DNA from: Felis catus
Taxonomy: Eukaryota
Direction: 5' to 3'
NCBI RefSeq assembly: GCF_018350175.1
Contig: NC_058377.1
Coordinates: 21,142,001-21,206,000 of the forward strand
Length of the DNA stretch: 64,000 bases
The translations under genes were made by a program, and so were the position numbers. Under the pieces are notes generated by a model. It was not told the origin of the DNA, made no database searches, and saw only the letters and a list, made by a program, of their open reading frames with translations. Of this stretch, positions 1 to 64,000 are shown piece after piece (within the stretch, counting starts at the first letter, position 1; every line of letters starts with the position of its first letter).

Positions 1-239
1 TACTTGTCCTAGATTCATATTTCTTTTGGAAGCCTTCCTTGACGCCTATTCTGGGTTAGCACCACATTTATTGTGTTCCTGTAAGACTTGCGCAATCACG
101 TGTCACATCTCTTAGTCTGCCTCCCCGCTCCTAGATTGTACATTCTGGAGAGCAGGGATTCTCTCATTCATCTCTATCCCGAGTGCTCATGAAAAATTTT
201 ATGCTTATAAAACTGTTAAATTTTCCCTCTTTTTAAAGT

Positions 240-600
240 TTTAATTTAAATTTCCATTAGTTAACATAAAGTGTAATATTATTTTCAGGTGTACAATTTA
301 GTGATTCAACACTTCCATACAACACCTGGTGCTGGTCACAAGTGCCCTCCTTAATCCCCATCACCCATTTCCCCCACCCCCCACCCACCACCCCTCTGGT
401 AACCAACCAACTGTTTTCTATAGTTAACAGTCTGTTTTTTGGTTTGTCGCTCTCTCTCTCTTTTCCCCTATGTTTGTTTCTTAAATTCCACATATGAGTG
501 AAATCATATGGTATTTGTCTTTCTCTGAGTGTAGAGATTTGATTTCACTAAGTGTAGTACTCTCTAGACCCATCCATGTCATTGCAAATGGCAAGATTTC
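240..600 (-). mobile_element. L1 (carnivore-type) 3' UTR fragment
   Basis: Antisense L1 3' end motifs (ttagttaacata...gtacaatttagtgattcaacacttccatacaacacc; gttttcttaaattccacatatgagtgaaatcatatgg); ORF 257..493 translates to typical L1 3'UTR pseudo-peptide. Confidence 0.85.
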
Positions 601-610
601 TAAATTCTTT

Positions 611-802
611 TTTTAATGTTTATATATTTATTTTGAGAGAGAGAGAGATGGGGAGAGAGAGAGGGAGAGAGAGAATCCTAAGCAGGCTCTGTGCTGCCAG
701 CACAGAGCTTGATGTGGGACTCAAACTCATAAACTGCGAGATTATGACCTGAGCCAAAATCAGGAGTCGAATGCTTAACCCTCTGAGCTACCCATGTGAC
801 CC
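611..802 (-). mobile_element. Can-SINE (SINEC)
   Basis: Antisense SINEC body with (GA)n and poly-T tail; flanked by ctaaattctt on both sides (TSD). Confidence 0.9.
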
Positions 803-2752
803 TAAATTCTTCTTTTTAATATCAGTCTACATTCACCTAACATTCTCTTCTTAAATCATTATCATCATACAAGTGTTTATTACTCTTTGTTAATGTTGTC
901 TCTGAATTTCATAATGATTTTCTCCATGGTATCATCCAAGTCACTGATAGAATGTTTTTTAAGACAAGACTAAGTATGCAAGTCCTATGGGATAATAACT
1001 TAAATTTTTTCATTTTATGATTTATCTTTAGATGTTCATTGAATTCATGCAGCTATGAAGTTTGTTCTATATTTTTAGCTACCACACATTACTTATGTCC
1101 ATAGACTCACAAGAAATTTAGCAAAAACTTTTTAGAAATCAAGATAATTTAGGACTAGAACATTCTTTTAGTCTATTAACCTAGTAAAACTGGAGAAACA
1201 AAAATTCTGGGTTATAAGTCATAATATTTCTTTTATAAGAGCTCAAAATTTTTTTTCTTTTTTAATCTGTTTTGGTGTTTTCCTCAGGACTCATTCATCT
1301 CTCAGATAGATCAAACTAAGATAAGAAAAGACCATGGATGCAATGTTGGTAATTATCCACTTGTACGAGTAATGGGCATTCAAACAGACAGGTATTGTTA
1401 CCTGGAGAGAACAGAAAATAATAGAAACTGTGACCATGTGTGAGAGTCAGACTTCAGAGGGAGATGGTCACACATAATGAATAAAAGCCCAACATCTTCA
1501 GTCAGAATTGCAAAGACTGGACAAGATATAATGGAACTTCTGTGATGGGTAGGAGTATTTACTGGCTCACTTTTGTGAAGGGCCAGGAGTATAGGAGAAA
1601 CAGTCAGTTGCCATTGTAAAGAGTCAGAGAAATATGGAAGGATGTAGCAACTCAGTCTTTTTAATATCAGGTAAGGTAAAATTAGGGGATGGATTAAAAG
1701 AAATAACTGGGATTTTTGTAAAAGATAATGGGGAAACTACCATTTTGGGTTTATAAAATTGGCAACAGGTTTGGCTTGATCATGAACGGACAGTTTTGTG
1801 CATTAGACATACTTAAATTCTTCACAGTAAAGTATAGAACTGACCCAGAACCAAGGATGGTTAGTTTCTGCTGGAGATGGCAAGCTTTCTGCTTATCAAG
1901 GAGTAAAAGGAAAACAGACACCAAGCAGCAAACTACTGGGTATTTTCAGTACGGGGTACTGTGTTTTCAGGCCATCTTTACTATGTTTACTTTACTTGTT
2001 TTGTACTTGTTGATTTTTTTTTTTCTCTGATGAAGACATAGGACAAAGGAGAAACATTTTAAATAGAACATATTTATTTCTTATATCTTTCACTTATAAA
2101 CAATTTATGGTTAAATCCTATATTTTTCTTGTTTATCTACCAGAGAGAAAAAATATAATTGTAAAATATGGTTATAATTTTTGAGCCACTGTTGCATAAT
2201 TTTTTGCTGGGGAAGATCTCATTGTTTGAAGAAAACACTTAGTAGGGAAATTTGGCATAATAAAGAGGTATACACTGGCATAACCTAGATGGGGAAGGCT
2301 TGGAGGACAATGGCAAATTCGCAGGTGGTGGTGAAATGTTTTGTATAGTCAGTATGATATCACCATCATTTTGTTGTGGTTGTTTTACTTGTTTATAACA
2401 GTTTTATTGAGATGTAATTCACACACTATAAAATTCAACCATGCAATGTGTACAAATCAGTGTTTTTAGTATATTCGTGGAATTGAATGACCATCACCAC
2501 ATCCTAATTTTAGAACATTTTCATTACTTCCTCCCTCCCCTCAAAAATAAAGCTCTGTACTCATTAGCAGTCACTTCCCATTCTCCCTTGCTCCCAGCCC
2601 CTGGAAGATACTTTCTCTCTACATAAGTTTATCTTTTCTGGACACTTTGTATAAACGGAATAATACAATATGTGGCCCTTTGTGTTTCTTTCACTTAGCA
2701 TAACGTTTTAAGGTTCATCCATGATGTGGCATGCCTCAATACTTCATTACTT

Positions 2753-2954
2753 AAAAAAATTTTTTTTAAATGTTTATTTATTTTTGAGAGAGACAGAGCA
2801 CGAGCAGGTGAGGGGCAGAGAGAGAGAGGGAGACACAGAATCTGAAACAGGCTCCAGGCTCTGAGCTGTCAGCACAGAGCCCGATGCAAGGCTCTAACCC
2901 ATAAACTGTGAGCCAAAGTTGGACACTTAACTGACTGAGCCACTCAGGCATCCC
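2753..2954 (-). mobile_element. Can-SINE (SINEC)
   Basis: SINEC body; TSD caatacttcattactt at 2737-2752 and 2954-2969. Confidence 0.95.
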
Positions 2955-3154
2955 AATACTTCATTACTTTTTATGGCAGAATACTATTCCATTTTATGGG
3001 TATACCTTTGTTTATCCATTCATCATTTGATAGACATTTGGATGGTTTTCATTTTTTTGACTATTATAAATAATATTGCTAAACATTTATATATAAGCGT
3101 TTATGCAGACATTTATTTTCAATTCTTGTATGTACTTAAGAGTAGGACTTCTGG

Positions 3155-3377
3155 GGGCGCCTGGGTGGCTCAGTCGGTTAAGCGGCCAACTTCGGCTCAG
3201 GTCATGATCTCGCCGTCCGTGAGTTTGAGCCCCAGTTTGGGCTCTGTGCTCACAGCTCAGAGCCTGGAGCCTGTTTCAGATTCTGTGTCTTGCTCTCTCT
3301 GACCCTCCCCCGTTCATGCTCTGTCTCTCACTGTCTCAAAAATAAATAAACGTTAAAAAAAAAAAAATTAAAAAAAA
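3155..3377 (+). mobile_element. Can-SINE (SINEC, cat-type)
   Basis: ggggcgcctgggtggctcagtcggttaag head, (CT)n, poly-A; TSD aagagtaggacttctgg at 3138-3154 and 3378-3394. Confidence 0.97.
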
Positions 3378-4450
3378 AAGAGTAGGACTTCTGGGTCATA
3401 TGGTAACTTTTTGTTTAACACTTTCAGGAGCTACTGAACTGGTTCTCTAAGCAGCTGTATCATTTTGCAATCCCACCAGCACTCTATGAGGGATCTAATC
3501 TCTCCAGATCCTTGCCTATACTTGTTATTGTCTGTCTTTTTGATTATAGCCATTCTAATGTGTATTAGGTGGTATCTCATTGTAGTTTTTATATGCAGTT
3601 CCCTAGTGACAAAAGATGGTGTTCAGGTACTTCTTGGTCATTTGTGTATCTTCTTTGGAAAAATGTCTACTCAAATCCTTTGCCCATTTTAAAATTGGGT
3701 TGTCTTTTTATTGTTGAGTTTTAAGAGTTTTTATATTTTCTGTATACAGGTTCTTTGCTATATATATGACCTGCAAATATTTTCTCTCATCTGTTGGTTG
3801 TCTTTTCATCTTCCTGGATGATATTCTTTGAAACACAAAAGCTTTTAATTTTGATGATATCGTTTATTTTTTACATGGTTTCTTGTACTTTGACATCTTA
3901 TCTAAGAAGACATCTCCTATTCCTAAGGCACAAATACTTACTTTTACATATTTTTTAAAGAGTGTAGTAGTTTTAGCTCTTATGTTTAGGTCTAAGGCCC
4001 ATTTTGAAGTAAGTTTTGTGTATGGTGTGAGGAAGGGATCTGACTACATTCTTATGTATGTAGCTATCCAGTTATTCCAGAACCATTTAATGAAAATATT
4101 ATTCTTTCCTCGTCAATTGTTCTGGAATCCTTGTCAAAATCAATCCACCACAGATGTATGTGTTCATTTCTAAACTCTAATTTCAATTCCATTGATATAT
4201 GTGTCCATTATGTTAGTGATACACTGTCTTGATTACTGTAGCTTTATAGCAAGCTTTCAAATTAGGAAGCCTGAGTCTTCCAACTTTGTTCGCTTTCCAG
4301 TTTATTTTGGCTATTCTGAATCCTTTATATCTCCACATGAATTCTAGGAAGAGCTGTTCAATATCTGCAAAAACAACTAACATTTTGATAGAGACTGTAT
4401 TGACTCTGTAGCTCAATTTGGGAAGAATTGCCTTCTTAAAAATGTTAAAG

Positions 4451-4665
4451 ATTTTTTTTTTAATGTTTTATTTATTTTTGAGACAGAGAGAGACAGAGCA
4501 TGAGCAGGGGAGGGGCAGAGAGAAAGGGAGACACAGAATCCAAAGCAGGCTCCAGGCTCTGAGCTATCAGCACAGAGCCCAACGTGGGGCTTGAACTCAC
4601 AAACCATGAGATCATGACCTGAGCCAAAGTCAGATGCTCAACCAACTGAGCCACCCAGGCGCCCC
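4451..4665 (-). mobile_element. Can-SINE (SINEC)
   Basis: SINEC body; TSD aaaatgttaaag at 4439-4450 and 4666-4677. Confidence 0.97.
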
Positions 4666-5270
4666 AAAATGTTAAAGCTTTTGATTCATAAACATGGGAT
4701 AGCTTTTCATTCATGTAGGTCTTGCTTAATTTCTTTCAATAATGTTTTGTAATTTTCAGTGTACATGTCTTCTGTTTCTTTGTTTAATTTACTTCTAAGT
4801 ATTTTATTATTTTTGATGCTATTAAACATGGATTTTATTTTTGGATTATTTATTGCAAGTGTATAGAAATACAGTTGAACATTGTATGTTGATCTTGTAT
4901 TTGTCAACCTTGTTGAACTTGTTAATTACTTCTAAGATTTCTTTTGCAAATTCCTTAACATTTTCTATAGGTTACATCATGTAAGTTGTGAACAGAGATA
5001 GTTCTACTTCTTCCCTTCCATTGTGGATGTGTTTTATTCCATTGTCTTCCTTGATTGATATAGATAGAATCTCCAGTATAAGGATGAGTAGAAGTAGAGG
5101 GATGGCCATCATTGCCATGTTCCTCATCTTAGGGGATGATATTCAATTTTTTTTCCATTAAGTATAACGTTAGCTGTGTTTTTTTGTGGATGCTGTTGAT
5201 GTTATTTAAAATATAAAACAATATTTTTTGACAGGGCTTATGCTCTTCAAATTGCATCATAACATTTTAT

Positions 5271-5508
5271 TTTTTATTTTTTTAATATTTATTTATTTAT
5301 TTGTTTGTTTGTTTATTTTTGAGAGACAGAGAGACAGAACATGAGGAAGGGAGGGACAGAGAGTGGAGTCACAAAATCAGAAGCAGGCTCCAGGCTCTGA
5401 GCTGTCAGCACAGAGCCTGATGGGGGGGGGGGGGGCTCGAACTCACTGACGGCAAGATCACGTGAGCCGAAGTTGGACGCTTAACCAACTGAGTCACCCA
5501 GGTGTCCC
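5271..5508 (-). mobile_element. Can-SINE (SINEC) with an expanded poly-G run
   Basis: SINEC body; imperfect TSD aacat(t/c)ttat; G-run at ~5422-5435. Confidence 0.9.
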
Positions 5509-5579
5509 AACATCTTATTATTATTATTATTATTTTAAATCAAGGCGGTCCTTTGAGTCATTTAAGTTTGAGAAATCTT

Positions 5580-5751
5580 CAGGACATTATGTTAAGTGAA
5601 ATAAGTCAGTCAGAAAAATACAAATACTGTATGATTTCACTTATGTGAGGTATGTAAAGTAGTTAAATTTATAGAAACATACAGAATAGGACTTAACAGG
5701 GCCCAAGGGAGAGAGAGAAAAGGGATTTATTTAATGAGTACAGAGTTTCAG
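5580..5751 (+). mobile_element. L1M 3' UTR fragment
   Basis: gacattatgttaagtgaaataagtcagtcagaaaaatacaaatactgtatgatttcactta is a typical L1M 3' motif; runs into an N gap. Confidence 0.75.
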
Positions 5752-6569
5752 NNNNNNNNNNNNNNNNNNNNNNNNNNNNNNNNNNNNNNNNNNNNNNNNN
5801 NNNNNNNNNNNNNNNNNNNNNNNNNNNNNNNNNNNNNNNNNNNNNNNNNNNNNNNNNNNNNNNNNNNNNNNNNNNNNNNNNNNNNTGAGGAAATCAAAGC
5901 AAATTTAATTTTGATCATTTGAATAAAAGAGAATCTTAGAGTTGTCATTATTCCTCTCAAGGGAGAGTCTGTTTCCTAAAGGAGGACAGGAGAGAAAGTT
6001 TTAGAGAAGATTTACAAACTCAAATACTTTCATGGGTCAAGTAGGTAGCAGAAGTATATAGAGGTTTTAAGTTTATAGAGAGTGGTGATTTGAAAACTGC
6101 ATGTTCTGTAACATATTCTAAAGCTGTGCTATCAAGATAAAACATAGCTACTGAACTACTTCTGCCTAACTTGCTATTCCTTTTCTAGAAAGAGAGGAGA
6201 ATGTGGCAGTCAAGCACTGGCCGCTGCAAGAAAGAAATTTCTTACACCATGACTTTGTAACATTCAGTTTGAAGTTGTAGTCTGCCAAAGGTATAATCAC
6301 TACATTACGACTAAGCCTTTAGTAAAAATGTACTATATCCAATGGTCATGTGTTAATGGTGCTTTAAAAAAAAAAAAGGAAGAACACCGTGGGCAGTTTT
6401 ATCACTTCCAGTCATTAATGGGTGGCAAAGATGGGAAAGGCCCAACAAGGAATTATTGTTGGAAAATGTATCTAAAGACAGCAGTGAGGCAGGCTGCAGT
6501 GTGAGCTGACTCGGGAAGATTTAAGACAAAAGCTCTTTTCCCAATATAGTTTCAAGAATGGTGACCCAC

Positions 6570-6773
6570 TGTGGCACCTGGGTGGCTGGTTTAACGTCCA
6601 ACTCTTGGTTTCTGCTCGGGTCATGATCTCACAGTTTGTGAGTTTAAGCCCCACATTGGGCTTTGTGCTGGCAGTGTGGATCCTGCTTGGGATCTTCTCT
6701 CTCCCTCTCTCTCTGCTCCTCCCCTGCTCTCTCTCTCTCTCAAAATAAATAAATAAACTTAAAAAAAAAAAAA
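6570..6773 (+). mobile_element. Can-SINE (SINEC, older)
   Basis: SINEC body and poly-A; diverged TSD aagaatg(g/a)tga(c/t)cca. Confidence 0.9.
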
Positions 6774-7849
6774 AAGAATGATGATCCAGGTGGGGAGGGA
6801 GTATAGGAACAAATACATATATTACAAATTTCACTTTTTTTTAAGTTAAATAAATTTATATCTAAGAAGGCAAACAGTTTTACATGGTGCTATCACTAAA
6901 ATCTGGATAAATAACTTTTAAAAATCATCAGTGTCTTGCTACCTAAAGATGTCTTCACCATCATAAGTGAATTCTATGCCTGTAGATGAAAGTGTCAACA
7001 GTAAGAGAAGGGCAGAAAACCATTTCCTATTTAAAAACATTTGAGATATACTTTTACATAACTAAGCAATAGTTAACAAAATAGTAAGCATGTGAAAACT
7101 GTAAATTCCAAAGACTGAGATTATTTTACTATAGAAACAATCATTAGTATTATACTAAAAAAATGTTGGAACTGGAAGACAGAGTACTACATAGAAGATT
7201 ATATTTTGGCTTTATCTGTTTCCAGCCATATCTTGCACAGTGTAAACATAAATAGCACAGACAGATATTTTAGTGGCAGAATGGCACCGTGCTCCTAATA
7301 GTTTACGTGCAACTGACAAAGGCTTTTTGTTTTTATTTATTTCATGCTGTGAACCCAGTTGGTTCCCTTTATTCATACACTATTCATTGGGCAATCCATG
7401 CATAGATAGGTAACCAGTATCAGATTCATCTCTATAGAATCTTACCTAGACTCTGCTCTATTTAGAATCACTCAATAAATGTTAGTATCACTATTATGAT
7501 TTTTTCTCCATCTCTTATGTTCTCTGAACTAGCATGTGTTTTGTACATGCTTTGGTTTTAGAAAGAATGGTTTTTCTGGCAGATATCAGTATTAGCTCAA
7601 GCCCATTATTATCACTTTTATTTCTCGTGGCTATTTTGAATTTTTCACCTATACTTTTAGGAAACTATCATCCACCCCTATAATGAAAAGCCACAGAGTC
7701 TCCACTACCAAGTAACTGAAGTTTCTGAATTTTAGTTTTCTCATCTGGGAAAAATAAATCAGATACCTTTTCTAAAGTGCCTGGACAGCAAACCGTTATG
7801 TACCTAATACACAGTAATATCACCAGTCTTTTCATTTTTGTTTTTTTTT

Positions 7850-8400
7850 TTAGTTTCTTTTTAAATTCCAGTTAGTTAACACATGTAATATTAGTTTCAG
7901 GTGTACAATATAGTGATTCAACAATTCCATACATCACCCAGTGCTCATCACCACACATGGACTCCTTAATGCCCATCACCTATTTAGTCAATCCCCCCCC
8001 CCCAACCCACCTCCCCTCTGGTAACCATCAGTTTGTTCTCTATAGTTAAGAGTCTGTTTCTTGGTTTACTCTCTCTCTATCTTTTTTCCCTTTGCTCATT
8101 TGTTTCTTAAATTCCATGTATGAATGAAATCATATGATATTTGTCTTTCTCTGACTGATTTTGCTTAGTGTAATNNNNNNNNNNNNNNNNNNNNNNNNNN
8201 NNNNNNNNNNNNNNNNNNNNNNNNNNNNNNNNNNNNNNNNNNNNNNNNNNNNNNNNNNNNNNNNNNNNNNNNNNNNNNNNNNNNNNNNNNNNNNNNNNNN
8301 NNNNNNNNNNNNNNNNNNNNNNNNNNNNNNNNNNNNNNNNNNNNNNTTGGCTAGGATAAATAATGCTGCATAAACATAGAAGTGCATAAGACCAACTTTT
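7850..8400 (-). mobile_element. L1 (carnivore-type) 3' UTR fragment, gapped
   Basis: Same antisense L1 3' motifs as 240-600; N gap 8175-8346 inside. Confidence 0.85.
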
Positions 8401-8625
8401 ACAGCATAGAACAAAAAAGGGATAGTTCTAACTGATATTTATTTACATGCCCCACATTATGGAGACCTCAGCGTCTTTGAGCGCTAACATAGATCAGGAA
8501 CAGACAGCACTGAAGCTACATGGCTGAAAAGACAAATTCTGTTTCATACTACATTGCATGGTGGGACAATAAATATCTACCACAATTTTTCTTCTTCTCT
8601 TTCTACATAAAATTCCCAGAGGAAA

Positions 8626-9585
8626 ATGACAGCAGGAAATCATTCCACAGTGACTGAGTTCATCCTTGCTGGGTTAACAGAGAGCCCAGAACTCCAGCTG
8701 CCCCTTTTCTTCCTCTTCCTAGGAGTCTATGTGGTCACGGTGGTGGGGAACCTGGCCATGATCACACTGATAGGGCTCAGTGCTCACCTGCACACCCCCA
8801 TGTACTATTTCCTCAGCAATTTGTCCTTCATTGATCTCTGCCATTCCACTGTCATTACCCCTAAAATGCTAGTGAACTTTGTAACAGAGAGGAATTTCAT
8901 CTCCTACCAAGCATGCATGACTCAACTCTACTTCTTCCTTGTTTTTGTTATATCAGAATGTCATATGTTGGCTATAATGGCGTATGATCGCTATGTTGCC
9001 ATCTGTAACCCATTGCTTTACAATGTCACCATGTCTTATCAGGTTTGCTCCCGGCTGGTAGTTGGGGTGTATATCATGGGCTTGACTGGTGCCTCAGCTC
9101 ACACAGGCTGCATGCTAAGAGTGCTTTTCTGTAAGGCTGACAGAATCAACCATTACTTCTGTGATCTTTTCCCACTGTTGGAGCTCTCCTGCTCCAGTAC
9201 TTATATCAACGAGGTGGTAGTTTTGTGCTTCAGTGCATTTAATATCCTCGCCCCCAGCCTCATGATTCTTAGCTCCTACATCTTCATCATTGCCAGCATC
9301 CTCCGCATCCGCTCCACCGAAGGTAGGTGCAAAGCCTTCAGCACCTGCAGCTCCCACATCTCAGCTGTTGCCGTTTTCTTTGGATCCGCTGCGTTCATGT
9401 ACCTGCAGCCATCATCTGTGAGCTCCATGAACCAAGGGAAAGTGTCTTCCGTGTTTTACACCATTATTGTGCCTATGCTGAACCCCCTGATCTACAGCCT
9501 GAGGAATAAAGATGTCAGAGTTGTCCTGAATAAGATCCTTGAAAAAAGAAGGAAATGGGTATTTTGCTTGAGAAAAGCTTTGTAA
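8626..9585 (+). CDS. Olfactory receptor, family 8 subfamily G (intact, 319 aa)
   Basis: Single-exon ORF with OR motifs [50 protein letters not shown]; N-glycosylation site NHS; polypyrimidine tract and AG just upstream of the ATG. Confidence 0.97.
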
Positions 9586-10159
9586 TTCTCGGAGAGGGTT
9601 TGATAAGGAAACAATCCAGAGACAACAGTGCATGTCCACAAGTAATGAAATTGTTCATTCTACTTGATAATTTTGAAGAACAGTGCAGGAGGACTGGATT
9701 CATAGTGCCAGTCACATGGACAGCATCACCATATGATAGGGTATATTAGACATTGACCTGGGCACCATGTGGACACGATAGCACACCAAGTGTATTGGAC
9801 ATAGAGTTAGAAAGCAAAGTGCATGCAAACAAAATTTGCAGAATTGGGATATCTCCTAGAAATAGGATGCATAACAATGGTTATTTGCTAACTTAAATTG
9901 ATGAAATAAGTCAAGTACAATTCCTTTGATAATACTTATTGCCTTATATTTTAATATGTTTTTCAAGACTTCACTTCTACTAGTTATAGGAAAGGATGGT
10001 ATATTGTAAATCAGCATTATTAAAATATAGGGTTAATAAACTTTTAATTTTACATGTTTGGCATGAAGACTATGACTAACCACAATAGGTAACATACACT
10101 ACCTGCCAGCCAAGGTCTTACCAGTAAGCTTTCCTTTCCCTCTTTTTTTTTTTTTTTTT

Positions 10160-11100
10160 AAATTCAAATATAGTTGACACACAATGTTACTTCAGTTTCA
10201 GGTATAGAACATACTGATTCAACATCTCTGTACATTATTCTATGCTTGCCCCAAACGTAGCTACCATCTGTCCCCATACAATACTATTACAATACCATTA
10301 ACTACATTCCATTTGCTGTGCCTTTTATTCTTGTGAGTTACTCATTCCATAACTGCAGGCCTGTACCTCCCTCTTCCCTTCATCCCTTTTTGCTCATACC
10401 CCATCCATCTCCCCTCTGGCAACCAAAAGTTTGTTCTCTGTATTTACAGGTCTGATTCTACTTTTTGTTTATTCATTTTGGTTTTTCGATTCCACATATG
10501 TGCGAAATCATATGGTANNNNNNNNNNNNNNNNNNNNNNNNNNNNNNNNNNNNNNNNNNNNNNNNNNNNNNNNNNNNNNNNNNNNNNNNNNNNNNNNNNN
10601 NNNNNNNNNNNNNNNNNNNNNNNNNNNNNNNNNNNNNNNNNNNNNNNNNNCCACTTATGTATTGATGGACACTTGAATGGCTTCCATGGACACTTGAATG
10701 GCTATTGTAAATAATTCTGCAGTACACATAAAGGTGCATATATCCTTCTNNNNNNNNNNNNNNNNNNNNNNNNNNNNNNNNNNNNNNNNNNNNNNNNNNN
10801 NNNNNNNNNNNNNNNNNNNNNNNNNNNNNNNNNNNNNNNNNNNNNNNNNNNNNNNNNNNNNNNNNNNNNNNNNNNNNNNNNNNNNNNNNNNNNNNNNNNN
10901 NNNNTTCTCCACATCTTCACCAAAACTTATTTCTTGTCTTTCTGATTTTAGTCATTNNNNNNNNNNNNNNNNNNNNNNNNNNNNNNNNNNNNNNNNNNNN
11001 NNNNNNNNNNNNNNNNNNNNNNNNNNNNNNNNNNNNNNNNNNNNNNNNNNNNNNNNNNNNNNNNNNNNNNNNNNNNNNNNNNNNNNNNNNNNNNNNNTGG
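10160..11100 (-). mobile_element. L1MA-type 3' fragment, gapped
   Basis: Antisense L1 3'UTR (tatagttgacacacaatgttac...; gattccacatatgtgcgaaatcatatgg); three N gaps inside. Confidence 0.8.
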
Positions 11101-11251
11101 GATTAAACCATCAGTTTTTATTACCAAACAAATAAAATGATTCAGTATTTATACAGAAATAAAATAATTTGTATAGCACACATATTACTTTGCTCCTCAT
11201 CATTTCTCTTTATTTTAGAAAAAAATAAAGTTACCATATCTCCTTCTTACT

Positions 11252-11273
11252 CTAATTAGGAACTTCCCAGGGA
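11252..11273 (+). promoter_or_regulatory. Candidate homeodomain (Lhx2-type) plus O/E (Ebf) site pair
   Basis: CTAATTAG (11252-11259) followed after 4 bp by TTCCCAGGGA (11264-11273), ~4 kb upstream of the second OR8G ATG. Confidence 0.35.
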
Positions 11274-12510
11274 TTTATGCAATATTTAGCATATGCTTTC
11301 ACTTAGGCCACAAGTTAAAATATTCCAAATATCACTGTTTTCTGAGTATATTATGAAATCTGAATACAGTTAACAGAGACCGATGAAAATAAAAACTTTC
11401 AGATCTTACATAACCAGGTTGTTTTCCCTGATTTATTACTTTGCCCTTGTGGGAAGGGACTTCAGAAAACTTTAGTGTATGTCTTATAAATTTCCTGAAA
11501 TTTTGCATTTAAAAATGGGCTGGCATGAAATTCACCAGAGCTCTAACAATATCTCTCACATCCTTGGTTCTAATGTGTAACCTGATAAGAACAATGAATA
11601 ACACTTTTGTGACACTATTAAGCCCTTGAGTACCAATGGAGAAAGGGAAATTCTAATTGTTTCTTTTCCCATGAGTGGATACTTGTGGGGTAAGATCCTA
11701 GTGGGAGGCCATTATCATTGTTTGCTCTTAATCAGACCCTTAGCATCTATACCCAGAGTGTAAAATCCTCAGATAATATCAACCAACCTTTGCAGGGGGA
11801 CAGACAGTTTTGGGCATCAGCTTCACCAGAGATCAAGATCAGTGACTAAAAACAATGGCCAAAGGAGACTTATAGGCTATGACTCCCTCAGCACTAAAGA
11901 GTCCTGCAAGGTTGGTACTCCGAACTATCCACCAGCATCGTCAGATCATTTTTCCCTTCAGAACAATGAAGAAGAAAAGTGCACGGCACTGAATTCTCTG
12001 TGAAGAAGGAAAGCTATGTCTGAATCACAGTCCTTGGATTTTAAAATCTTAGCTTTCCACTCAGGCTCCTTTCCCAGCGCACACAGAGATGTACGCAGCC
12101 ATTTCATCCTCGCCTGTCCTCGTTCTATTGTTCACACTTTCTCATGACCACAGGCCCCTTTGTTATCTCTCTGTCCCCTCTAGTTTAAAATTATGGCAGA
12201 AACTTTTTTGTTTACTCATTTCAACTCAGGCAGTGTGAGGGCTTTGCCGACTTAGATTGAGTCTATGTTAATATATCTCTAACCTTCCTTCATAATTTTA
12301 TTAAACACATATCGATTGAGGGTCACTAGATGCAAAGCACTGTGCTAAGTACTGTATTGATTTTACAGTCTAGTAGAGAAGGGAAACCAGTAAATAACTC
12401 ATACTAATTAATATAAAGTAAGTGCTTATGTAAAACACAAGAAATGTATTCATAGGCACACACACAAAATGGTCATGTTAACTGGGGCTCTCCTACTAAA
12501 CTTTTCAAAT

Positions 12511-12736
12511 ATTTTTTTAAATGTTTATTTATTTTTGAGAGACAGAAAGAGAGAAAGAGTTTGTGTGTGTGTGTGTGTGTGTGTGGCAGAGAGAAAGGGA
12601 GACACAAAATCTGAAGCAGGCTCCAGGCTCTAAACTGTCAGCACAGAGCCCAAAGTGGGGCTGGAACTCATGAACCCCGAAATCATGACCTGAGCTGAAG
12701 TCTGACGTTCAATCCACTGAGCCACCCAGGTGCCTC
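12511..12736 (-). mobile_element. Can-SINE (SINEC) with internal (TG)n
   Basis: Antisense SINEC body, (TG)n at ~12562-12585, poly-T tail. Confidence 0.92.
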
Positions 12737-13600
12737 TCTCATATTAAATTCTTAACTAAATGATCCTAACTGCTGAATAAACGTCATAAGGTAGATGGAA
12801 TGGAAGAAGAGAAAAGCTAAAGGGATATGGTGAGTAAAAACTAACAGTCTACCAAATAACTAAATAACATGGTATTTGTTGGGATATAAAAAAGAAAACT
12901 TTGTTGTTATTGTTGTAAATCTTTGAATGACAAATTAGTTTGAACTTTATATGGAGACCTTGGAAAATACTGATTATTTTAAGAGGTTACTATTCAGTAA
13001 AAAAGTTGAAAATCTCTGTATTATCATGTATTCATGGAAAGAAACAACAAAAAGATCTGCTGAGGAAAGAAATTGGAAACTCTTACTACCATTATGGGAA
13101 TGACAGTGTTGGGCGAATGAAAAACAGAGCAGGGAGATACTTAAATAGATTACAATTGAAACAACACTGACATTGATTAAGTTCTTACCAAGAGCCAGGA
13201 ACTGTGCTGGGGACCTCACTTTACAGGTATCATTTAATTTAATTTTCACACGGGACAGAAATTAATGATTTCATTTTTCAGAACATTAGAGCAAATGTAG
13301 GACTGAATTTTTTGCATCAATGGCTACTATCAGGACCTATTAGAAGTACACAGTCATGAAAGTTGGAATTTAAAGAGATACTCAGGATTTAATCCAACCA
13401 CCCATCTAAACCTTGCATCCATCAACAATATCTGCTCCATGGCCTTTTAGGCTGTGCTCTAACATTTCTGGCTATAAGATCAGATTATGTGTGAGTGTAA
13501 TGTTCTCTGATGTGAAACCAGATATTTCTTCTAATAGTTTCAAGCAGGTCATTTGACTTCCTTCTCTTGGAGACATATAAAATGAGTCCAATATCAAAAT

Positions 13601-13827
13601 GGGGAGCCTGGGTGGCTCAGTCAGTTAAGCATCTGACTCTTAATTTCGACTTAGGTCATGATCTTGGCTCAGGTAATGATCTCACAGTTCATGTGTTTGA
13701 GCCCTGCACTGGGGGTCCGTGCTGACAGCACTGAGCCTGCTTGGGATTCTCTCTTTCCCTCTCTCTCTGTCCTTTCCCAATTTTAGCATTCTCTCTCTCT
13801 CTATCAAAATAAATAAACTTAAAAAAA
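13601..13827 (+). mobile_element. Can-SINE (SINEC) with short internal duplication
   Basis: SINEC head; aggtcatgatct...aggtaatgatct duplicated; (CT)n and poly-A. Confidence 0.92.
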
Positions 13828-15148
13828 TGAATCCAACATCTTTTAAATGTAGCATTATGTTGAACATTTGGCACTAACTGTTATGTGTCACATAAATCTT
13901 TTTTTGCTAATAAATATCCTCAGTTACTTCAGCCATTCCTTAAAAGACAAGATTTCTGATACTTTTTCTGAAAATTTCTAGTTTTTCTAAATCACAGAAA
14001 GTATTGTAACCCAAATTGGAAACAATAATCCAACTGTTGCTTGAGTATTAAGAAAATAAATTTCCATTTTCTAGAATCTCTTTAATTTCTTTGCAATCTA
14101 AATGAAATATATATTAGCCTTTCTTTAAAAAATCACATTGTTGTCTCGTATTGAATTTAATCTAAAATTTGTAGTTGTATTTTGCACATGTTCTAATAAT
14201 CCATACTTCTATCATCTTTCAATTTGGTAGAGAGTACATGAGAAATACATGATAAGAAGACACCAGGTGTTTTTCGTCCAAAACCTTTCTCATATTTTGG
14301 GAATAAGTGTAGTTTTCTGGCCTCCACCACCAACATGAAGTCCAATTAACTTAAACCATTTATAATCCTCTGCTTCTCTGGCCATAGTGATGGAATATAT
14401 TACCTAAATTTTGGCCATTGTGTCACTCCCCTGGGATTAGTTGAATTTATAAACAAAGGAAGACAGTTTTCACTATGGGAGAAGTTGTTGAGGTGTAAGT
14501 ATGCTATGTTCTTACCTTATGAGGCGGTAGCTTTCTTCCTGGGTGAAGGAACCCTCGACAAGCAGACTAGCAGAATTCCAGGTGGGATGGTATTGGTAGT
14601 TGCCCAGTTCTTCAGGTTTTGATTCGGAGTTCGAATTCTAGTAAGGAAAATGATTCAGGTCAAAATAACAACTTCTAACAGAGTTGTGAATCCTATGTTT
14701 ATTAATTGTAGAAAACAAGTTACTCTTTCTTATTTTGAATTAAATGAAAATTTAATCATTATGCCATTTGATAAGTATGACATTAATGTATACATATAGG
14801 ATACCCCAAAGGATATAGGAAAGAGTCATTAGAAATAACAGTAGTTGAATTACCATATTGTAACCTGAAACTAGTTATTAGACTGCATGTTAATTAACTG
14901 GAATTTGAATAAAGACTTAAAAAAAAGAAATAATGGTAGTAACTCTCCTACTAACTAGCTCAAAAAAAATCTAAAACTTGGTATTTTCTGTTAAAAATTA
15001 GAAATATCTTAATTATAACTTTCTTGAATTTTCCTCTGGTCAGCTGGAATCATAGGTTGCCCTAGAGTGATGGAAGAGATTCAAGAGATACCAACATTAT
15101 GAATGTCCCTTGATGAGGAATAAAATAATGATCTCCATAAAATTATTT

Positions 15149-15150
<2 letters not shown>

Positions 15151-15214
<64 letters not shown>
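15151..15214 (+). repeat. Compound microsatellite (TC)18(AC)~14
   Basis: Directly visible; ends ~52 bp upstream of the ATG at 15267. Confidence 0.97.
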
Positions 15215-15266
15215 CACAAGTACACTCATTTTCTGTTTTTTAAGCTTAGAACCAGATGAGAGGATA

Positions 15267-16203
15267 ATGGACCCTGGAAATAATTCCACAGTAACTGAGT
15301 TCATCCTCGCTGGGCTAACAGAGAAGACCGGATTCCAGCTGCCCCTTTTCTTCTTCTTCCTAGGAGTCTATGTGGTCACGGTGGTGGGGAACCTGGCCAT
15401 GATCACACTGATAGGGCTCAGTGCTCACCTGCACACCCCCATGTACTATTTCCTCAGCAATTTGTCCTTCATTGATCTCTGTCATTCCACTGTCATTACC
15501 CCCAAAATGCTGGCGAACTTTGTGACTGAGACGAACATAATTTCCTACTCAGCATGCATGACTCAGCTCTATTTCTTCCTTGTTTTTTGCTATCTCAGAG
15601 TGTCACATGTTAGCTGCAATGGCTTATGACCGCTATGCTGCCATCTGCAACCCCTTGCTTTACAATGTCGTCATGTCTTCACACATCTGCTTCCGGCTCA
15701 CAGTGGGAGTTTATATTTTGGGCATCGTTGGATCTACAATCCATACGGGTTTTATGATGAGGCTCCTTTTCTGCCAGAGCAATGTGATTAACCATTATTT
15801 CTGTGATCTCTTTCCACTCCTGGAGATATCCTGTTCCAGCATCTTCATCAATGAATTATTGGTCCTAGTCTTGAGTGCATTTAACATTCTGACTCCTGCC
15901 TTCACCATCCTTGCCTCCTACATCTTCATCATTGCCAGCATCCTCCGCATCCGCTCCACCGAGGGCAGGTGCAAAGCCTTCAGGACCTGCAGCTCCCACA
16001 TCTCCGCTGTTGCCGTTTTCTTTGGATCTGCTACGTTCATGTACCTGCAGCCATCATCTGTGAGCTCCATGGACCGAGGGAGAGTGTCCTCTGTGTTTTA
16101 TACCACCATTGTGCCCATGCTGAACCCCTTGATCTATAGTCTGCAGAATAAGGATGTCAAATTTGCCCTGAAGAAAATTCTGGGCAGTAGAAAATGTTCA
16201 TGA
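15267..16203 (+). pseudogene. OR8G5: OR8G5/OR8G2-like olfactory receptor with a single +1 frameshift
   Basis: ORFs 15267..15629 and 15580..16203 join into a full 311-aa OR if one T is removed from the T6 run at 15583-15588 (T5 in both paralogues). Sequence ([40 protein letters not shown]) resembles human OR8G5 as recalled. Confidence 0.85.
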
Positions 16204-18534
16204 ATAGAATCAATATCATAATGTCATATCAGAAGCAGGTCTTTCAGATTTGCTGAGATATGTAATGTGTTAGGTTTATTGTACACATTTTTGGAAATCC
16301 AATGACACTTCCCCAAAGAACACAATTCCTAAATTCCCCTCTAGGCCACTCCTGTAAACCTTATTACAGTGATTATGTGTGGAGAAATACTAAGAATGAA
16401 ATCAAAGACTCTTGAGTATGAAAGGAGCCTCAGGTTTATATTTAATAATAATACACACAACAATAATAACGATGATGATGATGATGATGAAGATAATAAT
16501 TATAGCATATGTTATGACATCCTATGAAATTTGAAGTATTGTGTCAAGCATTTTAAGTAAATAACTTTATTTAATATTTATTCTGTCACAGAATGTGCTA
16601 TTTTCCTTCGAAAGATGAGGATATAGAACCTTATTTGGTTTGTAGGTGCCCTGGTCCTAAACATAATAACGATCTTTCTACAAAATTGACTCCATGGCCC
16701 ACAATTTTATTCAAAGTGGTACTTTGGCCCCGGATGATGGTGGATAAGTCTGGGACATCCTTGAGAATTTCTTTCTACACATATATCATCTCCAGTTCCC
16801 TATGTGACTGATGCTTTCGTATAAATAATTTCAACGCGAACTGCACTTTTATTTCATGTGATACAAAGAAAATAATAAAAATCTTTCAAACCTGTACAGA
16901 TCAAAGCCAAAACACAGCAAGCATGGAGACTCATTGTGGAATCTCTTTACAGAGTTTCACGTTATTATACTTGAAAACAACCGGTTTTGTCCTGCTCAGT
17001 TGTATCATTTTCTTGTGGTTCATGTTCTTTTCCCCAATAATTTAGAAAGAGTTGCCGTTTCATGACAATTGTCTCTTTGAGACAACTCTTCTTTCCTTTC
17101 ATATTTTGTTCTTCTGTTTTTGGGCATTTAAGATCTTGTAACTATACATTTACATAATAGTCTAAACTGTTGTCTTGTGTCTCTTCCTGGTTCACACCAT
17201 CCACATCAGTATTGTCAGATCAATGTCCTTAGGATAATGTGCTGTTATTCACCTGATATAAAAAGTTGCAGTATTTACACATAGTTTCCAAATATAGGAC
17301 AAAAATAAATATCTTACCACTCTTGTACCCATTATGTATCCACTCACCGATTGCAAACATTTGTTTTCAAAAAGCTGTCATATTTACTATTTGACTTAAT
17401 TTTCATCAGTTGTGTGAAGCAAGGGAAAAAAGGCTACAAGTGCACCACACACATTAGGTGTGATTCCTAGTCCAGTGTTCTGTCCAACAGACACAGAAAG
17501 ACTCACATAGGACAAACAAAAAGAGTCCTGGTAGGTAGACCTTTGAATTACCTGGGCTTAAGCTTCTATATGAAATACAGACCATGTGAAAGGTAATGGT
17601 CTCATCGTTAAGAAGGAAAAGCCTCTGCAGACCCAGAAAATCATGTTACATTTGGGGTGATGTGGCAAAGCTATGAAAAGAGAAAAGTTACAGAGGACAG
17701 TTCATGAATCACCTCTGGGTCACTGTCAGACATATCTCCTTATTTTAGTGAAGGGAGGTGCTACACATTTTTTAATCAGGGAAGTGAAACAATTAGCTTA
17801 GCATGTTAGTAGTATCACACTTACGCTGGTTGGAAGATAATGGAAAGACAACAAGGCTGAATCAAGACCGGTCAGCAGCCATTTGATTGTTCTAAACAGG
17901 ACACTTCATGCAGTGACATTGGAGCTAGAAAGGAAGGAAAGTCTCAAGAGATTTTTGAAAAGTGGATTGTTCAGACATGGCTGAACCGAGGTGAGTTGAA
18001 GTTACAGGAAACTGTGAGAATGGATACAAATTTCTAATTTGGATTACTAAATGGAAGGATGACGATTGTTGAACTCTCAAGATTAAGCTCACTAAACCTA
18101 AGTAACAATTCATAGCGACGCAACTGGGACACGTAAGTCTTGGCAACATTCAAATTTCTGTCTCCTTGTTTCTCTTTATATATTATCTCCTGAATCTGTA
18201 CATATACACTGACAGAATGAACACTATAGCTACTATGAATTTAATATTTTCATTATTGTGCAATCATTTATGGAAAGGTCTGTTCCTACCCTTCCCTTTT
18301 CTGACTTTAACCAAGTTCCAACTCCCTTCCCACTTCTTTCGTTCAGGACACATCTTAGTCTGTTCACTTGTAAGGTTGCTTTCCCGACACATAGTATTGT
18401 ACCATAAACATTCCAGAATCCTGCAGCCACTGCTATTCCAAAGATAAAAAGCTTTGTAATGCATGGACATATGGGACCTTGCTTGAATTTGAAAGAATTA
18501 TAGTGGAAGGGATTCAAAACAAGAGATCATCTAA

Positions 18535-18845
18535 CATCTTGTTCCTCAATGTGATCCATAGACCAACAGCATTGGAATAGCCTGAGAATTTGTTAAAAAT
18601 TCATAATCTCTAGCCATACACTAGATTTACTAATTCAGAATCTGCATTTGAATGAGATCCCTAGATTACTCTCATGCACACTAAATTTTGAGAAGCTTTT
18701 TAATAAATATTGATATCTGACCTTGGACTTTAAAATTTTGATTTAATTGCTGTGGAGTACACCCTTGGTATTGAGATTAATAAAACTTTTTTTTGATGTT
18801 TTAAAATGTGCATCTAAAATTCGAAAATTGAGAAACACTAAGATG
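18535..18845. mobile_element. MER5-like hAT-Charlie DNA transposon relics
   Basis: Motifs such as cagaatctgcatttgaatgagatccctag...tgcacactaaattttgagaagc resemble MER5A/B; highly diverged. Confidence 0.55.
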
Positions 18846-19295
18846 CAACCAACCTTAAATTTCTTTAAAGAGAATTGAACCTGATATATTTAACCATATT
18901 TTATAAGAGTTTCCCTGATGTGAGCATCCAATTTACCTTGATTCAGATTGGAATGCTTTCAAATATTCCTATTAATGAAAAAAAGTCTGAAAATATATAA
19001 TAAAGGAAAGGAATATGAAACATAGATGCCTGATAATAAAATACAGTAAAACCTTGGTTTGAGAACATAATTCGTTTCAGAAACGTGCTTGTAATCCAAA
19101 GTGCTTGTATATCAAAGCGAATTTCAAGAACTATGGGCTCAGTTGTGATCACGTGACATTCGACCTCATGTACTACTTGTATTGCAAGACATGGATAATT
19201 TACCAAGTTAAAATTTTTCAGAAATGTTTGCTCATCTTGTGGAACACTCACAGAACAAGTTACTCACAATCCAAGGTTTTACTGTACTGTCTTTA

Positions 19296-19515
19296 TTTTT
19301 ATTTTTATTTTTTAACGTTTATTTATTTTTGGGACAGAGAGAGACACAGCATGAACGGGGGAGGGGCAGAGAGAGAGGGAGACACAGAATCAGAAGTGGG
19401 CTCCAGGCTCTGAGCCATCAGCCCAGAGCCCGACGCGGGGCTCGAACTCCCGGACCACGAGATCGTGACCTGGCTGAAGTCGGATGCTTAACCGACTGCG
19501 CCACCCAGGCGCCCC
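19296..19515 (-). mobile_element. Young cat-type Can-SINE
   Basis: CpG-intact body (cccgacgcggggctcgaac, accgactgcgccacccaggcgcccc); perfect TSD tgtactgtcttta at 19283-19295 and 19516-19528. Confidence 0.98.
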
Positions 19516-21782
19516 TGTACTGTCTTTAAATACACAATTTAGCAAATGGAATTATTGGTAACAAGGACCTCAAAAAGGCAAATATTATATCAATATTCGG
19601 AGTTCTTGTCCCATAACTTCAAAATTCAATTATACACAGATTTTACTTTTTGAATCAGGTAAGTACGTTACCTACTTATGCATAAAATAAATTACACATA
19701 TTTTGTGCGAGGAAATAGATGGTTCAATCCATTATTTTAAAATTAGTAACCCTATTCCACATAAGACACCTTGGCAGGATATGCCCTGATCCTCTAAAAC
19801 CTGCTATTCACAGTGTGGACTGTGAACCAAAAGCACTGGCTAAGAGTTTGTAAGAAATGGATAATCTGATCCGGCTGGATCACTCTCTGCATTAAAAAAA
19901 AAAAAAAAAAAATCCTAAGGTGCTCCTGTGAGCAAATCTTTATCACTAATTGGTAAGTTCAGAATTGAAAAAGAATCTCTCTAGAAGCAAAAAATTACAC
20001 AACTGGGAAATGCCAACTGCAATTGCTTCTTTTCTCAAGAGCTGGTTGATGAGACATGGAAATCCTCAAGAGTATTTGTCCCCACGTTATTTGGTGCCTG
20101 GCATGCCTAAATCCAGGACCCATTTTCAGAGAGCAGCGATCAGAAGTGATCAGGGAACTGTGAAGGTAAGGGGTTTGCTACTCTGAAGCTGGAGAAACAC
20201 AAACTGGAGACCTACAATTGGAGACGCTGGCCTGTGTCACAGACCTGCTCAAAAAGTGGCTCAGGGACCAGTGGCTGTGCCTGCCGTCTTGGCACTAAAG
20301 ATAGCGGAGTGTGGCGTCCCCAGTACCAGCATGAGTGTTTTCTGCTCTAAGAGCATGTAGAAATACAATCTGGCATTGAAGTTTCTAGGAAGAAGAGAGG
20401 TGACTGTGCTCATCTCACCTTTGTGATTTGAGATGATTAAGTCTGGAAGTAATTACCTTGGAGTTCAGGCAAATATTCCTCAATACATTTATTTATTGAT
20501 TGATTGATCTATAAAATACTTTTGGCAATTCTCCTTAATGTCCCAAACATTGTGCCACACACTTGGGACACAGAGGAGAAGAGGTCTGATTTGGTCCATC
20601 ATCTGACTTCTAAGGTAGTTCAAGTCTGAAAATGTGCTGTTTAGAAATGACAGTTTTCTGAGAATGCAGTTGAAAGGTCTGATCAATTACAAGGAATTGG
20701 ATAATGTTTCAAAAGTTTCTTCAATTTAAATGAGATTTGAAAAGGAAAATGATATTTAACAGACAACAGAGAGACGAAGAATTGGTAAAGCCATTTCATG
20801 TGAAAAAATAGCAAATAAAAAAAGGTAGACAGTTGAGAAAACATGCCATATTCCAGGAGCTGACAGAAGCCAAATGTTTTGTGGTGGAGGAAGACGATAC
20901 AAAAACTAAGGGTGGAGAAAGGCAAGAGTGTGGATTTTTGTACTTAATCCTAAATTCAATTAAGGAAATCTTTTCTCCAGTGTCCCTGAATGGGGATTAT
21001 CAATTGGTTTATGGTTGAGTGTATTTTATCACTAACAATAAATAGTTCATTCCATTTCTAATAAATGTTAGAATATTTTTCCTTACATTGGTTAAAGGGT
21101 ATATATATTCATGAATGTTTCCAGCACATACACACAATGAACTCTCTTCCTGTTTGATAATGCAAGTTATCCCATTACATTCAAATATTTTCCAAACTCT
21201 TGATACTGCTGCATGCTTTCTATAGTGTCAATGCCCCTCCTCCTCAAAAAAAAAAAATCCATAACTAATACAGAACTATGGATATAAATGGATATACGTG
21301 TAGCACAGTGCTTCCTAGCCTCATGGCACACCTGGAATATTTAATATTGATGTGGCATAATGGGGTAAGGGGATGAGATAGTTTGTGGCTGTTGGTGACC
21401 AGCTAAGAGGCTCTGTATGTTCTAAGCTGCCCCCACTATCCTGAGGGCTAAAAAAAAAATACTTCACCATTGTGATCATTTCATGATATTCCAATTCTTC
21501 AGCGCTTGAGTTGGGGGGAAGCTATATTATCGATCTTATGTGGATTATTCATCATCATAGTCTAGCATTTTTATAAATGAAATCAAAATCTCCCATTGAC
21601 ATTTCTTTCACCCACTATTCTATGGGTTTTACTGATTTAATAAGGAATATGCTTATTTTATGTTTTCATAAGAATTACATTCAAACCACATACCGTGTAC
21701 AGGAAGAATTTTTTTAACTTACGTTAGAAGTTAACAATTATTTTCTCCACCGAGTTCTAACTTGTTTGCTTTAACTATTTTC

Positions 21783-22063
21783 TTTTTTTTTAATATGAAA
21801 TTTACTGCCAAATTGGTTTCCATACAACACCCAGTGCTCATCCCAACAGATGCCCTCCTCAATGCCCATCACCCACTTTCCCCTCCCTCCCACCCCCCCA
21901 TCAACCCTCAGTTTATTCTCAGTTTTTAAGAGTCTCTTATGGTTTGTCTCTTTCCCTCTCTGTAACTTTTTTTCCCCTTCCCCTCCCCCATGGTCTTCTG
22001 TTAAGTTTCTCAGGAACCACGTAAGAGTGAAAACATATGGTATCTGTCTTTCTCTGTATGACT
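21783..22063 (-). mobile_element. 5'-truncated felid L1 insertion (~280 bp)
   Basis: Felid L1 3' end (aatatgaaatttactgccaaattggtttccatacaacaccc); TSD gctt(t/g)aactattttc at 21768-21782 and 22064-22078. Confidence 0.92.
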
Positions 22064-24251
22064 GCTTGAACTATTTTCAGTGTCTGGGTTCATTTTCCTG
22101 GTAGTCCTTTAGGGCAGAAGTTATAGTTGTATGATGGTATTGTTGATGGTAGGGTTTACACCATACGACGAGGGAGTGGCAATTTCTCAAACCAAGCTGA
22201 ACTCACAAAAGGAAAACTCCACAGAGTTTGATTCCACAATGCTTTTTACAACTGTACTCCCCACCATGACTACTACAGTCCAAGTAAGTAAATGGTAGAA
22301 GGAAAAGTCTTCAATATTTATGATGTTCAGTGACCTTATCTCATTCTTTGATGTTACATGATTTATATTGTAAACCGGCTCTGGCTGGACTTTTTATTGC
22401 CATTATCATATATGCTGAATTTTTAATGACCAAACTTGAATGTAATAGACAGGGACCCCTATATGCTTAATTTGTCTTTATGTTTATAGGGGGCATAGTT
22501 TTTTTCACAAGAAAGATATTTTTCAGAGCCTTATATTGATCCTATGGACATTAGGCTATGACAAATTATAGAAAATACATTTTTACACTTGCTCTTAGTC
22601 AAAAGGCTGAGAAATGATTAGAAAATACATTTTTAAATAAATAAAAACTCAAATACATTTAGGTTCATAACTCTGAATCAGTTAAGGAAACCATCCAAAA
22701 TTTTTATTTCTCTCTGACTTCACTCTGATTTTATTGCCACATTGTGTCTAATTATAAGGAATATTAGACCTCCTTAAAATCAAGTCTCTACACAATATTT
22801 TCTCTAGCTATTAGCACAGGTCCGTTGGGTTGTTTTAAAAGTCAACTTCACTATTGATTATTAGGCTATTCCTCCCAAATTCATTTAATCCCTAAGTTAG
22901 ATGATCACAACATTTACATCTTAATCTTTAGAAAGTATTGAAAAATATGTAACAAAATAGGAATTAGATTTTAAATTCTATTAGAGCAAGGAGTATGTCA
23001 TTTTACTTTTCATATCTCTATACCTCAGCCCAGTGTCGGGCACTCTGTTGTCCCTCAGTAATTTTTGCTCAATTAAACCAAAGAAAGAGAGAAGCTCTCC
23101 ATTTGAATCAATAGACTGACTTTAACTTCTTAATCCAATTATTACCCAACAATCACCAGAATTACTCTGATAGTTTTGTTTGTTTTCTTTTAATTTTATT
23201 TTTAGAAAGTTCAGTTCTATAAACTTTCTCACCCTCAGAGATTCTGATTCACAATGTCTAGAATAGGGGTAGAAATTTTATATTAAACAAAGTCTCTCCA
23301 GATGAGTTGAGAGAATTTTGAAAGTTATGAATAAAGGAGTTTTGAGAATATTTTTAAATATGCAAAAGCGATTAAGAAAATATCAAAAATAGAATCCAAC
23401 TACTAGATATTGGAATGAGAGGGAAGGTGATGGTTACCACTTTAACTTTTTAATAAAAAGTAATTTTACCTATGACATGGAAAGTTTGTTTAATGTTCAA
23501 AGTTGATAATTCTAGAAATAGCAATATGAACACATTATTTAGAACTCTGGAGGTAACCTTCAGAAAAAAATGGAAAAGAAAAAAAAACTTTACCAGAGAT
23601 ATTCTGCAGACATTACGTTATTGCTCAGGAACAGACCAACAGCACAGGGAGGGTGATTCAAGAAATTCTGTTTTTCATTATAATTATGTTTACAGTCATC
23701 ATTTTTGTAAATACTGTAATTTCCCTAGATAACCCCGATCAACCATATTGAGGAATCCTTGACCACTTTGTGTCAGATATGGTCTTCTACATCTGGCTGA
23801 AGTCTAGCACAGTCTGTAGAGCAACCAGCCCATGGAATTCTATATTACCTACAGCTTATTAGTATTACCTGTGCTACCTGCATATATGAAATAACAATAA
23901 ATTGTGTCTGTGTTCATATTGAACAACTGACATAAAATTCTTCTGACTTGGACAAATAGGATTCTAGAAAGAAAGGCATTTACTGATCCAATATGTATAA
24001 ATTAAGTAAAAACAGATATAAGGAGAAAGGGATATAGAGAATGAAGTCTAGCACAGGAAAATGTGCTAGAGTTTCTATAGTACAATATTTAAAACCTTTT
24101 GAGAATCAATATCATGATTCTCCTCTGATATGATACTAAGTTGATATTTTCCATAAATCCATGAGATGACCAGAAGTAGCCAAATGATCCCTTCAGGACC
24201 CTACATGTGTGTTAATATACTGATTATCTGTTTAGAAGTTCTATCTAGTAA

Positions 24252-24342
24252 GAGTGCCTGGGTGGCTCAGTCAGTTAAGCAGCCAGCTTCGGCTCAGGTC
24301 ATGATCTCATTGTTTGTGAGTTTCAGCCCCACATTGGGCTCT
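24252..24342 (+). mobile_element. Can-SINE 5' half (rest in N gap)
   Basis: gtgcctgggtggctcagtcagttaag... ends at the gap 24343-24517. Confidence 0.9.
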
Positions 24343-24583
24343 NNNNNNNNNNNNNNNNNNNNNNNNNNNNNNNNNNNNNNNNNNNNNNNNNNNNNNNNNN
24401 NNNNNNNNNNNNNNNNNNNNNNNNNNNNNNNNNNNNNNNNNNNNNNNNNNNNNNNNNNNNNNNNNNNNNNNNNNNNNNNNNNNNNNNNNNNNNNNNNNNN
24501 NNNNNNNNNNNNNNNNNTATCTAATAAATATAATATATATATTTATATTATATTATAGTTATATATATATATATATATAACAT

Positions 24584-25403
24584 CTGGCAATACCAGATGT
24601 TGGTGAGCAGCAACTGGACTGATACAAAACTGGTGGGATACCAATATGGCTCAGCCACTTTGGGGAAGAAGTTGGCAATTTCTTGTAGATTGAAATAGAC
24701 AATCCAACAATTAAAGTAAGTCCACATTAAAACAGATCTAGGGATGACAAGTGTGGAGCCTGCTTGGGATTCTCTCTCCCTCTATGCCCCTCCCCTGCTC
24801 TCACACACGCTCTCTCAAGCTCTGTCTCTCTCAAAATAAATAAACTTAAAAAAAAAGTTGCGCTCCCAACAATAGATAATAGCAAGTGGTCACGATATAT
24901 ATATTTAGCTAGTGAGCCTGCTTTGGATACTTATATACTTATATTTTATAAGTATATACTTATATATACTTATATACTTATATATACTTATATACTTATA
25001 TAAGTATATACTTACATAAGTATATAAGTATAATTATATTATATATCTAATAAATATAATNNNNNNNNNNNNNNNNNNNNNNNNNNNNNNNNNNNNNNNN
25101 NNNNNNNNNNNNNNNNNNNNNNNNNNNNNNNNNNNNNNNNNNNNNNNNNNNNNNNNNNNNNNNNNNNNNNNNNNNNNNNNNNNNNNNNNNNNNNNNNNNN
25201 NNNNNNNNNNNNNNNNNNNNNNNNNNNNNNNNNNNNNNNNNNNNNNNNNNNNNNNNNNNNNNNNNNNNNNNNNNNNNNNNNNNNNNNNNNNNNNNNNNNN
25301 NNNNNNNNNNNNNNNNNNNNNNNNNNNNNNNNNNNNNNNNNNNNNNNNNNNNNNNNNNNNNNNNNNNNNNNTAACTATATAACTATATAACTATATAACT
25401 ATA

Positions 25404-25434
<31 letters not shown>

Positions 25435-25749
25435 CGTGACCACTTGCTATTATCTATTGTTGGGAGCGCAACTTTTTTTTTTAAGTTTATTTATTTATTT
25501 TGAGAGAGACAGAGCTTGAGAGAGTGTGTGTGAGAGCAGGGGAGGGGCATAGAGGGAGAGAGAATCCCAAGCAGGCTCCACACTTGTCATCCCTAGATCT
25601 GTTTTAATGTGGACTTACTTTATTGTTGGATTGTCTATTTCAATCTACAAGAAATTGCCAACTTCTTCCCCAAAGTGGCTGAGCCATATTAGTATCCCAC
25701 CAGTTTTGTATCAGTCCAGTTGCTGCTCACCAACATCTGGTATTGCCAG
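24584..25749. repeat. Inverted duplication, arms 24584-24904 and 25425-25749
   Basis: The arms are reverse complements with 2 substitutions and 3 small indels; each holds an L1M fragment plus the 3' half of a SINEC. Confidence 0.93.
24905..25434. repeat. AT-rich low-complexity core (TATATACTTA-like and TAACTATA units, (TA)n) with N gap
   Basis: Directly visible; N gap 25061-25371. Confidence 0.9.
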
Positions 25750-25955
25750 GGTATTTGTGGTTGTTCATCACCCAGTCCAATGTAGGTGTATAGACGTGTC
25801 TCATTTAGTTTTAAATTTTCATGTCCTTGGTGACTAAGGATATTGAGTATATTTTCATATACTTATTGACTATTCAAATGCATTTTTGTGAGGAATCTGT
25901 TCATATATTTTAAACTTTTAAAAGTTGCTTGTATTTACATTAAAATTGCAAACTT
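25590..25955 (-). mobile_element. Old L1M fragment
   Basis: Antisense L1 ORF2-end/3' motifs (cccaaagtggctgagccatattagtatcccaccag, gtctcatttagttttaaattttcatgtcc). Confidence 0.7.
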
Positions 25956-25956
25956 T

Positions 25957-26045
25957 GGGACACCTGGGTGGCTCAGTTGGTTAAGCAACCGACTCTTAAT
26001 TTCGGCTCAAGTCATGATCTCACTATTGGTGAGTTCGAGCCCCAC
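25957..26045 (+). mobile_element. Can-SINE 5' half only
   Basis: SINEC head ending at gagccccac; no CT tract or tail. Confidence 0.85.
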
Positions 26046-26085
26046 CAACTCAAAGCTTGTGCTTTGGGATTAACTGTTCATTTTC

Positions 26086-26303
26086 TTTTCTTTTCCTTTT
26101 TTTTTTTAATGTTTATTTATTTGTTTTTGAGAGAGAGAGAGAGCGCACAAGTAGGGGAGGGACAGAGAGACAGGAAGACACAGAATCCAGAGCAGGCTCT
26201 GGATTCCAAGCTGTCAGCACAGAGCATGACACAGAGCTTCAACCCACGAACCATGGGTTCATGACTTGAGCCGAATTCAGACACTGAGCCACGCAGTCTT
26301 CCC
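26086..26303 (-). mobile_element. Can-SINE (SINEC)
   Basis: Antisense SINEC body and poly-T tail. Confidence 0.9.
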
Positions 26304-26329
26304 ACTTTTCATTTTCTTAATGGTCATTT

Positions 26330-26414
26330 TTATTTTTATTTTTTTTAATATGAAATTTATTGTCAAATTGGTTTCCATACAATACCCAGTGCTTCTCCCA
26401 ACAGGTGCCCTCCT
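26330..26414 (-). mobile_element. Very short felid L1 3' end
   Basis: aatatgaaatttattgtcaaattggtttccatacaatacccagtgc, the same L1 terminus as 21783-22063. Confidence 0.8.
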
Positions 26415-27823
26415 AATTTTGATGAAGTACAAGTAAACAATTTTTATGGTTAGTTTTTTTGTTGTTTATATCTTTTGTTTTTGTTATTATTCTTGTGTAC
26501 ATATATATACATACATATATATCCTTTTTTAAAAAAATCTAAAACTACTCCAGGATCTAAAAGATTTTCTTCAGTCCCTTCTTTCTGATGTTTTAGTCTT
26601 TGTGCTCAGATCTGATTGCAGGTTTATATTGGAGCAGAAGTGAGATAGAAATTTTTAGATTTTTTTGTATTTTCTATATTTACATAAATTCAACTCTAAT
26701 CCATTTGAAATGTTTACTTTGGTGCACATAATGGTAAAATAATCTTTTTGCCATTTAACTGAATAGGGAGGACGTTTGTAATTCTGTTTTCTAATTTTAT
26801 GCCTCTGCTTTGTATCAAAGATGAAGGAACAGAAAGAAGGGCTGAGATACTAACATTTCTGTTTCTGTAATTTGAAGTAAATTACAGCTTATTTTGCAAA
26901 TGATAAACTGTTAATCATGAAAAACAACACAGTAATTGATTATTCTCACTTTCTGATTGATAAATCTCTCCCAATTTTATGACAAAGTGGATAATATTAT
27001 TATTTCTCTTTTATAGATTTAGAAGGCAAGACACAAAGAGATTGATTGACTTGTTCCAAGGGTATCAGCTACTAACTGAATGACGGTATCAGAATCTGAA
27101 TTTAAGGCCTGCCTTTTAACCACTACTCATACTGCTTTCTTCCAAGCAAAGGGAGAAGTACTTGGCCCAGGACCACAAAGCCACTAATGGTGGGCCAATC
27201 CACTTGGTAGATTTGTACAATGATAGCTGTAGGTGTTGTTTCATCTGAATAATAGTATTTAAACATCTGAAGACTTTATGTAGAGATTCAGATTTCCTGA
27301 TAATTATTTTTAAAATGTAAAGATCTGAAAATCATAAGATCTCATGCATTTCTGCCAGAAATTAATTGCAGGCTATTAACGCTTAGCAGTATTTGGTCTC
27401 CTCAAGGTGTCATGATGCCAGTTCTACTCATCTACACTGGCTTCTCTAAATATTTAGGTTTCTGAGCCTCAACTGAGAAATATTGGCTTGATTATCGTTG
27501 AAATGTTCAAAATGGGAAACACTTGGCAATTTTTAATGATTTATAAACATGGTTATTTTTATATAAATACATTTATTATATTGAAAATATATTATATATA
27601 TAATAATATATATATTATTATATTGAAAATGAGGCTTAATAAATATTAAATCATGATGAATTTCACTTATGTAAGTTGACCTAGAGTTAAATAACCATAT
27701 AGACCAAGAGGATATCTAAAACAAGAATCATCTACATGGGGCATCCTACTCTAAATAGAGATAATGAAGTTTTCCCAACAACCATGTTTTTCTCTGTCCC
27801 CTTCAGAAACCACTCACAGGAAC

Positions 27824-28759
27824 ATGGCAGCAGAAAATCTTTCCACAGTGACTGCGTTTATCCTCACTGGGCTAACACAACAGCCAGAACTCCAGCTGCC
27901 CCTTTTCTTTCTCTTCCTAGGAGTCTATGTGGTCACAGTGGTGGGGAACTTGGTCATGATCACACTGATAGGACTCAGTGCTCACCTACACACCCCCATG
28001 TACTACTTCCTCAGTAATTTGTCCTTCATTGATCTCTGCCATTCCACTGTCATTACCCCCAAAATGCTAGTGAACTTTGTGACAGAGATGGACACCATCT
28101 CCTACTCTGAATGCATAACTCAGCTCTATTTCTTCCTTGTTTTTGCTATCTCAGAGTGTTACATGTTAGCTGCAATGGCATACGACCGCTATGTTGCCAT
28201 CTGTAGCCCCCTGCTTTATAATATCAACATGTCCCATCAGGCTTGTTTCTCCCTGATTTGGGGAGTGTATATTATAGCCCTGGTTTGTGCATTTGTTCAT
28301 ACAGTCTGCTTGTTTAGAGTTCACTTCTGCAAATTTGCTGTGATCAACCATTATTTCTGTGATCTTCTTTCCCTCTTAAAGCTCTCCTGTTCTAGCACCC
28401 ACGTCAATGAATTACTGATTCTAGTCTTTAGTGCAATTAATATCCTCGCCCCCAGCCTCATGATTCTTAGCTCCTACATCTTCATCATTGCCAGCATGCT
28501 CCGCATCCGCTCCACCGAAGGCAGAGCCAAAGCCTTCAGCACCTGCAGCTCCCACATCTCAGCTGTTGCCGTTTTCTTTGGATCCGCTGCGTTCATGTAC
28601 CTGCAGCCATCATCTGTGAGCTCCCTAGACCGAGGAAAAGTGTCTTCTGTGTTTTATACTATTGTTGTGCCTATGTTGAATCCCCTGATCTACAGCCTGA
28701 GGAATAAAGATGTCAATGTCGCACTGAAGAAAATGCTAGAGAGAAGAATATTCTTGTGA
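27824..28759 (+). CDS. OR8G1: OR8G1-like olfactory receptor (intact, 311 aa from MAAENLS)
   Basis: Full OR motif set; [12 protein letters not shown]...FRVHFCKF...[10 protein letters not shown] resembles human OR8G1 as recalled. Strong acceptor tttttctctgtccccttcAG ending at 27806, so the ATG at 27824 is preferred over 27764. Confidence 0.95.
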
Positions 28760-29816
28760 TTAGAAATAACATGAGGATCATTTATTAGTCTCAGTCATTG
28801 TCTGTTACATTGTATGAATCAATATGTTTAATTCCAGCCCATTTGTCAATACACATTCTCAGTTAGTGGGATTCTATTCACATTATTTCTTACTCCTATG
28901 GCCTTTTGATGTCACTGCTCTCTGGATTTTTCTCTCATGAGTATCACTGAGACACAGATTAGAAGTACTAAGGATGACCTGGATACATGGACCCACTAAT
29001 GCCACTACCATCACCTCCTCCCCTTGTCTTCGGTAAACTGATAAAAACTCAGTTTGCAACCATAATGAAAGTATCTTCCAGAAGTGCTTAGCCATATCCT
29101 TTTCTTCTATGCAGTCAAAAATATAAAAATCATAGCAATGTAATGACTGTAATCTCTAGTTTTTGCACACCTCTAACCTGGGAAAACCTCTTTCCCACTA
29201 TATCCTACCCTGTACTTTCTGAGTTATTTCCTCTATTTCATACTTAAGAAACTTAAGAAACTTTTTCCCTCTCTTTCATACATAAGAAACATTTTTTCTT
29301 TTTATGCTGAAGGGAAATCTAACTTTTTATTAGTTCCATTTTTTCTTTTTTTACTGGTTATTAACCGTGGAAAAGCACAGAACGTTAAATCTGAGTTACA
29401 GGCCCATGTGGGTGTTGTTATTGTCCCCAATCCAATATCCTCCTGCTTTGGCATCGGTTAATTAGTTTGCAATGATCTGTGTATTGTCCAAGTTCACACT
29501 AGACTGTAATCTCCATCAAGGTAGACCCCTGTTCATGCAGTTCAGTGCCATATCTCCAAATAGCAGAATGCCTGCTACCTAGAGGGTCTTGATAATTTTC
29601 TTGGTAATTACTTTCCCCCTATAAAATATTCATATGAAAACTAATATTTATCCAATGTAGGTCTTCACCCATTAACCCCTTCAAGTGATATATGTGGCTT
29701 TCTGGTTTCAGTTTAAATCAATGAGGTGTAACTTTGGAGAATTCTCTAAGGATCTCTAAGATAACTTGTAGCATCCCTAGTTGTTTCTGTACAAGAACTA
29801 AGAAATACTAGTCCTG

Positions 29817-30037
29817 GGGTGCCTAGGTGGCTCAGTCGGTTGAGTGTCCAACTTTGGCTCAGGTCATGATCTCACGGTTCGTGAGTTTAAGTCCCACATC
29901 GGGCTCTATGCTGACCGCTCAGAGCCTGGAGCCTACTTCAGATTCTGTGTCCCCCTTGCTCTCTGCCCCTCCCCCACCCATGCTCTGTCTCTCTCTGCTT
30001 CTCAAAAATAAAGAAATGTAATAATAATAAAAAAAAA
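29817..30037 (+). mobile_element. Can-SINE (SINEC, cat-type)
   Basis: SINEC body; long TSD aactaagaaatactagtcctg at 29796-29816 and 30038-30058. Confidence 0.97.
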
Positions 30038-30454
30038 AACTAAGAAATACTAGTCCTGAGATTCTTCTGTGGCAAATCCCAGCACAGATATGGTAACCTG
30101 CAAATACCTGTTTTTTATGTCATTAAATCCTGTCAACAATCAAGGAGTCCCTAAAGCAAGTCTAATTATTCATGAATTTAAGTATGCAGCCTTAGAGACT
30201 CAAAAAAATTAAGTAGATTTGAAATCAAATGGGTCAACATGGCAAATCATGTGGTAGAATGATGTCTGGGGCCGAAACAACCCCGTCTGGCCACCGTACC
30301 CAAATAATTCCACCTACTGGCATAGAGGAAATTCTTTGCTATTTAAACTTAAGAAGAAAGGGCATTAAATATTTAAATGTAAAGCCTTGGTTATTGCTTC
30401 CAGCAGTAGAGATACATTATACTCTTTTTTTAAAAATTTGGTCTTTGATTTTCC

Positions 30455-30950
30455 CCCTTTTATGTATTTTTATTATTTTTATTTAAGTATAGTTGACACA
30501 CATTACATTAGTCTTTGGTGTAGAACGCAGTGGTCTGACAACTCTATACATTATGCAAAGCTTACCACAAGTGTAACTACCATGTCTCGCCATAAAACAC
30601 TGCGACAATACCATTGACTATATTCCCTATACTGGATCTTTCATTTCTGTGATTTATTCATTTCATAAGTGGATGCCTGTACCTCCGTCTCCCTTTTGCT
30701 CATTTTTCACATCCCCTGCCTCCTCCCCTCCGGCAACTATCAGTTTGTTTTCTGTAATTATGGGTCTATTTCTGCTTTTTTTTTGTTTTTGCATTTTTTT
30801 CAAGATTCCACATATGAGTGAAATCATATAGTATTTGTTTTTCTCTGTCTGACTTATTTCACTTAGCATAATACCCTCCAGGTCTATCTGTGTTGTCCTA
30901 AATGACAAGATCTCATCCTTTATATTGCTGAGTAATATTCCTTTATATTG
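30455..30950 (-). mobile_element. L1MA-type 3' UTR fragment
   Basis: Antisense L1 3'UTR; ORF 30663..30908 (LEGIMLSEISQTEKNKYYMISLICG) is a typical L1 3' pseudo-peptide. Confidence 0.85.
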
Positions 30951-30987
30951 CTGTGTGTGTGTGTGTTTCTACATAAGCATGCATGCA

Positions 30988-31021
<34 letters not shown>

Positions 31022-32426
31022 TCCACCTAACTTTGCATTTGAGCCCAGACCAGTTGTGCTCAAAGGCCTCCTCTGCCCTGTAAGCATGCCCTCTTACTCA
31101 TACTTAAACCCTTATAGTGATAGAAACTCAATCCTTCACAAGTCATTTTTATCCCATTAATTTTTTTCTTTCTACACTGAAACGAAATCTAACTTTTTAT
31201 TAGTTCCATTTTTTTTTTTACTGGTTATTCACCGCGAAAAAGCATGTAATAATTCTAATTAGCAGCTGCTCATGAATTTGAAAATAAGTGTCATGTCTCT
31301 GCTTTTGTATGCAAAACGTCCCAGGAGCTTTCATAGTGGAAAAGTTTGAAGCTTTGGTCTGGAATCAGATCTGGAAAAGATCTGAGATTTAACCTTAGCT
31401 CACTTTGCAGCTATATGATCAAGTTCTAAAACTCCCAGTGCTTTTATTTCCTCTCCTATTTAATAAGATTGTTTTGAGACCTAAATTTAAACATAAAAGA
31501 ACAAAAAAATAATAATAAATTAGCATAGTATCTGGCAAATGCTCAATGTATATTACTGTTATTTTTATTAAATCTTTTTCATACGGGATGGTTTAAAGAC
31601 ACTTCACCGATTTATAATCTTCCTTTGAAAGTACTTAGCTTATTAATGTTTTTTTTGTAAGGTGCATTTGCTAGAAAAAAACACATAAGATGATAATTAA
31701 ATAATTCCTTATTATTGATTATATCCTGTCTGCAACAGTGATACTCATTGTAAATATCTACATAGTCCTAAAAATGTTTGCGTCCTTGAAAATAAGGTGT
31801 TGCAATATTACCACATGTAAAGACAGGCAAGTAAAGGAGGCAAAAAAAATTACTCAGCCTGAAGCCTTGAAGTCAAGATTGGAGTCCATTCTCCAGGCCA
31901 GCAGACTTGAAAGAAATGTAGATGTTTTCCATTTCAAAACATCTATAATTATTTTGTCTTGGGGGTAAATGTGGTTAATTTTAATCTAATTGTTCCCTCA
32001 GAACTACCACTGTGAATCATGAGAAATGTCCAAAGGGATCTGAAGGAGATGACCCAGAGGGAGTGAATGTGTTCAAGTCTTGAGGGTATATGCTCTTGGT
32101 ACCTTATTTTATAAACACCTAAATCTCAGTTCCTGTGGCTGGGGTACTTTGTGTTCTTCTGGGAACCAGAGAGTGTGACTGGGGTTATCTTGTTATTGTA
32201 CTACAGAAAATTCCACCGTGTTCCCTGTGAACAGGGTGCGTGTTCAGATTTTTTCTCACCTCTCACAGACATCTTTCGCTTCTTATTCACCGAAGTGTTG
32301 GGATCCAGTTGCTGGGAGTTGTTAGGTTTTTAATTCTTGAAGATGACTCTTACTTGAAAAGGACTGAGAAAACAAGAGGATCATAGATTTGTTGTCTTAG
32401 GGATAGTAAATTATCCCTGGAATGGG

Positions 32427-32459
32427 ATATTTAATGGCAAGTTAGTGGCCATTAAATAT
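32427..32459. promoter_or_regulatory. Palindromic pair of homeodomain sites (TAATGG) beside an O/E-like site
   Basis: atatttaatggc-N9-gccattaaatat is a perfect 12-bp inverted repeat; tatccctggaat lies just upstream; ~1.2 kb before the OR10D-like ATG. Confidence 0.45.
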
Positions 32460-33286
32460 GGAGTGCCATATTAATCACTGAGCGTGGTTACAGTCAGAGA
32501 ACTCTTGAGTCTTCACTGACCAAAAGAGGAAAGATTTCCAGGGCGAGGCTATGATGAAACTTCTTCAAGGATGGAATCCAGATAAGTCAGAATTTCACAC
32601 AGACCATCTTCTAGTATGTCTAGAGTGAGTAACGAGAAACAAGTTTCTGGTAAACACAGGTGATTTTTTTTTTTTTTTTTCAGGATGTCACTGACTCTTT
32701 CTTTGGAGTCTCCATTTTTCTCTGCATTTAGCATTGTAACTACATGTTGGTTTTGGGTAATTTTCTTTCTCTCTCTTTCTTTCCTTAAGTTCATGGCTTT
32801 ATTAAAGTACAACAAACATTCAAATTACATGGCAAATATAGAGCCCAGTGTGTTTTCACACAAATATTCTCTCCTGTCTCCTCAGTGTGAGAATCCTCTG
32901 TCCACAAATTGGAATTTGTCTGCAAATGTTTACTGCTCATACTGCTGCCACATAATTTCAGAATTTCTTTGGGGCAGGGCTGGAAAAAAAAAGGGGGGGT
33001 GGACACCAGTTAATTCTTCATGGTCTTTGATTGGGAAGCACCCTTTATCAAGTTGTCCTGTCAAAGAGATGGGTTTTCTATTGGAATTTCAGCATCCAGA
33101 GGAGCCACCACACAATTCTGCAATAGTGACCCTTCTCAGCTCAAAAGCACAAGAGAAAAAAGGAAAAAGTGGAAGCATAGCTGTGGGGGCCTCTCCTCCA
33201 GGTTTTATTTCCTTTTCACAATCTGCTTCCTTCTGTTTATGTTCAAAAGTTCTTAGGTAAATACATTTTGTGTTTTGTCTGGTGTT

Positions 33287-33400
33287 TTTTTTTTAAGTTT
33301 TATTTATTTTAGAAACCTCTAGACCCAACATGGGGCTTAAAGTCTCAATCCTGAGATCAAGACTCACATGCTCTTCTGACTGAGCCAGCCAGGCGTCCCT
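33287..33400 (-). mobile_element. Short-type Can-SINE
   Basis: ctgagatcaagactcacatgctcttctgactgagccagccaggcgtccc with poly-T tail. Confidence 0.85.
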
Positions 33401-33663
33401 CCAGAGTTTTTAATTGTAGTCTCTGGGGAAGATAGAATATAGTGAACTGAATCTAACTTGGCCCAAACCAAAGTTTTCAGAATACAGTAAAAAATTTTTA
33501 TTTTCTTTATCTTTTGATGTAGAAATGCTCTTACATAAGGTTTACTGTTGATTGTTAAAACATGAAACCTACACATCCATCCATTGGAGAGATTCTCAGT
33601 TTTACATCAGTGCTCACACTTTGGACACCTATGTTCTATTTTGAAGTCCAACATCTGACGAAG

Positions 33664-34596
33664 ATGGGGAATGCTTCAGTGGTGACCAAGTTCATCCTGC
33701 TGGGCATCCCACACACGGAAGACCTGGAGACCATGCTCTTTGTCCTGTTTTTGGGCTGCTACGTCTTCACTCTTATGGGGAACCTGCTCATCCTACTGGC
33801 GATTGTCTCCTCCACTCGGCTTCACACCCCCATGTACTTCTTCCTGTGTCAACTGTCTGTGTGTGACATATTTTTCCCTTCTGTGAGCTCCCCCAAGATG
33901 CTCTTCTACCTCTCGGGGAACAGCCGGGCCATCTCCTATGCGGGCTGCATGTCCCAGCTCTTCTTCTACCACTTCCTGGGCTGTACCGAGTGCTTCCTGT
34001 ACACGGTGATGGCCTACGACCGCTTTGTCGCCATCTGCTACCCTCTCCGCTACACGGTAATCATGAGCCACAGGGTGTGTGCCATCCTGGCCGTGGGGAC
34101 CTCTTTTTTTGGCTGCATTCAGGCCACCTTCCTAACCACTCTCACCTTCCAGTTGCCCTACTGTGGCCCCAATGAGGTGGATTACTTCTTCTGTGATATC
34201 CCGGTGATGCTGAAGCTGGCTTGTGCTGACACTTCAGCCCTGGAGAGGGTGGGGTTCGTCAGCGTGGGCCTCATGCCCCTCAGCTGCTTCCTTCTCATCC
34301 TCACCTCCTACAGCCGCATTGTCTGCTCCATCCTGCAGATCCGCTCTACCGAAGGCAGACGCCGTGCCTTCTCCACCTGCAGTGCCCACCTCACCGCCAT
34401 CCTCCTCTCCTTTATGCCAGTGGTCCTCATCTACCTGCAGCCCACCCCCAATCCCTGGCTCAATGCAACTGTTCAGGTCCTGAATAACTTGGTCACCCCT
34501 ATGCTGAACCCCTTGATTTACAGCTTGAGAAATAAAGAAGTAAAATATTCTCTGAGGAAGGTACTACAGCAGGTAGCCTTCCTTCCTGAGCAATGA
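33664..34596 (+). CDS. Olfactory receptor, family 10 subfamily D-like (intact, 310 aa from MGNAS)
   Basis: OR motifs [50 protein letters not shown]; ILLGIPHTE and YHFLGCTECFLY are OR10D-type; NAS glycosylation site places the start at 33664. Confidence 0.96.
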   Translation: MGNASVVTKFILLGIPHTEDLETMLFVLFLGCYVFTLMGNLLILLAIVSSTRLHTPMYFFLCQLSVCDIFFPSVSSPKMLFYLSGNSRAISYAGCMSQLFFYHFLGCTECFLYTVMAYDRFVAICYPLRYTVIMSHRVCAILAVGTSFFGCIQATFLTTLTFQLPYCGPNEVDYFFCDIPVMLKLACADTSALERVGFVSVGLMPLSCFLLILTSYSRIVCSILQIRSTEGRRRAFSTCSAHLTAILLSFMPVVLIYLQPTPNPWLNATVQVLNNLVTPMLNPLIYSLRNKEVKYSLRKVLQQVAFLPEQ

Positions 34597-34685
34597 GAGA
34601 GATTAGTGACTACACTTCAATAGCACCACATTGCTAGGACACAGATGTTATCAATGGCCCTTCAATAGATAAAGAAGCTAAGGTT

Positions 34686-34921
34686 TGGAGCACGTGGGTG
34701 GCTGTCGGTGAAGTGTTCGGCTCTTGGATTTCAGCTCAGGTCATGATCTCGTGGTTTGTGGGTTCGAGCCCTGCATCAAGCTCTGCACTGACANNNNNNN
34801 NNNNNNNNNNNNNNNNNNNNNNNNNNNNNNNNNNNNNNNNNNNNNNNNNNNNNNNNNNNNNNNNNNNNNNNNNNNNNNNNNNNNNNNNNNNNNNNNNNNN
34901 NNNNNNNNNNNNNNNNNNNNN
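34686..34921 (+). mobile_element. Can-SINE (3' half in N gap)
   Basis: SINEC head at 34686-34793, then N gap 34794-34921. Confidence 0.85.
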
Positions 34922-35669
34922 GTCATAAAGTGGATTGTTCAAAGCCACATAACTAATAAATTATGCTGCCTACAAAGGATTATCTCTTCCCATTTTGCAA
35001 GAAAGCCTAGTTCTGCTGTTCCTCATTCTGTTTTCTTTTCCTATTTTCCCCCTCCCACATCCTCTCCTTCTTTGCCCTTTTCCCTTACTCTAGCACTCCC
35101 TCATCTTGGCATGATTATCCAATTATTCTCTCAAATGCCTGCATCAGATATGCTGCCATTTGATGGTCTAGGAGTTTTTGAAATAGTTGGGGGGGGGGGG
35201 GTTCAACCACATTGCTCCAGGTGACATTCTGTGACTTCTGGAATGTAAAGATGCTGTGTCAAGGAAAAGGGCTTCTCTGGATGAGACCTGGGGCAGGCTT
35301 GTTATGGGTGAATCAGAGATCACCTACAAAGCCTGTCAGTCTTGGATCTAGAAACAGTCCATTGTCTGGGAGGTGGGCAGTGGATGAGAGGCTAGAGAAT
35401 GTGAAGAGGCTAGACAGGGAGAATCTGTGAAAGGGTGACTAATTCTGTTGTTTTCAGTGTCAGAAATTTGAGTTGGTCTTTGAAATCTGCAGCCCAGCCA
35501 GGGGTCAATGCAAAAAGTCCAAGCTGCTACTGCTACTGCTGTCTGCTTTTGGATTCTCTGCTTACCAAAAGGCTGTGACTTTAGCTCTCTTTGCTAACAT
35601 TCTTTTGTTCTTTTACCTACTGAGCTTAGCATGTGAAATGTGCCTTTCTAATACAAACAATAATTTGAA

Positions 35670-35880
35670 GAAAGGAAAGAAAATGATTGGAAGAGAAGGG
35701 GATGATGGGAAGGGAAGGGGAGGAGGGAAGAGAGGGGATGATAGGAAGGAAATGGTGTAATGGCAATGGAAGAGGGTGATGGGAAAGAAGGGGGTGATGG
35801 GATGAGAAGGGGGTGATGGGAAGGAAGGGGGAGATGGGATGAGAGGGAAGATTGGGAGGGAAGGGGGCAGAGGCAAAGGC
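35670..35880 (+). repeat. Purine/G-rich degenerate minisatellite (GAAGGGGGTGATGGGA-like)
   Basis: Directly visible repeated gggtgatggga / gaaggg units. Confidence 0.85.
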
Positions 35881-38399
35881 AAGTCTCTTCTCTTGCTTCT
35901 TTCTGGCATCAGAGTGCAGTCAGGGAATCTGCCAGACTGAACCAGTGTTTGGGGCCTCATGTGAGGGTGATAAGATGATTCATGTTTTTGAAAGGGAGAA
36001 CATTTTTCCTACTCACATGTCTTAAGCTCTGTGCCTTTTATTCTTTCTATCACATGTGCTCCTTCCAGAGTCTTCAGCTGGTCAAATTCATTCTTATCAT
36101 CAAACATTTAGTTAAAATATAATTTTCTATGTGAAATTTTCCTAATCCTAAGCAAATCAGTCTGCCATATCTGTATGCTTTGTATCAGACTTTACAAACT
36201 CATTACTCCATTATGCTAGACTAAGTGGTGGCAAAGCATTTTCCAAGAGTAAAAGTAAAGTAGGTTTTGGAGTGTAAGGATGAAGAAAGTCTGTTGGGGA
36301 CTGACAGTACAGAATTGTACAGTACAGATGAAGTTCCGAATCCCAGATAAGTTTTTGTTGTGGTTGGTGAGGCAGAACCTCAGTATCCTCATATCGGTCA
36401 GTTATTTGGTACCAATTAAGTATCTCCAGGATACTGGGAGCAGATTAATATTCTGACTCTTGGGATGAACCTTCAATGATAGAGCTCTTGTCTTTTAAAG
36501 AGCTTTCATCAAGTAGAGGAAACATGGCGGTAGTCATATTTTCCATTCATTTAACAAATCCGCATTTATGTAGAGCCCTCCCTCAGGCCAAATGCAGTGC
36601 AGTAAAGTAGGCAGGGGAACGGAGCAACACTCAGCAAAGTGTAGTAAGTGAACAGATCTGGACATCCAATTGATACTGAGGAGACCAAGACCCTTTTAGA
36701 GTACTCCCTTCTTCTCCTAGTTACCTAAACTCTGGTATAAAGGAAAATGAGTTGTTTAGGGGTGAGGAAATCTTTAAGAAAACTTTAAATCACCATGTAG
36801 ACAAAAGAAAGCATGGCACTTAGTAAGTAGGAGGAATAATTCACCTATGTTTTTCACTGTCCCTTACTAGTTGTGAGCCTTGTTTACTTCCTCTGTAACA
36901 TAAAGATAGTACTTTTCTTGCAAGTGCTGTTGTACATATTAAACAACACAAAAGCAAAGTATTCCTCTGCCTTATTGGCGGTGCTCCAGAAACTTAATTA
37001 TATATATTTTTTCTACTCTTCTTGCTATTTCCATAGCTTACTCCCTCACTTCAGTTAAGTCTTTGATGCTCAAATGCCACAAGCACAGAGAGGGCTCCTG
37101 AGAGCATACTGTTAAAACAGTCACCTACTTCATCACATTTATTTCTACTTATTGTTTGTCTTTCTAACTAAAACATAAACTCCATGAAGGCATGGATTTT
37201 TCTTATCTTGTTTCTTAGTGTCGTTCTACAACCTAAAGCAGTTCCTTTTACATGGATGCCCTAAAGAACTTAAAGTTCTGAATTCATGGTATGTCTTGTT
37301 CCTATGACCCAGATGGTTCCCCATCCCTCACTTCCTTTTAAATGCTGCATTCCTATTTTGTTTTCCTAGACCAGAACGTTTGCCTTCATTTCCACCTGGC
37401 ATTGCTCCAAGAACAGGAATTCTGTCTTCTGCATCAGGACTTGACTGGGCTAGACTCCTACCCCTTTTCTCTAGGTTCCATTCTTCTCCATTACTTTTAG
37501 TCTCTGTCCTGACACTGAATCTCGCTTGCTTACACCTTGCTTGAAAGCCAAACCTTTTAAACTCTGTTTTCACCTTTCAGACATGCATTTGGAACCTATC
37601 AGCCACCACTGTCTTTAATAACCTACTTGCTTGAAATTTCTTTAGTTGTTTGTTCCTAAGATTATCTAAAATACCTGCTCCAAAACAATAGATTTCCACT
37701 TTACCTTTTAGTAGGTTTTCTACTTATTTGTAGCTCTTATTCTGATAGCAACAGAGGCATTTAACATAGCTTATTGAATGAGGCATATTAAACTCTAAAA
37801 GTACTTTGTGAAACAGAACAATGCCATGACTATTATATTAGAACCAGTATAATGGGAAAGCAGAAATTAGCTGTATTGTTTAATTTCTGACTATGTGCCA
37901 AGACGTTCTCTTTAAGAAATCCATATACATTGTTTTATTAAACCTTCACATTAACACTTCAAAATATATATTATAGTCCATGTTTTTTCAGATGTGGAAA
38001 TTGAGTTCCAGTTTGGTCAAAGTAACACTCTAACATCATATTAAATCAAAGAAACTGTAATTGAAGGTAGGATTTACCTCACACCAAATTTAAGATTTTT
38101 TCTCAAACATTTTGCTGATTCTATCTAAAACACTAATACATAAATAAAATACATAAACATAAATAAAATTCTTCCTGAAACTAGGAAGGATTCCATAAAT
38201 TTTGTCTATGACTTTTTATTTCTGTAATTCCACGAGGTCAAGTTTCTTGAGAGTTTATGAAGTGAATGCCAATATAGATGTCAAAATAAAAGTACAGGGT
38301 TACTTGACATTTACATCAAGATCTTAGTTGATTCGTACCTATATCCGTATATAATTTTATAATTAGATAATTTTTAAAAAGTAATTTAAAGTTATTTTA

Positions 38400-38640
38400 T
38401 TTTTTTTATTTATTTTTTTTTTTAAATTTTTTTTCCAACGTTTATTTATTTTTGGGACAGAGAGAGACAGAGCATGAACGGGGGAGGGGCAGAGAGAGAG
38501 AGGGAGACACAGAATCGGAAACAGGCTCCAGGCTCTGAGCCATCAGCCCAGAGCCTGACGCGGGGCTCGAACTCCCGGACCGCGAGATCGTGACCTGGCT
38601 GAAGTCGGACGCTTAACCGACTGCGCCACCCAGGCGCCCC
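38400..38640 (-). mobile_element. Young cat-type Can-SINE
   Basis: CpG-intact body; perfect TSD taaagttatttta at 38387-38399 and 38641-38653. Confidence 0.98.
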
Positions 38641-38783
38641 TAAAGTTATTTTAAAAATACTTAAAAAGTACTTATCAGTATGCTAGCCATATATCAAATA
38701 CTCCACTTGGATTTTCTAATTTAATTCCTGTAAATACTCTATGGAGTGAGAATTATTACTACTCAAATATAAGAGAACAGGAC

Positions 38784-38878
38784 ACTGGGCATCTTGGTGG
38801 CTCAGTCGGTTGAGCATCCCACTCTTGATTTCTTCTCAGATCATGATCCCAGGGTTGTGGGATCAAGCCCTATTGTCA
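38784..38878 (+). mobile_element. Can-SINE 5' fragment
   Basis: gggcatcttggtggctcagtcggttgagcatcccactcttg... without a tail. Confidence 0.8.
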
Positions 38879-39249
38879 ATGATGTTCACAAAGGAATCAC
38901 AAAGGAATCAAATGAAAAGGAAGTATCAATTCATAAAGAAATAACTGTTACAAAACTTAACAAAACTTGCTCACTCTGTAAGCTACCAGAAAATTTAAGT
39001 TTCATATATGTATATATACATGGAATATATACATATACACACTACAAAATGGCATAGGATTGTGATACCTGAGAGAAGAAACAACAATTAGATGAGCCTT
39101 ATGCTCATTCTGGCTTTCTGCTTTGGGGCAGTTTCTAGTCTGTGGCTCAGAAAAGTCATTCCAATAATAACATAGAAGTCGTGCTGAATTGGTAAGGTAG
39201 AAGTCAGAGTTCCTAAATGTCAAAGTGACAAGAATTTGGGGAGTGGAGC

Positions 39250-40760
39250 ATTAGAGAGGAGGGGGCTATTCACAGAAATCAACACGGGACCCTCTTGCAT
39301 GAATGGCTCAACACTAATTTGTCAATGCATAGGGTGAAATCCCACAAGGCTAGGCAAAGAAAAATTTCTGAAGCATTTACAAGTAGGGGCTGTAAGTAAA
39401 AATACTGCAAATATTTGCTTAGAGCTAGAAATCATTCAAGTTCTGATCTTCTAAATAGAGAAGATATGGGACATTTAATAGAGATCCAAAAAGGTCATGA
39501 TTTAAGTGCGTGGGGTTTAACTAGCCCTAAAGTAAAGCTAATCTAGAGACATAATAAAGAAGCCTGAAAACAAGACATTGATTGATCAAGCTGATCCAGA
39601 AGTAACATAACTGCCTGCCAGAACAAGATCCAACTCTCTAGAGGAACATAGCAAAATACAGCACTCTCGAGAAACCACTAGAGCTAAGAATAGTTTGATA
39701 TTTCCACCATCAAGTGTGGAAAACTTTTGTGTTACGCAGGGCACTGAACAGAGTTTTTACAAAGGTTTTGTCTCAGTAGTGAAACAAAGCTACCAGCAGA
39801 AATAAGGCTATTTGGGTTCTACCCCAAAACACATAAAAGCAAGCCTTGAAGAAATCAAATTTTTCAGAAAAAACTTAAGAGCGCTGTAGAATCAAAAATT
39901 TCCAGACATATAACACTTACTGCAATGAGCCCTGAGTAATGCACGGAATTGTTGAATCACTATATTGTACACCTGAAGCTACCATAACACTGTATGTTAA
40001 TTATACTGGAATTAAGATAAAAATTTTAAATTTAAAGTTAAAAAATTCCAGAAATATAGAGAAATCTAGACAAACATAAGGCCCATAATTAGGATTTTTT
40101 AAAAAGTCAATATTCAAAGACCCAGAAGAGTCACACATAATGGAATTAGTAGACAAAGACATTAAAAGTTACTGTTTTAATGAAATATTGAATATTTCAT
40201 ATTTTCAAATGATGAAAAATTGAAATATTACATATTTTCAAAAGGTAAAGAAAATCATAAGCATTATGAGAAATATGTGGATGATAAAAAATAACCTAAA
40301 TCAAAATTCTAAAGATTAAAATACAATGTCCAACATGAAAAATTCACTGGATTAGAGTGGTAACAAATTAGACACTGAAAAACAGTATGAGCAGAGCATC
40401 AGTGAAGCAGGGGACAATTTCAAGCAGCCTAATAATATAAGTATAATTGTAGTCCTCAATGGAAGAAGGAGAGGAAGAGAAGGGAAAAAAATATTCAGAG
40501 GAATAATGATCAAAGTTTTTCAAAATAGGAGGGCAACTAGAAGTCAAAAGAATGAAGAATTCAACAAAAATTAATCTGGAAAATAACCAAATATCTGGAA
40601 TGGTTGAAAAAAGAAAATGAAAGAGAAAACACAAAGGTTTTTGAGCTGAATACAATAAAATAGAAATGTATGGGGTACACCTAACACAGTACTTACCATG
40701 AAATTATATCACCACACTAAAAAGGAAAGATCTCAAAACAATGACCTCTGTTGTCAACAG
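39250..40760 (+). mobile_element. Old L1M 5'/ORF1-region remnant
   Basis: A-rich sense strand with ORF1-like motifs (aaaattcactggat...aaattagacactg, gacaatttcaagcagcctaat, aatattcagaggaataatg). Confidence 0.55.
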
Positions 40761-41138
40761 AAGACCATGTTAAAATATACATAAGCACTGTATATACGTG
40801 TCTAGAAGGAATTCTAAGACCCAGGGGGGCTAAGTGGCCTTTATAAGATAACATGGAAAAACAGCATAAATGCAAAAATAAAAATGAGGTCCCATTTCAG
40901 CCATCCAGTGTTATTCCTCATAAAAAATTAACATTTAACTTTAGATTAAGAATTCTAATAATCTTGTCTGTTTTAAGAAAATGATGGATAATACTTATTT
41001 TGTACGTATTCAACTCATAGTTTGAAAGTGCTCTGAGAAAAGGATCATGGGCTTCATACCTACCACTAGCTTTATCTCTGTATTTCCTAACACGGTTAGA
41101 ACAAAGGCTTGAACGTAGTTGATGCATTTTATACATTT

Positions 41139-41362
41139 AAAAAAAATTTTAATGTTTATTTATTTTTGAGAGACAGAGAGAGATTGAGTGTGAGCGGGGG
41201 CGGACAGAGAGAGCGGGAGGGAGGGAGGCATAGAATTCCAAGAAGGCTCCAGGTTCTGAGCTGTCAGCACAGAGCCTGATGCCGGGCTTGAACCCACAAA
41301 CCGTGAGATCATGACCTGAGCTGAAGTCAAATGTTTATCTGGCTGAGCCACCCAGGCGCCCC
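41139..41362 (-). mobile_element. Can-SINE (SINEC)
   Basis: SINEC body; TSD ttatacattt at 41129-41138 and 41363-41372. Confidence 0.95.
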
Positions 41363-41529
41363 TTATACATTTTTTTTTTTAAGTTGAATTATTATACTCA
41401 ACCCACCGGCAATTACATCATGTGTACAGCTAAATCTTACCAATTTAGCAGGACAAGGGGAATGCTCAAAGACCAATCTCTGTGAACAAACTTAGTTTGA
41501 ATGCACCTTAACTATATTGCGCTTTACTG

Positions 41530-41855
41530 TGGAAAAACACACACTTTCCACATTTTAAAGTGAACAATTCAGTGGCATTTAGTGCATTCACAAATTTGTG
41601 CGACCGTCACTACTCCGTTTGCAGAACATTTCTTCACTCCAAGAGGAGTAAGTTGTTACTTCCTGTTGCCTCTTTTCCCAGCTCTCGGCAACCATTGATG
41701 TGCTTTCTGTCTCTGTGGAGTTGCCTATTCTGGATATTTTATGTCAATTGAATCATACTATATATGGCCTTTTGCGTCTGGCTTCTTATATTTAGCATAA
41801 TGTTTTCAAAGTATATCTATGTGATGGCATATATTGACATTACACATTTGTTGTT
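41530..41855 (-). mobile_element. Old L1M 3' UTR fragment
   Basis: ttttaaagtgaacaattcagtggcatttagtgcattcac...ctattctggatattttatgtcaattgaatcatac motifs. Confidence 0.75.
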
Positions 41856-41862
41856 AAGTAGA

Positions 41863-43154
41863 AAGAGATATCGAGGAATAGATCCTGTTCACAATTGCAC
41901 CAAGAACTATAAAATACCTAGGCTTAAACCTAACCAAAGAAGTAAAAGACTGTACACGGAAAACTACAGAAAGCTCATGAGAGAAATTGAGGAAGGCACA
42001 AAGAAATGGAAAAACATTCCATGCTCATGGATTGGAAGAACAAACATTGTTAAAATGTTGATAGTACCCAAAACAATCTTCACATTCAATGCAATCCCAA
42101 TCAAAATAGCACCGGCGTTCTTCTCAGAGCTGCAACTAACAACCCTCAAATTTGTATGGAACCACAAAAGACCTCGAATAGCCAAGTAATGTTGAAAAAG
42201 AAAACCAAAGCGGGAGGCATCACAATCCTAGACTTTAGCCTCTACTACAAAGCTGGAATCATCAAGACAGTATGGTATTGGCACAAAAACAGACACATAG
42301 AACAATGGAATAGAACACAGAACCCAGAAATGGGCCCACATATAGATGGTCAACTAATTTTCAACAAAGCAGAAAAGAGTATCCAATGGAAAAAAGTCTC
42401 TTTAGCAAATGGTGCTGGGAGAATTGGACAGCAACACGCTGAAAAATGAAACTAGACCACTTTCTTACACCATACCCAAAAGTAAATTCAAAATGGATGA
42501 AAGACCTAAATGTGAGACAGGGAACCATCAAAATCCTACAGGAGAAAACAGGCAGCAACGTTTTTGACCTCAGCCTCAGCAACTTCTTACTTGACATGTC
42601 TCCAAAGTCAAGGGAAATAAAAGCAAAAATGAAATATTGGGACCTCATCAAGATAAAATCTTCTGCACAGCCAAGGAAACCATCAATAAAAGTAAAAGGC
42701 AACTGACAGAATGGGATAAGATATTTACAAATGATATATCGGATAAAGGGTTAGTATCCAGAATCTATAAAGAACTTACCAAACTCAACACCCAAAAAGC
42801 AAATTATCTGNNNNNNNNNNNNNNNNNNNNNNNNNNNNNNNNNNNNNNNNNNNNNNNNNNNNNNNNNNNNNNNNNNNNNNNNNNNNNNNNNNNNNNNNNN
42901 NNNNNNNNNNNNNNNNNNNNNNNNNNNNNNNNNNNNNNNNNNNNNNNNNNNNNNNNNNNNNNNNNNNNNNNNNNNNNNNAGGCAACAACAGATGTTGGCG
43001 AGGATGCGGAGAAGAAGGAACCCTCTTGCACTGTTGGTGGGAATGCAAACAGGTGCAGCCACTCTGGAAAACAGTGTGGAGGTTCCTCAAAAATTAAAAT
43101 AAAATTACCCTACAACCCAGAAATTGCACTACAAGATATTTACCCAAAGAACAA
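41863..43154 (+). mobile_element. Carnivore L1 ORF2 internal fragment (truncated at both ends, no 3' UTR)
   Basis: ORF2 peptides [82 protein letters not shown]; frameshifted; flanked by aagtaga (41856-41862 and 43155-43161). Confidence 0.95.
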
Positions 43155-43529
43155 AAGTAGAGGCTCTCAGTTTATCTTCTCTGTCTCTTAACTTCCTTTT
43201 TGCTTTTTAAAATCATTTTTTCTCTCCCTGATGCATTCTGTGTGAATCCTTAGCACTTATTTTTCTGATTCTCTAATTCCTCAGCGATAATGTCTAGTTC
43301 CCTAGATATATCTTCAACTATATCCAGTCCAGAGTTTAATCCAAGTATTAATTAATTTCTATTTCAATAACTATATTTTCATGCCCAAGTATATAATTGG
43401 TGCTTGTTTTATTTCTTCTAGTTTTTATTTCTTTTATTTTTTCCTTTTTTTAAATGGAAATTTAGTTTTTATACATTTTAACAGTTAATATGTTTACATT
43501 AAAGTTTTATAAATAAATTAAAATTCTTT

Positions 43530-43769
43530 AAAAAATTTTTTTATTAAAATTTTTTTTTAATGTTTATTTTTGAGACAGAGAGACAGAGACAGAGAGAGAC
43601 AGAGTGCGAGCAGGGGAGGGGTAGAGAGAGAGAGACGCAGAATCTGAAGCAGGCTCCAGGCTCTGTGCTGACAGCTCAGAGCCCAACGTGGGGCCTGAAC
43701 TCACAAACTATGAGATCATGACCTGAGCTGAAGTTGGATGCTTAACCAACTGAGACACCTAGACGCCCC
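43530..43769 (-). mobile_element. Can-SINE (SINEC)
   Basis: SINEC body; TSD aaa(t/g)taaaattcttt. Confidence 0.93.
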
Positions 43770-43784
43770 AAAGTAAAATTCTTT

Positions 43785-44005
43785 TTTAATGTTTTTTAAA
43801 ATTAATTAATTAATTAATTAATTAATTTTTGTGAGAAAAAGAGAGAGGGAGCACGTGCACAAGTGGGAGAGGGGGTGGGGGGAGACACACAGTCCGAAAT
43901 AGGTTCTAGGCTCTGAGCCAGATGAGGGGCTTGAACCTATCACCTGTGAAATCATGACCTGAGCTGAACTCGGATGCTTAACTGACTGAACCACCCAGTC
44001 TCCCC
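43785..44005 (-). mobile_element. Can-SINE (older) with (TTAA)n tail
   Basis: Antisense SINEC body; tail attaattaattaatt. Confidence 0.9.
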
Positions 44006-44009
44006 AAAT

Positions 44010-45640
44010 ATCAAATCGTTAAAAAAAAAAAAAAAGTAACCCATAGGAAGTCAAGAAAGGGAGTCAGAGGAAAGAAAAACAGAAGAAAAAACACAAAAAT
44101 AATAAAATGGCAAACTTAAGCCCTAACATAGCAATAATCAGTTTAATCGCAAATGGTCTATAATTGCCAACTATCCACTGAAAAGCTAAAAAACAAACTC
44201 AACTCTATGCTGTCTATAAGAAATACGCTTCAATGTTAGATAAAGTACACTTCAGAGCAATAAGGCAAATAGCAACAATGATACCAACACTCTAGTACAC
44301 TTCAACTAGTTCAGAAAGAAAGAAGTAAAACTTTTTAATGATACATGAAAGCCTATGTAGAAAATCCTATGAGAACTACAGGGGGAAAAAAAAAGAAGGT
44401 ATTGTCAATGGCAATTGAGTTTGGCTGGATTGTAGGAAACAGAATCATTATATAAAAATCCATCATCTTCAATAATTAGGAGTGAACAAAAGGAAACTAA
44501 AATTTAAAATATCATTTGCATACAGCATCAAACCTGTGAAATCCTTAGTGCAAAATCCTATATCTGGCAAAATATGTGCAAAATCCTTATAAGCAAAACC
44601 TTTTTGAGAGAAGTTGAAGGAAACCTAAATATACTGTGTTCCTGCATCAGAAGGCTAATTATCATGATACTAGTTTTCCTCACATTGATTCATAGATTCA
44701 CTACAATCCTATTCAAAAGCCCAATAGGCATTTTGTAAGCATTGATAAACTGTTTCCAAAATTCATAAGGAAATACAAAAGGTCTGGGATGAACAAAACA
44801 ACTCTGATAAAGAACAAGGCTGGAGGCTCTACATTATAAACTTCAAAGCATATTCTGAAGCTACAATTAACGAGACAGTGTGATACAGGCATCCAGATAG
44901 ATGATAGGTTAATGGAGTAAAATAAAGAGCTAAAAAATAGATGAACACATAGAGGGTCAATTGATCTGAACAAAGTTAAATGTCAAGGCAATCTGAGAGT
45001 ACTAAAATAATTAGGCATTCTTATGCAAAAAGAAAGAAAAAGAAATAAAGAAAAAAGAAAGTAAAAAAAGAAATTATCAATACACATAAGATCCTGAGTG
45101 AATCTCAAAATAATTATGCCAAATAAAAGAAGTCAAGCAAAGAGTATATATTGTATGGTTTTGTAAATAAAATATTTTTTTTAATTTTTTTTTCAACGTT
45201 TATTTGTTTTTGGGACAGAGAGAGACAGAGCATGAGTGGGGGAGGGGCAGAGAGAGAGGGAGACACAGAATCGGAAACAGGCTCCAGGCTCTGAGCCGTC
45301 AGCCCAGAGCCTGACGCGGGGCTCGAACTCACGGACCGCGAGATCGTGACCTGGCTGAAGTCGGACACTTAACCGACTGCGCCACCCAGGCGCCCCCTTG
45401 TAAATAAAATATTTTTAAAAAATGCAAACTCCAGTGACAGAAAATAGATTCCCAGTTGCCTTGAGAAGGGGTGGAAGAAGGTTGAGAGGGAAGGATGACA
45501 AAGGGGGTGACTGTGTTCTTTTTTGTAATTTTGGTGATGTTTTCATAGTTATATATACCGAATTTACGTAATTGTACGCTTTAAATATGTGCAATTTATT
45601 ATATGTCATTTTTATCCCAATAAAGCTGTGAACATTTTGA
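44010..45640 (+). mobile_element. Old L1M ORF2/3' remnant
   Basis: Decayed ORF2 motifs (aagaacaaggctggaggctctacattataaacttcaaagcatattctgaagctac) and 3' end motifs; interrupted by a SINE. Confidence 0.7.
45180..45397 (-). mobile_element. Young cat-type Can-SINE
   Basis: CpG-intact body; perfect 19-bp TSD ttgtaaataaaatattttt at 45161-45179 and 45398-45416. Confidence 0.98.
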
Positions 45641-45994
45641 TAAAGAAATGAACAGACCATTCATGACAGTTCAGATGGGCAAAAATGTCACATAATTGAA
45701 ATTAGGACTGACCTGGAAAATTGCATGGGCATATGCTTCCCACATCTTTGAAGCCCAGGTTATACCTTTTGAAATCACAGAAAGAAAACAGGCCACTTAT
45801 TCTTTTTCTCCACTTATAATCCTCTAAAACGTTTAGATAAGAGTAAAAAGTTCTTCTGTGTTTGCAGATGATGAAATGGGTTTGGATGGATTATAGATCA
45901 AAAATGCTAAGGAAAATGGAATAACTTTGTGGTTTTGATAAAGCAATTTAATTGTTAATATTTGCTATGGAATTATTACCATTTTTCTTCCATG

Positions 45995-46955
45995 TTTTAA
46001 TTTAAATTCCATTTAGTCAACATACAGTGTAATATTAGTTTCAGGCCTAGAATTTAGTGATTCATCACTTACATACAACACCCAGTGCTCATCACAAGTG
46101 GGCTCCTTAGTACCCATCACCCACTTAGCCCATCCCCCACCTCCACTCCAGTAACCCTCAGTTTACTCTGTAGGTAAGAGTTTGTTTCTTGGTTTGCCTC
46201 TCTCTCTCTTTTCCTTCCCCTATATTCATGTGTTTTGTTTCTTAAATTCCACATATGAGTAAAATCATATGGCATTTTTCTTACTCTGACTGACTCTTCT
46301 AATTTAACATAATACACTCCAGCTCCATCCACATTGTGACAAATGGAAATATTTCATTCTTTTTTTTATGGCCGAGTGGTGTTCCATTATATGTATATAC
46401 CAATCTCTTCTTTATCTATTCATCAGTTGATGGGTATTTGTGGGGGTTTTTTCCCCATAATTTGGCTATTGTTGAAAACGCTGCTACAAACATCAGGGTG
46501 CATATATCCCTTCTAGTCAGTATTTTTGTGTCCTTTGGATAAATATCTAGCAGTGTAATTGCTGGATTGTAGGGTGGTTCTATTTAAAATTTTTTGAGGA
46601 ACCTCCATACTGTTTTTCAGACTGGCTGCACCAGGTTGCATTCCCATCAACAGTGTAAGAGGGTTCCCCTTTTTCTGCATCCTCACCAACATCTGTTTTT
46701 TCCTATGTTATTAACTTTATCCATTCTGACAAGTGTGAGGTGATATCTCACTGTAGTTTTAATCTGTATTTCCCTGGTGATGGGTGATTTTGAGCATCTT
46801 TTCATGGGTCTGTTAGCCACCTGGATGTCTTCTTCAGAAAAATGTCTATTCATGTCTTCTGTCAGTTTTTTAACTGGATGATTTGTTTTTTGGGTGTTGA
46901 ATTTTATAATTTCTTTATATATATTTGGATACTAACCCTTTATCAGATATGTCAC
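45995..46955 (-). mobile_element. Carnivore L1 3' segment (3' UTR plus ORF2 end)
   Basis: Continuous antisense L1 sequence from ttccatttagtcaacatacagtg to ccctttatcagatatgtca. Confidence 0.92.
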
Positions 46956-47026
46956 TCTCTGATGCTATGGAATCATTATTAGTCTTCTTAACACTTGGGA
47001 AAAAAAGTTTGATGTTTATTTGAAAC

Positions 47027-47439
47027 ACCCCAGGGATCAACTACACTGCCAACAAATATGTATTTTGTAATTGTTCCTTCCCTGTAGAGTCCAACCATGT
47101 GGATGACAAGCCCCTAAGGGGGAATTTCACTTCAAATCCCTCTTTCAGATCCAAATAGATCCAAACGAAACTTTCCTTCAATAATAGAGGACTGAGGGTC
47201 AATGGGACTATTTTCTTGCTGTGCTTAGCGGGTGTCAAGCTACTACCCTTCATCAATACTTCTTGATTCTTATGCAAAATCAATTCCATGATTTTGCCAG
47301 AATAAGTGAGATTCTGGGCCATTAATGTTTGATATCTTACAAATGTGTGTGTGTGCACATGCGTGCACTGTGTGAGACCAAACAAAAAAACTCATGTAGG
47401 CCCAGCATCACTTTACCTGGTGGTAATATTCAGGTAAGT
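47027..47439 (+). promoter_or_regulatory. Candidate promoter and first non-coding exon of the 51191 OR
   Basis: O/E-like ACCCCAGGGA (47027-47036), HD-like GCCATTAATG (47318-47327), perfect donor CAG|GTAAGT at 47433|47434. Confidence 0.35.
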
Positions 47440-47459
47440 CATTAAATTCTATCTACCTT

Positions 47460-47663
47460 TTAAAATTAAAATAAAATTTTGATGTTTATTTATTTTTGAA
47501 AGAGAGAGTGAGACAGAGTGTGAGTGGGGGAGGGCGAGAGAGAGAGAGAGAGAGGGAGACACAGATTCCAGGCTCTGAGCTGTCAGCACAGAGCCCGAAG
47601 TGGGGCTTGAACCACAAACCATGAGGACATGACCTATAACCGACTGAGCCACCCAGGTGCCCC
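47460..47663 (-). mobile_element. Can-SINE inserted in the tail region of the neighbouring SINE
   Basis: Antisense SINEC body directly abutting the tail of 47668-47914. Confidence 0.9.
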
Positions 47664-47667
47664 TAAA

Positions 47668-47914
47668 ACTTTTTTTTAAATGTTTCTATATATTTTTTTT
47701 AATTTTTTTTCAACGTTTATTTATTTTTGGGACAGAGAGAGACAGAGCATGAACGGGGGAGGGGCAGAGAGAGAGGGAGACACAGAATCGGAAACAGGCT
47801 CCAGGCTCTGAGCCATCAGCCCAGAGCCCGACGCGGGGCTCCAACTCACGAGCCGTGAGATCATGACCTGAACTGAAGTTGGACACTTAACCAACTGAGC
47901 CACCCAGGCACCCC
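47668..47914 (-). mobile_element. Can-SINE, apparently chimeric (young 3' part, old 5' part)
   Basis: CpG-intact young-type sequence at ~47700-47840, CpG-decayed long-type head at ~47840-47914; outer TSD aattctatct at 47445-47454 and 47916-47925. Confidence 0.9.
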
Positions 47915-48790
47915 TAATTCTATCTGCATTTGATAAGATATTATAATTGAAACTGAAGTTTGGAAGACAGTTAAAAATTCTCATTACCCATGCTATTTGG
48001 ACAAGAATGCACAGGCATGAACTGTCTCCTTCAAGGCAGATGAGCTCAAAGAGTGCAATGCGTGGAAATCATTTCTCCTCCATAATTCTTTGCTTGCTCT
48101 CCTGACCTCAAACTCACTTTTTGTCCCAATGACAAGTCCAGTCATATTAATATTTCTCATTCATATTGAATTTTGAAGCTTACAGAGCATTTACACATGC
48201 ATTAATAATGTAGTATTACAGGGCTTACTCAGGAATTCCTCTTTTATTAAAAGGACACTGCCATTACTTGACTTACTATCCAACATCTCTGAGCCAGCAA
48301 TGGGCCAACCTATGAATAAAAACCCAAGCTCCTGACTCTTAGCCCCCCTCATAAAGTGCTATACTCAGGGTTGAAAATGATGTCCTTCCCCACTTAATGC
48401 TTTTTCAATAGTGGATTCACAAGAGTCCCTAAGTCTAACCTTAAAAATGAAAGGAAGAAACTCCTGGCATTTTCTCTGATACCTTATTTATTCTGCCCAC
48501 TTTTCTCTACTGGTTATAATTCTAGCATGAGAAACCTATTCCAGAACTTTAATTAAATTACACATTTCTAACAAAAATTATTAAAAATTTTTTTGAGGCT
48601 TAACCATCCTATCCTCAAACTTCTTCAAATGCCCATACTCCTTAGAGACATCATCACCCAGAGTTCTTATTGTACTAGGAGTCGTTTGAAGAATAATTGA
48701 ATCTACTTCTTGGTCCCCTTCACCTAGTTTGCTCATTCCCCCACCCTCCCCTCTGGTAATGACCAGTTTGTTATTTATGAGACTATTTCT

Positions 48791-48791
<1 letters not shown>

Positions 48792-48835
<44 letters not shown>
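48792..48835 (+). repeat. (TG)n microsatellite
   Basis: Directly visible. Confidence 0.97.
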
Positions 48836-48836
<1 letters not shown>

Positions 48837-49167
48837 TAATACTTTGTCAAGGAAAGAGAGGTCAAATCATTTCTGTTAATGTCACAGGCCACACAAGTAT
48901 GTTTTTAATATTTATCTGAAGTGTAAATTTGGAATAGCACTCATCAACTCACATAGTTACAAAATTGTGTGTTATGAGAACTTTTAATATCTACTCTCAA
49001 CAACTTTGAAATATACAATACAGTATTATTAACTAGGGTCCTCTGTGCTGTAGTTTACATGCTGAGGACTTATTTATCTTATAACTGAAAGTTTGTACCT
49101 TTAGACAATTTTCACCCATTCCATCCAGAAAAAAGCTTTTCTGCAGATACTGACATGGCTGTCCCCC

Positions 49168-49547
49168 TGTTAGTTCACAAATTGGCCCCTTACAGAGAGG
49201 GCATGGAGGGATGGTAGAAAGAGGTAGTCCATTCCAGATAGGTAGATGGCAATTTAATAAGCAAAGGAATCTACTAATGGGCTTGTCTTGGGCAGTCTCA
49301 GGACACTAGATTTCTGCACCTGCTTGGCAGAATTAAGTTTATATAGGGACCTTAACTGGGTTTAGTTACATATACATTCCAGATGGTCCCAACAACAAGA
49401 CTGCATCCTTAAAAATGGCTTCTAATGTGGGAATGATGGGCAAAGAATACATTCCAAGGACATGGCAAGGGGTGAGGGGCAACCAGTTACCTGGGTCCAG
49501 CTGTGTGTCCACCAGTGGTCACATCCTTTCAATGACCTCCTCTAACA
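49168..49547 (-). mobile_element. Solo LTR (~380 bp) inserted in an L2 relic
   Basis: Terminal inverted repeat TGTTAG...CTAACA; minus-strand TATA (ccctatataaac) and ATTAAA; both flanks resemble L2; no clean TSD. Confidence 0.55.
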
Positions 49548-50199
49548 GCCTCTCAGTTCATTCAGGACTTAGCTTAAACGTCACCACTTCAGAAAGTCCT
49601 CCTTTGAATAGCTCTCTAAATTTCCAGCCTCTGCTCTTACACTACTTTATTTTCTTCATAGTATTTCTCATAACTTGACTAAATTCTACATCTACTTCTT
49701 TGTTGGTTTGTTGACCTCCCTCATTGGAACGTAAACTTCACGAGAGTGGGAATTTGCCGTATTCAATGCACAGAAGTCTCTCAATATAGCTGTTGAGTGA
49801 ATGAAGAATAAACCATTTCAAAAAAACATATATAGTAGGAATTTTCTCTGTTTTAAGATGAAGAAACTGGAGTTTATTTAGGAGAAGGAACTTAGAGTCA
49901 CAAAACTAAGAGATAATCATGGGTAAAAATTAATCTAGTTTGATATGATGTGATACACTCAGCTCCTCAGCACCTCCCAATGACTAAACCACAACTATAC
50001 TATAAGAAATTACATTGTTTTCTCTGAAAGAGTCACAGAGTGCCTTTGGGGAGAAAGAAGTTGGAGCAGTAGAAGTAACATGGAATTAGAAACAGTTTCA
50101 TGGAGGAATATACTTTTTTTAAGTAGTAAAGTGAGGTTTAATGAATTGTATGATAACAAAACTTTAAAATACATGAGTTGATAAGACCAAATATTTAAA

Positions 50200-50645
50200 A
50201 AAATTTTAAATTAAATTAAATATAGTATAACTCTAATTCTAGTATAGTTAATATACAGTGTTATTTTAGTTTCAGGTGTACAATATTGTAATTTAACATT
50301 TCCATACAGCACCCAGTGCTCATCATGACAACGGCTCTCCTTAATACCTATGCCCTATTTCAGCCATCCCCCTGCCTGCGTCCCCTCTGGAAACCACCAG
50401 TTTGTTCTCTGTAGTTAAGAGTCTGTTTCTTGGTTTGCCTATCTCTCTCTCTTTTTTCCATTTACTTGTTTGTTTTGTTTCTTAAATTCCACATATGAGT
50501 GAAATCATATGGTCTGTGTCTTTTTTTGACTGATTTATTTCACTTTACATCATAATCTCTACCTTCACCCATATCATTGCAAATGGCAAGATTTCATTCT
50601 TTTTTATGGCTGAATAATATTCCACTGAATATGTATATATATCAC
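50200..50645 (-). mobile_element. Carnivore L1 3' UTR fragment
   Basis: Same antisense L1 3' motifs as the other copies in this window. Confidence 0.88.
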
Positions 50646-51190
50646 AAAAGAAAGGAAAGTCAAAACCAGCAACTCACAGAAGAGATGGAAAGCTTGGAGG
50701 GAACCAAAGCTCTGTGAGATCGGGGTCAGACACTGAATGAGCAAAATGAAGATGCCAAAGCCAAAGGGGAATCCCAGGGATACCAACAAGGGAGAGGTTA
50801 AGCTCTGAGACATGAGAAGAGGACACAGGCTGCTGCAGATTAAAAAGTAGCAAAACCTGGCAATAGCACTGTACGGTTTCTCTAAAGGTTACTGAATAAC
50901 ACAAGGATTATTTTTCATTTGTAGGAGAATCTAAGATTCAATTTGTGGAGACAAAAGGATTTTTACTTCACTATGTCACGTGGCAGCAATAAAAACTGAA
51001 GCCAAATGCACCACCGACGTCTTGATAAGGGCTTCAACTAAGATTTTAGCCTTGTTTTTCAGAAATTCTGTGCCAGTTAGAAATTATGTAATTCATCAGA
51101 TCTGGGATCACTAAATTCTGTCAGATGACAGTGTTTGTCTAATAAAAGCCTCTTTCCTGAGCTACTCAGCCTAGCACAACTGGGAGAAGA

Positions 51191-52114
51191 ATGGATACAG
51201 GAAACCATTCTTCAGTAACTGAGTTTATCCTTGAGGGGTTAACAGACCAGCCAGGACTCCAGCTCCCTCTCTTTTTCCTGTTTCTATTGATCTATATGGT
51301 CTGCATGGTGGGAAATTCGGGTTTGATCTTTTTAATTAGGATCAGTTCTCAGCTTCACACGCCCATGTATTATTTTCTCAGTAATTTGTCCTTCATAGAT
51401 CTCTGCTACTCCACTGTCATAATTCCCAAGATGTTGGTGAACTTTGTGTCAGAGAAGAATTTCACCTCCTTTCCTGAGTGTATGACCCAGCTCTTTTGCT
51501 TCTGCTTCTTTGGTATTGATGACTCCTACATGCTGACAGCAATGGCATATGATCGTTATGTTGCCATCTGTAACCCCTTGCTCTACAATGTCATAATGTC
51601 CCCAAGAATCTGTTTTCTACTGGCCACCAGTGTGTATACAGTGGGGATCATTGGAGCCTTGGTCCACACCAGCTACATATCTAGTCGATCCTTCTGTGGA
51701 ATGAACATCATCCACCATTACTTCTGTGACATCCTCCCTCTTCTGAATATATCTTGCTCAAGAGACTACACCAAGGAACTCTTGGTGATGATTTTGGTTG
51801 GCGTCAATGTATTTGCATGTGCTGTAGCCATCTTCATCTCTTATGCCTTCATTCTTTCCAGTATCTTATGCATCTGCTCAGCTGAAGGCAGGTCCAAAGC
51901 TTTCAGTACCTGCAGCTCACACCTTGCAGCTGTTGGGGTTTTCTATGGCTCCATCATTTTCATGTATTTTAAACCATATACCAGTGACATAATACAGGAG
52001 AAGGTGGCCTCTGTGTTCTATACCACAGTGATTCCCATGCTTAATCCCCTTATCTACAGCCTTAGGAACAAGGATGTCAAAGAATCCCTTAAAAGAGTTC
52101 TTAATGGTGGGTAA
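51191..52114 (+). CDS. Olfactory receptor, family 8 (OR8D/OR8F-like; intact, 307 aa)
   Basis: OR motifs [50 protein letters not shown]; NHS glycosylation site; TM3 reads [10 protein letters not shown]. Confidence 0.96.
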
Positions 52115-52161
52115 CTTTCTGGGTCTGTGTAGAAAAGAGCACTTTTTAAAAGAAAAAGCAC

Positions 52162-52384
52162 GGGGCGCCTGGGTGGCGCAGTCGGTTAAGCGTCCGACTT
52201 CAGCCAGGTCATGATCTCGTGGTCTGTGAGTTTGAGCCCCGCGTCGGGCTCTGCGTTGATGGCTCAGAGCCTGGAGCCTGTTTCCGATTCTGTGTCTCCC
52301 TCTCTCTCTGCCCCTCGCCCGTTCGTGCTCTGTCTCTCTCTGTCCCAAAAATAAATAAACGTCGAAAAAAAAAATTAAAAAAAA
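52162..52384 (+). mobile_element. Young cat-type Can-SINE 47 bp after the OR stop codon
   Basis: CpG-rich body; TSD aaaagaaaaagcac at 52148-52161 and 52385-52398. Confidence 0.98.
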
Positions 52385-52980
52385 AAAAGAAAAAGCACCT
52401 TTGAACATAGATCTTACCTTATGTTTTATTCCTTCTCTTTTTAAGAGTAACTGATTAGTTGCAAATCAAGGGCTGTCTTAAACTAAAATGTCCTAATGAT
52501 TTATTTTCGTGACACTCACTTTCTCTTTAGGTGCTCCTACTCCCAATACCCAATGATCCCTTTACTCTCTCTAGTCAAGCCACTCAAGAAACAGACATCC
52601 TAGCCTACATTCTTACTCACTCTAAATATATATACATCAGAAACCTTCCTTTGTGTAATTGTCCTTGCTAAACAGCAAACACCTAATCAAACCTGTTGTA
52701 AAGTTGTAATGTCTAATGATGGCTGAATGTGTAAATCCCCTCAGGAACTGGCATTTTAAAACACAAGAGGGTTACAGAAGCAATGGACATTTGTTAGTAG
52801 AATTTTAAGGGAATATAGTTGCTAGTAAATAAGAAGAAATAGGAATTTCATAAGATTTCTAGCTGTTGTTATAACCACTGAAAATAGGATCTGTCTTGTG
52901 GAGGGGTCAAATGAGGTGAAGGTTGGGGAGGGGATGGCAGAAAGGGACAAAATGATGTTATTTTTAAATTTTCACTATAA

Positions 52981-53191
52981 CTTTAATGTTTATTTATTTT
53001 GAGAGAGAAAATGAGGGGGGGGGGAATGGAGAGAGAGGTAGAGAGAGAATCCCAAGCAGGCTCCCACTGTCAGCACAGAGACTGACATGGAACTCAATCT
53101 CATGAACTGAGAGATCTCCTGAATGGTGAGATCATGTCCTGAGCCAAAATCAAGAGTCGGTCACTTAACTGACTCAGCCACCCAGGCACCC
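52981..53191 (-). mobile_element. Can-SINE (older)
   Basis: Antisense SINEC body flanked by copies of aa(t/c)tttcacta(t/a)aa. Confidence 0.92.
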
Positions 53192-53206
53192 TTAACTTTC
53201 ACTAAA

Positions 53207-53434
53207 ATTTTATTTTATTTTATTTTATTTTACTTATTTTTAACATTTATTTTTGAGAGACAGAGAGAGACAGAGCATGAATGGGGAAGAGAGAAGGAGA
53301 CACAGAATCTGAAGCAGGCTCCAGGCTCTGAGCTGTCAGCACAGAGCCTGATGCAGGGCTCGACCCACAGACCATGAGATCATGACCTGAGCCAAAGTTG
53401 GGATGCTCAACTGACTGAGCCACACAGGTGCCCC
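53207..53434 (-). mobile_element. Can-SINE
   Basis: Antisense SINEC body flanked by copies of the same target site. Confidence 0.93.
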
Positions 53435-54862
53435 AATTTTCACTATAATTTTAATTTACATATTTTATTTCCAGATTATTCCATACTTTGACTCCTTTCT
53501 GTTAGATCTCAAGATGACTTCCCTCTGGATGACTCCCTTAATTATTCACTATTTATTCTCCCACTATTAAGAATAATCCCAGAGTCTCTACACACCATTA
53601 AAATTCATTCAGTCAATCAATAATATTTTCTGCACAACTATGTGTCAGACAAACAAAAATTTCTATCCTTGTTGGAAGCAAATAACGAACCCATGAACAA
53701 GAAAACATGTATTATCCAGTGATGATCAGTGCTATAGGATAAACTAAAGCAGAGAAGGGGGATGGGCACTGGGAGGAGAAGAAGCTTACTCTTTCAATCC
53801 CGGAGGTCAGACTCTGAGAAATATGGTATTTCCTAGAAGCCTGAAGGAAGTAGGGAATCAACTTATGTGACTGAGAGAAGAAAACTTCAGGCAAAGAGAA
53901 TATCAAATATAATCTCTGAAATAGAAGCATGTTGGGGCACTTTTAAGTAACTGTAGTTTGGAGAATGTGCTTTAAAGAGAGTGAATGGGGGGCAGAGTCA
54001 TGAAAAGTAATATCAGAAGGATGGTGGAGGAGGGAGACAAAATCTGTAGAGCCTGAACACAAGTTTGAAAGGTTTGACTGTTCCTCTAAGTGAAATAGGA
54101 AGCCACTGATGGGTTTCAACAGAATGATCTGATCTGATCAATAAATCATTTTTGCTCTTTCCATTGAATGGACCTAGAAGCAATGAAATCCAAGTAACAA
54201 AGTTCATGCCTATCATCCAATGATAATTTGGTTTCTATCACAACCCACTGAAAGAAACAAGGACTTCATGGAGAAATGGTCAATTCCAGGGTGGGGTACC
54301 TAAAATTCAAGATGAACCTAGAACATCTTAGTATTGCACAGAATAAATAAGTGCCCCCAAGTTTACACAGATGTGTCAAAAGGGAAGACAAATTTACTGG
54401 ACAAATTTAGGAGAATTTGACCATCAAAATGAATTGCTTCTGAGAATCTATGGTTCCTTACTGATACAAGCATACTGACAATAAAATAAAAAGTATTAGA
54501 AAAGGGAAAGCTCTTTACTGAAAACACCAGCTAATAAATTCAGAAGAAATTATATAATTAGAAACACAGAATATTACAGCGACCATGCTAATAACTGAAT
54601 TAGGTAAGAATCATCAATAGAAACTCTATGTCAAGTCTTGGTTATTTTTGTATTAGTAAATAATTGAAGGGATTTTAAAAATTTTCTTCACTTAGATTCT
54701 ATGAGGATAAAGGAGATGAAGTTTTCTAAGTTTCTACTTTATGCCTAAACACTTTAGAATGTCCTACCTTGTTCATTAAATAAGCTTGATATTAGCAAAA
54801 TGCAGAAAATTCTAGAAAAATAACACAGGTCTCTAATGGCAGTGAAGCATATCTAATTGAAC

Positions 54863-55962
54863 TTATCTTAGTGATAAAACCTGAGCTTGAGATAAGTTCT
54901 TCTTTTCTCTCCATTTTCCCTTCTGTTTTATTCCTATTTGTGTCTCTTGAACTCTGTATATTCACTCTCTTATAGTTCCCCCCATCTCTTCCCAGCCCCA
55001 CACGTATGAATGAGTTCGCTTTCTGTTTAAGTTCCATAGTGTCCATTTACATAATATTGAAAGAAACAAAAATGTGAACCTGACTTACCAGTAAGAATGA
55101 TGAAATAAACACAAATTACAGAATACTAATCTGACATATATAAAGTGAAATACAAAAAAAAAAAAACTAGTTAAAAAATCCATGAAATGAACGTCAAAAT
55201 ATGGCAGTGAGGGAAATTGGTGTTCTCACAAAATTGTGAGAATTCTTACTAATGCCATCATTTTAGAGAGAAACAGACTGATGCTGAGGACAAACCCATA
55301 TTCCTTTTCCTCTTTCCTAATCACCATTAGGAAGAGATATTACATATGGATGAGATTAGGAAGAGATACAACATCAAACCAGTGCTGACTCTCTAATATA
55401 GAGGTTCCCAATTCCTTTGGGGGGATCAAAGACCATTTAGGTGGTCAGATGAAGAATCAGGTTCTTTCTTAGAATAATGTTTTTAACTGTATAATATACA
55501 TTTGTTAAAAAATTATACCACTGATATCACAATATTTAAAATAAATTTGTGGCTTCTTTATTAGTGAAATAAATCACAAGAGCTGGTAGCAGATCAAATA
55601 ATTTCTATAATTTGAGGTAGCAGTGGGTACAAATGGTCATGATCAGTACTCCATTTCATCCTAAGGACCCCTATAACATCCCTGTAACATATGTACAGCA
55701 ACCTCAATGTGATAGAAAAATAGATGTGATTCTGTTGGTGACAAAGTCATAGATAATTATATATTTTAACATGATCAGTTACTAAGATGCTGACTTGACG
55801 GTAATGTTAAAATTTAATTAGAGATTAGTGAAAATAAACTTCCTATTGAAGTTTTCATACCTGTACACTCCAATTTAAGAAGTGTTTCTCTACTGGAAGC
55901 AAAGTCTCCAGGGCTCCATACTCAGTTTTAGTAACTAAATTATCTTAGTGATAAAACCTGAG
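54863..55962 (+). repeat. Perfect 23-bp direct repeat (54863-54885 and 55940-55962)
   Basis: ttatcttagtgataaaacctgag occurs twice, 1077 bp apart. Confidence 0.9.
55396..55930. mobile_element. Probable hAT-Charlie-type DNA transposon relic
   Basis: Motifs cttagaataatgtttttaa, gtgattctgttggtgacaaagtca, agagattagtgaaaataaa resemble ancient Charlie elements as recalled; subfamily not assigned. Confidence 0.45.
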
Positions 55963-56935
55963 ACTGAGAATCCTAAGACTATCCCAGTGGGCATACCTTC
56001 CTCTCCTGCGTAGGTGGAGTGAATTTGGATTCAACGCATGAAACAAAATCTCAGGAAAAAGCAAAACACCCAGTTCATCAAAGATGAGATACACACAAAA
56101 TTCTTTCCCCCATCTGCCCCCATACTCCCAGGTTAAACAAAAGTGCAAAAAACATAATAAGTCCTTAAATTATACCTCAAAGGGGAGAAGGCATAGTTCT
56201 CAGATAATCTGGAAGAGGATTCCATGTGAGTTCACACACTACATATATCCAAGATATACAGAACTGACTGCATTGGAAGTGAGCAAATGAAAAAGATCAC
56301 AAACGGTGACTGCACAGAAAATAAAGGAAGGAAGGAAATAAGAAAAGTGAACAAAACAGACAAAAACACAAGTTTTTGTGAAGGACCACTGCACATACCC
56401 AAGAACACCCCTTCTCTTTCTAAAGGGACAGCAGGTACCTGTTCAGTGGAGACAAGAAAGTCCCATAACCCCATAGATATATATCTTATGGGTTATACTA
56501 ATCAGAAGCTAAGCAATTTCTTCCATTTAAAATTGGGTTACTTTGTTTCTTCTATGATGATGAAAATTTATAAAATATTTTGTTTACGAAAGCTTGCATT
56601 GTGTAAAACCATTTTAATAAACTGATTTTGACCTGTTACTTCTGTGTAACTATCTGGGTGTGCATTTGTCTCTGTATATATGATTACTTACTGGTATTTT
56701 GCTTAGTATGTGTGTATAAGCAAGTGTGAGATGACTTTTACTCCTTTCCCATTTTACCTTTATCTTATTTGAACACCTTTGAAATTAGCATAAATCATTT
56801 TGAAAAATATTTAAGTGATTCTAGAAAATAAAATATCTATAGGTTTGACCAGATAAAATAAAACACTGTCATCTGTTCCCTGTGCAATATGCCAGAAATT
56901 TTTGTTTCATTTTTCAGTAATTGTTGCTGTTGTTT

Positions 56936-56940
56936 GGTGT

Positions 56941-56990
<50 letters not shown>
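56936..56990 (+). repeat. (TG)n microsatellite
   Basis: Directly visible. Confidence 0.97.
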
Positions 56991-56992
<2 letters not shown>

Positions 56993-57651
56993 TTTAGATT
57001 GTTGAGCCGGGAAAGGTTTGTACTGAAAAATGCAACAGAACACCACTATATAGTGGTATTGTCTCCTTAACTTTTGCTAAACTGAAGAGTAAGTGCAGCA
57101 TTAAGACAGAATTGATGGTATTAAAACAACCAGTAGATAAATTGAGGGAGAGAGTAGTTATTATTGAGACTGCTTTCCTAACACTTAATAAAACGTGATG
57201 TCCCAGCACTGAGGGCTCCAGCACTGGAAGATGCTGTCTCCGCTCAATCCATAATTGCTGAGAACCTATTTATTTGTTCCAGACACTGAGGAATCTTTGA
57301 AGGTATAAAAATTATTGACAGCTTTGACCTACTCAGATACTTGCCAATAATATTAAAGATCAGATTGTATTGGGTTTTTTTTTTTTTGTTTCTGCAAACG
57401 TTATGATCCTCTTTACCTAAATGTAACACAATCCTGACATGGAAAGTACAGTCATAATTCTGAACATGATTAAATTAAAATGTAGTTATAATAATTCACC
57501 AGCTTATATTTGACAACCTATTTAAATTCGATGGTGAGATGTATTTCCTGTCACAACAATCACAAAGCAATTACCAATCATAGAAACATAGATTCTTTAA
57601 ATCCTGTGATTTTTCTTTTTTGAGTTTCATATCCCCTGCTTTCTGAACCAA

Positions 57652-58600
57652 ATGACCAGGTGCAATTATTCCAGGATGATTGAGTTTGCCCTTGAAGGAG
57701 TCACAGATTGAACCAAAAATCAAGCTGCCTTTCTTCCTCCTTAGATCCTTTCTGGGGATCTATGGGGTCCCTGTGGTGGGGAATTTCAGTATATGATCCT
57801 GAAATTGCTTTCTATTTCAAACTCCAATATCCCAAGTACTTATTTCTCCATAATTTGTCAATCTTAGATCTCTTTCATTACTCACTTGTGACCCCCCCCC
57901 CCCCAATCTCCTGGGAAATTCTGTATGGGAGCAAAATGTTATCTCCTATCCTGGTTGTATGGCATAGTGTTTTTTCCTTTTGTTTCATTTTGTTTGCTGA
58001 GCTCCTTATGTTGTCTGCCGTAGCACGTGACAGATACATAGCTATCTGTAGTCCATTGCTCTACAGTGCCACCATGTACCAAAAGGTATGCAATGTGTTG
58101 GTGACTAGGGTCTATATGGTGACAGCGTTAGGACCTATAGCCCACATGATCTCCATGATCAGGCTTTCCTTCTGTGGGGAAAAATATCATCTACCATTAC
58201 TTCTGTGTCATATTGCCTCTCTTAAAGCTCTCCTGCCCCAGCATCTACTTAAATGAGCTCCTCAAGATACCTGTAGGTAAATTCAATCTGTTGGCAACAG
58301 CTATCATCATCATCTCTTACCCCTTCATATTCTCCAACATTCTTCGAAAATCCTCAGCTGCAGGCAAGCCCAAAGCTTTTAGTACCTGCAGCTTTCATTT
58401 ACAGCTGCTGGAAATTTATGGATCCATCATATTTGTGCATTTTAAGCCAATCTCCAGTAGCAGCAACATGGCTCAGGGGAAGGTGGCCTCTATTTTACAT
58501 CTCTGTGATCCTTATTGATCTATTGCTGAATCCCTTGATCTATAGCTTGAGAAGTAAGGATGTAAAGAATATGCTGAGAAAAGTCATGGGGAAGAGGTAT
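57652..58600 (+). pseudogene. Decayed family-8 olfactory receptor pseudogene
   Basis: Starts MTRCNYSRMIEFALEGVTD* (TGA at codon 20); fragments [46 protein letters not shown] lie in three frames; C-run expansion at ~57892-57904. Confidence 0.93.
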
Positions 58601-58695
58601 GTAGCATCGCAGGGTACTAGTTATGGTCACAGTGTGTTTCTTTGTTTCTCTGAAACTAACTTTCTTCTCAGTTTCTTAAAAGTAACATCCTGGGT

Positions 58696-58854
58696 GGGGG
58701 CACTTGGATGGCTCAGTTCGTTGAGTGTCTGACTCTTTGTTTGGCTGAGGTCATGATATCATGGTACATGGGACTGAGCCCCACATCAGGCTCCGCACGC
58801 ACATGTGCATGCTTTCTCTCTCTCTCCCTCAAAATAAATAAATAAACATTTTTT
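58696..58854 (+). mobile_element. Older Can-SINE
   Basis: Diverged SINEC head and (CT)n; its tail is interrupted by a young SINE. Confidence 0.85.
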
Positions 58855-59077
58855 ATTTTTAAAAAATTTTTTTTCAACGTTTATTTATTTTTGGGACAGA
58901 GAGAGACAGAGCATGAACGGGGGAGGGGCAGAGAGAGAGGGAGACACAGAATCGGAAACAGGCTCCAGGCTCTGAGCCATCAGCCCAGAGCCCGACGCGG
59001 GGCTCGAACTCACAGACCGCGAGATCGTGACCTGGCTGAAGTCGGATGCTTAACCGACTGCGCCACCCAGGCGCCCC
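58855..59077 (-). mobile_element. Young cat-type Can-SINE nested in the tail of an older SINE
   Basis: CpG-intact body; TSD taaacatttttt at 58843-58854 and 59078-59089. Confidence 0.97.
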
Positions 59078-59158
59078 TAAACATTTTTTTTAAAATAAAC
59101 ATTCTGTTCTCGTCCTTTCCATTATAACTGGCAGATGTTACCCTTTTGTTGGAGTCGA

Positions 59159-59163
<5 letters not shown>

Positions 59164-59201
<38 letters not shown>
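59164..59201 (+). repeat. (AC)n microsatellite
   Basis: Directly visible. Confidence 0.97.
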
Positions 59202-59203
<2 letters not shown>

Positions 59204-59691
59204 CTTGAGCAAACTATTACATGATATGATTCAGTGGGCTCATGATGAGGCTTGATGGAGTTTATTTTGAAATTCTTCTCAGGTGAATTTTCATTGTCCT
59301 CCTTATGTATTGAGAAAAACTGGGGTAGAATATTTTTCCTTGAGTTATTAAAATAATTGTATACTTGTCTGACTTGACAAGATTATATCAAGAATAAATA
59401 TATAAGTACAGTTTAATAATAAAAACTCAAAACCCAAATAAAAAAAATGGCAAAAGCTTTAACCAGACACTTCACAAACAAGATAGAGGAATGACCAGTA
59501 AACACATGAAGACATGTTTAACATCATCAGTCACCAAAAAAAGCAAATGAAACTAGCTAAAATTTAAACAAAACAAAAATGTATGAAACCAAGTGTTGGC
59601 TAAAATGTGGACCAGCTGTGAGTCTTATGCATAGGTAGTTGTTGAAAATGTAAGATGTACAACCATATTAGAAAACAGCTTGGCAGTTTCC

Positions 59692-59894
59692 TTTTTTTCT
59701 AATGTTTATTTATTTATTAAGAGAGAGAGAGAGAGCAGGGAAGGGGCAGAGAGAGAGAAAGAGAGAAAGAGTCCCAAGCAGGCTCCATTATCAGCACAGA
59801 GTGGTTGTGGGGCCCTGTCTCATGCCTGTGAGACCATTACCGGAGCTCAAATCAAGAGTTGGACACTTAACTGAGTGAGCTACCCAGGCACCCC
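59692..59894 (-). mobile_element. Can-SINE (older)
   Basis: Antisense SINEC body, with ttggcag-containing flanks on both sides. Confidence 0.9.
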
Positions 59895-59927
59895 AGTTTG
59901 GCAGATCCTTACAAATTAAATACAACT

Positions 59928-60136
59928 GGAGTGCCTGGGTGGCTAGTCTATTAAGCACCCGACTCTGGATCTCAGCTTGGGCCATGATCTCTGGTTAGTG
60001 GGATTGAGCCCCTCGTGTGGTCTCTGTGCTGACAGGGTGGAGTGTGCTTGAGATGATCTCTTTCTCTCTCTCTCTGCCCCACCCCCAATCATTCTCTCTC
60101 TCTCTCTCTCTCTCAATAAATAAATAAACTTAAAAA
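59928..60136 (+). mobile_element. Can-SINE (older)
   Basis: SINEC head, (CT)n, poly-A. Confidence 0.9.
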
Positions 60137-60292
60137 AATTAAGCATATGACTGTCATACTACCCAGCGATTCCACTAGAAGGTATTTATTCAAAATAAAT
60201 GAAATATATGCCCTGATAAAGACATGACACAAAAAAATTCACACAAGCTTTATCTGTAATAGTCCCAAACTAGAAACAACCCAAATACCCAT

Positions 60293-60729
60293 TGTGGGTA
60301 AGTAGATTCTACTTACATAAATGGGTTAGAAAAAAGCTTAGGGCAGAAAGCTACCACCACAGGGCAAAAGCGCCCCATGCTAGGTAGCGAGATATTGGTA
60401 GTGAGGTAATGGGATCATGAGTAAAATCACTTTCCATCTGATACCAATGTGCTTTGAGTACAAACTCCACTTGCTCCCTAGACCCTTTGCTTCTTTGCAT
60501 ACACAAGTTAATGATTACTGTCTGATTGTTTTCTCCACGTTCATGTGTGTAAGATCTTGTTTTCTTCACATTCACCACGTGGGTAATATCTTGTGAGCTC
60601 AATAAATACGGACACAAAACCCTTGTTTGGGACTCTTGTCTCCTCCCTGACATTAGCCTCTCTCATAGTAAATTCTGCATCTGTTCTCTTGCTGGACAAG
60701 AGAGAAGTCCAGACTCATAGTCTGTGCCA
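60293..60729 (+). mobile_element. 5' LTR of a class II (betaretrovirus-like) ERV
   Basis: Begins TG where the L1M sequence stops and ends CA 2 nt before a PBS; AATAAATA (60601-60608) and AGTAAA (60667-60672) resemble the HERV-K TATA-like box and the MMTV poly(A) signal; 437 bp. Confidence 0.8.
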
Positions 60730-60731
60730 GA

Positions 60732-60749
60732 TGGTGACCCTAATGTGAT
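60732..60749 (+). promoter_or_regulatory. Primer-binding site complementary to tRNA-Trp
   Basis: TGGTGACCCTAATGTGAT versus the tRNA-Trp(CCA) complement TGGTGACCCCGACGTGAT: 15/18 identical, all 3 mismatches at CpG positions. Confidence 0.85.
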
Positions 60750-61215
60750 AGAAGGCAACGTGAAGCAGATATGATAGAAGGTGAGGTGGCTAGAAGAAAT
60801 GCCAACGTGACTAAGAAGTTGATGTGACAGAAGAGGTTGTGATTAGAAGCGGATGTGGCTGAGAAGGTGACGTGGCTAGAGGCCAATATGACTAGGAGCC
60901 AACGTGGCTAAAGAAGCCTACATGACTAGAAGTGGATGTGGCAGGGGCCCTTGGGTGGCGCAGTCGGTTGAGCGTCCGACTTCAGCCAGGTCGCGATCTC
61001 GCGGTCCGTGAGTTCGAGCCTGGCGTCAGGCTCTGGGCTGATGGCTCAGAGCCTGGAGCCTGGAGCCTGTTTCCGGTTCTGTGTCTCCCTCTCTCTCTGC
61101 CCCTCCCCCGTTCATGCTCTGTCTCTCTCTGTCCCCAAAATAAATAAACGTTGAAAAAAAAAAAAAAAAGAAAAAGAAGTGGATGTGGCTAAGAAGCCCA
61201 TGTAACTCAAGGACT
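60741..61215 (+). repeat. Degenerate ~16-bp minisatellite in the ERV leader (consensus ~CCGACGTGRCTAGAAG)
   Basis: About 14 units mostly ending in GAAG; split by a SINE insertion. Confidence 0.85.
60944..61174 (+). mobile_element. Cat-type Can-SINE inside the ERV leader
   Basis: TSD agaagtggatgtggc at 60928-60942 and 61175-61189; internal duplication gcctggagcctggagcc. Confidence 0.97.
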
Positions 61216-61348
61216 GCAGAACACTGTGGAATGACTAGAGCTTGTAAAAAAAGAAAAAGTGCACCGGACTACAATCTCTCCTGACCAGGTAACAGAAAAA
61301 CGAAACTATATTAGGATTCGCTGCCATGGAACTTTTGAAAGAATCATT

Positions 61349-61964
61349 ATAGGAGACTCCCTATCTCTAGAACAAGAACAATACATTCATATAGCACTCC
61401 TTAAATTATTAATAATTAGGGGCGCCTGGGTGGTGCAGTCGGTTAAGCATCCGACTTCAGCCAGGTCACGATCTCGCGGTCCGGGAGTTCGAGCCCTGCG
61501 TCGGGCTCTGGGCTGATGGCTCAGAGCCTGGAGCCTGTTTCCGATTCTGTGTCTCCCTGTCTCTCTGCCCCTCCCCCGTTCATGCTCTGTCTCTCTCTGT
61601 CCCCAAAAATAAATAAACGTTGAAAAAAAATGTATTAATAATTATCCAGCAACATTACCCTTGGTTTCTCGAGCAAGGAACCTTCAACCTAGACATTTGG
61701 GAACAAATAGGTAAAACAATAAAGGCACGCCATACAGAAAGCACCAATGTGCTGCTTGAAGTTATTCTTACATGGTCTCTTGTCCATTTGGCTATTCTCC
61801 CCCTGAGTGCAGATGATGTTTATGAAGACATAGGCCCACTCAAAGTAAATAAAAAATTTTCCAAGGAACTTAAACCTCCTTATTGTCAGCCAGCCCCTTC
61901 GGCACCCCTACACCCAGAGAACGCTGACTCCCCCTGTGTCATTGGGGAAAATCTAACCTTTTAA
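61349..61964 (+). pseudogene. gag: ERV gag matrix (MA) remnant, betaretrovirus-like, split by a SINE
   Basis: Removing the SINE and one TSD gives an in-frame (M>I)GDSLSLEQEQYIHIALLKLLIIIQQHYPWFLEQGTFNLDIWEQIGKTIK, matching the class II MA motif PWF.E.G..L..W..VG; the start codon is ATA instead of ATG. Confidence 0.85.
61419..61632 (+). mobile_element. Young cat-type Can-SINE inside ERV gag
   Basis: TSD tattaataatta at 61407-61418 and 61633-61644. Confidence 0.97.
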
Positions 61965-62011
61965 AGGAACAAAAGATTCCCTTTGATGATGTCCTTACCA
62001 GGATGCTACAG

Positions 62012-62190
62012 CCTATTAAGAATGCCCTTACAGTGTTTACAGATGCCTTGGGGAAAACTCACAGGGCTTCTTGCCTTTGGAAAACTGGAAAAAACTGAGA
62101 ACATGTATTATACACTGGACTGGGTTCTACCCAACATTCAGAACTGTGAGCCATATTATTAGCTATAGAAATCTTTTCCCTACCCTTATT
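62012..62190 (+). pseudogene. pol: ERV pol RNase H remnant (class II)
   Basis: Frame from 62012 reads PIKNALTVFTDALGKTHRASCLWKTGKN*EHVLYTGLGSTQHSEL*AILLAIEIFSLPL (TVFTD and GSxQxxEL motifs). Confidence 0.8.
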
Positions 62191-63260
62191 GGCTCTGAGA
62201 TGTCAAGGAGCAAAGACCACCCACTTCAGATTTTCCCATCAGTATTCCAGGTAAAAGTTAACCACGGGGAACAAATTGTCAGGTGGACCCAAACGTAAGT
62301 TTGTTGGTTTGAAATAGACCTGTTTCTCAAAGGTCAAATAAGTTCATGTTATCTCTATTCCGATTCATTAGCAAAAGGATGACTTAAAGTAATGGTTAAC
62401 TTTGTCTCATAGTTTTCATGGGTAATTGTTAAGATAGCTTTAGTAACCTAAACAGTTTTGCTTGCATGACAAATTGGGATTGAATTCATTGGACATCTAG
62501 GCCTTTTCTAAATGGGATGGGATGCTAAAGCATTGATTAATAAACAAGGCTTATCTGCTTTTGGCTCTTTATTGCAGAGAAACTAAGGATATTTGGGTCT
62601 GGTGGTAAAGTAGCTTGGTGTTTTATATCTTTCTGAATTTTTTTTAAAACAAATTTTCCAAGATTTAAATTGTAAATGAAGTCTTTTTGACCAATTAAGC
62701 TTCTTTGGTATGTTAAGTTACTTCAGAAGTATTGTCAAACAAATAGTAAGTCTTAGGTTACATTGAGTAAATGCTCTAACTGTTCTAGAGATTATATGCA
62801 ATTCCTAGTTTTAATATTTTTTTGGTATAAGGTCATCACTTGATATTCTGAAGTGTTATGTGCCACAGAAATGACTGAATTTCCTTGTCAATTGCATTAG
62901 ATCTTTTAATTATGTCCATTTTTTACTCTTTTTGCCATAGTTCTGTGAGTCTTGTTGGAAGACTTCTTCACTGCTATACCTCTCAGTAGACAGGTGATTC
63001 TTTCTACTCAGGGATGCTCTGTTTCCCCTGAACTCTGTCTTTCCCTTTTGTAACTCCTCTATACCAACCCCAACTGAGCAATGTTGGCCCATAGGTAGGG
63101 ATCTCTCTATGCTCCTATTCAGCAGGAAGAAGTTACAGAAGAGAACACCATCCACCCTCAGCAACCTTAAATATTTTAAGGGTCAAAACTGTTCAGAGGG
63201 GGGATGATATGGGAAACAAAGGCAGAAGGAAATGGCAGATAAAATTAAATTTCCTTATAA
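62190..63260 (+). mobile_element. Class I (gamma-like) ERV 3' segment: AT-rich internal region, env end, PPT and U3 stub
   Basis: YAPIQQEEVTEE-type env tail at ~63110-63145, PPT AGAGGGGGGA (63195-63204), then an LTR start TGATATGGGAAACAAAGGCAG at 63205 that stops after ~55 bp; left boundary approximate. Confidence 0.65.
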
Positions 63261-63535
63261 TCCACAAGGCCATGCAATTGTAGAATGAGCACATAATAAA
63301 CTTAAAAATGTGTTAAAAAAACAAAAAAGGGGGAATTACCCATGGCTGTCTTCATTACAACCACAACTTCTCGATTGTGCTGTGATCATTCTTAACTTTT
63401 TAAATCTTTGACCCTCAAGTACTAACCACAGCCGAGCTACATTCTTTAAAATCAGATAAAACCTCAATATGCTTGTGTTCTTTCAGATTCCTGACTTCTG
63501 TGGATTCCCTCAGTTGGTGAAGCCGTATCATGACA
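63253..63535 (+). pseudogene. pol: ERV pol integrase remnant (class II)
   Basis: PYNPQGHAIVE*AHNKLKNVLKKQKRG...ILNFLN; later YACVLSDS*LLWIPS and, after a frameshift, LVKPYHD. Confidence 0.85.
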
Positions 63536-63559
63536 TGGTGGAGACCCCAGATACCTTTC

Positions 63560-63710
63560 AATCAACCAGGACTCTGAATGAGCAGCCACCACTCCCATTT
63601 TTCAAGATGGAAGAAACATCTCCATTGACTTCTCATCCTGAAGCCACTCCACAAATGCAAGTCCTTTCCCCTGATATAACACGGGGAAGCCTTAAACAAT
63701 TCTGACATTT
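63560..63710 (+). pseudogene. env: ERV env signal-peptide region remnant (class II)
   Basis: PDITRGSLKQF (63670-63702) resembles the class II env leader motif P..TWG.LK.L, with W>R. Confidence 0.5.
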
Positions 63711-63833
63711 ATTAGGTATTATATTACATAATCCTATTATTGAAAAACCTGTCATTTTTGTAATAAATCCTCTCTGGTCTGAGCACATTATCTTCTTAAT
63801 TGTGCTGGATTCTGTTTAGAAATATAATATTTA

Positions 63834-64000
63834 GGGGGCTCCTGAGTGGCTTAGTCTGTTAAGCATCCGACTCTTGATTTCAGCTCAGGTGGTGATCTCA
63901 TGGTCATGGGATCAAGCCCCACGTTGGGCTCCATGCTGTGTGTGAAGCCAGTTTAAGAGTCTCTCCCCCTCACCTGCACGCATCAGCATGCACTCTCTGC
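63834..64000 (+). mobile_element. Can-SINE (older), running off the window end
   Basis: gggggctcctgagtggcttagtctgttaagcatccgactcttgatttcagctcagg head. Confidence 0.9.

What the first reader, a model, noticed from the sequence alone, without database searches (positions are those of the whole stretch)
60293..60749. Betaretrovirus-like felid ERV primed by tRNA-Trp
Seen in sequence: a TG...CA LTR, a 2-nt spacer, then TGGTGACCCTAATGTGAT. This is the exact complement of the tRNA-Trp(CCA) 3' end except for three changes, all explained by CpG deamination. The downstream gag MA, RNase H and integrase remnants are class II. Established: mammalian betaretroviruses (MMTV, MPMV, JSRV, most HERV-K) use tRNA-Lys and IAP uses Phe, whereas this Trp PBS, with a CA-NN-TGG junction, is characteristic of avian alpharetroviruses (RSV/ASLV). 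Inference: this may be a little-described carnivore class II lineage with an atypical primer.
Basis: partly seen in the sequence, partly recalled or inferred. Interest (0 to 1): 0.75.

Follow-up and report, generated by a model that had tools for sequence, protein, structure and literature searches.

The report
Tryptophan-primed cat retrovirus relic family
This is one broken copy of an old retrovirus family in a cat-type genome that carries a tryptophan-tRNA primer site instead of the usual lysine one; it groups with beta-like rather than bird alpha retroviruses, and a primate counterpart with the same primer is already published, so the family may be undescribed but the trick is not new.

Summary
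Observation confirmed. A 437-bp TG...CA LTR is followed by GA and an 18-mer 3 mismatches from this genome's tRNA-Trp(CCA); the next-best tRNA has 6. All 16 related copies that kept a primer site, chosen by gag/RNase H likeness, match Trp best. The window copy belongs to a short subfamily lacking RT, carries DNA shared with a class I-like ERV, and has lost its 3' LTR. LTR pairs suggest roughly 20-40 My, older than living cats. Fuller copies have dUTPase-protease and a Pol that groups with a second Trp-primed cat family inside the beta-like radiation, not with alpharetroviruses (AU test inconclusive, p=0.108). The CA-NN-TGG junction also occurs in Lys-primed betaretroviruses, and this genome has a Ser-primed class II family too. 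A Trp-primed mammalian class II ERV is published (ERV-Hako, PMC11905727); I found no carnivore one in 10 searches, but Dfam/Repbase were not checkable. Extras: a U5 hairpin shared by both Trp families with a loop complementary to the Trp anticodon loop, and a leader array built from the primer site's 3' half. The scan earlier noted a probable sister copy elsewhere in this genome (e1-8621010).

The parts
60287..60292 (+). 5' flank hexamer, the expected target duplication; its partner is lost with the 3' LTR
   Evidence: family duplication is 6 bp
60293..60729 (+). 5' LTR, 437 bp, TG...CA; poly(A) signal AATAAA at 60601
60685..60703 (+). U5 hairpin: 7-bp stem, loop CTGGA (60692-60696), complementary to the tRNA-Trp anticodon loop; same loop with a differently spelled stem in the second Trp family
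   Evidence: role inferred
60730..60731 (+). 2-nt spacer GA (15 of 16 copies GA or TA-type, rows)
60732..60749 (+). primer-binding site for tRNA-Trp(CCA), 15 of 18 matches
60750..60943 (+). leader array of degenerate 15-21-nt units that repeat the 3' half of the primer site; ends about 61208 beyond the SINE
60944..61174 (+). later SINE insertion in the leader, with target duplication
61349..61830 (+). broken gag matrix remnant, split by a second SINE (about 61419-61632)
   Evidence: Pfam Gag_p10 E 7.7e-9; 69-71% DNA identity to fuller copies
62000..62190 (+). RNase H fragment; capsid, protease, dUTPase and RT are missing in front of it
62215..63260 (+). DNA shared with another, class I-like ERV family, including its polypurine tract and the first ~55 bp of its LTR (63205-63260)
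   Evidence: class I assignment inferred and weak
63250..63698 (+). integrase 3' fragment and the stretch behind it; the copy is cut off at 63698
   Evidence: junction covered by reads and a contig of other runs

Best explanation
This is a broken, 3'-truncated copy of an old class II (beta-like) endogenous retrovirus family whose primer site matches tRNA-Trp, and it likely spread as a short helper-dependent element some 20-40 million years ago. Shown: the Trp site is family-wide; the short subfamily lacks RT; fuller relatives have gag, dUTPase-protease and pol; their Pol groups with a second Trp-primed family of this genome. Inferred: RNA from the 5' LTR was packaged and copied by enzymes of the fuller relatives, tRNA-Trp primed minus-strand synthesis at the site, and Trp use was inherited from the common ancestor of the two families, independently of the bird alpharetroviruses. 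Also inferred, less firmly: a U5 hairpin loop contacts the primer's anticodon loop, and slips at plus-strand transfer duplicated part of the site into the leader array.
For: 16 of 16 copies with a site after the LTR match Trp best (0-4 mismatches; 20 of 34 mismatches at the two CpGs), out of 24 elements fetched by gag/RNase H likeness. 18/18 matches in L161, L172, L177, L188. 10 of 16 short-subfamily loci have two LTRs 3.5-4.3 kb apart; 6-bp duplications in 5 of them. L178 and L181 carry dUTPase-protease and RT; best solved-structure match is a 618-aa polymerase, 7sr6, E 3e-54 against 4e-28 for HIV-2 RT (that 7sr6 is HERV-K RT is recalled). Pol trees: family A 100/100; A + B + two long-branch loci 96/95 and 97/95; alpharetroviruses apart at 100/100. 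Non-CpG LTR-LTR distance 0.076-0.172, median 0.116, 8 pairs.
Against: AU test did not reject family A + alpha as one clade (p=0.108). The trees were rooted on the alpha group and hold no HERV-K/HML or ERV-Hako row. The A+B clade also holds L270, whose best site is Lys (3 mismatches), and L252 with no site found, so one gain of Trp is not proven. Two of the four Pol-bearing A loci (L180, L184) have no LTR or site in the fetched span. 8 of 24 elements had no site. Ages rest on recalled rates (1.5-2.2e-9 per site per year give medians of 26-39 My).
Confidence: 0.8

Rival explanations
1. The family descends from an alpharetrovirus-like (bird) virus and kept its Trp primer.
For: Same 18-mer as 9 of 9 viral-contig matches; top RT homologues are mostly bird ERVs at about 50%; AU p=0.108; a felid class II clade 'intermediate between alpha and beta' is reported (PMC4373062, passages).
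Against: Best trees separate alpha at 100/100; the family has a dUTPase-protease gene and a Gag_p10 matrix, which are beta traits (recalled); beta-like Trp-site elements from metagenome contigs (L338, L381) fall in a different, bird-ERV clade; the same site heads many unrelated LTR elements (70 metagenome stretches), so Trp use recurs.
Confidence: 0.07
2. The Trp site and LTR-leader came in by recombination from another element (a primer swap), so Pol ancestry says nothing about the primer.
For: The family is chimeric: 1 kb is shared with another ERV family; a Lys-site locus sits in the same clade; primer switches within a family are known (PMC7472051, passage).
Against: U5 ends of families A and B align and share the hairpin, in step with their Pol grouping; the donor of the shared DNA has Lys/Phe-like sites, not Trp.
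Confidence: 0.1
3. The window 18-mer is a decayed Lys or other site, or chance.
For: 3 mismatches; incomplete tRNA set.
Against: Next-best tRNA 6 mismatches, chance about 1e-5, perfect matches in sister copies.
Confidence: 0.01

Closest known systems
ERV-Hako / HakoP of simians (Frith 2025, PMC11905727; section and part of supplement read)
   Same: Group II ERV, tRNA-Trp primer, 5-6-bp target duplication, about 400-bp LTR, defective forms that carry foreign DNA.
   Different: Primate hosts; captures host 3' UTRs, not another ERV; about 47 LTR copies against hundreds here. Kinship not tested: no Hako sequence was available.
Felid class II clades of Mata et al. 2015 (PMC4373062; passages and supplement search)
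   Same: Three class II clades in felids, one placed basal to or between alpha and beta without support.
   Different: Pro-pol only; the words PBS, primer binding and tRNA do not occur in the text. Whether family A or B is their third clade could not be tested.
Avian sarcoma/leukosis viruses and EAV (alpharetroviruses)
   Same: Identical 18-nt Trp site.
   Different: Separate Pol clade, spacer TT or AG, no CTGGA in the last 60 nt of U5 in 6 of 6 loci, no dUTPase (recalled).
HERV-K(HML)-type and exogenous betaretroviruses; ETn-like non-autonomous partners
   Same: Gag_p10 matrix, dUTPase-protease, 6-bp duplication, TGTGGGG LTR start (recalled as HERV-K-like), helper-dependent short forms.
   Different: Trp instead of Lys primer; Pol only about 41-50% identical to any relative found.

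Membership tests
Class II ERV (beta-like) | Pol groups with class II retroviruses | tested here: met
Class II ERV (beta-like) | dUTPase in front of protease | tested here: met
   L178 and L181; deleted in the window copy
Class II ERV (beta-like) | Betaretroviral matrix domain | tested here: met
   Gag_p10 E 7.7e-9
Class II ERV (beta-like) | 6-bp target duplication | tested here: met
   23 of 27 solo-like LTRs; not testable in the window copy
Betaretrovirus in the narrow sense (MMTV/MPMV/JSRV clade) | Pol inside that clade | tested here: not met
   separate branch
Betaretrovirus in the narrow sense (MMTV/MPMV/JSRV clade) | tRNA-Lys primer site | tested here: not met
Alpharetrovirus | tRNA-Trp primer site | tested here: met
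Alpharetrovirus | Pol groups with ASLV/EAV | tested here: inconclusive
   best trees say no at 100/100; AU p=0.108 does not reject it
Alpharetrovirus | No dUTPase (recalled trait) | tested here: not met
   dUTPase present
ERV-Hako group | Group II, Trp primer, 5-6-bp duplication | tested here: met
ERV-Hako group | Sequence or tree kinship with Hako | not testable with these tools
Existing Dfam/Repbase carnivore ERV2 entry | LTR matches a library entry | not testable with these tools
   no repeat library on hand; an LTR with 945 candidates is likely catalogued

The most novel reading that the evidence does not exclude
Families A and B mark a deep, undescribed Trp-primed class II lineage of mammals (possibly including ERV-Hako) that gained Trp priming independently of bird alpharetroviruses and fixed it with a U5 hairpin whose CUGGA loop pairs with the tRNA-Trp anticodon loop: a natural, covarying counterpart of the HIV-1 A-loop/anticodon contact.
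Probability: 0.25. Interest if true: 0.65.

Novelty: new member of a known kind. Interest (0 to 1): 0.42.

Why it matters
Primer choice is used to name ERVs and is the handle for host silencing: KRAB zinc-finger repressors are known for Lys and Pro sites, none for Trp (PMC10602909, passages). A second mammalian Trp-primed class II lineage, next to Lys- and Ser-primed ones in one genome, shows that class II primer use is labile and gives natural sequences for asking how a primer switch is stabilised. The U5 hairpin gives a concrete, testable contact. The elements are long dead, so the value is evolutionary and mechanistic.

Tried and rejected
Pfam found no RNase H or integrase in the window frames; these rest on tblastn. 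No 3' LTR or second ACCCAT-flanked end in L031/L032. Tandem Repeats Finder saw only 2.4 units of the leader array in the window. 'Primer-half repeats are special to Trp' is not shown: 5 of 51 metagenome Trp elements have one or more, but so do 6 of 15 cat Lys3 copies and 2 of 3 viral Lys loci (one copy each), while 0 of 6 family B internal copies and 2 of 11 A2 copies do. The CTGGA motif is not general to Trp priming: 0 of 6 alpha loci and 2 of 52 metagenome loci. Whole-U5 folding is no better than shuffles (z -0.2 to -0.6). The idea that the loop was a CpG palindrome is disfavoured: CTGGA 47, CTAGA 9, CCGGA 4, CCAGA 1 of 83 (the search pattern demanded the arms, so stem counts there are biased). 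The sequencing-run search returned only two coded organisms and gave no host range. Family A and B LTRs show no significant blastn match overall; only the U5 ends align. Literature: 10 searches found no Trp-primed carnivore ERV; Song et al. 2013 was not held; the dog paper says beta-like elements had mostly Lys sites, its Table S1 was not read (PMC3093408); one figure file of PMC4373062 had no text. Rows dropped from trees: L176 (too short); the careful trees used 48 and 38 of 91-94 rows.

Full report
Observation. The window reads as stated: LTR 60293-60729 (TG...CA), spacer GA, 18-mer at 60732-60749. The LTR is a common repeat of this genome (945 candidates, 40 scored, 79-85% identity). Most hits are solo LTRs; 23 of 27 examined have a 6-bp target duplication with at most one mismatch. 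I took tRNA genes from the same genome and compared 3' ends per copy. The window site is 3 mismatches from tRNA-Trp(CCA) and 6 from the next tRNA among 33 distinct ends; chance about 1e-5. The set lacks several tRNAs. Two of the three changes fall in one CpG, so 'all CpG deamination' is slightly overstated. Contigs of other runs confirm the junction.

Family-wide test. To avoid selecting on the site, I fetched elements by gag/RNase H likeness: 27 matches, 25 distinct elements besides the window, 24 fetched. Sixteen kept a site behind the LTR and all 16 match Trp best, with 0-4 mismatches, 20 of 34 mismatches at the two CpGs. Eight had none in the fetched span; in L157 and L162 it is deleted. 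A direct pattern search gave 28 matches against 2 for the control: 13 behind this LTR family (A, the window and three near-identical duplicates included), 14 behind a second LTR family (B), one unrelated.

Anatomy. The window copy runs LTR, site, leader array, gag matrix remnant (Gag_p10 E 7.7e-9), RNase H fragment (62000-62190), about 1 kb shared with another ERV family (62215-63260), integrase 3' fragment, and stops at 63698. Two SINEs inserted later. Reads and a contig from other runs cover the cut, and no LTR lies in the next 15 kb. Sixteen sister loci share this short plan; 10 keep both LTRs 3.5-4.3 kb apart. RT is absent, so these could only move with help (inference). The shared kilobase includes the donor's polypurine tract and LTR start; the donor looks class I-like, on a sub-threshold MLVIN_C hit (E 0.088) and recalled gag motifs, so that label is weak. 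Non-CpG LTR-LTR distances of 8 pairs are 0.076-0.172, a median of 26-39 My at recalled rates, before living cats diversified (about 11 My, recalled).

Lineage. Fuller copies (L178, L180, L181, L184) carry gag, dUTPase-protease and pol remnants; L181 has both LTRs, a Trp site and a 6-bp duplication. RT relatives are at most about 51% identical, many from birds. In Pol trees of 48 and 38 rows, family A is one clade (100/100), joins family B and two long-branch loci (96/95, 97/95), and sits among beta-like rows; alpharetroviruses are apart at 100/100. The AU test of A + alpha gave p=0.108, so it is not formally rejected; the trees lack HML and Hako rows and a true outgroup. Other class II families of this genome use Lys (15 loci) or Ser(AGA) (4 loci), and family B uses Trp (L258, L266, L274). 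Lys-primed viral loci also show CA-NN-TGG, so the junction carries no alpha signal. The same Trp site heads 70 metagenome stretches, including distant LTR elements and beta-like elements that group with bird ERVs: Trp priming has arisen many times.

Two extras. First, U5 holds a hairpin at 60685-60703 with loop CTGGA, complementary to positions 33-37 of the tRNA-Trp anticodon loop. Family B has the same loop and three closing pairs, with four outer pairs changed on both sides. This counts as about one event between two families, was found after the fact, the loop varies (CTGGA in 47 of 83 A copies, 10 of 14 B copies), overall folds are not exceptional, and alpha loci lack it. An anticodon contact like HIV-1's A-loop (recalled) is a fair hypothesis, not a result. 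Second, the leader of the short subfamily is an array containing the 3' half of the site, 70-275 nt long across copies; 10 of 13 copies hold extra half-sites against at most 0.1 expected. Slippage at plus-strand transfer is my inference. In family B several solo LTRs carry one or two whole Trp sites inside, with the target duplication beyond them.

Known work. ERV-Hako is a group II, Trp-primed ERV of simians with 5-6-bp duplications (PMC11905727: passages, section 6 and supplement part 2), so the primer is not new for mammalian class II. Mata et al. report three felid class II clades, one between alpha and beta, without primer data (PMC4373062, passages). A review lists four cat beta families (PMC4133949, passages). 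Dog beta-like ERVs are said to have mostly Lys sites (PMC3093408, passages). Bird avibeta2 often uses Phe (PMC3482500, passage). Pangolin and red panda papers mention no Trp (PMC12584738, PMC12323578, passages). Ten searches found no Trp-primed carnivore ERV; Dfam, Repbase and Song 2013 could not be seen.

Verdict. Real feature, correctly spotted; a new member of a known but rare kind, with no demonstrated alpharetroviral link. Interest 0.42.

Noticed in passing
L037, L042, L046, L052, L054 (around 1500 in each): Solo LTRs of family B carry one or two tRNA-Trp primer sites inside the LTR, followed by a repeat of the LTR end and then the 6-bp target duplication.
   Followed up: partly
L162:1190-1353: Perfect 17-bp minisatellite, 9.6 copies with intact CpG, grown from the ERV leader unit in a copy that lost its primer site; looks like a recent expansion.
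   Followed up: partly
L254, L264, L265, L272: A class II ERV family with a tRNA-Ser(AGA) primer site (1-3 mismatches), one Pol clade with further loci.
   Followed up: partly
window 62215-63260; L385, L391, L394: The short subfamily carries about 1 kb of another ERV family, with its polypurine tract and first 55 bp of LTR; L394 shows a 5-bp duplication.
   Followed up: partly
L334, L338, L358, L381: Beta-like elements with a Trp site in metagenome contigs, dUTPase-like region in L334 and L338, grouping with bird ERVs.
   Followed up: partly
L369, L349, L315, L350: Unrelated Trp-primed LTR elements that also repeat the 3' half of the primer site in tandem.
   Followed up: partly
G000:C47:83053778, 83226094, 83282569: Three identical copies of an RT-bearing family A provirus, likely a recent segmental duplication.
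   Followed up: no
window 8603-9362, 15244-16004, 27801-28560, 51168-51927: Four dispersed copies of a repeat of several hundred bases (62-88% identity), not identified.
   Followed up: no
window 24584-25749: Near-perfect inverted repeat arms (98-99%, about 130 nt each, two pairs) around N-containing sequence.
   Followed up: no

What the first reader, a model, noticed from the sequence alone, without database searches (positions are those of the whole stretch)
60741..61215. ERV leader is a minisatellite made from the 3' half of its own PBS
Seen: splitting at GAAG gives ~14 units (taatgtgata-gaag, cagatatgata-gaag, gtgaggtggcta-gaag, gtgacgtggcta-gagg, ccaacgtggctaaa-gaag, cctacatgacta-gaag and others). 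The consensus ~CCGACGTGRCTAGAAG closely matches the undecayed PBS 3' half plus the next bases (CCGACGTGAT-AGAAG), and the first unit overlaps the PBS itself. Inference: reverse-transcription slippage at the PBS amplified this motif. The array could act as a decoy for PBS-targeting repressors (KRAB zinc fingers, 3' tRNA fragments) or as a bZIP site array, since one unit is an exact UPRE/ATF6-XBP1-type TGACGTGG (60868-60875). Function is speculative.
Basis: partly seen in the sequence, partly recalled or inferred. Interest (0 to 1): 0.7.

Follow-up and report, generated by a model that had tools for sequence, protein, structure and literature searches.

The report
Primer-site repeats in cat retrovirus leader
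In a family of old, broken retroviruses in what is likely a cat-family genome, the back half of the site where a tRNA starts DNA copying is repeated about 10-16 times in a row, likely through repeated copying slips of a kind seen once in HIV-1, with no sign yet that the repeats do anything.

Summary
The array is real. Window 60741-61210 holds about 14 imperfect ~16-nt units matching nt 9-18 of a tRNA-Trp primer-binding site (PBS) plus the AGAAG that follows it (6 strict hits; shuffles average 0.38, maximum 3 in 2000). The element is an old, non-autonomous, beta-like (class II) ERV. The array is a family trait: 8 of 32 PBS-bearing copies carry 9-16 units, all inside one clade (100/99), and the rest carry 1-5. 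The arrays share a landmark, so they predate integration. They are polar: PBS-identical units lie near the PBS and diverged ones far from it (8 of 8, not independent). Two copies have lost the proximal units in register. Perfect recent repeats in three copies point to host-side expansion as well. A second Trp-primed LTR family has captured 1-2 whole PBS copies in U5. Closest precedent: the single 23-nt partial PBS duplication of HIV-1 MAL. The decoy and UPRE ideas are not supported. The scan earlier noted what is probably this family (e1-8621010) and a triplicated whole PBS in a gypsy element (e1-7360011), but not this array. Verdict: new variant of a known kind, probably near-neutral.

The parts
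60293..60729 (+). 5' LTR (~437 nt) of a class II ERV family
   Evidence: Genome hits cover query 4-440 of window 60290-60942; 945 first-look candidates, 40 scored
60732..60749 (+). PBS complementary to host tRNA-Trp(CCA), both CpG sites decayed
60741..60942 (+). Array of imperfect ~16-nt units (PBS nt 9-18 + purine linker), part before the SINE; spacings of 11, 15-17 and 21-22 nt
60792..60803 (+). Family landmark (long A-rich linker before a unit) shared by all 8 long arrays and 3 contracted copies
   Evidence: 11 of 32 copies
60868..60875 (+). TGACGTGG (UPRE-like, motif name recalled); incidental, at a CpG-decay position
   Evidence: 2 of 93 units in long arrays
60943..61189 (+). tRNA-derived carnivore SINE (identity recalled) with poly(A) and second copy of a 15-nt TSD (61175-61189), inserted into the array after integration
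61190..61210 (+). End of the interrupted unit and the terminal unit of the array
61635..61820 (+). Remnant of beta-type gag matrix region (broken; a second SINE lies just upstream at about 61419-61641)
   Evidence: Pfam Gag_p10 E 5e-9; best PDB sequence hit 8c9m Gag E 2e-6, then beta-type matrix proteins
61641..63698 (+). Deleted, non-coding internal region collinear with the other long-array-clade copies; no 3' LTR found for this copy in the rest of the window or the next 9.9 kb

Best explanation
The leader of this old, non-autonomous beta-like ERV family carries a tandem array of the 3' half of its tRNA-Trp primer-binding site plus the purine linker behind it, likely built by repeated template-switch slips of reverse transcriptase at the PBS end and likely without a selected function. 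Shown: unit = PBS nt 9-18 + linker; family-wide; 1-16 units; long arrays inside one clade with a shared landmark; PBS-identical units proximal, diverged units distal; in-register losses; recent perfect repeats in some copies. Inferred: nascent DNA that has copied part of the tRNA-occupied PBS, or strong-stop DNA ending in the PBS, re-anneals to a similar unit; slipping back adds units next to the PBS, slipping forward deletes them in register. The PBS is re-copied from tRNA each cycle while the units drift, which would give the gradient. Short, diverged units would escape efficient repeat deletion. After integration, host slippage occasionally re-expanded single units.
For: Specific match to PBS nt 9-16 and not nt 1-4 or 7-8 (match fractions 0.03-0.19; pooled 154 units of 32 rows; one row, L115, was mis-anchored). 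114 of 154 units are preceded by at least 4 of 5 of the bases that follow the window PBS. Short-leader relatives already carry PBS-like units: 24 strict hits in 1337 nt of 22 copies against 1.1 expected, 17 of 22 with at least one. Tree built on sequence outside the array: all 8 long arrays in a 100/99 clade. Landmark in 11 of 32 copies, at +27 to +72 from the PBS end in 9 and at +1 in L038 and L047, where the PBS end replaces a unit in register. Polarity: AT-ending units 14/11/1 and G-type units 1/5/18 by thirds of 93 units; same direction in 8 of 8 arrays. A second Trp-primed family has duplicated LTR-end + whole PBS into U5: TSDs of 5-6 of 6 in 6 of 11 solo-type loci read by eye. Precedents: HIV-1 MAL 23-nt insertion from partial PBS duplication, 14% of isolates (PMC3185550, passages); multiple-PBS variants in culture (PMC1084362, passages); template switching gives deletions and duplications, and repeat deletion falls with length and divergence (PMC3187697, passages).
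Against: No direct test of reverse transcription was possible. The 8 arrays share descent, so polarity may be 1-3 events, and L039/L040 lie 38 kb apart. The tree has only 216 columns, 4 starred branches and a midpoint root, so growth rather than repeated loss is parsimony, not proof. The distal G-type unit is kept in the short-leader relatives, which could mean selection or a seed other than the PBS. Direct repeats are normally deleted in retroviral replication, so growth to 10-16 units is not the neutral default. Units show a CA excess over TG at PBS nt 10-11 (36 vs 15; PBS itself 3 vs 10) that plain CpG decay does not explain. Perfect repeats in L133, L066 and L034 show that host mechanisms make such repeats too.
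Confidence: 0.65

Rival explanations
1. Same origin, but the array was kept by selection because it helped this non-autonomous subfamily: as transcription-factor sites (ACGTG cores; bZIP or HIF type, motif names recalled), as extra dimerisation/packaging stems, or as weak landing sites that concentrate tRNA-Trp near the true PBS.
For: Long arrays are confined to the clade that also shares a subfamily-specific internal segment (window about 62647-63250, present in 10 of 10 clade copies fetched, in part for L136, and absent from 5 short-leader copies that align on both sides of it). Repeats grew against the usual deletion bias (PMC3187697, passages). G-type units are near-palindromic. The HIV-1 insertion changes PBS-domain structure and was proposed to add a factor site (PMC3185550, PMC7411029, passages).
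Against: Four members of the same clade have 58-98-nt leaders and were still copied and integrated. No stable fold: z -1.68 (window) and -0.46 (L033), in decayed copies. Exact UPRE-like 8-mer in 2 of 93 units, no full CRE.
Confidence: 0.15
2. The seed was an older PBS-like motif already present downstream (the G-type unit of short leaders); the array grew from that motif and only looks PBS-derived because in-register recombination with the PBS homogenised the proximal units.
For: Short-leader subfamilies with a 20-30-nt non-repeat spacer carry 1-3 G-type units. Distal units match only PBS nt 9-16.
Against: An 8-nt match within about 60 nt of the PBS is unlikely by chance (24 strict hits vs 1.1 expected, one or few events); another short-leader group has a unit directly behind the PBS (L041, L116, L120, L122). 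The practical difference from the best explanation is small.
Confidence: 0.1
3. An ordinary host minisatellite: each array expanded in the chromosome after insertion.
For: L133 has 8 identical 17-nt units plus partial ends with CpG obs/exp 1.14 against 0.13 in the next 2 kb; L066 and L034 have perfect adjacent duplicates, in L066 sharing decay-type letters.
Against: 5 of 8 long arrays plus the window and L003 show no perfect adjacent duplicate of 14 nt or more (7 of 8 in all); landmark and unit order are shared between insertions on different contigs.
Confidence: 0.04
4. Decoy for PBS-directed repressors (KRAB zinc fingers, 3' tRNA fragments).
For: 3' tRFs and some KRAB-ZFPs do target ERV PBSs (PMC7472051, passages). 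A-ending units pair with the 5' end of an 18-nt Trp tRF.
Against: Best unit duplex -14 to -17 kcal/mol, including the CpG-intact L133 unit, against -28 to -40 for a PBS. tRF3a action is highly mismatch-sensitive irrespective of seed (PMC7472051) and 5' UTR repression was seed-independent (PMC12853362; passages). Extra KRAB-ZFP sites in cis would recruit silencing rather than divert it (established TRIM28 biology, recalled). I know no Trp-PBS-binding ZFP in felids; not tested.
Confidence: 0.03
5. The whole 16-nt unit is tRNA-derived: plus-strand read-through past m1A58 copied tRNA nt 58-53, so unit = tRNA-Trp complement 9-24.
For: One common linker (12 of 93 units) matches complement positions 19-24 at 4 of 6; chance of 4+/6 is about 0.04 for one event (my arithmetic).
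Against: Other common linkers (15 and 10 of 93) do not match in register; tRNA-complement 7-mers starting beyond nt 13 score 0-3 in the window array, apart from two CpG-rich 7-mers at positions 48-49 that score 6.
Confidence: 0.03

Closest known systems
HIV-1 MAL-type 23/24-nt insertion downstream of the PBS (subtype A1 in part, G, CRF01_AE, CRF02_AG, CRF22_01A1); PMC3185550 and PMC7411029, passages read
   Same: Partial duplication of the PBS directly downstream of it, followed by point changes, inherited by a viral lineage.
   Different: One extra copy in a lentivirus primed by tRNA-Lys3; here up to 16 copies in a tRNA-Trp-primed beta-like ERV, with a polarity gradient, in-register contractions and later host expansions. 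That the HIV insertion is the 3' part of the PBS is recalled; the passages say 'partial duplication'.
HIV-1 variants with multiple whole PBSs after forced primer switches (PMC1084362, passages read)
   Same: PBS duplication during replication; resembles the second felid family with 1-2 whole PBS copies inside U5.
   Different: Transient laboratory variants; here fixed in natural LTRs with TSDs. The window's array has half sites only.
Direct-repeat deletion and copy-number change by RT template switching (dynamic copy choice; PMC3187697, passages read)
   Same: Predicts precise in-register loss of units, as in L038 and L047.
   Different: Usually favours deletion; net growth to 10-16 units needs a local duplication bias or selection.
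Minisatellites born inside ERV/MaLR sequences (recalled; also scan note e1-9393207)
   Same: L133, L066 and L034 show host-side expansion of one unit.
   Different: The main array predates integration and its unit is the PBS half site.
Non-autonomous class II ERVs such as ETn (recalled; named in scan note e1-8621010)
   Same: About 3-3.7 kb from PBS to 3' LTR end, deleted coding region, beta-type gag remnant.
   Different: tRNA-Trp PBS and a PBS-derived array; the family's Dfam/Repbase name could not be looked up.

Membership tests
Class II (beta-like) ERV | LTR followed by an 18-nt PBS complementary to a host tRNA | tested here: met
Class II (beta-like) ERV | Beta-type matrix (Gag_p10) | tested here: met
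   Pfam PF02337 E 5e-9 above cut-off; PDB hits are beta-type Gag/matrix
Class II (beta-like) ERV | RT phylogeny with betaretroviruses | not tested
   No RT frame was recognised in the window copy; not sought in other copies
Class II (beta-like) ERV | Paired LTRs | tested here: met
   Met in 9 of 10 fetched clade copies; not found for the window copy, which is 3'-truncated
MAL-type partial PBS duplication | Insert directly downstream of the PBS made of part of the PBS | tested here: met
MAL-type partial PBS duplication | Present in the replicating genome (inherited by independent integrations) | tested here: met
   Shared landmark in 11 of 32 copies on several contigs
MAL-type partial PBS duplication | Single ~23-nt copy in HIV-1 with altered initiation-complex structure | tested here: not met
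   9-16 units of ~16 nt in a non-lentiviral ERV; works like it, is not a member
MAL-type partial PBS duplication | Generated by reverse transcriptase | not testable with these tools
   Inferred from position, polarity and precedent
Host minisatellite/VNTR | High unit identity detectable by TRF | tested here: not met
   Window: 2.4 copies, score 44; met only by L133
Host minisatellite/VNTR | Allelic length variation at the locus | not tested
   No read or contig data were laid on this locus
UPRE/CRE enhancer array | Exact bZIP site in most units and conserved across copies | tested here: not met
   2 of 93 units for the UPRE-like 8-mer, 0 full CRE; motifs recalled
3' tRF decoy | Pairing comparable to the true PBS | tested here: not met
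   About half the duplex energy

The most novel reading that the evidence does not exclude
The tRNA-refreshed PBS acts as a master copy that feeds a one-ended, growing repeat array: reverse transcriptase keeps adding half-PBS units at the PBS end and deleting them in register, and the non-autonomous subfamily kept 10-16 of them because they help recruit tRNA-Trp or packaging factors in competition with its helper virus. With the second family that moved whole PBS copies into U5, this would make the PBS a general, directional repeat generator in Trp-primed class II ERVs.
Probability: 0.15. Interest if true: 0.72.

Novelty: new variant of a known kind. Interest (0 to 1): 0.45.

Why it matters
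It gives a natural, multi-step record of errors at the PBS during reverse transcription, an event known so far mainly as a single insertion in some HIV-1 subtypes whose origin and benefit are debated. The proximal-to-distal gradient and the in-register contractions make testable predictions about where RT slips. It also shows how an ERV leader can seed host minisatellites. Practical weight is modest: the family is long dead and no function is shown.

Tried and rejected
UPRE/bZIP array and tRF/KRAB decoy: see rivals. RNA folding gave no clear structure. An exact search for an 11-nt G-type motif gave 241 genome matches against 395 for the control and was uninformative. The weighted unit rule is loose (4.8 hits per 200 nt of background), so significance rests on the strict rule; L115 was mis-anchored and left out of the short-leader and PBS counts (its 5 hits remain in the pooled 154); L129 was left out of the short-leader count because of a SINE; L052 and L123 were left out of the PBS-dinucleotide count for poor register. 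Row L032 in alignment A1 had wrong coordinates and was ignored. Searches crashed and were rerun. No 3' LTR for the window copy. One search lists 20 of 24 runs holding the stretch (14 with half of its words or more, 6 RNA rows with shares 0.10-0.43); none was laid, so they are no evidence of expression or of array stability. Literature: 10 searches (one search listed 30 of 86) found no description of a multi-unit half-PBS array in an ERV; the library lacks most subscription journals, and Dfam/Repbase, where this family is probably catalogued, were not available. PMC12323578, PMC12584738, PMC10924933 and PMC3832253 (passages only) did not bear on it; supplements were not opened.

Full report
Observation. 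The window region 60293-60729 is an LTR with at least several hundred look-alikes in the genome (945 first-look candidates, 40 scored). It is followed by an 18-nt PBS at 60732-60749. The genome's own tRNA-Trp(CCA) genes (6 of 6 non-ERV loci scanned) give a complement that the window PBS matches at all 18 positions once CpG decay is allowed. Behind it lie 12 further units before a SINE and one more after it, about 14 in all. The SINE has a 15-nt target-site duplication. Strict matches to PBS nt 10-16 number 6 in 193 nt, against 0.38 in 2000 shuffles (maximum 3) and at most 2 in 295 window tiles. The match is specific to the 3' half: pooled over 154 called units, PBS nt 1-4 and 7-8 match in 3-19%, nt 5-6 in 69-81% because the linker also reads GA there, nt 17 in 53% and nt 18 in 26%; nt 9-16 were selected on. 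TRF sees only 2.4 copies, so this is a degenerate array.

What the element is. The frame behind the leader hits Pfam Gag_p10 (E 5e-9) and beta-type Gag/matrix chains in the PDB, so this is a class II, beta-like ERV with a Trp PBS. The host is likely a felid (SINE type recalled; a feline label; scan notes). Nine of 10 fetched members of the window's clade have a 3' LTR ending 3.0-3.8 kb behind the PBS, with LTR-LTR K2P distances of 0.08-0.22 without CpG; with a recalled rate near 2e-9 per site per year that is roughly 20-55 million years, median about 30. The internal region is deleted and collinear among clade members, and a segment at about 62647-63250 is missing from 5 short-leader relatives that align on both sides of it. 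This agrees with scan note e1-8621010 on a chimeric non-autonomous family (that it is the same family is my inference). The window copy has no 3' LTR within reach.

The array across copies. From, 32 distinct PBS-bearing copies were scored (identical duplicates collapsed). Eight have 175-263 nt between PBS and the conserved downstream anchor, with 9-16 units; the others have 25-98 nt and 1-5 units (L115 was mis-anchored and is about 49 nt by eye). A tree on 216 columns outside the array puts all 8 long arrays, 4 short-leader copies and 4 PBS-less fragments in one clade (100/99; midpoint root, 16 of 33 inner branches open). A landmark linker occurs in 11 of 32 copies, all in that clade, and the central unit order aligns across insertions on different contigs (row L032 ignored). 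The array therefore existed in the replicating element. Even the short-leader copies carry PBS-like units (24 strict hits in 1337 nt of 22 copies, 1.1 expected), so the first duplication is older than the long-array clade.

Polarity and contraction. Among 93 units in the 8 long arrays, units ending like the PBS (AT at nt 17-18) number 14, 11 and 1 in the first, middle and last thirds; units with G at nt 17 number 1, 5 and 18; the direction holds in 8 of 8. The copies share descent, so the p-values overstate the case, and the window copy itself has only one called AT unit. In L038 and L047 the landmark sits 1 nt behind the PBS, where long arrays have it 27-72 nt away behind a unit: the PBS end stands in for that unit in register. 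This is what precise template-switch deletion predicts (PMC3187697, passages).

Host-side change. L133 has lost its PBS and carries 8 identical 17-nt units plus partial ends with CpG obs/exp 1.14, against 0.13 in the next 2 kb, although its flank is 13% from the window copy. That is most likely a recent expansion in the chromosome; an assembly artefact is not excluded. L066 and L034 have perfect adjacent duplicates. Seven of 8 long arrays, the window's included, have none, so host slippage is secondary.

A second family. One search also returned 14 loci of a different Trp-primed LTR family. Two have one PBS followed by internal sequence (L067, L084), one has two PBSs then internal sequence (L062), and 11 end soon after one or two PBS copies followed by a repeat of the LTR end; 6 of these 11 show 5-6 of 6 target-site matches (L065, L070, L074, L080, L081, L082), read by eye. 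Whole PBS copies have thus entered U5, as expected if a duplicated downstream PBS was used for priming (inferred). Scan note e1-7360011 reports a similar layout in a gypsy element (not checked).

Mechanism. Most likely (0.65), RT that has copied part of the tRNA-occupied PBS, or strong-stop DNA ending in it, re-anneals to a similar unit; backward slips add units next to the PBS and forward slips delete them. The PBS is restored from tRNA at each cycle (established retrovirology) while units drift, giving the gradient. Short, diverged repeats are deleted inefficiently (PMC3187697, passages). None of this was tested directly. Against it: the tree is weakly rooted, net growth runs against the usual deletion bias, the distal G-type unit is old and retained, and units show an unexplained CA excess at nt 10-11 (36 CA, 15 TG, 15 CG of 93; PBS 3, 10, 12 of 29).

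Function. The UPRE-like 8-mer occurs in 2 of 93 units and its T is at a CpG-decay position; no full CRE occurs (motifs recalled). Units pair with an 18- or 22-nt Trp 3' fragment at -14 to -17 kcal/mol at best, against -28 to -40 for a PBS; published tRF rules stress mismatch sensitivity and seed independence (PMC7472051, PMC12853362; passages). No stable fold was found in two decayed copies. Clade members with short leaders were still copied. Selection for a cis role remains possible (0.15). Expression and allelic variation at this locus are open, since no reads were laid.

Comparison with what is known. HIV-1 MAL and 14% of isolates carry a 23-nt insertion downstream of the PBS from a partial PBS duplication (PMC3185550, passages; subtype distribution in PMC7411029, passages), and multiple-PBS variants arise in culture (PMC1084362, passages). 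The felid array works like an iterated MAL insertion but is not one. Ten literature searches found no account of a many-unit half-PBS array; coverage is limited to the held library, repeat databases were not available, and no supplements were read.

Verdict. Real, family-wide, most likely a reverse-transcription by-product with later host expansion; a new variant of a known kind; interest 0.45.

Noticed in passing
L062, L063, L065, L068, L070, L074, L075, L078-L082 (PBS at 1501 on the matched strand): A second tRNA-Trp-primed LTR family whose LTRs contain one or two whole PBS copies near the 3' end, followed by a repeat of the LTR end; 6 of 11 solo-type loci show 5-6/6 TSDs.
   Followed up: partly
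L133:895-1060 (G000:C17 near 132317900): PBS-less copy with a perfect 17-nt array with intact CpGs; likely a young host minisatellite, candidate VNTR.
   Followed up: partly
window about 62647-63260: Segment that looks like the 3' end, polypurine tract and LTR start of a class I ERV (resemblance recalled) inside this class II element; shared by the long-array clade and absent from short-leader relatives.
   Followed up: partly
L145 and L147: Upstream 660 nt recur downstream at 99.4% and 97.6% identity, far more alike than other LTR pairs of the family; gene conversion or local duplication.
   Followed up: no
window 60928-60942; L129; L102; L044: SINE or other repeat insertions fall inside the purine-rich leader array in several copies; the linkers may be L1-endonuclease-friendly sites (inference).
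   Followed up: no
units of the 8 long arrays, PBS nt 10-11: CA outnumbers TG 36 to 15 in units but not in the PBS (3 to 10); possibly a G-to-A change fixed in the viral lineage.
   Followed up: no
L086-L088 (G000:C47), L041/L116/L117 (G000:C43), L127/L128: Identical or near-identical family copies in segmental duplications; collapsed or noted as non-independent.
   Followed up: no
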